NCBI GenBank assembly: GCA_040326155.1
Contig: JBEQLE010000029.1
Span: 1-40,160, forward strand
Reading direction: 5' to 3'
DNA: 40,160 bases
Source of the DNA: Leptospirales bacterium
Lineage (GTDB): Bacteria; Spirochaetota; Leptospiria; Turneriellales; JAOUFE01
Part shown: in pieces, positions 1 to 40,160 of the stretch
How the letters are laid out: each line of letters begins with the position of its first letter
Position numbering within the stretch: the stretch's first letter is position 1
Translations under genes and position numbers: made by a program
Notes under the pieces: generated by a model
The model's input: the letters and a program-made list of their open reading frames with translations, nothing else
The model's database searches: none
What the model was told of the DNA's origin: nothing

Positions 1-17
1 GCATTTCAACTTTTTAA

Positions 18-209
18 GGACGGCCTATTTTAGACACAATTTTTAATACGGTATCCGGTTATTCATTTGAAAAAGGGAAAGAGTATCTGGTGTTTACACA
101 TGTACGCAAAGACGGTTCGATCTGGGTGAGTATATGCTCTTATACCACACCATACAAATCGAAAAAATACTTTAAAATTATTCGCCAATTAAATAATAGA
201 AATCATTAG
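18..209 (+). CDS. 3' fragment of a probable TIMP/NTR-like small exported protein (truncated by the window edge, possibly frameshifted)
   Basis: Frame 3 is open 18-209: GRPILDTIFNTVSGYSFEKGKEYLVFTHVRKDGSIWVSICSYTTP...NH*. 'GYxFEKGKEYLVF...SICS.T' resembles bacterial TIMP-like proteins. In-frame TAA at 15-17; no start codon at the 5' end of the reading frame. Confidence 0.4.
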   Translation, partial: GRPILDTIFNTVSGYSFEKGKEYLVFTHVRKDGSIWVSICSYTTPYKSKKYFKIIRQLNNRNH

Positions 210-284
210 ATCTGTATAAAGTTTTATTTCTCAAAGTGAAAATCCCGCCTGGGTTCTGTACATATGAAATCGGGGGGTAGTGTA

Positions 285-390
285 GGCTCTTTCAGTTGAA
301 AAGCCGAAACGAGGGGGGCCAGATATCTTTCCGTTGGGATGCACGGTCGTGCGCCCCAGCGGAACCAGAATATAATACCAGCCCCCCCCT
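285..390. terminator. Multi-hairpin region between convergent genes (terminator and/or REP-like element)
   Basis: GGCT-TTTCA/TGAAA-AGCC hairpin at 285-305. Long stem AGGGGGGC(312-319)/GCCCCCCC(381-388) encloses TTCCGTTGGG-GCAC/GTGC-CCCAGCGGAA (329-364). Confidence 0.5.
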
Positions 391-399
391 TTATAAAGA

Positions 400-2955
400 T
401 TAGTCGTTTCGGTCTGAAAGAGCGTAATCTTTCTGTTCGTTGAAGTTCAAGTAACGATAAATATCGTCTTCTTTACCTTCTAGTTTAGCTACACCGTTCA
501 TGTACTCTTCTTTCGTCGGTATGCGACCCAGTTTGGATACGACGGCGGCAAGTTCTGCTGAACCAAGGTATACCTGGGCTTTATTACCAAGACGGTTGTC
601 GAAGTTACGAGTGCTGGTAGAAAAAACAATTGCGTTATCAGCTACTCTCGCCTGGTTTCCCATGCAAAGTGAACAACCGGGCATCTCAATACGACTTCCT
701 GCTGTTGCTAAAACCGAGTAATAACCTTCATCTCGAAGCTCTTTCTCGTCCATTTTGGTGGGAGGGGCAACCCAGAGTTTGGTGGGAACCGAACCATCGT
801 CTTTGAGTATTTCTGCAACGGCTCGATAGTGACCGATGTTGGTCATGCAGCTACCGACAAATACTTCATCGATTTTATGAGCCCGGTTTACATCGGCCAA
901 TACTTCGCTGATGGTTGCAACGTCGTCCGGGTCGTTAGGGCAGCAGACGATGGGTTCTTTAATTTCGCTCATGTCAACTTCAATGACAGCCGCGTACTCT
1001 GCATTTGAGTCGGCTTCGAGTAGAACAGGGTTTGCTAACCACTCTTTCATTTTGTCTGCTCTACGTTGAATCGTTTTAGCGTCAGAGTATCCGGATTTAA
1101 CCATAGCTTCTAACAAGGTTACGTTTGACTTGATGTATTCAATAACAGGCTCTTTGTTGAGTTTTACGGTACAGGCCGCCGCAGAGCGTTCTGCCGAAGC
1201 ATCGGAAAGTTCGAATGCCTGCTCCACTTTAAGATCGGGAAGACCTTCAATTTCGAGAACAGTTCCGTTAAACACATTGACTTTGCCCTTTTTCGGAACA
1301 GTCAAGTGGCCTTGTTTAATGGCAAAATAGGGAATTGCGTTTACAAGATCGCGAAGGGTAATACCGGGTTGCATTTCGCCTTTAAATCGGACCAGTACAG
1401 ATTCGGGCATGGTAAGCGGCATAGAACCAGTTACACCGGCAAAAGCTACCAGACCAGAACCAGCGGGAAAACTGATGCCAATCGGGAAACGGGTGTGAGA
1501 ATCCCCACCTGTACCTACGGTATCGGGAAGTACCATTCTGTTCAACCACGAGTGGATGATGCCATCGCCGGGGCGAAGAGCAACGCCGCTTCGCGTTGAA
1601 ATAAAGTCCGGTAGTGAATGATGCAGTTTAATGTCAGCCGATTTAGGGTAAGCCGCCGTGTGACAGAAACTTTGCAAAACGAGATCGGCGTTAAAACCAA
1701 GAGCGGCAAGCTCTTTAATCTCGTCTCGGGTCATAGCTCCGGTAGTATCTTGCGAACCCACAGTGGATGTAACCGGTTCGACATACATGCCGGGTTTTAC
1801 ACCGTCTAAACCGACAGCGCGACCTACCATTTTCTGAGCAAGGGTAAAACCAGATTTACCTGTTTCGGGTTGTTCTGGTTTTGCAAAAATTTCTTCGGCG
1901 CCCAGCTTAAGAAATTCTCGAGCTTTTACAGTCAAGCCACGACCAATAATTAAAGGAACTCTTCCGCCGGCTCGAACTTCGTCAGGCAGGGTATTTGGGG
2001 CAAGTTTATATTCAGAAATTACTTTGCCGTCTTTTTCTATTTTGCCAGCTATCGGGTAAACATCGATTACGTCACCGGTTTCCATTTGGTCTACGTTACA
2101 TTGAATAGGTAGAGCTCCGGAATCTTCACAGGTAGAGAAAAATATGGGAGCAATTACTCCGCCAAGTACAACACCACTGGTTCGCTTGTTGGGAACCCCG
2201 GGAATGTCTTCGCCGATATACCATTGAACCGAGTTAACGCCCGATTTTCGTGAAGAACCGGTACCGACAACATCGCCTACAAAAGCGATCGGGTGGCCTT
2301 TTTGTTTTAACTCTTCAATGGTTTTCAGGCCGTCTGGCATTTTAGCCACCAACATAGACTTGGCATGCATAGGAATGTCAGAACGGGTAAAAGCCTGCGA
2401 GGCTGGAGATAGGTCGTCGGTGTTTGTTTCACCGGGAGCTTTAAATACAGTTACGGTAATTTTTTCGGGCAGAGCAGGGCGGTTGGAAAACCACTCTCCA
2501 TTGGCCCACGATTCAATTACACTTTTTGCCGCTGCGTTACTTGAGGAAAGCTCTGCAACAGTGTGAAAATCGTCATATACTAAAAGGATGTTTTTTAAGG
2601 CTGCGGCGGCTTCTTCAGCTACTTCATCAACTTTAAGCGCTTCAATTAACGGGTTGACATTGTAACCGCCAAGCATAGTTCCCAGAGCCGTTATGGCCTC
2701 TTTTTTCGGGATAGAAGCGACATTGACGCTACCTTGAATAAGGTCATTTAAAAAAGCGGCTTTAAGGCGGGCCGCATCGTCAACACCCGGGCTAACTCGA
2801 TTAAAAAGAAGGTTTTTCAGTTTTTCACCGTCACCCTCTCCGGTTTTAATTAATTCAATAAGACTTGATGTTTGTTCAACGTCGAGAGCCAGGGGAGGAA
2901 TATCTTCACCCGCTCTTTCTGCGACATGTTTATTGTACTCGTCTAGAAAACTCAT
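400..2955 (-). CDS. acnB: Aconitate hydratase B (bifunctional aconitase/2-methylisocitrate dehydratase)
   Basis: 851 aa; motifs [70 protein letters not shown]. Minus-strand AGGAG RBS near 2962-2966. Confidence 0.98.
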
Positions 2956-3322
2956 AATTTACTCCTTTGGACTATTGCGTTTCGTCGCCAAAATTAAAGT
3001 GGCTAACCAAGGCACACTCATTGCAAAGGGTATATGGTAAATCAGTTTTTCGAATTCTTTTATAAGAAAATTCGGGTTTGGAAGGGGGAGATGGTAAATT
3101 ACCCACCAGAAATATTTCAAACCCCCTTGGCTCCATAATTTTATAAAAATTATTCCACCATCCCTCCGGTATTTTTTAAATCTTCTGGTTGGCGGAAGCC
3201 GACCCTGGCACCGAGTCTCAAACCTGGAGTAAACCCACTTTTAAACACCGTCCAACGTTTAAGTTGTAGCTTAACATGAATTAAAATTGGGTACAGTCAT
3301 TTTGTTATTGTATACTGGACAT

Positions 3323-4564
3323 ATGAGAGGGTTGTTTAGTAGGTTGGTGAATACGGGAATTCAAAATTCGAGCGATCTTTTTGATAATAGCTTAAAGGTA
3401 GTAAATATAATTACCCTGACGGCGATCGCAGTTAATTTCTTTTTTTTCTTCGTATTTTTGACTCTACAGTTTCTTTATTCGGGTTTGTATTATTTGAATT
3501 CTATGGCGACCGTGGTGTTTATCGCGTTGCTGTTTTTTACTTTCTGGTTTACAAAAAGTCGTCGCAAAGCCGGGGCGGGAATATGGATTTTCTTGAACGG
3601 GTGCCTGAATAGCGCGGGCCCAGCGATTTTGTTTTTTGGAATTTATTTTGGCATACACTACTACCTTTTAGTGTTCCCGGCAATCTTACTTTTAATTTTT
3701 AATAAAAAAGGAGAGCATAGGTCTTTCTTTATTTTGAGCGCAGTGGCGATTACCTTATTTATTTATATCCATTACTTTTTTACAGATCCGTTGCTGCCTA
3801 TTCTTCGCAATGAAAGAGAATTCGAAATTCTCAATGTCGTTAACATTATAACCCCGATTATAATGATTTTAATTGTACTGTTTATTTTTTCATTAAATCT
3901 GAACAAAGCCAGAGATGAACTCGAAAAGTTACACGCCAAAGCGAACGAGCTTCTCTTGAATATTTTACCGGAGTCGATTGCCGATCGGCTCAAAAATAAA
4001 GAAAATAATATTGCAGATTCGTTTTCAGAGGCGACAATTTTATTTGCAGACTTTAAAGGGTTTACTCAATTTGCAGCCAAGTGTGAGCCGAAAGAGTTAG
4101 TCTCTGTATTGAATCGATATTTCACGGCATATGACATCTTATGTGGAAAATATGGGGTGGAGAAAATAAAGACAATTGGTGACTCGTATATGGCCGCAAC
4201 GGGCATACCGATTGCGAACGAGAATCATGCTTATGTTATGGCACAATTTGCTTGTGACATGTTGAAAACGACACAAAAGGTATCGAGACAGTTGAAAACA
4301 TCGTTGGAGTTGAGAATCGGAATAAATTCTGGTGTCGTTGTCGCGGGCGTCATTGGCCAAAGAAAATTCATATATGACCTCTGGGGAGACGCGGTTAATC
4401 TCGCATCGAGAATGGAGTCGCATGGAATACCGGGAAAAATTCAGACCACAACAGCGACCTACCATTTATTAAAAAACGATTTCGACTTTAAAAAACGAGG
4501 AAAGATAGACGTCAAAAGCAAAGGAATTCAGGAAACATATTTTTTAATTGGCAAAAAAAGATAA
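3323..4564 (+). CDS. Membrane-bound class III adenylate cyclase
   Basis: About 6 hydrophobic N-terminal segments, coiled coil 'LLLNILPESIADRLK', catalytic motifs FADFKGFT, EKIKTIGDSYM, YDLWGDAVNLASRMES. The K and D specificity residues indicate ATP as substrate. ATG 3323 preferred over TTG 3287. Confidence 0.92.
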   Translation: MRGLFSRLVNTGIQNSSDLFDNSLKVVNIITLTAIAVNFFFFFVFLTLQFLYSGLYYLNSMATVVFIALLFFTFWFTKSRRKAGAGIWIFLNGCLNSAGPAILFFGIYFGIHYYLLVFPAILLLIFNKKGEHRSFFILSAVAITLFIYIHYFFTDPLLPILRNEREFEILNVVNIITPIIMILIVLFIFSLNLNKARDELEKLHAKANELLLNILPESIADRLKNKENNIADSFSEATILFADFKGFTQFAAKCEPKELVSVLNRYFTAYDILCGKYGVEKIKTIGDSYMAATGIPIANENHAYVMAQFACDMLKTTQKVSRQLKTSLELRIGINSGVVVAGVIGQRKFIYDLWGDAVNLASRMESHGIPGKIQTTTATYHLLKNDFDFKKRGKIDVKSKGIQETYFLIGKKR

Positions 4565-4568
4565 AACT

Positions 4569-5393
4569 TTAAAATCTACGGTCGGCTATAACACGGACAC
4601 CGCCGTTTACATCAAATGCAACATGAATCCAGGGGCGCCGAAGTTTATAAACGGCCCATCCAATAAGAGAACCCGTGGCGGCGCCAACGGCAATATCGGT
4701 GATGTAATGTTCGTCACCTGCCATACGCATATAAGCGACTGTACCAGCGCCAAGGTGTAAGAGTGTGGTTATCCACCAGGCGTTTTGAGGAAACAAGTTT
4801 GATAAATAGAGTGAAGTACTTGTGGCGGCTGCAAAACTTATGGAAGTGTGACCGCTGAAAAAAGAGAGATTATCGTTGACTCCATCGGCAGGCAGTGTGC
4901 CAAATGCGGAATAGGGACGTTGTCGCCCGACAATCAATTTTGTTATTGTGGTTAAAAAAGTTGTATAAATTACCGCTTCGGAGATGACTAAGGCTCCATT
5001 CCAGTAATAGGACTTGTCAAATAAAGGTGCCCAGATAAATGAAGCACTGAGGGAAATCCAAAGAATGTCACTTATAGTAGCGGCTGTGTGTAAGGAAGGG
5101 TCTGGCCATTTTAAGGAATTTCGAACATTCCGGTCTAACCCTGAAATGGAAGTCCACCTTGGATTGTGCGGACCGATCTGGTCTTTGGATAGTTCAAGTC
5201 CGAAAGTTATGAACAGCGCGCTTCCTACCGGTATAAAATCAACCGGTTTTACCTGTTGAAAGGTTTGCGTCTGTTTCTCTTCCTCTTTTTCCTGCCCGAA
5301 AATTTCAGTTACAGGGCTTAACACCAGAGTTCCAGTTAGAGTTATTGTTAAAAATAAGTTCATTAATTTCATTTTATTCATGGTCCAATGCAA
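4569..5393 (-). CDS. PAP2-family (type 2 phosphatidic acid phosphatase) membrane protein
   Basis: Motifs KLIVGRQRP, SFFSGH, RMAGDEHYITD; hydrophobic helices. Exact start uncertain because of several N-terminal Met. Confidence 0.9.
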   Translation of the reverse strand: MHWTMNKMKLMNLFLTITLTGTLVLSPVTEIFGQEKEEEKQTQTFQQVKPVDFIPVGSALFITFGLELSKDQIGPHNPRWTSISGLDRNVRNSLKWPDPSLHTAATISDILWISLSASFIWAPLFDKSYYWNGALVISEAVIYTTFLTTITKLIVGRQRPYSAFGTLPADGVNDNLSFFSGHTSISFAAATSTSLYLSNLFPQNAWWITTLLHLGAGTVAYMRMAGDEHYITDIAVGAATGSLIGWAVYKLRRPWIHVAFDVNGGVRVIADRRF

Positions 5394-5499
5394 ATAATAA
5401 AATCAAATTTGTCAAGAGTTATTTGCGGGGAATACTATATGGTATATTCAAGACTTTCAATTTCCTTGACAACGTATCTTCAACGACTGGGCATAAACT

Positions 5500-6495
5500 A
5501 TGAAAACTTATGATTGTATTATTCTTGGCGGGGGTCCGGCGGGTTTGTCGGTTGCCGCCACACTGAAAGAAGAGGGCTTTGATGTTGCTGTTGTTGAGAG
5601 AAAACACACCGGTTATAATGTTTCGCGTTTTCCCATCTGCATGCGGTTTTTTTCCAGCAGGGACCTTGTCGAATTAAATAATTTCTCTTTAACGATTCCC
5701 GATGATAAACCGACCCGAGAACAATACATGACCTATCTATACCACTTTGTTCAACGCAAAGAAATTACCGTTATTGATTATACAAATATTGAGAAGGTAG
5801 AAAAAATTAAAGAGGCGTTTCACCTTTCTGGAAAGGACGCCAGGGGTAATTCTGTGCAGTTTTTATCCAAAGCTGTTGTCGTTGCGGTGGGCGCTCTCGA
5901 TCATCCCCAGATGTTGAATGTAGAAGGTGAGGACCTGCCGCATGTCACTCATTATTTTAATGAAATTTATCCGTATATAGGTCACAGGGTTCTTGTGGTT
6001 GGTTCGGGAAATGGAGCCGTTGAAACGGCCCTTCTACTTTACCGGGGTGGGGCCACAGTATCGCTTTCGCATCGCAGTTCGCAATTGAATGGTAAGAAGA
6101 TAAAATACTGGATGTACCCGGATATTTTAAAAAGGCTTGAAAAGGGTGAAATAGAAAATCTTTCTCAAACCGAAATTGAAAAAATCGATCAACAAAAGGT
6201 TCTTTTTAGCAAAACGAGCGAAAATCCCAAAACCGAAAAATTTGAGAAAGAGTTCGACTTTGTTGTGTTGCAAACGGGGTATGAACCGCCTGTTGGTTTT
6301 TTAAGCCAAATGGGAATTGATATTGACCCTGAAAGCAAAATTCCAAAACATGACGAACAGAATCTTGAAACAAATATTTCAGGTCTTTTTGTTGCCGGCG
6401 CCATTGTCGGTGGTAATGTATCGGGAAAAGTTTTTATTGAGAATTCACGGTTTCACGGGGGGCAAATTTTGCCTCGCCTAAAAGAAATTATATAG
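5500..6495 (+). CDS. ypdA: YpdA-family FAD/NADPH-dependent oxidoreductase (putative bacillithiol disulfide reductase)
   Basis: GGGPAG FAD motif, 'RFFSS...KPTREQY', GSGNGA NADPH motif, C-terminal VFIENSRFHG typical of YpdA; no CxxC of thioredoxin reductase. Confidence 0.8.
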   Translation: MKTYDCIILGGGPAGLSVAATLKEEGFDVAVVERKHTGYNVSRFPICMRFFSSRDLVELNNFSLTIPDDKPTREQYMTYLYHFVQRKEITVIDYTNIEKVEKIKEAFHLSGKDARGNSVQFLSKAVVVAVGALDHPQMLNVEGEDLPHVTHYFNEIYPYIGHRVLVVGSGNGAVETALLLYRGGATVSLSHRSSQLNGKKIKYWMYPDILKRLEKGEIENLSQTEIEKIDQQKVLFSKTSENPKTEKFEKEFDFVVLQTGYEPPVGFLSQMGIDIDPESKIPKHDEQNLETNISGLFVAGAIVGGNVSGKVFIENSRFHGGQILPRLKEII

Positions 6496-6518
6496 AAGAA
6501 ATTATAAAGGGGTAAAGT

Positions 6519-7010
6519 ATGGCAGATAGTTCGTTTGATGTTGTTTCGGAAGTGAATCATCCGGAAGTTACCAACGCAGTTGACCAGGCACGTCGAGAAA
6601 TTTCAACCCGGTTTGACTTTAAAGGCACCAATTGTGAAATTGAGCTTACGAAAGAAGAACTGCTTTTGTCTGCTCCAGATGAGGGAAAACTGAAACAACT
6701 GATTGATGTTTTGCAAACCAAACTCATCAAAAGGGGAGTTGCAGTTAATGCGCTCAAACTTGAAGATATTGAAAAAGGCGCCGGGCAGTCCGTACGACAA
6801 AAGGCGAGTTTTATCGCCGGTATTGAAGCGGAATCCGCGAAAAAAATTCACAAAGCAATTAAGGCCGCAATGCCAAAAGTCAAGTCCCAATCTATGGATC
6901 AAAAAGTTCGCGTAACCGCTAAGTCAAAAGATGACTTGCAGGCCGTCATGCAACTACTCAAAGGCGACAAGCAGATTGATATCCCTTTGCAGTTTAATAA
7001 TTTTCGTTGA
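6519..7010 (+). CDS. yajQ: YajQ family nucleotide/c-di-GMP-binding protein
   Basis: SFDVVSEV, NAVDQA, RFDFKG, KVRVTAKSKDDLQ, C-terminal LQFNNFR; 163 aa. Confidence 0.95.
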   Translation: MADSSFDVVSEVNHPEVTNAVDQARREISTRFDFKGTNCEIELTKEELLLSAPDEGKLKQLIDVLQTKLIKRGVAVNALKLEDIEKGAGQSVRQKASFIAGIEAESAKKIHKAIKAAMPKVKSQSMDQKVRVTAKSKDDLQAVMQLLKGDKQIDIPLQFNNFR

Positions 7011-7189
7011 TTTTTGTAAATGGTGACGGTGGAAAAACAACACCGTGTGTGTAGGAATGATATTGGTCGAGCCCAAAATGTGGTTGAGCGCAAGCGAGAC
7101 CCCAAAGCCCGAACAGGACTTGAGCAGATTAAGACTCGTTAGACGCTGTGTTAGTTACGGTGGTCAAATATGTTGCAATATATTATTTC

Positions 7190-7307
7190 CAGTCAAATGA
7201 CAGTCAAATAAGAATTGGGAAATAAGAGCTGATTTACGATGTTTTCGAGTGAAATAGTCTTAAATCAGTCATTTTAGTCATTTCAGTCAAATGACAGTCA
7301 AATAAGA
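7190..7307. repeat. Two exact 24-bp direct repeats plus AGTCA sub-repeats
   Basis: CAGTCAAATGACAGTCAAATAAGA at 7190-7213 and 7284-7307; extra (C/T)AGTCA units at 7267-7290. Confidence 0.9.
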
Positions 7308-7315
7308 CATGTCAT

Positions 7316-8782
7316 TTATACCCACCAGGGAATATATTTCATATACTTTTTACTGGTCGTTGGATCAAAGGGTTTGATTTGTTCAGCTTGAGTTGTTTCT
7401 TTGATTACCCGAGATACCATAGCACTGTTTCTTTCCTCGATGCCAAAGCGTTCTCGAAGGGTGCTATTCGTCATATAATCTTTTTCGACATATCGTAAGC
7501 AAGAATGTAAATATGTTGCTCGTATTCGATCTTGCTTATCCATATGTTTATATTCTTTATGGGCAAACAACGTTGTGCGGGTATGGTTATTGGTTACCTC
7601 AAAAAGTGGAGCAGGAAGCTGATAATGTTCTGATTCAAATACTATCTTATCAATTCCGCTTCCTCGTTCTTCACAGACGCCGATTCTACGCATGAACGAT
7701 GCTAAAGCTTCATTTCTGGACTGAGGAGGGCTATCTAAAAATCTTTCGGTTTCAACGAGTGGTGTGCCAGGATTGGTTATTTCCATTCGATCATCAAATA
7801 TTTCGACCAAAATACCACTTCCAGTGACCTCAAAATCTTGATGGATAATTGCATTTGCAACGACCTCTCGGATAGCCAGTTCCGGGTACATTGGGACAGA
7901 TTTACGCAGAGCCTTTTCGATAACTTCATTCAATGGAAGTAACGTTTTTATGAAGTCGATTAAACCTTCAAAACCGCTGGCATAACCTTTTGCGCCTTCC
8001 CGTTCGCGTATCGTTTCAATTCTACCTTTGCCCCGGTAGACTACCACTCTAACGGCTTTTCGCTTTAGTATATCAAAATCGGATAATTTCTTGGCAAATA
8101 ATATAGCGCCCAAACTCATAATATTCCAAAGACCACTTTCCGATTTGGTAATCATCTTTTCAGCTAGTAAAGCTTCAAGTATTCCATCCTTGTTTGATGG
8201 GAGAGGAATATTCAGCAGATCGAAATAAGCTGGATAATTAAGATTTTTTAAAACCTCATCTGAGGATATGTTATCCACTGCGACTAAAGACTCATAGGGT
8301 GTTTTGTCAAAAATACGCCATAGTTCTCTTTCTTTTTCTGGGTATTCTTTAAGCTTCTTTTTGTAGGAACCAATTCGTATATATTCTTGATTTTTAAATT
8401 GTACCGGAGTTCTGATGGTTGCACTAATTTCCAAAAGCACAATATTTTTCTCTGCAATATTTATTTCAAAAAAGCTAAAATTGATTTTTGGGTTTAAAAG
8501 TTTCAATAACCAATTTTCTAACTCTTCGCTACCTTTTTTAGCTTTTGAAGGCTGAAAATCAGTACCGATAATGGAATGATCTGTGTCGTTAATGCCCCAT
8601 ACTAAATACGCATTAACTTTACCCAATAGTGATGCAGAGTTGGACAAGGCCGATATGTATTCTCCAATATCCTCAGGTACAGCTTTATTGTACTTAAACT
8701 CTACCCATTCAGTTTCATTTGGTAGCTTACACAATTCGTGAACAATGCTGAGCAAGTATTCCTGAGTTTTTTGAAGTGTCAT
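7316..8782 (-). CDS. Schlafen/AlbA_2 domain + HATPase_c_4 ('RecG C-terminal-like') + HTH protein (MloB-like)
   Basis: N-terminal ETEWVEFK...ISALSN...YLVWGIND (AlbA_2); AIREVVANAIIHQDF, RMEITNPG, SRNEALA, CEERGSGIDK (HATPase_c_4); C-terminal MTNSTLRERFG...VSRVIK (wHTH). Confidence 0.85.
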   Translation of the reverse strand: MTLQKTQEYLLSIVHELCKLPNETEWVEFKYNKAVPEDIGEYISALSNSASLLGKVNAYLVWGINDTDHSIIGTDFQPSKAKKGSEELENWLLKLLNPKINFSFFEINIAEKNIVLLEISATIRTPVQFKNQEYIRIGSYKKKLKEYPEKERELWRIFDKTPYESLVAVDNISSDEVLKNLNYPAYFDLLNIPLPSNKDGILEALLAEKMITKSESGLWNIMSLGAILFAKKLSDFDILKRKAVRVVVYRGKGRIETIREREGAKGYASGFEGLIDFIKTLLPLNEVIEKALRKSVPMYPELAIREVVANAIIHQDFEVTGSGILVEIFDDRMEITNPGTPLVETERFLDSPPQSRNEALASFMRRIGVCEERGSGIDKIVFESEHYQLPAPLFEVTNNHTRTTLFAHKEYKHMDKQDRIRATYLHSCLRYVEKDYMTNSTLRERFGIEERNSAMVSRVIKETTQAEQIKPFDPTTSKKYMKYIPWWV

Positions 8783-8983
8783 ATGACCTATGTACCATTA
8801 CCATATTTTCGATGGTACTGTAATTCAGAAAATTTTGCCACAAATTCACCTGGATTAAATATTTATACGAAAAATCATAGACGGCAATAACGTCATTTGC
8901 ACTATTTTATAAAACTCTCACTTTTTATTCGAAATTTTTCCGTAAACTGAAAAAAAATTGAAAAACCGGCTATTACAAACGGT

Positions 8984-9262
8984 ATGAACCGGTTTGCTCA
9001 ATTGCTAAACAAGATTCTCTCTGAAGGCCCTGGGACAAAACTCGATTATAAAGAGGCAGGCGAATTTTTGCAGTGTGTCGGGTTTGTACGCAGAAACCAT
9101 GGAAACATCGACGCTTTTGTAAGTCGAAATGCTAAAGAAATAATTTTCTTACAATGCGACGGGCGTAGACTCGGAACTCCTGTTAAACCTTACCATCTGA
9201 AACTGATTCGAAAGATACTCATTCAATATCACAAAAGGCGCAACAATGGAAATTCAATATGA
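8984..9262 (+). CDS. hicA: HicA-like toxin, degenerate (no GSH motif)
   Basis: Aligns by eye with the downstream HicA (LL.K.L...LD.K...FL...GF.RR...EII.LQ...VK.Y...R). Overlaps a hicB gene; NHGNI replaces RGSHH. Confidence 0.65.
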   Translation: MNRFAQLLNKILSEGPGTKLDYKEAGEFLQCVGFVRRNHGNIDAFVSRNAKEIIFLQCDGRRLGTPVKPYHLKLIRKILIQYHKRRNNGNSI

Positions 9263-9452
9263 AGTTATAATTTATTGGAGTCACCGGGATAAGTGTTATC
9301 TTGCCGAAGCCCCCGATTTACCGGGTTGTCTGGTTCATGGAAGGTCATACCGGGAAGCCGCTGAAAATATTGTAAAAGCGATGGAACTCTGGTTGCGGGT
9401 GGCGCGTGAATTTAAAAGAAGAATTCCAAAGCCCCGAAAGAGACGGGGGTAG
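9246..9452 (+). CDS. hicB: Short HicB-family antitoxin
   Basis: YEVIIYWS..D..YLAEAPDLPGCLVHG.SY.EA..N...A.ELWL...IPKP; 68 aa, no C-terminal DNA-binding domain. Confidence 0.9.
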   Translation: MEIQYEVIIYWSHRDKCYLAEAPDLPGCLVHGRSYREAAENIVKAMELWLRVAREFKRRIPKPRKRRG

Positions 9453-9459
9453 TTGGTTT

Positions 9460-9717
9460 ATGAGCAAACTTGATAAGTTTGTCAAAAAGTTCCTGTTCGA
9501 ACAAAATGACAATAATCTTGATTTTAAAATGATGTGTCGATTTCTAGAATACAGCGGATTTGAAAAAAGAGTTCGGGGCTCGCACCATATTTTTGCACAT
9601 CCGGAAATAAGGGAAATTATTAATTTACAACCTCAGCATCATTTGGTAAAAGAGTATCAGGCTAGACAGGTGAGACAACTTTTTAATAGCTATCGGTTGC
9701 AAAGTTTTATAAATTGA
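9460..9717 (+). CDS. hicA: HicA-family mRNA interferase toxin
   Basis: GFEKRVRGSHHIFAHPEIREIINLQP...VKEYQARQVR; canonical GSH His present. ATG 9460 chosen. Confidence 0.9.
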   Translation: MSKLDKFVKKFLFEQNDNNLDFKMMCRFLEYSGFEKRVRGSHHIFAHPEIREIINLQPQHHLVKEYQARQVRQLFNSYRLQSFIN

Positions 9718-9728
9718 AGGTAAACAAC

Positions 9729-9932
9729 ATGAGTTATTTAGTTCAACAATACAAAGTAATTATTAACTGGAGCAAAAGAGACGGACATTACATAGCTCAG
9801 GTTCCCGAACTGCCTGGGTGTATAGCCGACGGAAGCAGCTATACAGAGACGGTAAAGAATATCGATGAAGTTATAACCAGCTGGCTCGAAACAGCGCGAG
9901 ACTTCAAAAGAGAAATTCCGGTGCCATCTTAA
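9729..9932 (+). CDS. hicB: Short HicB-family antitoxin
   Basis: YKVIINWS..DG.YIAQVPELPGCIADG.SY.E...N.......WLETA....REIPVP; AAGGT RBS before ATG 9729. Confidence 0.9.
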   Translation: MSYLVQQYKVIINWSKRDGHYIAQVPELPGCIADGSSYTETVKNIDEVITSWLETARDFKREIPVPS

Positions 9933-9978
9933 GAACTTCCACCCTTTACTGTTTTTCTACTGCTCTTTATAAATTCAA

Positions 9979-11112
9979 TTAACTGTTTACGGAATCCGCT
10001 GATAGCATTCGCAGATAAGCGTCAATAAAAGGATCGAAAGCGCCGTCCATGACAGCTTGAACGTTTCCGTTTTCGTGTCCTGTTCGTAGGTCTTTTACCA
10101 TGTTGTAGGGGTGAAAAACGTAGGAGCGAATTTGGTTGCCCCACGAGATGTCTTTTCGTTCGCCCGATTTTGAGTCGACCTCTTTTTGTTTTTCTTCTTG
10201 AGCGAGTTCGTATAGACGGGCTTTCAGCATTTTCATGGCGGTGGCCCGGTTTTTAATCTGGCTTCTTTCGTTTTGGCAGGAGACTACGATTCCTGTTGGC
10301 TGGTGGGTCATGCGAACGGCAGAGTCGGTTTTATTGATGTGCTGTCCTCCCGCGCCGGATGCCCGGAATGTGTCGATGCGAAGGTCTTTATCGTTGACTT
10401 CGATTTCAATATCTTCGGAGAGTTCTGGCGAAATATGGACCGATGCAAAAGATGTATGGCGCTTTTTGTTGGAGTCGAATGGGGATATGCGTACAAGTCT
10501 GTGAACTCCGTTTTCGGCTCTTAAAAAACCATAGGCGTTTGGTCCTTTAATGTGCAGGGTGACATTTTTAATTCCCGCCTCTTCACCTTCCTGGTAATCG
10601 ATGAGGTCGACGGAGAACTTTCTTTTTTCGGCCCATCGGCTGTAGGCCCGGTAGAGCATGTCGGCCCAGTCCTGGGATTCTGTTCCCCCTGCTCCGGGGT
10701 GTACATTCAGGAATGCGTTTCGAAAATCGTCTTCTCCGGTTAATAGGCTTTCGAGGTCGAGCGCTTGAAACTTTGTTTCAAGGTTTGCCGCTTTTTTAAG
10801 AAGGTCGGGAAGCATTTCTGCTTCTTCTTCCATAAGGGCAATTTCGGTATATTCGAAAACATCTGCAATGCCTTTTCGAAGTTCGTTCCACTCTTCGAGC
10901 TTTCTTTCGATGGCCCCGATTCTCATTTGTACTTCTCGTACTTCTGAAATTTTACTTTCGTCTTTCCAGAGGTCCGGGTTTTCGAGTTTTTGTTTTAGCT
11001 CTTTTGCTTCCACTTCCAGGGCTGGAAGGTTTAAACCGGTGTATCGCTCTTCAACCATTTTTGAAAAGTTTTTGAATACGTTTTGAAGTTCTTTTAGATT
11101 CTCAGCTTGCAT
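9979..11112 (-). CDS. prfB: Peptide chain release factor 2
   Basis: [14 protein letters not shown] anticodon-mimic (RISPFD), GGQ motif ([15 protein letters not shown]), WGNQIRSY; single continuous ORF. Confidence 0.97.
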
Positions 11113-11210
11113 AATTTTATAGTTTCAATAATGTTAATATTTTCAAACAACCAAGTGTAAATAGTGTGATAAAACAAACACTCTAATTTATATTTATTTT
11201 TGGTTTGCAT

Positions 11211-11227
11211 AACCCCGCATGCGGGTT
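11211..11227. terminator. Short palindrome downstream of the lipoprotein gene
   Basis: Perfect 12-bp palindrome CCCGCATGCGGG at 11214-11225; weak U-tract. Confidence 0.3.
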
Positions 11228-11255
11228 CAGGTGTATGAATAAAATATGGGTCGGG

Positions 11256-11735
11256 TTAAAAAGTCCGGTAGCCAGCGGCGCCGTTCACGGGTACTGGTGT
11301 AACGTTGTTTGTTCCATCATGACATCCGCCCTGATTGCAAGACCCATCTGCCGGTAGTGTGGTCACGGTTGGAGTCATCACCCCATTTTTCGTGGAGAAC
11401 ACATACGTTGCGTTGGGATAGGTGGTCGTGTCGGTTGTGTAAAAATTCCCAGAGTCATCGCTGGTCAGGGTACCGATTGTATTTGTTCCAGTGGCGTCTT
11501 TTACTGTAATTTTGACTCCGGATGCCGTGTTGCCGCCAGTTCCTGCTGAGTACACCGTTCCAGCGATCGCAAAAGTCGGTGAGCTATCGGCGTGGCAACC
11601 TGTCTCAATACACGACTGTCCGGCATTATGACTTGTATTACTGGTGGCGCTACTGTCGCCGTTGTTTGCACACGCTGTAAAAACCACCGTGGAGACAAAA
11701 AGAGCGTACACAATCATTAAAATTACACTTTTCAT
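11256..11735 (-). CDS. Lipoprotein with carboxypeptidase-regulatory-like beta domain and two CX4CH motifs (putative c-type cytochrome)
   Basis: Signal peptide with lipobox VFTA-C; HNAGQSCIETGCH and SCNQGGCHDG flank 'AGTVY...ITVKD...LTSDDSGNFYT'. Confidence 0.7.
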   Translation of the reverse strand: MKSVILMIVYALFVSTVVFTACANNGDSSATSNTSHNAGQSCIETGCHADSSPTFAIAGTVYSAGTGGNTASGVKITVKDATGTNTIGTLTSDDSGNFYTTDTTTYPNATYVFSTKNGVMTPTVTTLPADGSCNQGGCHDGTNNVTPVPVNGAAGYRTF

Positions 11736-11984
11736 TTATATCTTCCTGAGAATTTTTTTCTACTTAATTTGATGATAATGCTAACAAGTGACTAATACGT
11801 ATATAAAAAGGTTGAAACACGTTGTCAACCGAAGTAGGAAGTTCAATTCTTGATCCCGAATTTTGCTATGGAGTGATTGGCTATGCAAATAGGTGTGAGA
11901 TTCCACACCAGAGATTTTCTGGATCTCGATATACGGTAAATCGGGCTGATGGTTAAAATTCCCTTGTCGGGATGATATACACAC

Positions 11985-14900
11985 ATGAAGCTGAAACAGC
12001 ATATGGAACTTGTTGACCAGTCCGAAAGAGACGCAATATTAAAATACCACGGAAATCAGTATATACTCGCAGGAGCAGGCGCCGGAAAAAGTACGATACT
12101 TGCAGGTAAAATTGCAAGGCTTGTAGGCGAAGGGGTCGTAGATTCTATAACCGAAATAGTCGCGATTACATTTACAAAAAAAGCCGCAGGAGAGTTAAAA
12201 TGGAAAATAGAAGAGCAAATTCGCAAACTCGCCGACTCACAAGGGGGTCTAAGCGAAAACCCCAAACTCTCCCGCGCCCTGACCCAGCTCTCCGAAGCGC
12301 CCATTGGAACGATTCATAGTTTTTGCGCCGATATACTGCGCGCAAAATCTTTATACTTAAAAATTGACCCCGGTTTTCGAATTGCCGCCGAAGAAGAGAG
12401 CCAGCGACTTTTTCGAGAATTCTTTGACAATTATATACGCACCGCCTGGGACAGTGACTCTAGCTCATCATTGCAGTCCACATGGTCTTTAATCTTGAAA
12501 TATGATGACATTGAAACGCTCTCAGCAATTCGCGACACACTTGCTTTTTTCGATGAAAAATTTTACCTTCTTCAAGGCGTAAATAAAAGCGACTTTTTTA
12601 TTATTGATGAAAATAGACTGCTTTCGGCTACACAAAAACTGTTTGACGCATACCGAATGTGTTTTCTTGAAAATATAAAATTCTATGACGCCGATGCCGA
12701 AATCAAGGACAAGGGACCTTCGCTGGGGGACGCCCTGGTTAAAACCCAACGCGCGATTACCGACGCCACCACATGGGAAGAAGCAACAGCGGCCATGGCC
12801 GGAATTGACCCTGGAAGGTTTCTGGGAGGAAAAAAGTATATAGACTCCGAGAGTCCTTTTGCGGAGAGTACGCCTAAAATTCTTCGTCAGTTTATTTATT
12901 CGTTTACCGCCGGAGCCAACGCAAAGCCAAAAGGCGACCCCGAACTCATACCATCTATGCCCGGTTTTGAAGATTATGGCGCAGTTACACCAGAAGCCCT
13001 AAAAAACGAATTTTTGCGATACTTATGGTTTGAAGCCACATTGGATTTTAACACTTACGTTACCGAGCAAAAACGGTTGCGTGGGTTTTGGTTTTACCAA
13101 GATCTTGTATACCAGTGTTATCTCGCAGTCAATAATTCTTTTGTTCTTTCTGAAGTTCGTCGTGAGGTTAAATATATATTTGTCGACGAATACCAGGATA
13201 CCGATCCTTTACAGACAGCTATTTTTACCACCATTGCCGAAACCGATTCGGTGAAACTCTTTCGTGTCGGGGACGAAAAACAGGCAATATACTCTTTTCG
13301 GGGCGCCGACCTCGATACTTTTATTCGTGAGAAAACCACGTTTGAAAACGATTCTCGCGGTTTATTATCGAAGCTATCGGTGAATATGCGAAGCCATCCC
13401 TCCATTGTATATTATGCCAACCTGTTGTTTTCTTCCGATCAACTTCCCCGGTTGCTCATGCCCGGTTATGAAACGATGCAGCCTGGTCCAAAGGAATTTA
13501 AAAATGAAATTGAAAATAGTTCGGGCTTTGGAATTTACCTGCCTGAGATAACACCTTTGCTAAGCGGTTCTGAAAATTCAGGGGAGCCTCATCAAGCTGA
13601 AAAACCTGAAAAGATTTCAACTGCTCATTATCGTAAGGCAGAGGCGCAGTGGATTGCTTCAGAAATCGATCGTCTCTTAAAAAGTGAAACGAAGGCTACT
13701 CATACCATTGCCCTATTATTTCCAGCCCTGACGAATGTGAATATTTACCTCGAAGAGTTGAAGGCACTTTCTATACCCGTGGAACTTTTTGGTAGAAAAT
13801 ATTATGGTGAGAATTATCCATTGCGATATCTTATACATGTATTTCGTGTTTTAATTACACCTTATAATACGCTTTCGCTGGCAGCTCTTCTTCGGTCTCC
13901 CTTTTTTGCCTTTACAGATGGGGATATTCAAAAACTCGCCAAAGATGGATTTTTTAACCAGAGTCCCGGCAACTCCTGTTATGATAATTTAGAATATAAA
14001 CCTCCCTTTTCTGATGTTGTGTCTCTGGCTAAAATGGAAAAGTTTGTAACTCTTATAATCGAGTTCAAATCTATGTATCGTGAAAAACCATTGCATACTC
14101 TTGTTCGCACTGTTTATTCATCGCTTGGGTTATTTAACCTTGCTGGTGAGTTTTATTACCAGGAAGAAATTACCCAGAGTCTATTAACCGCTCTGGCCTA
14201 TTGTGCTGAGCTGGACCGTGACCCTGCTTTATCTAATGAAAAAAAAGTTTCCGAGCTTATTTTGAAACTCGAAGAGATGAATTTGCTGGCAAAAGAGAGC
14301 AGCGCAGAACAGGGTAAAAGTGAAAACAATATTGTTCAAATTATGTCTTACCATAAAAGTAAAGGACTTGAATTTGATGTTGTTTTTCTACCCGATTTAA
14401 TTCATGAAAACCACGCTCGATCGGAACGTTTTATTCTCGAAAGCGCTCCGCCTCAATCGAGCCAACAAACCCTGTATCAGTTTAAGAACTCTCCCATACA
14501 AATTAACGATGAAAACCCTTTAGATATTGTTCGACAAAGAGAAAACGAAGAGAAAAAGAGACGACTCTATGTCGCTATTACCCGAGCAAAACTTTGCCTT
14601 TATATGCCGCTTCCGCCTGGTGGGGAAAAATATACCAGAGGATGGTCCAAACCCCTGATTGAATTTTTTTCACAGGAACACTCCCTTGACTTTCAAGCAT
14701 CAGAGCAGTTTACAAAATATGAAATTCTCGATAACATGCAAAACAAAATTCCTGTGTATACACTTGCGGCGTCAGTTGTGGTACAAACCGATTTCGACTC
14801 TTCTGAACCGCGAATTTTATCGACGTTATCGTCAAAGGTAAAGAAACAAAAGTCCGTTGTCGCACGAACAAAAGACCGAAAAAAATCGGTTTCTTACCGT

Positions 14901-15623
14901 TTTTACAGCGGGACCTCCTTGATGAAATTAAACAAATATCCAGAGCTAGGTCCGAGGCGAGAGAACGCAGACGAAAGTATTGCTCCCCTGTTAGAATCGC
15001 CCCCCACAGACCAGATATATCATAAGCCCTTAATTCCGACAAAACTAAATGACTTAAGCGCAGTAGATCGTGGTGTATTGGCCCACTCGATATTTGAAAA
15101 AGCCGATCTTGAAAAAGCAGAGTGGGAAACTTTACACAGCAAAATGATAGCCAGGCAAATGAACTTCCCCGAACTATTGGACCCGGAAATTGATCTTTAT
15201 GCGCAAGAGTTATTGCATACGTATAAGAGCAGCTCGCTATGTACGGTAATAAAACAGGGTCGTATATTTGGTAAAGAGATCTCCTTTTCTACTCTTAGCG
15301 TGTCAGATTCCCCATGGGAACGCCCCATTGGAGTCGGCTATATCGATTTGCTGGTGGAAGACAAAGACGAAAACCTCATCATTGTCGATTACAAAACGAA
15401 TAAAAACCCCTACCAACAAGAAGACGAACAAGAAGATGCGACGAACAAATTTTCTCAAGAAATTCTGAATACATATCTTATTCCCATGAAAGTCTATCTT
15501 GACGCTGTTTGTGACGCTTTTCCAGGGCGCACGGTACAAGCAGCCCTCTACCATACCCCCAGTGGTGAGCTTTTTCGGTATGGAGATGAACTGGCAAAAA
15601 CGATTTTACCACATATCTCTTAA
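11985..15623 (+). CDS. addA: AddA/RecB-like UvrD helicase fused to PD-(D/E)xK nuclease
   Basis: AGAGAGKS Walker A, AITFTKKAAGE, GTIHSFC, VDEYQDT, VGDEKQAIYSFRGAD, HKSKGLEFDVV, LYVAITRA; C-terminal GYIDLL...IVDYKT nuclease; 1212 aa. Confidence 0.88.
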   Translation: MKLKQHMELVDQSERDAILKYHGNQYILAGAGAGKSTILAGKIARLVGEGVVDSITEIVAITFTKKAAGELKWKIEEQIRKLADSQGGLSENPKLSRALTQLSEAPIGTIHSFCADILRAKSLYLKIDPGFRIAAEEESQRLFREFFDNYIRTAWDSDSSSSLQSTWSLILKYDDIETLSAIRDTLAFFDEKFYLLQGVNKSDFFIIDENRLLSATQKLFDAYRMCFLENIKFYDADAEIKDKGPSLGDALVKTQRAITDATTWEEATAAMAGIDPGRFLGGKKYIDSESPFAESTPKILRQFIYSFTAGANAKPKGDPELIPSMPGFEDYGAVTPEALKNEFLRYLWFEATLDFNTYVTEQKRLRGFWFYQDLVYQCYLAVNNSFVLSEVRREVKYIFVDEYQDTDPLQTAIFTTIAETDSVKLFRVGDEKQAIYSFRGADLDTFIREKTTFENDSRGLLSKLSVNMRSHPSIVYYANLLFSSDQLPRLLMPGYETMQPGPKEFKNEIENSSGFGIYLPEITPLLSGSENSGEPHQAEKPEKISTAHYRKAEAQWIASEIDRLLKSETKATHTIALLFPALTNVNIYLEELKALSIPVELFGRKYYGENYPLRYLIHVFRVLITPYNTLSLAALLRSPFFAFTDGDIQKLAKDGFFNQSPGNSCYDNLEYKPPFSDVVSLAKMEKFVTLIIEFKSMYREKPLHTLVRTVYSSLGLFNLAGEFYYQEEITQSLLTALAYCAELDRDPALSNEKKVSELILKLEEMNLLAKESSAEQGKSENNIVQIMSYHKSKGLEFDVVFLPDLIHENHARSERFILESAPPQSSQQTLYQFKNSPIQINDENPLDIVRQRENEEKKRRLYVAITRAKLCLYMPLPPGGEKYTRGWSKPLIEFFSQEHSLDFQASEQFTKYEILDNMQNKIPVYTLAASVVVQTDFDSSEPRILSTLSSKVKKQKSVVARTKDRKKSVSYRFYSGTSLMKLNKYPELGPRRENADESIAPLLESPPTDQIYHKPLIPTKLNDLSAVDRGVLAHSIFEKADLEKAEWETLHSKMIARQMNFPELLDPEIDLYAQELLHTYKSSSLCTVIKQGRIFGKEISFSTLSVSDSPWERPIGVGYIDLLVEDKDENLIIVDYKTNKNPYQQEDEQEDATNKFSQEILNTYLIPMKVYLDAVCDAFPGRTVQAALYHTPSGELFRYGDELAKTILPHIS

Positions 15624-15678
15624 AGAAAGTTTAACCAGACTACTTTTTATGGCAACTCTATCATTAATTGATTACAAT

Positions 15679-15706
15679 TTGATAAGCGCTTATTGAAAAC
15701 TATAAT
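15679..15706 (+). promoter_or_regulatory. Sigma70-type promoter of the suf operon with an overlapping palindromic operator
   Basis: TTGATA(15679-15684)-N16-TATAAT(15701-15706); perfect palindrome ATAAGCGCTTAT at 15682-15693. Confidence 0.6.
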
Positions 15707-15737
15707 AAATATAGCGCCGAAACACAAAGGAACAAGA

Positions 15738-16535
15738 ATGAGCGAAAATGTTTTATTAGAAATTACAAACTTACATGCTGAATATGTGAACAATCAGGAA
15801 GATAACGAATCGATAAAGATACTAAATGGTATTAATCTAGTAATCGAGCAGGGTAAAACCCATGCTATTATGGGGCCAAATGGTTCCGGTAAATCTACAC
15901 TCTCCGCCGTGTTAATGGGACATCCCGCTTATAAAATTACCGAAGGTGAAATACGTTTTAAAAATCCTGAATCTGGCCAGCTTGAGAGTATACTTGAGTT
16001 AGAACCGCATGAAAGAGCCCGCCTGGGAATGTTCTTGAGTTTTCAATCTCCCGTATCGATACCCGGACTGCCGGTATCTCTGTTTTTAAGAAACAGCCTG
16101 AAAAATATTCGCGGTAAAGATATTCCCGTGCGAGAGTTTCGTAAAGAGCTAAAAGAGAATTTATCAGCTCTGGAGATGAACCCTGAACTTACAAAAAGAT
16201 ATCTTAACGAAGGTTTTTCCGGTGGTGAAAAAAAGCGGATGGAAATTCTTCAGCTGAGTTTAATTAAACCGGCATTGGCAATTTTAGATGAAATTGATTC
16301 CGGGCTTGATATTGACGCCCTTCGCCAGGTATCCAATGGTATTAACCGTCTGGTAGATGCGAATCGATCGTTTGTTCTTATTACACATTATAAAAGATTG
16401 CTAGAGTACGTAAAACCCGATAAAGTTCATATTCTGTCTAAAGGTCGCATTATTAAAGAAGGCGGCAACGAGTTAGTAGAAACCCTTGAAAAAGATGGGT
16501 ATGAAGCGTTTGTTAAAGCGGCCGAGGTTGCGTAA
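15738..16535 (+). CDS. sufC: Fe-S cluster assembly ATPase SufC
   Basis: IMGPNGSGKSTL, NEGFSGGEKKR, LDEIDSGLDIDAL, ITHY; AAAGGA RBS before ATG 15738. Confidence 0.96.
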   Translation: MSENVLLEITNLHAEYVNNQEDNESIKILNGINLVIEQGKTHAIMGPNGSGKSTLSAVLMGHPAYKITEGEIRFKNPESGQLESILELEPHERARLGMFLSFQSPVSIPGLPVSLFLRNSLKNIRGKDIPVREFRKELKENLSALEMNPELTKRYLNEGFSGGEKKRMEILQLSLIKPALAILDEIDSGLDIDALRQVSNGINRLVDANRSFVLITHYKRLLEYVKPDKVHILSKGRIIKEGGNELVETLEKDGYEAFVKAAEVA

Positions 16536-16544
16536 GGAAATACT

Positions 16545-17981
16545 ATGGATAGCTTGACGAAAGACAAAAAGAATAAAGATAAATCTTCTTTCGAAAAAGA
16601 AGATTATAAATATGGTTTTCATGACCCCGATAACTCTGTTTATAAATCAGAAAGAGGACTTAGCGAAGAGGTCGTGCGAAATATTTCAAAAATGAAAGAT
16701 GAGCCTCAGTGGATGCTTGATTTTCGTTTAAACGCTTTGGCCATTTTTCTAAAAAAACCGATGCCGAACTGGGGTGATGTGGAGTCACTGCACAATATAA
16801 AATTTGACGATATTTTCTATTTTGTAAAATCGACAGAAAAACAAGGACGTAACTGGGACGAAGTACCTGAAGATATTAAAAATACTTTCGACAAACTGGG
16901 AATACCTGAAGCGGAACAAAAGTTTTTAGGCGGCGTGACCGCCCAGTATGAGTCTGAAGTTGTTTACCACTCCATTAGAGAAGATCTCGAAAAACTTGGC
17001 GTACTTTTTACCGATATGGATACGGCATTAAAAATACATCCTGAAATTGTAAAAAAATACTTTGCAACTATTATTCCACCAAACGACAACAAGTTTGCGG
17101 CGTTAAACAGCGCTGCCTGGTCCGGCGGTTCGTTTATTTATGTTCCACCCGATACCGATGTGGCGATTCCCTTGCAGGCTTATTTTCGAATAAATACCGA
17201 AAATATGGGGCAGTTCGAAAGAACGCTTATTATTGCCGACAAGAATTCAAAAGTACACTACATAGAAGGGTGTACCGCTCCGACCTATACAAGCGACTCG
17301 TTGCACTCTGCGGTTGTTGAGTTGATTGCGCTTGAAGGCGCCACCATTCGCTATAGCACTATTCAAAACTGGTCTACGAACGTGTACAATCTGGTTACGA
17401 AAAGAGCCGTGGCTGAAAAAAATGCCAGAGTCGAGTGGGTGGACGGAAATATTGGTTCGAAATTAACCATGAAATACCCCGCAATTTATCTGAACGGGGA
17501 GGGCGCTCATGGAGAAGTTTTGTCCATCGCCTATGCCGGTAAAAACCAACACCAGGACGCTGGCTCAAAAATAGTTCACGCAGCACCAAATACAACCAGC
17601 AATATTTTATCAAAATCTTTATCCAAAGCGGGAGGCCATAGCAGTTACCGTGGTCTTGTAAAAGTTCATGCGGGAGCCTATGGTTCGCGAACGAACGTTC
17701 AATGCGACGCGCTCATGCTCGACGACAAATCGCGCTCGGATACCTACCCCTATATGGAAATTGAAGAAGAGAACGGGGTAAAAGTTCATCATGAGGCGAC
17801 GGTTTCTAAAGTAGATGACGATATGCTTTTTTATCTTATGAGTCGGGGAATCTCCGAAGATGAAGCAAAAGGTATGGTCATAAACGGTTTTATTGAACCT
17901 TTTACAAAAGAGTTACCTATGGAGTACGCTGTTGAGTTAAACCGGTTAATTCAACTGGAGATGGAAGGGGCAATCGGTTAA
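16545..17981 (+). CDS. sufB: Fe-S cluster assembly scaffold SufB
   Basis: [70 protein letters not shown]. Confidence 0.98.
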
Positions 17982-17982
17982 T

Positions 17983-19203
17983 ATGGCTTTAACAGTTAGA
18001 AAAGTAGACCACGATGTGAATGTCGTGCAGAGTCTTTGTAAAACCCTGAATATTTCGTTACCACCCGTTCCTTACCCGGTTAAACATATTGAACCCTGGA
18101 GACGATTCGATTTAGATCGCCTGAACGGAGATCTTCTGGAGGCTGCGAAAAAACCGAGTCATATAAAAGCTGAACTTGGAAATGCCTCAAATGCGTATGA
18201 GCTAAAATCGCTTGGTGAGTGGAGAAAACAAGATGAGCTTTTTGCTAAAAAAGCGATGGGGGCAATAAAAAAAATACCGACGGACCCCACAAAAGATTTT
18301 TTCGAGCTGCTTTTATACTCTTATATAAAAGAAGATGAAATTCCGGTGTTACGGGTAAAAGCTCTGCCAGATACAGAGGTGGTTCATTTGAACATGGAAT
18401 CTGTTGAGCCTATTGAGCCAGAAAGACTTGGGTTTTTTGCTGTTCTGGTTTATGTGGAGCAAGGGGCGAAAGCTCGTATATATTCGGTAGATCGTGGCAA
18501 CACTTTTGATATCTGCTCACTTCGTGTCTACCAAGAGCCTGACTCGAAGCTTGAATTTCAATTGATGTCGGAGAGTGGCACAAGCCGAGGGGCAGTCAGT
18601 TACCTGAAAAGTTACCAGGAAAACGACTCAACTTCTCGTTATGGTATATTTACCATGGACCGAAAAAATCGGAAATTTTTTGTAGAAAACAGATTACAAA
18701 AAAGAGCTCATACCGAATACGATGGTTTTCATACAGGTAACGCTTCAAAGAATGATCATGACTTTCATATTGTTCATGAAGGTTCTGACTCGGTTTCTAA
18801 TATTTATTTTAAAATGGCTCTGGTTGACCATGCTTATGCTGTTTTTTGGGGACAAACCGATGTCTTGCCTGGAACAACCGGCTGTTCGGCAACGCAGCTG
18901 AATAAAAATTTGTTGTTAGGTAAGAGTTCTCGGGTTGACGCCATACCGAAGCTGGAAATAATTACGGAAGATGTAGAGGCCTCTCATGGTAGCGCTACAG
19001 GGGAAATTTCTGAAGAAGAGATATTTTATCTAATGGCAAGAGGACTTGAACTATCCGAAGCTAGAAAACTATTGGTGTATGGATTTATTGAAGATGTGTT
19101 CCAGAGAGCATTTCGTGATCAAAACCTGGAAGAAGGAAATGAATTTTTAGACAACATCTGGGAAAAAACTCTGGACATCGTGAATATAAAAGTTCAGAAG
19201 TGA
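17983..19203 (+). CDS. sufD: Fe-S cluster assembly protein SufD
   Basis: C-terminal PKLEIITEDVEASHGSATG...FYLMARGL; position after sufB; divergent N-terminus. Confidence 0.9.
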   Translation: MALTVRKVDHDVNVVQSLCKTLNISLPPVPYPVKHIEPWRRFDLDRLNGDLLEAAKKPSHIKAELGNASNAYELKSLGEWRKQDELFAKKAMGAIKKIPTDPTKDFFELLLYSYIKEDEIPVLRVKALPDTEVVHLNMESVEPIEPERLGFFAVLVYVEQGAKARIYSVDRGNTFDICSLRVYQEPDSKLEFQLMSESGTSRGAVSYLKSYQENDSTSRYGIFTMDRKNRKFFVENRLQKRAHTEYDGFHTGNASKNDHDFHIVHEGSDSVSNIYFKMALVDHAYAVFWGQTDVLPGTTGCSATQLNKNLLLGKSSRVDAIPKLEIITEDVEASHGSATGEISEEEIFYLMARGLELSEARKLLVYGFIEDVFQRAFRDQNLEEGNEFLDNIWEKTLDIVNIKVQK

Positions 19204-19210
19204 GAAAATT

Positions 19211-19564
19211 ATGGATGCGAAAAATTGGATTACCGTTATGGACGAAGGTGATGTTGCCGGGACTGACCCCGGAGAGGTCGTCGCTTTTGATATTGAATTA
19301 GATTCGGGTGAAACGCTCGCCGTTGGCCTTGTGTGCGAACCCAACGAAGACTCGGGTTGGATGGCTTTTGAGAATATTTGTAGTCATGATGGTGAAGGAA
19401 TGGAAGAGGGTGAGGTCAATTTGAGAGATTGTACCATTGAATGCCCGCGTCATGGCGCGAAGTTTGACGTTAAAACCGGTGAAGTTCTCGGTATGCCCGC
19501 AGTTACGAATATTCGTACATTCGACATACGCATTTTAGACGGAATGATACAACTCTTTTTATAA
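19211..19564 (+). CDS. Rieske [2Fe-2S] ferredoxin
   Basis: CSHD...IECPRHGAKFDVKTG Rieske motifs; located in the suf operon. Confidence 0.92.
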   Translation: MDAKNWITVMDEGDVAGTDPGEVVAFDIELDSGETLAVGLVCEPNEDSGWMAFENICSHDGEGMEEGEVNLRDCTIECPRHGAKFDVKTGEVLGMPAVTNIRTFDIRILDGMIQLFL

Positions 19565-19592
19565 AGTCTTCGAGAAAGCACGATGAGCAACA

Positions 19593-20423
19593 ATGAATAA
19601 ACGGTTTTTAGTGGCGTTATTGTGCCTTGTCATCTTTCAAGCTCAATGCGCCAGTGGTTCAGCGAAGTTATTTAAAACTCCCGAAATTGAATACGAAGGT
19701 TTTAAAGTAAAGCATATCGATTTTTCAGGCGCAACGCTTGAATTTTACCTTGGTGTAGTAAATAACAACAGATTTGGCGTAAAACTTGCCGGAATGCAAC
19801 ATCGATTCTCCATGGAAGAAGAAGAAATCTTCGTAAGCGAGATGGATGATAAAATTCATATAAAACCGAAAGATCGCACCATCGTTAAAATACCCATCAA
19901 AGTTAGTTTTAAAGAATTTAAAAAAGGAATCGGATATATAATTGAAACTCGCAGGCTTCCCTATCGAATTAACTCGATTATTACCTTCGATACCGCTTTT
20001 GGTGAAATTCCGGTTAAAATAAAAAAAGAGGGTGAGCTGGAGTTTCCTGCTCCGCCGGATATTACCGTTGAAGATGTAGACCTCGATAAAATGACGATCA
20101 AACAAATAAAGTTGATCTTTTCTTTGAGGTTGGAAAATAACGATGAAGTGAATTTAAAGATTAAAAGTATGAATTACGCTATTCGTTTAAATGGTACGCC
20201 AATTTCTGACGGAGAAATTTCAAGTTTTTCCGAAAAACGCCGATCAAAAACACTCAACATTACAATTCCTGTGACTATTGAAATGAGAAATTTAAAACGT
20301 TCTATTATTAAAGTAATTGCAAGTGGAAAAATCGATTACCAGATGTTGTTCAATTTGAATATGAAATCAGAATACGGTGATTACATTATCGCCATTGAAA
20401 AATCGGGAACAGCCAAGCTTTAA
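19593..20423 (+). CDS. LEA type 2 (two WHy domains) probable lipoprotein
   Basis: Signal peptide ending QAQ-C; repeated 'P.I....(V/L)..(I/M)......F.L...N.N...(V/L)......(H/Y)' WHy-like units. Confidence 0.8.
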   Translation: MNKRFLVALLCLVIFQAQCASGSAKLFKTPEIEYEGFKVKHIDFSGATLEFYLGVVNNNRFGVKLAGMQHRFSMEEEEIFVSEMDDKIHIKPKDRTIVKIPIKVSFKEFKKGIGYIIETRRLPYRINSIITFDTAFGEIPVKIKKEGELEFPAPPDITVEDVDLDKMTIKQIKLIFSLRLENNDEVNLKIKSMNYAIRLNGTPISDGEISSFSEKRRSKTLNITIPVTIEMRNLKRSIIKVIASGKIDYQMLFNLNMKSEYGDYIIAIEKSGTAKL

Positions 20424-20450
20424 CCCGGTTACATTCTATTGCATCAGCAA

Positions 20451-22265
20451 TTAATCGGAACCGCTTTTTAGAACCGATAAGAAGGCTTCTTGTGGAATTT
20501 CGACAGAGCCGATCATCTTCATCCGTTTTTTCCCTTCTTTTTGTTTTTCTAACAGCTTTTTCTTTCTTGTAATATCGCCACCGTAACATTTGGCCGTTAC
20601 GTTTTTACGAAGAGCAGAAATATTTTCTCTGGCAATTACCTTCGTACCAATGGCCGCTTGAATTGGAATCTGGAACTGGTGTTTTTTAATCAGCTTTTTT
20701 AATTGGGCAATAATATCACGACCACGCGAGTCTGACGAAGAACGGTGAACGATCATCGAAAGTGCGTCGACTTTATTATTATGAACCACAATATCCATTT
20801 TTACAAGATCGCTTTTTCGATATTCAGAAAATTCATAATCCATACTGGCATAACCTTTCGAAGCGCTTTTCAGGCGATCATAAAATTCAAAGATCATTTC
20901 GGCAAGTGGCAACAGATAGACAATTTGAACCGTAGTCGACTCTATGTAACTCATCGACACATTTTCACCGCGTTTTTCCTGTAACAGTTTTATTATGTTC
21001 CCCATATATTCAGAAGGGGTAATAATACTGATTTTTACATAGGGCTCTTCAATGGCTTCTATTTGACCGGGGTCGGGAAAAAGATTGGGGTTATCGACCT
21101 TTACCGCTCCGGATTGCGTAATCACCTGGTACTCCACCGAAGGCGCCGTTGTAATCAGGTTCAGGCCAAACTCTCTTTCGAGTCTTTCTTGAACAATTTC
21201 CAGGTGTAAAAGACCCAGATAGCCGACCCGGTAACCAAAACCCAGGGCGTCAGAACTTTCGGGTTCAAAAATAAGTGCGGCGTCATTCAAGGCGAGTTTT
21301 TCCATTGCCTCTTTCAGGTTTTCATAATCTTCAGAATTCACCGGATAAAGCCCCGAAAATACCATCGGTTTTACATCGCGGTATTTAATCCAGGGTTCGT
21401 CTGCGGGCTCTTTTTCAAGTGTAATTGTATCACCCAGCATAATATCAGAAACTGTTTTTACACCCGTAATCATGTAACCAACCTCGCCCGATTCCAGTTT
21501 TTCCAACGGTATCAGACTAAGCTGAGAAATACCCAGCTCGTTTACATTTTGCAGGGTATCTTTTCTCATGAATTTTATACGATCGTTTTTATGTAAAACA
21601 CCCTCAAACACTCTAAGTTTAGCAACAACACCCCGGTAAGCGTCAAAATAAGCGTCAAAAATAAGAGCCCGTAGTCGTTCTTTCGATTGTATTTTCGGCG
21701 CGGGAATGATTTTTACAATAGCTTCCATAAGGTCTTCTACGCCCAGCCCGGTTTTAGCTGAAACAGGAACCGCATCATTGGGGTCAAGCCCCAGACTTTT
21801 TTCAATTTGCGCTTTGACTTTTTCAATATCAGCGGAAGGTAAATCGACCTTGTTCACGACCGGTAAAATCATCAGGTCTGACTCCAGCGCCAGATAAAAA
21901 TTGGCGATGGTTTGCGCCTGAATTCCCTGGGTAGCGTCCACCAGCAAAAGCACGCCTTCGCAGGCTGCAAGAGAGCGGGTAACTTCAAAAGTAAAATCGA
22001 CATGGCCGGGAGTATCGATCAGGTTAAACAGATACTCATTTCCGTCTTTCGATTGAAACGTAAAAGTCACAGAGTTCGACTTTATGGTAATTCCTCTTTC
22101 ACGTTCAATATCCATACTGTCTAGTATCTGGTCTTTCTGGGTGCGATTATTCGTTACCTCCGAAAGCTCCAATAGACGGTCGGCCAGGGTAGATTTACCA
22201 TGGTCAATATGAGCGATAATAGAAAAATTTCGTATATTTTTTGTGGGGATGTCTTTATATGCCAT
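20451..22265 (-). CDS. lepA: Elongation factor 4 (LepA)
   Basis: [65 protein letters not shown]. Confidence 0.98.
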
Positions 22266-22281
22266 TGTGTTTCCTGGGGAA

Positions 22282-23112
22282 TTACCAACCTAAAATAACT
22301 TTTTCCATACTGTAAATTGTATTTCCAAAAAAAAGTTTTTCCATATCTGCAAGCGACTCAGTGATGTCAGATACGTAAATTGATATTTTACCTTCCGTAG
22401 TATTTTCATTCTTAAGATTTTTTTCTTCGAGTAAAACTTGAAGTGAACCTGCCGCTTCAAGCGACGAATCAATTAAAGTCAAATTGGGATATAACTTTTT
22501 TATAGATTCTTTTATAAGAGGGTAGTGGGTACAACCCAATATTACGTGTTCGATATTTTCTCGCAAAATTTCATCGAGGTATTCTCGAATAATCAGTTCG
22601 GCGGCCTTTTTTTCGGCCATACCTTCTTCAATGAGTGGTACAAGCAGTGGGCAAGCCTTAGCGTATAAAGAGAGTCCCGGTTGTATTAGTTTGCTTTTTA
22701 ACTGGTAGGCCTGACTTTTAATCGTAGAGCGGGTGGCTATAACGGCCGCCTGCGTTACGTCGGGATGTTGTTTTACGAGAGCTTGAATACCGGGTTCGAC
22801 AACGCCTATCACCGACAGGTCTGTTTTTTTTCGTAAAATTTCAATTGCGTATGCAGAAGCCGTATTGCATGCAACGATAACTATTTTCACATTTTTTGAG
22901 ACCAAAAATTCAAGAATTTCTTCGGAATAACGTATAACAGTATCGCGGCTTTTTGAACCGTAGGGAACCCTCGCCGTATCGCCAAAATAAATAAGATCTT
23001 CAGAGGGCAACAGTTCGTGAATAGCCGAGAGTACGGTTAAACCGCCTAACCCACTGTCGAAAACCCCAATAGGTTGAGTTGCGGCTATGCTCGCATCATT
23101 ACTGGTTGCCAT
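22282..23112 (-). CDS. murI: Glutamate racemase
   Basis: [36 protein letters not shown]; start overlaps the lysC stop. Confidence 0.97.
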
Positions 23113-24337
23113 TGGTTTTGTCCAGGCCGAAAACTTGATGAAGAATTCTTAGTGCTCGTTCACCTTCTTTTTTTTCAATAACACAAGAGATCTTAATCTC
23201 GCTTGTGGCGATCATTTCAATGTTAATACCTTCCGAGGCAAACGCAGTGAACATTTTCGCAGCAATACCTTCGTGAGACTTCATGCCTACGCCGACTGCC
23301 GAAACAATGGAGATCTCTTCTTCAATCGACACAGTTCCGTCTCCCCAGCTTTTCACCAAAAGGTTGAGCTGGTTGGTCGCCGCTTCTAAATCACTTTTTA
23401 AAATGGTAAATGAAATTGTGTTCACTTTATTCTGGCCGGTCGACTGGACGATCATATCGACATTAATTTTACCTTTTGAGAGGGCGTCAAAAAGTTCCGC
23501 AGCAATTCCTGGACGGTCGGGAACATCCGATACACTGATTCTCGATTCATCGTCTTTAAGTGAAACTCCGGTAACTAATAATTTCTCCATAATTTGCTCC
23601 TCAGGTACAACTAATGTACCTTCTGTAAAATGAAAACTTGAGCGCACGTGAAGTATAACGCCATATTTTTTAGCAAACTCTACCGAGCGTGAATGTAAAA
23701 CACCAGTACCAAGAGAGGCCATCTCCAGCATTTCGTCGTAACTGATCTGTGACTTTTTTTTCGCTTCCGGTACTTTGTTTGGGTCGGCTGTATACACGCC
23801 GTCAACATCGGTATAAATTTCACATTGTTCTGCGTTCATCGACGCCGAAAGAGCTACAGCGGAAGTATCAGAACCGCCTCGTCCGAGTGTAGTAATATTT
23901 TGCTCCGGGTCTATCCCTTGAAAACCTGCAACAATACAAACGATATTATTGTTAAGGGCTTTTTCGAGTGTTTCCGTTTGAATTTTTGCAATTCGCGCAT
24001 TAGAGTGGTTTCCATCAGTAATAATACGAACCTGGGCGCCAGTAAAACTTTGTGCTTTTACCCCTATCGAGTGTAAAGCCATCGCTAATAGAGCAATGGA
24101 GACTTGTTCACCGGTAGATAATAGCATATCCATCTCTCGCTTATGCGGTGAAGCCGAGACCTCTTCGGACAGGCGAACGAGATTATTGGTAGATTTACCC
24201 ATCGCAGAAACGACTACAACAAGATGCTTGCCGCGTTCATGGTATCCTTTAATTCTTTCAGCGACATTTTTAATTCTGTTCGTATCGCCAACAGAAGAAC
24301 CTCCATATTTTTGCACAATTAGATCTTTCACAACCAA
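23099..24337 (-). CDS. lysC: Aspartate kinase
   Basis: [41 protein letters not shown], two ACT domains, TSEIKIS. Start is TTG 24337 or GTG 24331. Confidence 0.96.
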
Positions 24338-24603
24338 CTCTCTATGCTAACAATGAGATTCGAGACAAAGCGTCAATTCTTGTAAATAATCATTTGAAAG
24401 GGGGCGGATAAAGATCCTTCCGCTCGACTGGCGTTCTCGCTTAACCCCCCGGAACTGTTACCTGTAAACTTTTAACCTGATATTTTGCAGCCATACGATT
24501 GTTCGAAGCGGTCGAAAAAGGATCGGTTGGTAGAGAGCTATTTTAATTTGCTAAAACATACAATTGCAATATTTTAAATAAATTCAAATCTTACATAATT
24601 TTG

Positions 24604-24631
24604 TTGACAAAGAATAGGCACTAATTATACT
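24604..24631 (+). promoter_or_regulatory. Sigma70-type promoter of the SIR2-TIR/STAND operon
   Basis: TTGACA(24604-24609)-N16-TATACT(24626-24631), with an AT-rich upstream tract, about 60 nt before the GAGG RBS and ATG 24694. Confidence 0.7.
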
Positions 24632-24693
24632 GATGAAGTAGCAAACCGAACAAAATTGATAACTTATCATAAAATATTTACCCGAGGTTGTGT

Positions 24694-26088
24694 ATGAGTA
24701 AAGACAGTATTAACCAATGGGATGATGACTATTGGGATGAAATCGTTTTCAATATTGCAGAAGGGAATTGTATTTTGATGCTTGGACCTGACGCGTCGCT
24801 TGAAAAATCGGGTTCAAAAACCATACCGATTTCGAAGCTACTATCGCTGGAACTTGCGAAACAAAGTGTAATCAAAAGTACAATTCAAAAGTGGAAAATA
24901 AAACCTGACAATTTAACTCAGGTGTCTCTGGCATATACCCTGGAACGAAAAGCGGGAAAAAGCAAACTTTTGCAAAAAGTTCAGGCATTTTATAAAGAAC
25001 GCACAAATAATACAAATGAAGTTTACACCCACCTTGCAGAACTTCCCTTTCCTCTTACCGTCACCACCACACCCGACAAAATGTTTTCAAACTCTCTAAG
25101 AAAATCCGGTAAAAAACCATACGAAGAGTTTTATAATTATAAAGGTGAAGAAACCGATATTCCATATGATTATAGCGTAGAAAATCCGTTGGTGTATAAC
25201 CTGTATGGCAGCGTTGAAGATTCACATTCTTTAATTCTTACGGAAGATGATGTTCTTGATTTTCTGGTTTCTATAACCGATAAAACCCCATCTGTGCCAA
25301 GCGAAATTTTAACGGAACTCAGAAATAATGAAAAAACTATTTTATTTGTTGGCTTTGGTTTCGAAAACTGGTATTTGCGAATACTATTGAGAATACTGCA
25401 AATTGAAAATAAAGAGAGTCCTTCGTATGCACTCGAACATTTGAATTCAGATAATATTGATAATCTTCATAATATGATTATATATTACGGCCACAGTAAC
25501 TTTAAAATTCAAGTATGTAATTACGATATAAATAAATTTGCAATGGAGTTACAAAAAAGATTTGCCAAAGCTCACCCCGAAAAAATGGCCGGGTTTAAAT
25601 CGCCGGAAGAGGCTGAAGATATCGAACCGGTAAAAAAAAGGAAGTCGAAAGGCGCAATAAGCGCAAACGTATTTATCAGCTATGCCAGCGAAGATGAAAA
25701 AATTGCAAAAAAAGTTCACGACGAATTGAAAAAAGTCGGGGCGAACCCCTGGTGGGACAAGAAAAAACTCAGAGGTGGAGACGACTGGGATTCCATGATC
25801 GAAAGTCGCCTCGATGATGCTGATTACATGGTCCTTATTGTCAGTGATAATCTGCATAAAAAAATCGCCGATAAAAGTTATGTTGTAAAAGAGATTAATC
25901 AGGCTATAGATGGAAAGCAGCTGCAAACCATGGATCCAGAAAAGTTTATTATACCGGCTACTGTTAACGAGGCTAAACACCTTCCCTCTTTAAAAAAGAT
26001 ACAAGCGGTTGCTATTGGCGATGGCAAAGATGTAAAGTCTCTAATTTCAGTCATTACCGACGACATTAAACGGAGACAAAATGGTTGA
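24694..26088 (+). CDS. Degenerate SIR2-like (SIR2_2) domain fused to C-terminal TIR domain
   Basis: Sirtuin-like Rossmann motifs LMLGPD, VTTTPD, YNLYGS, LILTEDD..DFL, LFVGFGF..W.LR.L. TIR motifs VFISYASED, PWWDKKKLRGGDDW, YVVKEINQA, FIIP. Confidence 0.85.
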   Translation: MSKDSINQWDDDYWDEIVFNIAEGNCILMLGPDASLEKSGSKTIPISKLLSLELAKQSVIKSTIQKWKIKPDNLTQVSLAYTLERKAGKSKLLQKVQAFYKERTNNTNEVYTHLAELPFPLTVTTTPDKMFSNSLRKSGKKPYEEFYNYKGEETDIPYDYSVENPLVYNLYGSVEDSHSLILTEDDVLDFLVSITDKTPSVPSEILTELRNNEKTILFVGFGFENWYLRILLRILQIENKESPSYALEHLNSDNIDNLHNMIIYYGHSNFKIQVCNYDINKFAMELQKRFAKAHPEKMAGFKSPEEAEDIEPVKKRKSKGAISANVFISYASEDEKIAKKVHDELKKVGANPWWDKKKLRGGDDWDSMIESRLDDADYMVLIVSDNLHKKIADKSYVVKEINQAIDGKQLQTMDPEKFIIPATVNEAKHLPSLKKIQAVAIGDGKDVKSLISVITDDIKRRQNG

Positions 26089-29000
26089 ACCGAATAACAT
26101 AGAAAAGCATTTTCGCTACCGGGGGCCGTTGCCTTATCAGGATCGTGAAGTGGACCGATCTATGTTTTTTGGCCGTGAGCGCGAAACAAAAAAATTGCTC
26201 AGCCTTGTCTTATCGGAACGACTGACTGTTCTTTTTGCAAAATCGGGTCTGGGTAAAACTTCTTTAATAAACGCCGGGCTAATGGACACCTTGCGTAGTA
26301 AAAAATACTTTCCCGTACGTGTTACATTCAACGCTGAAAAGATTGGTTTAACAGAGTCGGTATTGCAGGCTATAGAAGAAAAAGCATTGCAAACCGGTGT
26401 TAAAATAAAGTCCCCCAAAAAAGCTGACCGAACAAACCTCTGGAGTTATTTTGCCCATACGGAGTTTTTGTTTGAGAAAAAAAAAGTTACCCCGCTTCTA
26501 ATACTCGACCAATTTGAAGAAATTTTCACATTGTATACAAGAGAACAGACCGGGCAATTTATTGAGCAAATTGCTCCCATTATACGCAACATAGCGCCAG
26601 AACGCTCTTCAAAGGGGAAGCGAAAAAGCTCTACTGACGCTTATGCAAAAATTAAAATTAAAATTTTAATTGGAATTCGCGAAGATTATTTAGCCGAGCT
26701 TGAAGGTATTGCAAAAAAGGTTCCTCAAATATTGCGAAACCGTTACCGACTGCTACCTTTGAATCGAATTAGCGCGAAAATGGCCATTGAAAACCCCGTT
26801 GAAAAAGAGGGTAATTTTTACTCACGCACTTCCAAATACTCGCCAGAGGCGATAGATAAAATTCTGAATTTTTTAAGCGCTGGTGACCCGCAAGACGAAG
26901 AGACCCGAGATGAAGATACAACCATTGAACCGGCCCAGTTGCAGTTGGTATGCCAGAGCATTGAAAACCAAATTATTGAACGCGACGAAAACGAAAATAA
27001 TATTATCAGTAAAGAGGATCTTGGCGGTACAAAGGGGCTGCAAAAAATCATTAAGAGTTATTATAATAACAAAATCAATAAAATAACACCCAGCAGCGAA
27101 AGGTCCAAAGCCAGAAAACTTTTTAAAAAAGGGCTAATCAGCAGCAAGAATAACCGGGTGAGCCTGGCCGCTTCCACCATTATCGACTCTTACCGACTTT
27201 CGGAAGCAACTTTGGAAAAGCTGGTTGATGCGAGACTGCTTCGTTCTGAATCACGAAATAAGATAACCTACTATGAAATACCACACGATACGTTGGTCGG
27301 CCCCATTCGCCAGCTGCAAAAAGAGAGAGACCTTATTATATTTCCAATTTATATCGCTATACCGGTGGTCTTAATGCTTTCGGTGGGTGTACTTAAAGGT
27401 CCGTTAATGGCATTCTTTTATGAATTTGAAATGGATAAAGCATTAATTGATTGTTGTGTTGAAGGAGTGATACTACCAGGAAAAATGAAAAATGGGGAAA
27501 CTATAAGTGGAAGGAAAATTAAACGAAAAAAATACGATGATTTTATTGAATCAGCGATTAATGCAGATAGGGGTGATAAAGTTCTTGAAGAGTACAATGA
27601 TTTAATAAATATGAAAGGTTTAATCGAACAAGTCGAGTGGGTTTTTAACTTTACTAAATTCTCAATTATATCAAGAGGCGATACCGAATTACTCAGCAAA
27701 ATTCGTGAGATTACGGCAGATCACTATGTGGAGAATCCTACAAAAGGCAATCCAATATTCTTATATCAATTAGCTAAAGAATTACATGATAATGAACAAT
27801 TTGAAAAAGCAAGGGAAGTATTCCTATTAGTACTTGAATCAAAAAGTGGGTTTGATACGAATTATTTGTATGCAGAAGCAAATTATTTTCTTGGTGATAT
27901 GTTAGCTATAGATGGGAAATGCAATGCGGCAAAAGCATATTTTGACAAGGTCAACCAGTTAAATAATGCAACTGGACGCGATACCGAATTAATTCATACA
28001 AAATGTTTGGAAACAAAACAAGAAAGGTCAGAAACCTATGTGGAAAAAAAGAAAGACGTGGAACTGGGAGTTGAACCTATTGAGATAAAGCCGCCTGAAG
28101 AAGTGTTGCTTGAAAACAAGGGTATTGAACACGCTGTAGAACTGATGCATAACGGGGAGCTTAATGAAGCAATAGATGAGTTTAAAAAATATATCAAGGA
28201 GAATTCTGACTCGGCCTGGGGGCATTATTATCTTGGTGCTCTTGCTGGTAATGATGGAGAGTATAAAAAAGCAATCGTGTATTTGAATACGGCGATTCAG
28301 ATTATGAATAAAGATCCTAAACAGGAAATTGATGATACAATTGCTAGAAAAAGAAGGGCGTATTATTATTTAAAGGATGAAAATTATCATAGAGCCATTA
28401 AAGACTATAAAATACTGTTAAAGAAATACCCTTTGGTTGGTGTGCAATATGCAGTACAGATTGCATATTGTTATGAGAGACTGGGTGAGAGGAAAAAAGC
28501 TATTCCATATTATGATCAGGCTATATCAATGGACAAACACAACCCTCAAACATATTACAAGCATGCCCGTCTTTCGCGTCAATTGGGATATCGAAAAGAT
28601 GCTACATATAATTATAAAAAAGCAATTGAAATTAAACCTGACTACTTTGAAGCAGTTTTTGAATTGGCGGAAATATACCGGGACAATGCAAATTTTACCA
28701 ACGCTATAAAGTATTACAAACTTGCTTACGATATAGAAAATAAATTATTTTTGAAATCTCGTCTTGCAGAAATGCACCGTTTGTATGCAAGAGAGTTGTA
28801 TGTAAAAATGGAATACAACGATGCTCGTACTCATTATGAAAAGGCTTTGAAGTATTATCGGTACGATAAACCATCACTTGATGGGTTGGCGGCTATGCAT
28901 TATGAAGGAAAAGATACCAGTCAGAGTTATGAAGAAGCATTTAAATTATATTCTAGATCGGCAGACCTGGGCAGTTCCACCGGCCAATATTACCTGGGTA

Positions 29001-29206
29001 TAATGTACTTGAATGGGTGGGGAACAAGTAAATCTTTAAAGCTTGCTCATGAATATTTCTCTAGAGCGGCGAAGCAGGGGCATAAAGAAGCCGCCAAAAA
29101 AAGGGATGAAGTTAAAAGCAAACTTGATAAACAAGAACGGCAAAAAAAGACCGGAGAAAATTCAGGTAATCTCGAGCTAGAAGGTGTTGGCGGCGCGGCT
29201 CCGTAA
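26081..29206 (+). CDS. nSTAND1-type P-loop NTPase with transmembrane helix, TPR array and Sel1 repeats
   Basis: FFGRERE, Walker A AKSGLGKTSL, Walker B LILDQFEEIF, LIGIREDYL, LQLVC, YEIPHDTL; TM segment LIIFPIYIAIPVVLMLSVGVL; multiple TPRs; Sel1 repeats (GQYYLGIMYLNGWG...AAKQG). Confidence 0.88.
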   Translation: MVEPNNIEKHFRYRGPLPYQDREVDRSMFFGRERETKKLLSLVLSERLTVLFAKSGLGKTSLINAGLMDTLRSKKYFPVRVTFNAEKIGLTESVLQAIEEKALQTGVKIKSPKKADRTNLWSYFAHTEFLFEKKKVTPLLILDQFEEIFTLYTREQTGQFIEQIAPIIRNIAPERSSKGKRKSSTDAYAKIKIKILIGIREDYLAELEGIAKKVPQILRNRYRLLPLNRISAKMAIENPVEKEGNFYSRTSKYSPEAIDKILNFLSAGDPQDEETRDEDTTIEPAQLQLVCQSIENQIIERDENENNIISKEDLGGTKGLQKIIKSYYNNKINKITPSSERSKARKLFKKGLISSKNNRVSLAASTIIDSYRLSEATLEKLVDARLLRSESRNKITYYEIPHDTLVGPIRQLQKERDLIIFPIYIAIPVVLMLSVGVLKGPLMAFFYEFEMDKALIDCCVEGVILPGKMKNGETISGRKIKRKKYDDFIESAINADRGDKVLEEYNDLINMKGLIEQVEWVFNFTKFSIISRGDTELLSKIREITADHYVENPTKGNPIFLYQLAKELHDNEQFEKAREVFLLVLESKSGFDTNYLYAEANYFLGDMLAIDGKCNAAKAYFDKVNQLNNATGRDTELIHTKCLETKQERSETYVEKKKDVELGVEPIEIKPPEEVLLENKGIEHAVELMHNGELNEAIDEFKKYIKENSDSAWGHYYLGALAGNDGEYKKAIVYLNTAIQIMNKDPKQEIDDTIARKRRAYYYLKDENYHRAIKDYKILLKKYPLVGVQYAVQIAYCYERLGERKKAIPYYDQAISMDKHNPQTYYKHARLSRQLGYRKDATYNYKKAIEIKPDYFEAVFELAEIYRDNANFTNAIKYYKLAYDIENKLFLKSRLAEMHRLYARELYVKMEYNDARTHYEKALKYYRYDKPSLDGLAAMHYEGKDTSQSYEEAFKLYSRSADLGSSTGQYYLGIMYLNGWGTSKSLKLAHEYFSRAAKQGHKEAAKKRDEVKSKLDKQERQKKTGENSGNLELEGVGGAAP

Positions 29207-29375
29207 TGTTGCTAATGTTCCGTTAAAGAGATACTCTCAGGAATCGCTTTAGAATCTTTCGCTAGTCAACCGCAGTTCAATTTTCTGCATTTGAATAAAA
29301 CCTCTCGTTTTTAGCTTGGCAGCTGATAATCGTTGTTAAGTATCGCTTTATCTGCGAAATTTTTCTGGTAAAAAT

Positions 29376-31790
29376 ATGAGTAAGCGAAATATTTACAAAT
29401 TATCTCTGGTTGCCTTTTGGGCTTCCTTATTGGTTTCTATTATGTTTACTTCGTCTGGGGTTTTTGCCGCTACAGTAACTTTATCGGGTACAATTACAGA
29501 AGCTTCGACAGGTAAACCCATTGAGTTTGCCTCTATCGCTATTTTAGAGTTGAAAAAGAAAATTCTGAGTGATGAAAATGGTAAATACAAAGTCTCTTTG
29601 TCAACCGGCAATTATACCCTCATTATCAGCGCTTCGGGGTATAAAACCCAGAAACATGCAATAAAAATCAGTAAAAGCGTCACGGCAGATTTTTCTCTCT
29701 CTCTACCGATCGTTTCGGGAAACGCCCTTTCCATTGAAGCCGAACGCGATGTCCAGAAAATATCTCGATATTCTATGAGTAAAGAAGAGATTAAAAATGT
29801 CCCGGCTACTCTGGGCGACTCCTTTGGGGCAGTCAGTTCTATGGCGGGTATTGAGAGGTCGGGGTTTCTTGGTCCTCTTTCTATACGCGGGCTTGGTGAC
29901 TTTGCAAACCGGTATTATATTGATGGGGTATTGATACGAAAACCCCAACATTTCGGCGGGTTTCACAGTATCATTCATAACGAATTTATATCCGAAATTG
30001 ATATCTTTTCTTCTTCGTTTCCTTTGAATTATGGTTATGCGGTAGGTTCCATTATCGAAATTAATACTATTGATGAAGTGAAAAAAACATATGGGTTTGG
30101 CGACATTGGAATTTTATCCGCAAATTTCATGGTGGGAACACCGCTTTATAAAATGCAGGCAGGCGAAAAAAAAGTCAATGGATATATATTGGTGGGAGCT
30201 AGATACGGTTATTTAACTCTGATCGCCCCTTATATTATAAAAGCAACGGTTGGCGACACTGTAAATATAGATACCAGCTACTATGATTACCAGTTTAAAG
30301 GAAAATATTTTCTAAACAAAAATAACTCACTGACCATATTGCTTTTTGGAGGCGCAGACCGGTACACACTTGATCGTAATCTCTCGAGTCGAACGACCCA
30401 GAATATGATTTCGAAGGGAGCGGACCCCTACCGATTGGCATACGCGTTGCATACGGATTCAAAATTTCATTCCCAGTCGTTGCTTTATACTTATATGCCT
30501 TCTTACATGTTTTCGAATGAAGCTCGTTTTTATACATCGTTAAACGATGTTGAAAGACGTCGCACGATAGACGACACAAATGTGGTCTCCTGGGCCAGAA
30601 ATATCAATCTTACATCGCGGCCCAATATATATGGCTTGCGAGACGACCTCAAGTATCAGACGAAAAAAAAGACATTCTCTGTAAAGCTTGGCCTGGACAT
30701 GGCCCTTTACCATTACGTAGCTTCCGGGAAAAATATTTACCCTAAAACCACTTCAAATGGCCAGTCTCCGGATTATTCTGACCCGGATGCTTTTGTAGTA
30801 AAAAATATTCACCAGGATGCGCGGAACTATACTATTGGAAATTACATTGAAACCAAGTTAACATTAGACGCTTTTGAACTCGCCCTGGGTTTGCGAAGTG
30901 ATTACCTTACAAACCAGGAATATTTTGTATGGGACCCGCGTGGGATAGTGAGTTATACGTTTCCCTGGCAAACAACTATTTCGGCAGCCGGCGGGGGTTA
31001 TAGCGCATTTTACCAGACAAATTTTGATAATCTGGAACGCTCTCCCGATGTTATTAAAGCTGACGCAAAACCGGAGAGGGCCTGGCACCGAGCCGTTGGA
31101 ATTGAACAAAAAATTGGTAAAATACTATCTTTTAAAGTCGAGGGGTATTATAATAATTTTTATCAACTTACGGAACCTGGTTATGACCCCGCAGGAAAAA
31201 GTAAAACATTTACAAACAGTGTCGGGGAAAGAAAAACCTATGGGGTTGAATTTACGCAAAAATTTATGTTTAAAAAAGGAGATTTTAGTTTTCTAAACTG
31301 GTTGAGCTATACTTATGGTAAATCGGAACATAAATCGAACCTCTCTGCGGCTCTAGATCCGTATGGGGACAAATGGTTGAACGGAGAAAATGACAGAAGG
31401 CACTCTTTTAAAATGGTCACAGGTGCTACGTTTGGCAAACATATGCTGGGGACTCGCTTTCAGTATTACACATCGAACCCCTTTACCCCGATTGTTGGCG
31501 ACGATAATGACCCTGGCGGTATTGGAAGATATGGCCCGTTATACGGAAAATCTTATTCAAAATACAGTGAACCGGACCACCGTCTTGATATACGCTATAG
31601 TTATGATACGGCGCGCAAATGGGGTCGTCTAAGATGGTATGTAGAAGCCATAAATGTATTAAATATAAAGCCCAAAGATCGAGAAAATTGGAAATATAAC
31701 AAAAAGTATAAGAAAGGGGTTAACCCGGTGCGGGGAACAACTGCCATTCTCGGGTTTGCCCCGAACTTTGGCCTGGAGATCAGTTTTTAG
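29376..31790 (+). CDS. TonB-dependent outer-membrane receptor with N-terminal carboxypeptidase-regulatory-like domain
   Basis: Signal peptide, LSGTITEASTGKPIEFA...DENGKY, plug motifs (LSIRG...YYIDGV...H), beta-barrel strands, C-terminal Phe (GLEISF). Confidence 0.92.
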   Translation: MSKRNIYKLSLVAFWASLLVSIMFTSSGVFAATVTLSGTITEASTGKPIEFASIAILELKKKILSDENGKYKVSLSTGNYTLIISASGYKTQKHAIKISKSVTADFSLSLPIVSGNALSIEAERDVQKISRYSMSKEEIKNVPATLGDSFGAVSSMAGIERSGFLGPLSIRGLGDFANRYYIDGVLIRKPQHFGGFHSIIHNEFISEIDIFSSSFPLNYGYAVGSIIEINTIDEVKKTYGFGDIGILSANFMVGTPLYKMQAGEKKVNGYILVGARYGYLTLIAPYIIKATVGDTVNIDTSYYDYQFKGKYFLNKNNSLTILLFGGADRYTLDRNLSSRTTQNMISKGADPYRLAYALHTDSKFHSQSLLYTYMPSYMFSNEARFYTSLNDVERRRTIDDTNVVSWARNINLTSRPNIYGLRDDLKYQTKKKTFSVKLGLDMALYHYVASGKNIYPKTTSNGQSPDYSDPDAFVVKNIHQDARNYTIGNYIETKLTLDAFELALGLRSDYLTNQEYFVWDPRGIVSYTFPWQTTISAAGGGYSAFYQTNFDNLERSPDVIKADAKPERAWHRAVGIEQKIGKILSFKVEGYYNNFYQLTEPGYDPAGKSKTFTNSVGERKTYGVEFTQKFMFKKGDFSFLNWLSYTYGKSEHKSNLSAALDPYGDKWLNGENDRRHSFKMVTGATFGKHMLGTRFQYYTSNPFTPIVGDDNDPGGIGRYGPLYGKSYSKYSEPDHRLDIRYSYDTARKWGRLRWYVEAINVLNIKPKDRENWKYNKKYKKGVNPVRGTTAILGFAPNFGLEISF

Positions 31791-31847
31791 GCTATTTTAT
31801 CTAATTTTGTAAACAAAGAAAAACTAAAGAAAAACAAGGAAATTATA

Positions 31848-32603
31848 ATGAAAAAATTTAAAATAAAACTCGCATGTGTTTTGGTGGCTACTTTTTTATT
31901 TTCGCCAACCGTTTTTGCCCAGACCGGGACTCCAGAAAATCCCGCCGTACCTGAAGAAGTAAAAACAGAAGAAGCAGCAAAGCCTGGTAATGTTGCAGAA
32001 AATGAACAACCGGAAAATCTTGACAATCCTGAAGCTGAAGAGGAGAAAAACGATAATCTGTTTTCTACAGTTCGTAGAGGGGGATGGGTGATGATACCCG
32101 TTCTCGGACTTTTACTTCTTGGAATGACCTTCATTGTTGATCGGGCCATCTATTTTTATAAACACAAAGTCTGGAAAATTCAGGTATTTGAGGAATTTTT
32201 AAAAGATAAATCTAAGAATTGCAAGTCTAAGTACAAAGAAGAACTTGAAAATGAACTTCGCGATATCTCTCAAATTTATATTAACAACCTCGAAAAAGGG
32301 TTAAACCTGATACACGGCATTGGAAACCTCTCCCCCTTGCTGGGTTTTTTTGGAACGGTAATCGGTATGATCGACGCCTTTGCGGCAATTGCCGCTGCGG
32401 CAACTGTAAATGCAAAAGTTGTGGCTCAGGGAATTGAAATTGCTCTGGTTACCACCGCCGGTGGACTCGCAGTTGCCGTCCCCATGCTTGCTTTTTATTA
32501 TATATTTTCCCATTTTGTGCAAACTCATTACAACGCAGCAGACAGGGTAATTAGTGAGTTGACAACCGTTGCTCCCTCTTTTTCGCAAATGAACCAATCG
32601 TAA
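31848..32603 (+). CDS. exbB: MotA/TolQ/ExbB proton channel
   Basis: SPLLGFFGTVIGMI, GIEIALVTTAGGLAVAVP; signal peptide and acidic linker. Confidence 0.93.
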   Translation: MKKFKIKLACVLVATFLFSPTVFAQTGTPENPAVPEEVKTEEAAKPGNVAENEQPENLDNPEAEEEKNDNLFSTVRRGGWVMIPVLGLLLLGMTFIVDRAIYFYKHKVWKIQVFEEFLKDKSKNCKSKYKEELENELRDISQIYINNLEKGLNLIHGIGNLSPLLGFFGTVIGMIDAFAAIAAAATVNAKVVAQGIEIALVTTAGGLAVAVPMLAFYYIFSHFVQTHYNAADRVISELTTVAPSFSQMNQS

Positions 32604-32651
32604 TAGGGTGATGCAAGTTATATTTGTGGTTTTTATTATGGATTCTATGAA

Positions 32652-33080
32652 ATGAGTCAATATCCTTTTAAAAGAAAGAGAGCCTTTCGTAAAACTACGG
32701 AAGCAACCGTTGACTCTTCGGCGATTGGAGATATGGCTTTTCTGCTTTTGATATTTTTTATTGTCACCAGTTCGTTTTTAATTAAGCAGGGTTTTTTTCT
32801 CTCATTGCCTTCAAAAGACGGAGGGGCAATTAAGGTAGAAGAAGAAAAGCTTTTTGAAATTGAACCGACAGATGAGGCATATGTTTATGAAAGCCGTACA
32901 ATAAATGAAAAAAAACTGCGGTTGTTTATTGAACAAAAACAAGAAACCACAGAGGAGTTGATTCTCATTATTTATATGAACCCGGATGTCAAGTACTCAC
33001 GACTAATTGATACCTTAAGTATTGCCCGCGATTTTGGTATAATGAAAATATCCATAAAAGATACGGAGGAAAAATCCTGA
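32652..33080 (+). CDS. exbD: Biopolymer transporter ExbD
   Basis: GDMAFLLLIFFIVTS TM with conserved Asp; LSLP; 'VKYSRLIDTLS' C-terminal. Confidence 0.9.
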   Translation: MSQYPFKRKRAFRKTTEATVDSSAIGDMAFLLLIFFIVTSSFLIKQGFFLSLPSKDGGAIKVEEEKLFEIEPTDEAYVYESRTINEKKLRLFIEQKQETTEELILIIYMNPDVKYSRLIDTLSIARDFGIMKISIKDTEEKS

Positions 33081-33490
33081 TGAGGCGACAACGTAACCGG
33101 AATTGGCTGCGTTCTATTTCATCGGGGGCGGCGATGGCCGATCTGGCCCTATTGCTAATGGTGTTTTTTATGACGACAACCGTTACCGACCCACCACGTT
33201 CGTTTGAACTGGAACCTCCGAGCGGTAATGTAGAACCAGCCGAACAACAAAATATTAAAATTAGTATTGATCGGTATGGAGTTTATTACTTGAATGGCGA
33301 ACGTCGAGAGTTAGAAGAAATATACAATTTTCTTGTTTCTCGATCATATGAGAAAGATACACCTGTTACCATAACTGCCGATAAAAATTTAAAATATTCT
33401 ATTATTTCGGCTCTGACCGGTACTTTGCAAGATGCAGATTTTCTGAATTTTACATTTATAGCTGAAGAGAAGACTCCGCAAAACAACTAA
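33080..33490 (+). CDS. exbD: Biopolymer transporter ExbD (second copy)
   Basis: ADLALLLMVFFMTTT; ITADKNLKY; TGATG stop/start overlap with the first exbD. Confidence 0.9.
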   Translation: MRRQRNRNWLRSISSGAAMADLALLLMVFFMTTTVTDPPRSFELEPPSGNVEPAEQQNIKISIDRYGVYYLNGERRELEEIYNFLVSRSYEKDTPVTITADKNLKYSIISALTGTLQDADFLNFTFIAEEKTPQNN

Positions 33491-33491
33491 A

Positions 33492-34142
33492 ATGAAAAAG
33501 GTTCAAAATAAATTTCTAAAAAAAGTTATTGAAATTGCGAAAATAATAGTTTCCTATTTAAATGAACGTTACAATAAGAGACCGTATACATTCTCTTTTG
33601 TTGCATCTTTGCTCGTAATAACATTTACACTTTTTTTCTCGCCTTATCGCGGTCTTCATACTCCCGACGACATAATCGATATTTTTGAATTGATTAATGT
33701 AGATAAAATATCTTTGCCGAAAAGAAAAGTAAAAAAGGACATTGACCCTGATTCACAGACCGAAAATGAGGACCCCGATGTTGAAAGGGCGGAAGGTCAA
33801 ATTGATGACGCCCTCGACCTCTCTTTTTACCCCGATATAATTCCCCCTCGCCCCATTGGAGCGTTGAAAAAAATATACCCCGAAAGTGCCCGACAGATGG
33901 ATGTGGAAGCGGTGGTTTTTGTCTCTGTTGCCATTAGTCAGTCGGGTAAGGTTCTTGCGGTCAAAGTTCTCGTTGTAAAATTAAGTAAGTCCTTACCACC
34001 TGAGCTTGAAAAAAGTCTTAAAGCTGACTTTACCCGTGACGCTATCGCTATATTGTCTCAAGTCCGTTTTACATCTACACTGTATGAAGGAAAAAAAATA
34101 TCTGTCATTAAAGAGTTCCCATTTCAGTTTAAGCTCAAGTAA
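33492..34142 (+). CDS. tonB: Energy transducer TonB
   Basis: Single N-terminal TM, charged linker, TonB_C motif 'YPESARQMDVEAVVFVSVAISQSGKV...FKLK'; operon context. Confidence 0.8.
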   Translation: MKKVQNKFLKKVIEIAKIIVSYLNERYNKRPYTFSFVASLLVITFTLFFSPYRGLHTPDDIIDIFELINVDKISLPKRKVKKDIDPDSQTENEDPDVERAEGQIDDALDLSFYPDIIPPRPIGALKKIYPESARQMDVEAVVFVSVAISQSGKVLAVKVLVVKLSKSLPPELEKSLKADFTRDAIAILSQVRFTSTLYEGKKISVIKEFPFQFKLK

Positions 34143-34202
34143 CTAATTATATAGTTTACTTCTTGTGGCGAAGTTCTGAATTAACGGTGGAGTCCGGGCA
34201 TA

Positions 34203-35606
34203 ATGAAAAACAGTGATATACATAAAATTCAACAAATAGTAAAAAAATACAAAAAGACAAGCGATTACGCCGCAGTGCTTTTTTTGGAACAATCGGGTTC
34301 GATGGTGCGCGCCGATACTTCACGCGCGGAGGTCTCTTCCATACCAAGGCTTAGTGGTGTAGTTGTTGCAAATGTATTTAATGGCTTACGAGTGGAAAGT
34401 TCCATTGATGTAAATTTGCCCGGGCCAGATATTGTAGAAGAACTTTTTGAAAAAAATGCGGCCAGAGCGGCAACATTAAACGATAAAATTCACGGGCTTA
34501 CTCCCTATAATATTTCCGAAGATGAAATGGAAGAAAATTACGAGCCGGTTCCCTATGAAGATATTTCAATAGATGAAAAAGTGAAAACTGCCCAGGCGCA
34601 GGTAAAGAAAATTCATGAGCTTGACTCTTCCGTAGTTTCGGTTCGGACCCTGTTTCGTCATACTCGCAATAAAGAGCTATACATAAGTTCTGGAAAAATA
34701 TTATCACAAGAGCTTTCCCGGTTTGAAGCTATTTTTGTTGCGGCCCTGAAGCAAAAGTCTAAGTCAGGGGGTTCACAAGCGACCCGTATTTTTGACGGTT
34801 ATGGACTTCCGGGGGGGTGGGAGAACAGTACTCCACCGGATGGCCTGTTACAAGAGATGATTGAAGATGGGAAAAAAATTCTCGGAGCCCCTCGTTTGCA
34901 GCCGGGCTACTATGATTGTATTTTTGACCCGTCTTTGTCGGGTATTCTGGCCCACGAAGCTTTTGGACATGGAACTGAAGCAGACACCATGATGAGAAAT
35001 CGAGCGAAAGGTTCGGGCTTTCTTGGCAAGAGAGTTGCTTCCGACCTTGTCACAATTTGCGATTCCCCGTCGTTAGAGGGTACAGCTGCCGGGTATAAAT
35101 TTGACCACGAAGGGCAACCTGCCGAACGAACCTGCATTATAGACAACGGTATATTGAAAGATCCGATGACGGACGTAACAAGCGCTTCGATCTTGAAACT
35201 GAAAAGAACCGCCAATGGAAGGCGGGAATCTTACGACCATAAAGCCTATACCAGAATGACGAATACATTTTTTAGTCCGGGAGAAGACAAGTTAAATGAT
35301 ATGATTCAATCGGTTGAGAAAGGAGTTCTCGTTAGTCGGGCAACAAATGGCATGGAAGACCCGAAAGGGTGGGGCATTCAGCTAGAGGCTCTGGTAGCCA
35401 GGGAAATTAAAAATGGTGTATTAACCGACCAGTATTATTCACCGGTTATTGTTACCGGGTATGTTCCTGAAATACTTCAGTCCGTTTCAATGGTGTCGGA
35501 TGATTTTCATATTAACGGTCTTGGAATGTGTGGGAAAGGCCATAAAGAGTGGGTGAAAGTTACCGATGGAGGTCCTTTTTTAAAGCTTCGCGCTCGTCTT
35601 GCTTAG
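34203..35606 (+). CDS. tldD: TldD metalloprotease
   Basis: LAHEAFGHG (HExxGH), FDHEG, GNGRR-like ANGRRESY, RMTNTF, C-terminal GMCGK...VTDGGP. Confidence 0.9.
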   Translation: MKNSDIHKIQQIVKKYKKTSDYAAVLFLEQSGSMVRADTSRAEVSSIPRLSGVVVANVFNGLRVESSIDVNLPGPDIVEELFEKNAARAATLNDKIHGLTPYNISEDEMEENYEPVPYEDISIDEKVKTAQAQVKKIHELDSSVVSVRTLFRHTRNKELYISSGKILSQELSRFEAIFVAALKQKSKSGGSQATRIFDGYGLPGGWENSTPPDGLLQEMIEDGKKILGAPRLQPGYYDCIFDPSLSGILAHEAFGHGTEADTMMRNRAKGSGFLGKRVASDLVTICDSPSLEGTAAGYKFDHEGQPAERTCIIDNGILKDPMTDVTSASILKLKRTANGRRESYDHKAYTRMTNTFFSPGEDKLNDMIQSVEKGVLVSRATNGMEDPKGWGIQLEALVAREIKNGVLTDQYYSPVIVTGYVPEILQSVSMVSDDFHINGLGMCGKGHKEWVKVTDGGPFLKLRARLA

Positions 35607-38028
35607 CTCCCAGGTTAGGGAACTTTTCTCGAATATAGAAGAACATTGCCGGCATTAGAACGGAGGAAGTTACTAGAATCACCATAATACCTATAACCGA
35701 AACCCACGCAATGCTGCGAAGCCCGTTGTAACTCGCCAGAAAAAGACTGCTGAAACCGATTATGGTTGTAATCGCCGAAACACCTAAAGCTTGTGCGGTT
35801 TGGACAATATCTTTCCACTTATTTTTCAAAGGTTTATTTTTTTTACCAAAAGCTTCTTCAATTCGATGAAAAATATGGATGGAAAAGTCTATACCGACTC
35901 CCAGCAGTATGGGAATAGCAACTACGTTAAGGTAATTTAAAGAAATTCCAACCGGGGAAATAATATTGGAAAAACCAAGAATTACGGCGGCGGTGTACAA
36001 CCCGACTATGAGTGGTGAAAGCACTAAAATTGTCTTCCAGACGGAGCGAAAAAGGATATAAATTAAAAGAATTACTATAAGTAAAGCAATAGGCAATATA
36101 ATTTTACCTTCGCTTACAACCAGATTGAGAATATCTTCGAGTATAATTATATCCGAAGATATTGTCATATCGATACCTGCTTTTTCAGGCAGGGCTTTGA
36201 GCCAACGGGCGTGTTCAAAGGCATTGAGTCCATTTCCCAGAGTCGATATGGGATAGATCTGGCAAAAATAAACAGTCTCTCCCTCTGCATTTTTCCCCAT
36301 AAAAGCATTTTTAATACTTCTCGGGTAATTTTCCAGATCAGTTGGCTTCGGGTTTAAATATTGAAGATATTTCTGTACCTGAGCTCTGTCGCCGGGTTTC
36401 AGGCTGGGCATACTTTTAAGTAATTTGCTGCGTATGGAGTGGACCGTTCGAACACGTAAACTCAAGTCGTGTTTTGGGTATGGGAAAAAGTTCAACATGG
36501 AAACATGTCGATTCAGCATTGGGTTTTTGGCGGCTTCGTCGGAATTTAAATAGTCTCGCAGCTTGTCTAAATCGTCCAGAGAATTAACAGAGGCCACCGC
36601 CGGTCGCCAGGAATAATCAAACGCATGGGTAAGACGTTCCCACATAAGCCTCGGGGCTGTGTTGCGGTTTTCAATTTTAGAAAAATCATACTGAAACCGG
36701 TTGTAGGGAAGAATAAACACTCCTGCTAAAATTAATAGGCCGCTTACGCGAATAATTCCCAGTTTATGGCGATTTATAGCGCTCATTAATCTTATACTGA
36801 ACCTGCGTTCGTGATCATCTGTTTTTTGATTCTTAAAATAGCTGAAAGACGGCTTTGTGAAATATACCAGGATGGGTAAATGAATGACGATGGATAAGAG
36901 TATCATTAGAATACCAACAGATGCCAGTACTCCCGTTTCTTTGAAAGTTAGAAAATCGGAAAAAATTAAAACAAAGAATACACCGAATGTAGTCAGCGCT
37001 CCGAATAAAGTTCCTTTACCAGTGGTAATAAAACTGATAAAAATTGCCCGAATATAGTCTTGATTTTTCAAGTACTCTTCTTTAAAACGAGAATACACCT
37101 GTAGACTATAATCGATACCGAGACCGAGCAGCACCGAAACAAAAAAACTGGATATTAAATTTACGTGGCCAATTAACAGGTAATTAATGCCTAGCGTCCA
37201 GACCAGGGATGTAACGAGAGGGAAAAGTACAATTAAAATCGCTTTCGGAGATCGGAAAAAAAACAGCAGTGAGAGGGAGACACCGATTACAGTAAAAAGG
37301 GAAGCTATTAGAAGATCAGCCTCAAGGGCTTTTATCTGCGATCTTTTCATCGGATACATACCGGTGAAATGGACGGTAACTTCGGGATATTTAACCGCCA
37401 GTTCGTCTTTTAAAGTGGTCATTCGCAAGATTAGATTTTTAGTTAACCCTATATTGTTTGAATCTATGGTAGGTTTTAATACCGAAAGAAGCATTTTTCC
37501 ATCTTTACTTTGATGGTATGGACTTGTTTTAACTTTTTCTTCAAGATCTTTTAAAAGCGCTTGCGTATGAAAAGGCGGGGGAGGCCCCAGTTCTTCAGGT
37601 AAAAGGCTAAGGGCTTTTTTTCTATAATAATTTATACGGTTATTGAGGTCGTCTCGCATTCTTTTAAGATCTTCGAGCGGCAGCCATAAAATTCCATTTT
37701 TTTGAATAAATTCACTTGGATTTTTATGGTTTACGTAAAGAATATCAGGGTCCGACTTGGCCCTCTCTGAATATTCTTCGAGAAATTCAATATTTTGTTC
37801 TGCGTTGTCGCTCTCAAAAACGACAATCATATAACCCAGTCCGCCCGTAAGCGCAGAGATCTTTTTTAAAGATTGGACAGAGTCAAAGTGGTCGGGTAGT
37901 AATTCTAAAAGGTCTGCTTTAATCGTTAACCGGGATGCGAGAAACCCGGAAAGCACAGTAAGCATCATCGAAAGAAAAAATATATAAAATCTTTTTTCTT
38001 TAATAAAATGGAGAAAACGGATCAGCAT
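35560..38028 (-). CDS. MMPL/RND-superfamily lipid transporter (HpnN-like)
   Basis: Two repeats of TM + large loop + 5 TM; LLGLGIDYS and LLGVGIDFSIH motifs; ALTT and SAITT; 822 aa. Confidence 0.88.
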   Translation of the reverse strand: MLIRFLHFIKEKRFYIFFLSMMLTVLSGFLASRLTIKADLLELLPDHFDSVQSLKKISALTGGLGYMIVVFESDNAEQNIEFLEEYSERAKSDPDILYVNHKNPSEFIQKNGILWLPLEDLKRMRDDLNNRINYYRKKALSLLPEELGPPPPFHTQALLKDLEEKVKTSPYHQSKDGKMLLSVLKPTIDSNNIGLTKNLILRMTTLKDELAVKYPEVTVHFTGMYPMKRSQIKALEADLLIASLFTVIGVSLSLLFFFRSPKAILIVLFPLVTSLVWTLGINYLLIGHVNLISSFFVSVLLGLGIDYSLQVYSRFKEEYLKNQDYIRAIFISFITTGKGTLFGALTTFGVFFVLIFSDFLTFKETGVLASVGILMILLSIVIHLPILVYFTKPSFSYFKNQKTDDHERRFSIRLMSAINRHKLGIIRVSGLLILAGVFILPYNRFQYDFSKIENRNTAPRLMWERLTHAFDYSWRPAVASVNSLDDLDKLRDYLNSDEAAKNPMLNRHVSMLNFFPYPKHDLSLRVRTVHSIRSKLLKSMPSLKPGDRAQVQKYLQYLNPKPTDLENYPRSIKNAFMGKNAEGETVYFCQIYPISTLGNGLNAFEHARWLKALPEKAGIDMTISSDIIILEDILNLVVSEGKIILPIALLIVILLIYILFRSVWKTILVLSPLIVGLYTAAVILGFSNIISPVGISLNYLNVVAIPILLGVGIDFSIHIFHRIEEAFGKKNKPLKNKWKDIVQTAQALGVSAITTIIGFSSLFLASYNGLRSIAWVSVIGIMVILVTSSVLMPAMFFYIREKFPNLGAKQDEREALKKDLHR

Positions 38029-38086
38029 TCGTGTTCCATGCTACACTTTATAGATATCTTGAAAATCATTTTTGAAAAAATATTGA

Positions 38087-40078
38087 TTATACAACTTCAG
38101 CCTCGGTCGATTCGGTTTTTACTTCGCGTATACCGTCTATGTCTTTTAAAGATTCCAAAATGGTATTGAATTGGCCAACAGAATCCAGTTCAATCTGGTA
38201 TTCACTGTGCATTAGTCCTTTTTGCAAAAGTTTCATGTCTCCAGAAATAATATGAGCACCAGAAAAAGAGATCGCGCGTATAATATCAAGTGCTATTTGC
38301 GGTCGGTCTATACCGCCAAGTGTAATTTTTGTACGAAATGTTCGAAACATATTTATCCATTCTACCTCCACCCGTTCTTTAGAAATTTCTTTGGAGACTG
38401 TAGAGTTTCGAATGGCTGGGCACTCTTGCTTATGAATAGATAACGTATTATTTTTTGTCCAGACTCCAATAATAGAGAAGCCGGGTGTCGGAGAACAACA
38501 TTCTGCAATTTTCTTTTGCGCATTCTCGTTGTCTGAGTTTTCATCGGGAATAATTCGAACATACTCGTCCAGTGTTCTGCCTTCTTCTGTTTCTACGCTA
38601 TGCAGAGCCGTCGGAGCGGGAGCCTTTATGGCAGGGTCCTGTTTTTTTAACCAGGTTTTTAATTTCGACCTGGCCTGCGAGGTTTTGAGTATTTTCAACC
38701 AGTTTCGAGAGGGGGTTACAGTGGGGCTCGAAATGACTTCGACCTGATTACCGCTTACAAGTTGTGTTCTGTAAGATACAAGACGAGAATCAATTTTTGC
38801 TCCGGCACAAAATAAACCAAGTTCGGTGTGGATGCGAAAAGCAAAGTCAAGCACAGTGGAGCCTTTTGGTAGAGTGGTAATGTCCCCTTTGGGCGTAAAT
38901 ACGTAAATTTCTCCATCACTTAAACTTTCTTTAAGCTCTTGTACAAATTCAGTCGCTTTTTTTCCAGACTCTTCGAGAAATGCTATATTTTGTAAAAGCG
39001 CAAATTGCTTGGATACCTCGACAGGGTCTTCCGATTTATAGCTCCAGTGGGCTGCTATACCAAACTCCGACACGCGATGCATCTGGTGGGTTCGTATCTG
39101 CGCTTCAATTGGTTTACCATTTTTCCCGATAACGCTGGTATGTAGCGACTGGTAACCGTTTGATTTTGGTACCGATATATAGTCTTTAAAACGTCGCGGT
39201 ATGGGGCTCCATAATGTGTGAATTACCCCAAGCGCAGAGTAGCATTCCTGCACTGTATTCACCAGAACTCGAATACCATTTAGATCCATAATTTTTTCGA
39301 AACTGCTGTTTTTTACCTTCATTTTCTGGTATATGGAATAAAAGTGTTTCGATCTACCTTCGACTGTGGCGTTTATTTTTGCCTGTTTTAGTTTTGTTTG
39401 TAAAATGGATGTAATAGCTTTAATTCTCAACTGCCGATCAGATTTTTTAGATGCTACCAGGTTTTTTAACTCGTAATAGTCCTTTTTATGCAAATAAGAC
39501 ATACAGATATCTTCCAGTTCCCATTTCACTTTAAAGATACCCAGTCTACCTGCCAGGGGAGCGTATATATCAAACGCTTCTTGAGCAATTGTTATCGCTT
39601 TTTCTTCAGGTTGGTATTGCAGCGTTCTCATGTTATGAATTTTATCCGCAAGTTTAATTAAAAGCACTCTCGGGTCTTCAAAAGACGCTAAAATCATTTG
39701 TCGAATGTTATTAGCCGCCTGTGTTTCCCGGCTCTGTTTTTTAAGAACCGATATTTTTGTAACTGCTTTCACCAGGTCAAAAATCTTCCCGCCAAACTCT
39801 TTTTCAATTAGCTCATCAGAAATCGGGGTGTCCTCTAAAACGTCATGCAATAGACCAGCACAGATGGACTCGTAATCCAGACCGAGATCAGCCAGAAACA
39901 GACTTACAGAAAGCGGATGAATTATATAAGGTTCCCCCGAGAGACGTTTTTGAAATTTGTGTGCATCTTCAGCCAACAGATAAGCTTTTTTAATTAAATT
40001 ACGCCCGGTACGCGGAATATACGCGACTTTTTGCAGCAAAATATCGATATTCCCTTTTTGGAACCCTTTAATCAGCAT
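38087..40078 (-). CDS. rel: Bifunctional (p)ppGpp synthetase/hydrolase
   Basis: Intact HD hydrolase (SGEPYIIHP, LLHDVLED), synthetase (GRSKH, RFKDYI, NGYQSLHT, EAQIRT), TGS (VFTPKG...LDFAFRIHT), CC and ACT domains. Confidence 0.95.
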   Translation of the reverse strand: MLIKGFQKGNIDILLQKVAYIPRTGRNLIKKAYLLAEDAHKFQKRLSGEPYIIHPLSVSLFLADLGLDYESICAGLLHDVLEDTPISDELIEKEFGGKIFDLVKAVTKISVLKKQSRETQAANNIRQMILASFEDPRVLLIKLADKIHNMRTLQYQPEEKAITIAQEAFDIYAPLAGRLGIFKVKWELEDICMSYLHKKDYYELKNLVASKKSDRQLRIKAITSILQTKLKQAKINATVEGRSKHFYSIYQKMKVKNSSFEKIMDLNGIRVLVNTVQECYSALGVIHTLWSPIPRRFKDYISVPKSNGYQSLHTSVIGKNGKPIEAQIRTHQMHRVSEFGIAAHWSYKSEDPVEVSKQFALLQNIAFLEESGKKATEFVQELKESLSDGEIYVFTPKGDITTLPKGSTVLDFAFRIHTELGLFCAGAKIDSRLVSYRTQLVSGNQVEVISSPTVTPSRNWLKILKTSQARSKLKTWLKKQDPAIKAPAPTALHSVETEEGRTLDEYVRIIPDENSDNENAQKKIAECCSPTPGFSIIGVWTKNNTLSIHKQECPAIRNSTVSKEISKERVEVEWINMFRTFRTKITLGGIDRPQIALDIIRAISFSGAHIISGDMKLLQKGLMHSEYQIELDSVGQFNTILESLKDIDGIREVKTESTEAEVV

Positions 40079-40130
40079 TGAAAACTTTTTAGTAATGCCT
40101 TTCTATATGCCAACCTTTTTCTTTTTTAGT

Positions 40131-40158
40131 CACAAAAAAATCCTGCGGTTTTTTTGTG
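40131..40158. terminator. Possible bidirectional intrinsic terminator upstream of rel
   Basis: CACAAAAAAA(40131-40140)...TTTTTTTGTG(40149-40158) 10-bp inverted repeat around TCCTGCGG. Confidence 0.4.
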
Positions 40159-40160
40159 CG

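Follow-up and report, generated by a model that had tools for sequence, protein, structure and literature searches.

A predicted variant of STAND/TIR immunity pairing a SIR2-like pseudoenzyme-TIR protein with a putative membrane-spanning nSTAND1 receptor

Background

To our knowledge, the characterised bacterial STAND/NLR-like defences, including those with STAND-TPR sensors, detect invader proteins in the cytoplasm. Animal Toll-like receptors combine recognition at the cell surface with TIR signalling in the cytoplasm, and a widespread clade with its sensor beyond a membrane helix would mean that envelope-side recognition can be coupled to TIR-mediated NAD+ destruction in bacteria.

Two sets of described systems are close in organisation to the locus reported here. 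The first comprises the nSTAND1-centred counter-invader systems described by Kaur, Iyer, Burroughs and Aravind (eLife 2021; PMC8195603). In supplement file 1 of that paper, the architecture 'nSTAND1+TM' appears 461 times, 'nSTAND1+TM+TPR' 23 times and 'TIR+DrHyd' 103 times, the last largely in rows of the form 'TIR+DrHyd-> nSTAND1+TM...'. The second comprises the TIR-ParA 'receptor-like' systems (bioRxiv 10.64898/2026.10.19.760177), which have an upstream TIR gene and for which the accessible part of the preprint predicts interception of periplasmic signals.

Here, we describe a pair of genes in a window of 40,160 nucleotides, namely positions 1-40,160 (forward strand) of contig JBEQLE010000029.1 from a Leptospirales bacterium (GCA_040326155.1). 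Whether the pair is a two-gene NLR-like conflict module, probably anti-phage or anti-invader and working by the mechanism proposed below, is in our judgement an evenly balanced matter. The features are collected in Table 1.

Table 1. Features of the two-gene module, in window coordinates (gene 1 residues numbered from TTG 24688)
Feature	Position	Strand	Remarks
Promoter-like site TTGACA-16 nt-TATACT	24604-24631	+	11/12 positions agree; consensus match only
Gene 1 RBS GAGG	24684-24687	+	6 nt 5' of ATG 24694; read from sequence
Gene 1	24694-26088	+	SIR2-like + TIR; 464 aa from ATG 24694
SIR2-like domain	24724-25596	+	aa 13-303; Pfam SIR2_2; defence-type sirtuin fold
G33-P34-D35, replacing the GAG nucleotide-binding loop	24784-24792	+	Comparison with intact relatives
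T128 at catalytic Asn position	25069-25071	+	Aligns with BcThsA N112
Y173 at catalytic His position	25204-25206	+	Aligns with KomC H146
TIR domain	25663-26085	+	aa 326-466; Pfam TIR_2
E402, putative catalytic Glu	25891-25893	+	Invariant 35/35; profile aligns it with Glu of AbTIR WTNYEL
Gene 2 RBS GGAG	26072-26075	+	Within 3' end of gene 1; 5 nt before gene 2 ATG
Gene 1/gene 2 overlap, 8 bp	26081-26088	+	ATG 26081-26083, TGA 26086-26088
Gene 2	26081-29206	+	nSTAND1 NTPase, TM helix, TPR/Sel1 repeat domain; 1041 aa
nSTAND1 NTPase module	26117-27298	+	aa 13-406; Pfam PF20703
P-loop AKSGLGKTS	26237-26263	+	aa 53-61; G56, G58, K59, S61 invariant in 30 sequences
Walker B LLILDQFEE	26495-26521	+	aa 139-147; D143, Q144, F145, E146, E147 invariant in 30 sequences
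YE..HDTL..PI motif immediately preceding membrane helix	27272-27307	+	aa 398-409; Y398, E399, H402, D403, I409 invariant
Transmembrane helix	27332-27394	+	aa 418-438; Kyte-Doolittle 2.51
Low-confidence linker	27395-27508	+	aa 439-476; pLDDT <50 at aa 441-480
All-helical TPR/Sel1 repeat domain, putative extracytoplasmic sensor	27509-29152	+	aa 477-1024; Pfam

Gene structure and expression signals

The first-pass annotation had reported that the two open reading frames overlap by 8 bp and that the module has its own near-consensus promoter. The overlap is as described, and in related loci the two genes as a rule overlap or stand apart by a few bases, a 4-base overlap being the commonest junction (21 of 66). 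The promoter stands as a promoter-like site and a consensus match only; none of the 25 sites in 24300-29450 scores better, and shuffled sequences gave 16.0 +/- 4.6 weaker sites. The gene 1 frame opens at TTG 24688 (466 aa), and ATG 24694 is the likelier start because GAGG lies 6 nt upstream of it. No Rfam family was found in the intergenic region upstream of the module, and no tRNA across the window.

A SIR2-like domain with altered catalytic positions

Gene 1 had been read as a dead sirtuin-like domain followed by a TIR domain, and both parts of that reading were borne out. In Pfam, the SIR2_2 match covers aa 124-248 (E 4.6e-12) and the TIR_2 match aa 328-445 (E 1e-20). The AF2 model of gene 1 (mean pLDDT 87.4) matches ThsA, Avs5 SIR2-STAND, KomC, DSR2, SPARSA and SIR2/HerA in Foldseek, with a probability of 1.00 for ThsA, KomC, DSR2 and Avs5.

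The SIR2 fold is therefore there, and the catalytic set of SIR2 NADases (GAG loop, Asn and His) is not. The glycine loop reads LGAGA in two intact-looking relatives and mostly LGP(D/E)x in those that bear a TIR or EAD, and it is GPD in gene 1. The Asn position was fixed using ThsA chains (TTNYD in wild-type 6lhx, TTAYD in the deposited N112A mutant 8bto) and the His position using KomC chains (His in 8zsf, Asn in 9xvc, which is titled H146N). At the position of Y173, His occurs in 0 of 35 family members, and the Asn position, T128 in gene 1, is likewise unrestored. Judged by these motifs, the SIR2-like domain is a pseudoenzyme that falls outside the active defence-type SIR2 NADase family.

The TIR domain gives a different picture. 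Among solved chains, the family TIR profile best matches AbTIR, SPARTA TIR-APAZ and SARM1, which are assembly-dependent NADases, and the Glu of AbTIR with which E402 aligns is the catalytic residue. Gene 1 thus has both a TIR domain of the NADase kind and its conserved Glu, and is predicted to cleave NAD+.

Pairing with nSTAND1 and variation of the partner

Related genome loci were sought with 12 closer gene 1 sequences, which yielded 27 loci. An nSTAND1 gene lies directly downstream of the gene 1 homologue in 23 of these; the remainder are two contig ends, one truncated gene 1 (L025, a remnant from which the nSTAND1 gene is absent) and one ParA-fused gene 1. Starting from gene 2, a SIR2-like gene was found directly upstream of the homologue in 73 of 80 metagenome loci, and in five of the seven exceptions the upstream DNA is shorter than 250 nt. 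In two proteins (P0102 and P0343), SIR2-like, TIR and nSTAND1 parts are fused. The pairing is near-obligate, and adjacency from both seeds, together with the fused proteins, lends strong support to the functional link proposed earlier. It should be noted that gene 1 and NTPase identities correlate (r = 0.94 over 986 locus pairs) as they would in any co-inherited operon, so this value does not prove contact between gene 1 and the NTPase. A complex prediction for NTPase aa 1-415 with gene 1, run without controls, scored 0.02 against a mark of 0.32 and counts neither way.

Among the partners, the SIR2-like domain is constant and the C-terminal module varies, being TIR in most loci. TIR is replaced by EAD11 in seven loci and by an N-terminal EAD1 in one; CHAT or ParA-like N-terminal additions also occur, and some gene 1 relatives (P0195) carry a domain labelled KGGVGR-motif variant AAA ATPase, which we take to be ParA-like. 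A fusion of nSTAND1, SIR2_2 and EAD11 also occurs (P0352). An intact GAG/Asn/His set was found in only two partners, both of them standalone, with neither TIR nor EAD, and the SIR2-like domain is, on its motifs, dead wherever a TIR or EAD adaptor has been added. The module would offer a clear example of an enzyme that has become an adaptor, with SIR2 intact when it stands alone and dead when it is joined to TIR or EAD.

An unlikely alternative, in our view, is that the TIR domain acts like ThsB and generates an ADPR-derived messenger for a receptor-effector encoded at another, unlinked place in the genome, rather than being the killing effector itself. TIR domains of Thoeris do produce signals, and PADLOC ThsB models match this TIR weakly. 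Against this, the TIR profile best matches TIRs of the NADase type, a YpsA-type SLOG was not found in the host genome, and no third conserved gene recurs within 6 kb on either side in the 27 genome loci, where the only clustering genes are the module pair and their antisense shadow ORFs.

Distribution and genomic setting

The host genome holds two paralogous copies of the module, both flanked by housekeeping genes, with no recognisable defence island. A search of 40 relatives gave no match, and in a sample of 201 genomes from another phylum there were matches in four, the seed genome included; homologues occur in about a dozen major lineages (as titled in the records). Phage records and viral contigs yielded no relative, and the sole plasmid-borne relative found is an EAD11 variant in Haliscomenobacter hydrossis DSM 1100, a harmless species available in culture. 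A LepA-racemase-aspartokinase synteny is retained in the three same-family relatives examined; the far side differs, and a clean insertion site could not be defined. The region after the membrane helix diverges far faster than the NTPase (e.g., 34% vs 91% and 40% vs 78% identity).

Some of these observations would suit a module that is not antiviral, and that serves instead in envelope surveillance, kin recognition or as a developmental cell-death switch, as has been suggested of conflict systems in multicellular or aggregating bacteria. The housekeeping flanks of both copies and the failure to find a phage-borne copy point this way, and Kaur et al. (2020, 2021) tie related systems to a multicellular habit. 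The extreme patchiness, fast-diverging sensor, duplication into paralogues and swappable effector or EAD modules are instead typical of immune loci. We regard a non-antiviral role as improbable; it is compatible with these immune-like traits because the mechanism would be the same and the trigger alone would differ.

The nSTAND1 NTPase and its putative periplasmic sensor

The nSTAND1-type NTPase, the single strong transmembrane helix at about 27330-27395 and the TPR and Sel1 repeats beyond it, all named in the first-pass annotation, were each recovered in gene 2. The PF20703 match stands above the cut-off (111 bits vs 27.1, E 1.3e-31), and Walker A and Walker B are intact, with GLGKTS and LDQFEE invariant over 30 aligned sequences. 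Pfam finds TPR families at about aa 560-930 and Sel1 with its best stretch at 968-1001. In the AF2 model (mean pLDDT 77.7), a continuous helix (403-438) joins the last conserved NTPase motif to the membrane segment. The whole model recovers only TPR proteins in Foldseek and is therefore uninformative on the nearest solved NTPase.

The protein has one strongly hydrophobic segment, consisting of 21 uncharged residues (aa 418-438) and reaching 2.51 on the Kyte-Doolittle scale over 19 aa, with the next peak at 1.27; there is no signal peptide-like segment ahead of the NTPase. Of the 71 metagenome relatives that could be assessed, 61 have a helix at the equivalent position, and its absence from the other ten means that membrane insertion is not essential to the core mechanism. 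In relatives, the 15-aa flanks of the helix hold on average 5.5 K+R before it and 3.2 after it, the N flank exceeding the C flank in 52 of 60. The flanks of gene 2 itself are nearly balanced (three K/R before, two after), so the case for its topology leans on the relatives and on the logic of a single helix following a cytoplasmic ATPase. The domains found after the helix in relatives include TonB_C with CarboxypepD_reg, DUF642, muramidase with PG_binding_1 and a RoxA-like cytochrome c. The host is a diderm, and the window has a TonB/ExbBD cluster and a TonB-dependent-receptor-like gene. TPR, Sel1, ankyrin and WD40 repeats are frequent in the cytoplasm too.

A type-II single-pass topology, N-in and C-out with a cytoplasmic NTPase, is supported but not proven by these features, and the TPR/Sel1 domain most likely faces the periplasm. 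The earlier proposal of a periplasm-facing sensor thereby gains the positive-inside bias of the family and the extracytoplasmic domains of the relatives; the orientation itself we infer. That the helix is no more than an anchor on the inner face of the membrane or a means of oligomerisation, leaving a cytoplasmic TPR/Sel1 domain to sense an intracellular invader protein as in Avs, would agree with the cytoplasmic sensors of known STAND-TPR proteins, with the relatives that lack the helix and with the weak flank bias of gene 2, but it is quite improbable given an uncharged, strongly hydrophobic segment modelled inside one long helix, the charge bias of the family, and TonB_C, peptidoglycan-binding/muramidase and cytochrome c domains that act outside the cytoplasm.

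Proposed mechanism

In the conflict module that we propose, the fast-evolving TPR/Sel1 domain would bind an envelope-side cue in the periplasm, for example an invader component or envelope damage. Clustering driven by the ligand would be relayed through the helix that is continuous with the last conserved NTPase motif, and would cause the nSTAND1 modules to oligomerise in an NTP-dependent manner. As an adaptor, the dead SIR2-like domain would hold TIR on the NTPase, so that oligomerisation gathers the TIR domains and switches on NAD+ cleavage. The predicted outcome is NAD+ depletion, possibly with ADPR-derived products, and growth arrest or cell death.

More tentatively, the module may be a bacterial outside-in innate receptor, a Toll-like receptor/NLR hybrid in function that senses an invader in the periplasm before or during genome entry, signals across the membrane by one helix to an NLR-type ATPase and uses a sirtuin-derived adaptor to assemble TIR NADases; we hold this broader reading to be possible but doubtful. 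If it were true, the sirtuin-derived pseudoenzyme would be a new adaptor class alongside the Death-like EADs.

Comparison with known systems

The locus has the parts of an nSTAND1 conflict system in the sense of Kaur et al. (2021; PMC8195603), namely the NTPase, a variable sensor and an adjacent or fused effector or EAD. In the available text, those systems likewise centre on nSTAND1 (PF20703); their C-terminal sensor varies, and the effector or EAD is either N-terminally fused or adjacent. The differences lie in how the partner and the sensor are understood: the supplement calls the upstream partner 'TIR+DrHyd', not SIR2; the text searched treats the sensors FGS and NPCBM as intracellular and has no periplasmic nSTAND1 sensor; and the reading of a dead SIR2 as adaptor and the TIR/EAD11 swap are absent from it. 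The first-pass annotation had stated that surveys note nSTAND1 with inactive sirtuin partners, which could not be confirmed: the accessible portions of Kaur et al. 2021, Kaur et al. 2020 and bioRxiv 10.64898/2026.10.19.760177 contain no mention of it, and none of the eight 'sir2' entries in supplement file 1 of Kaur et al. 2021 partners nSTAND1+TM genes. The Haliscomenobacter accessions are not in that file, and none of the matches in the four of 201 genomes from the other phylum could be tied to a row of the tables.

The TIR-ParA systems (bioRxiv 10.64898/2026.10.19.760177), as far as the accessible part of the preprint describes them, share a constant N-terminal cytoplasmic NTPase, a type-II single-pass layout and a variable extracellular sensor. 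Their NTPase is ParA rather than nSTAND1, and TIR-FC is described there without a SIR2-like domain.

Avs/AVAST, especially Avs5 (SIR2-STAND; PDB 9jap, 9nc9), also combines a STAND NTPase, a repeat sensor and a SIR2 or TIR effector. Avs5 chains match the gene 1 model, and the fused proteins P0102 and P0343 have the Avs-like order, effector then NTPase. Unlike Avs, the module has an NTPase of the nSTAND1 clade, an effector and a receptor on separate genes, a dead SIR2 plus TIR, and a helix between NTPase and sensor; no PADLOC system model, those for Avs included, matches gene 2, which places the module outside Avs/AVAST.

Thoeris also combines SIR2 and TIR, and no solved structure matches gene 1 better than ThsA. 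PADLOC/NCBIfam matches of gene 1 to Thoeris (ThsA, ThsB) are at domain level and far below the cut-offs. A Thoeris system would have a ThsA that joins SLOG to an active SIR2 (or another effector), with ThsB as a TIR protein of its own; in the present module a single chain carries both SIR2 and TIR, there is no GAG/Asn/His set and no SLOG domain, and the partner is a STAND NTPase.

By general analogy, the module resembles the animal Toll-like receptors in its repeat ectodomain, single membrane helix and cytoplasmic TIR signalling via clustering, and the NLRs in its NTPase-driven oligomerisation, as proposed here. It differs from both in that a second chain carries TIR, with the NTPase placed between membrane and TIR, and homology of the ectodomain is not claimed. 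A literature search found no prior experimental characterisation of the architecture, in agreement with the first-pass annotation. Set beside these systems, the module is a real and new variant of STAND/TIR immunity, the function of which we infer.

The feature is real, and the reading of it as a two-gene module is supported: the structural elements described in the first-pass annotation were all found, and where it had placed them.

Gene layout and pairing

Features of the module (gene 1, SIR2-like and TIR protein; gene 2, nSTAND1 NTPase with a transmembrane helix and TPR/Sel1 repeats)
Feature	Coordinates	Strand	Remarks
Promoter-like site TTGACA-16-TATACT	24604-24631	+	11/12 consensus positions
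Gene 1 ORF	24688-26088	+	466 aa from TTG
Gene 2 ORF	26081-29206	+	1041 aa

The 8-bp overlap of the reading frames was confirmed from the sequence, with the gene 2 ATG (26081-26083, GGAG 5 nt upstream) lying within the end of gene 1 (TGA, 26086-26088). Residues of gene 1 are numbered here from the TTG, but its true start is probably ATG 24694, because GAGG lies 6 nt before it. The module had been credited with a near-consensus promoter of its own, and the tabulated site is indeed the top match among 25 promoter-like sites between 24300 and 29450. However, shuffled sequence yields 16.0 +/- 4.6 such sites; weak matches are therefore frequent, and the candidate counts as no more than a match to the consensus. 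Neither the gene junction nor the region behind gene 2 has a terminator-like site on the + strand.

In a scan of species-representative genomes seeded with gene 1, an nSTAND1 gene lies immediately downstream on the same strand at 23 of 27 loci, which by record title span about a dozen major lineages; of the other four, two lie at contig ends, one has a truncated gene 1 and one a gene 1 fused to ParA. Seeding with gene 2 in metagenomes, using the best 80 of 439 relatives (the clade nearest the window's NTPase, not all nSTAND1), placed a SIR2-like gene directly upstream in 73/80, and five of the seven loci lacking one have <250 nt of upstream DNA. A failure of the genes to co-occur in homologous loci had been named as grounds for abandoning the module; what we found is that the partner adjoins in the great majority of both samples. 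The junctions are tight, with a 4-base overlap as the most frequent type (21/66), and fused proteins exist with the domain order of the dyad (P0102, SIR2_2-TIR_2-nSTAND1-multiTM; P0343 is similar). No third conserved gene recurs within 6 kb at the 27 genome loci. An apparently decayed copy, L025:5950-6789, retains just the SIR2-like part of gene 1 (profile positions 1-266), and its surroundings out to 6 kb contain no nSTAND1 gene.

A dead sirtuin-like domain ahead of a TIR domain

The proposed order of a sirtuin-like fold followed by a TIR domain was borne out by Pfam (SIR2_2, aa 124-248, E 4.6e-12; TIR_2, aa 328-445, E 1e-20) and by Foldseek searches with an AlphaFold2 model (mean pLDDT 87.4), in which the N-terminal domain matches the defence sirtuins ThsA, Avs5 SIR2-STAND, KomC, DSR2, SPARSA and SIR2/HerA. 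The gene 1 family is large, comprising 278 cluster representatives at E <= 1e-30. Catalytic positions of the SIR2-like domain were located by aligning gene 1 with wild-type and mutant PDB chains. Where wild-type BcThsA (6lhx) has TTNYD and its deposited mutant (8bto) TTAYD, gene 1 has T128 in place of the Asn; where KomC has His (8zsf) or Asn (9xvc, titled H146N), gene 1 has Y173. Across a 35-member family alignment the Asn is not restored, and the His position holds Y, F or L, H in none. The glycine-rich loop is LGPDA, versus LGAGA in the intact-looking relatives L143 and L095. Judged by these residues, the domain is a dead sirtuin, as had been supposed.

The TIR domain looks live. Its E402 is invariant (35/35) and, in the family-profile alignment, falls on the Glu of the AbTIR motif WTNYEL, a residue we take to be the catalytic Glu of that enzyme. 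In profile comparison, AbTIR, SPARTA TIR-APAZ and SARM1 are the closest solved TIRs.

Variable modules on a constant SIR2-like domain

The family-profile alignment covers the TIR domain to its end in 43 of the metagenome partners and stops short of this in 23, 21 of which were scanned with Pfam. Weaker TIR_2 matches were found in four of the 21, EAD11 (an adaptor domain) behind the SIR2-like domain in seven (L106, L113, L124, L125, L130, L131, L138), and EAD1, another such domain, ahead of it in one (L115); the remainder of the 21 showed no domain besides SIR2-like. There is also a fused nSTAND1+SIR2_2+EAD11 protein (P0352), and there are versions of gene 1 extended by CHAT or ParA-like domains. 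The SIR2-like domain is thus the constant partner and the attached module varies.

Two nSTAND1 partners of ~290 aa (L143:2599-3477 and L095:1137-2006) are standalone SIR2 proteins with no TIR or EAD, and keep LGAGA, TTNYD and HG (GAG, Asn and His intact); by motif they look like active sirtuins. All TIR- or EAD-bearing partners lack the His. The standalone proteins may reflect an ancestral stage at which the dyad's effector was active, and the simplest reading, we infer, is that an ancestral SIR2 effector became a putative pseudoenzyme adaptor after another output module joined it.

The NTPase, the helix and the topology of gene 2

Pfam and hydropathy agree with the earlier description of gene 2 as an nSTAND1 protein with one strong transmembrane helix followed by TPR and Sel1 repeats: nSTAND1 matches aa 13-406 (111 bits, cut-off 27.1), many TPR families and Sel1 are matched, and aa 418-438 form the sole strongly hydrophobic stretch (Kyte-Doolittle 2.51; next peak 1.27). 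In 30 aligned sequences, Walker A (GLGKTS), Walker B (LDQFEE) and a YE..HDTL..PI motif ending ~9 residues ahead of the hydrophobic segment are invariant. The structural model (mean pLDDT 77.7) has a continuous helix at 403-438, a low-confidence linker at 441-480 and helical repeats to 1024.

A large N-terminal ATPase with no preceding hydrophobic segment must be cytoplasmic, and one spanning helix would therefore place the repeats outside. Such a helix is also seen after the NTPase in relatives: in 61 of the 71 assessable ones from metagenomes, in 16 of the 22 genome-locus partners long enough for judgement and, at residues 380-500, in 76 of the 119 database homologues listed. Lys and Arg in the 15-aa flanks average 5.5 on the N side versus 3.2 on the C side, with N exceeding C in 52/60 (Wilcoxon p = 2e-7, overstated because the sequences are related). 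Post-helix domains of relatives include extracytoplasmic types (CarboxypepD_reg + TonB_C, DUF642, muramidase + PG_binding_1, RoxA-like cytochrome c) as well as FGE-sulfatase, WD40, RHS and ankyrin + Sel1. The first-pass annotation had the sensor as likely facing the periplasm; the family charge bias and the extracytoplasmic domains of relatives argue for this, but the window protein's own flanks are near balance (K/R 3 before versus 2 after the helix) and 10 of the 71 relatives have no helix. On sequence grounds, the helix most likely places the fast-evolving repeat sensor in the periplasm.

Right after the module, at 29376-34142 (+), are a CarboxypepD_reg TonB-dependent-receptor-like gene and an ExbB-ExbD-ExbD-TonB cluster. 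The gene 2 relative at L021 carries CarboxypepD_reg + TonB_C after its helix, a likeness to these neighbours that may be coincidence.

Divergence, distribution and a second copy

Divergence of gene 1 tracks that of the NTPase (r = 0.94, 986 locus pairs), and in close locus pairs the post-helix region diverges much faster than either. Identities for gene 1, the NTPase and the post-helix region are 93%, 91% and 34% for L117/L135, 81%, 78% and 40% for L109/L123, and 90%, 91% and 67% for L081/L082, values that are approximate because repeat proteins align poorly.

A second, paralogous SIR2-like-TIR + nSTAND1-TM module occupies another contig of the same genome (G000:C33:31581-34882; L002, L036, L037). 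Gene 1 there shares 40% identity with the window's. The helix of the accompanying 656-aa nSTAND1 protein spans aa 428-446 behind a strongly basic N flank, and what follows differs from the window protein: a shorter, helical C-terminal region that no Pfam family matches. The module's neighbours are acyltransferase and RND efflux genes. A 652-aa CHAT (caspase-like) protein is encoded ~5 kb away (L037:15731-17689 (-), equal to G000:C33 ~39731-41689); CHAT is fused to the gene 1 relatives P0185 and P0267. A third TIR_2 match in the genome (G000:C149:64323-64646) falls in an 875-aa open frame. Contigs C149 and C127 of this genome carry several very long ORFs (~1700 aa) with weak P-loop matches to nSTAND1, which may be further STAND-type proteins.

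A search of 40 relatives (three within the family, 30 within the order, seven within the class) found no gene 1 match at E <= 1e-20. In a sample of the phylum of one homologue-bearing genome, gene 1 matched only 4 of 201 genomes, seed included. The LepA-racemase-aspartokinase synteny beside the module is retained in all three same-family relatives examined, each without the module. Both copies are flanked by housekeeping genes. No copy was found in the phage records and viral contigs searched. An EAD11 variant is carried by plasmid pHALHY02 of a cultured organism, Haliscomenobacter hydrossis DSM 1100 (L149, NC_015512.1:732-7709), where a SIR2-like+EAD11 gene (356 aa) overlaps an nSTAND1 gene (550 aa) by 4 bases and two separate WD40 genes come next, as if the sensor had been split off.

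In the window, 16 kb upstream of the module, 7316-8782 (-) encodes a Schlafen AlbA_2 + HATPase_c_4 protein, an architecture frequent in defence contexts.

Comparison with known systems

A full-text literature search, which covers few subscription journals, found no experimental work on the dyad. Kaur et al. 2021 (PMC8195603) named nSTAND1. In the passages on it, nSTAND1 figures among the NTPases that STAND-FGS systems may use together with N-terminal EADs or effectors, and the lectin sensors are taken to be intracellular. Supplement file 1 of that paper has 461 listings of 'nSTAND1+TM' and 103 of 'TIR+DrHyd', the latter mostly within 'TIR+DrHyd-> nSTAND1+TM+TPR/BetaPropeller'; none of its eight 'sir2' entries is such an nSTAND1+TM partner. 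Because nearly all clade members examined here have a SIR2-like partner, the 'TIR+DrHyd' gene is probably the gene 1 protein under another label. Sensing at or beyond the membrane is raised in three other sources. A preprint of 2026 (bioRxiv 10.64898/2026.10.19.760177) deals with receptor-like TIR-ParA systems, type-II single-pass in topology and predicted to sense the periplasm; for some DGR-diversified STAND targets, sensor domains in the periplasm are predicted in a PNAS paper of 2024; and Kibby et al. note NACHT proteins bearing TM regions, which may detect signals from the membrane or the periplasm. The module is best filed as a variant within STAND/TIR immunity, of predicted function, distinguished by its split effector, by the putative use of a sirtuin-derived pseudoenzyme as the constant coupling domain, and by a membrane helix.
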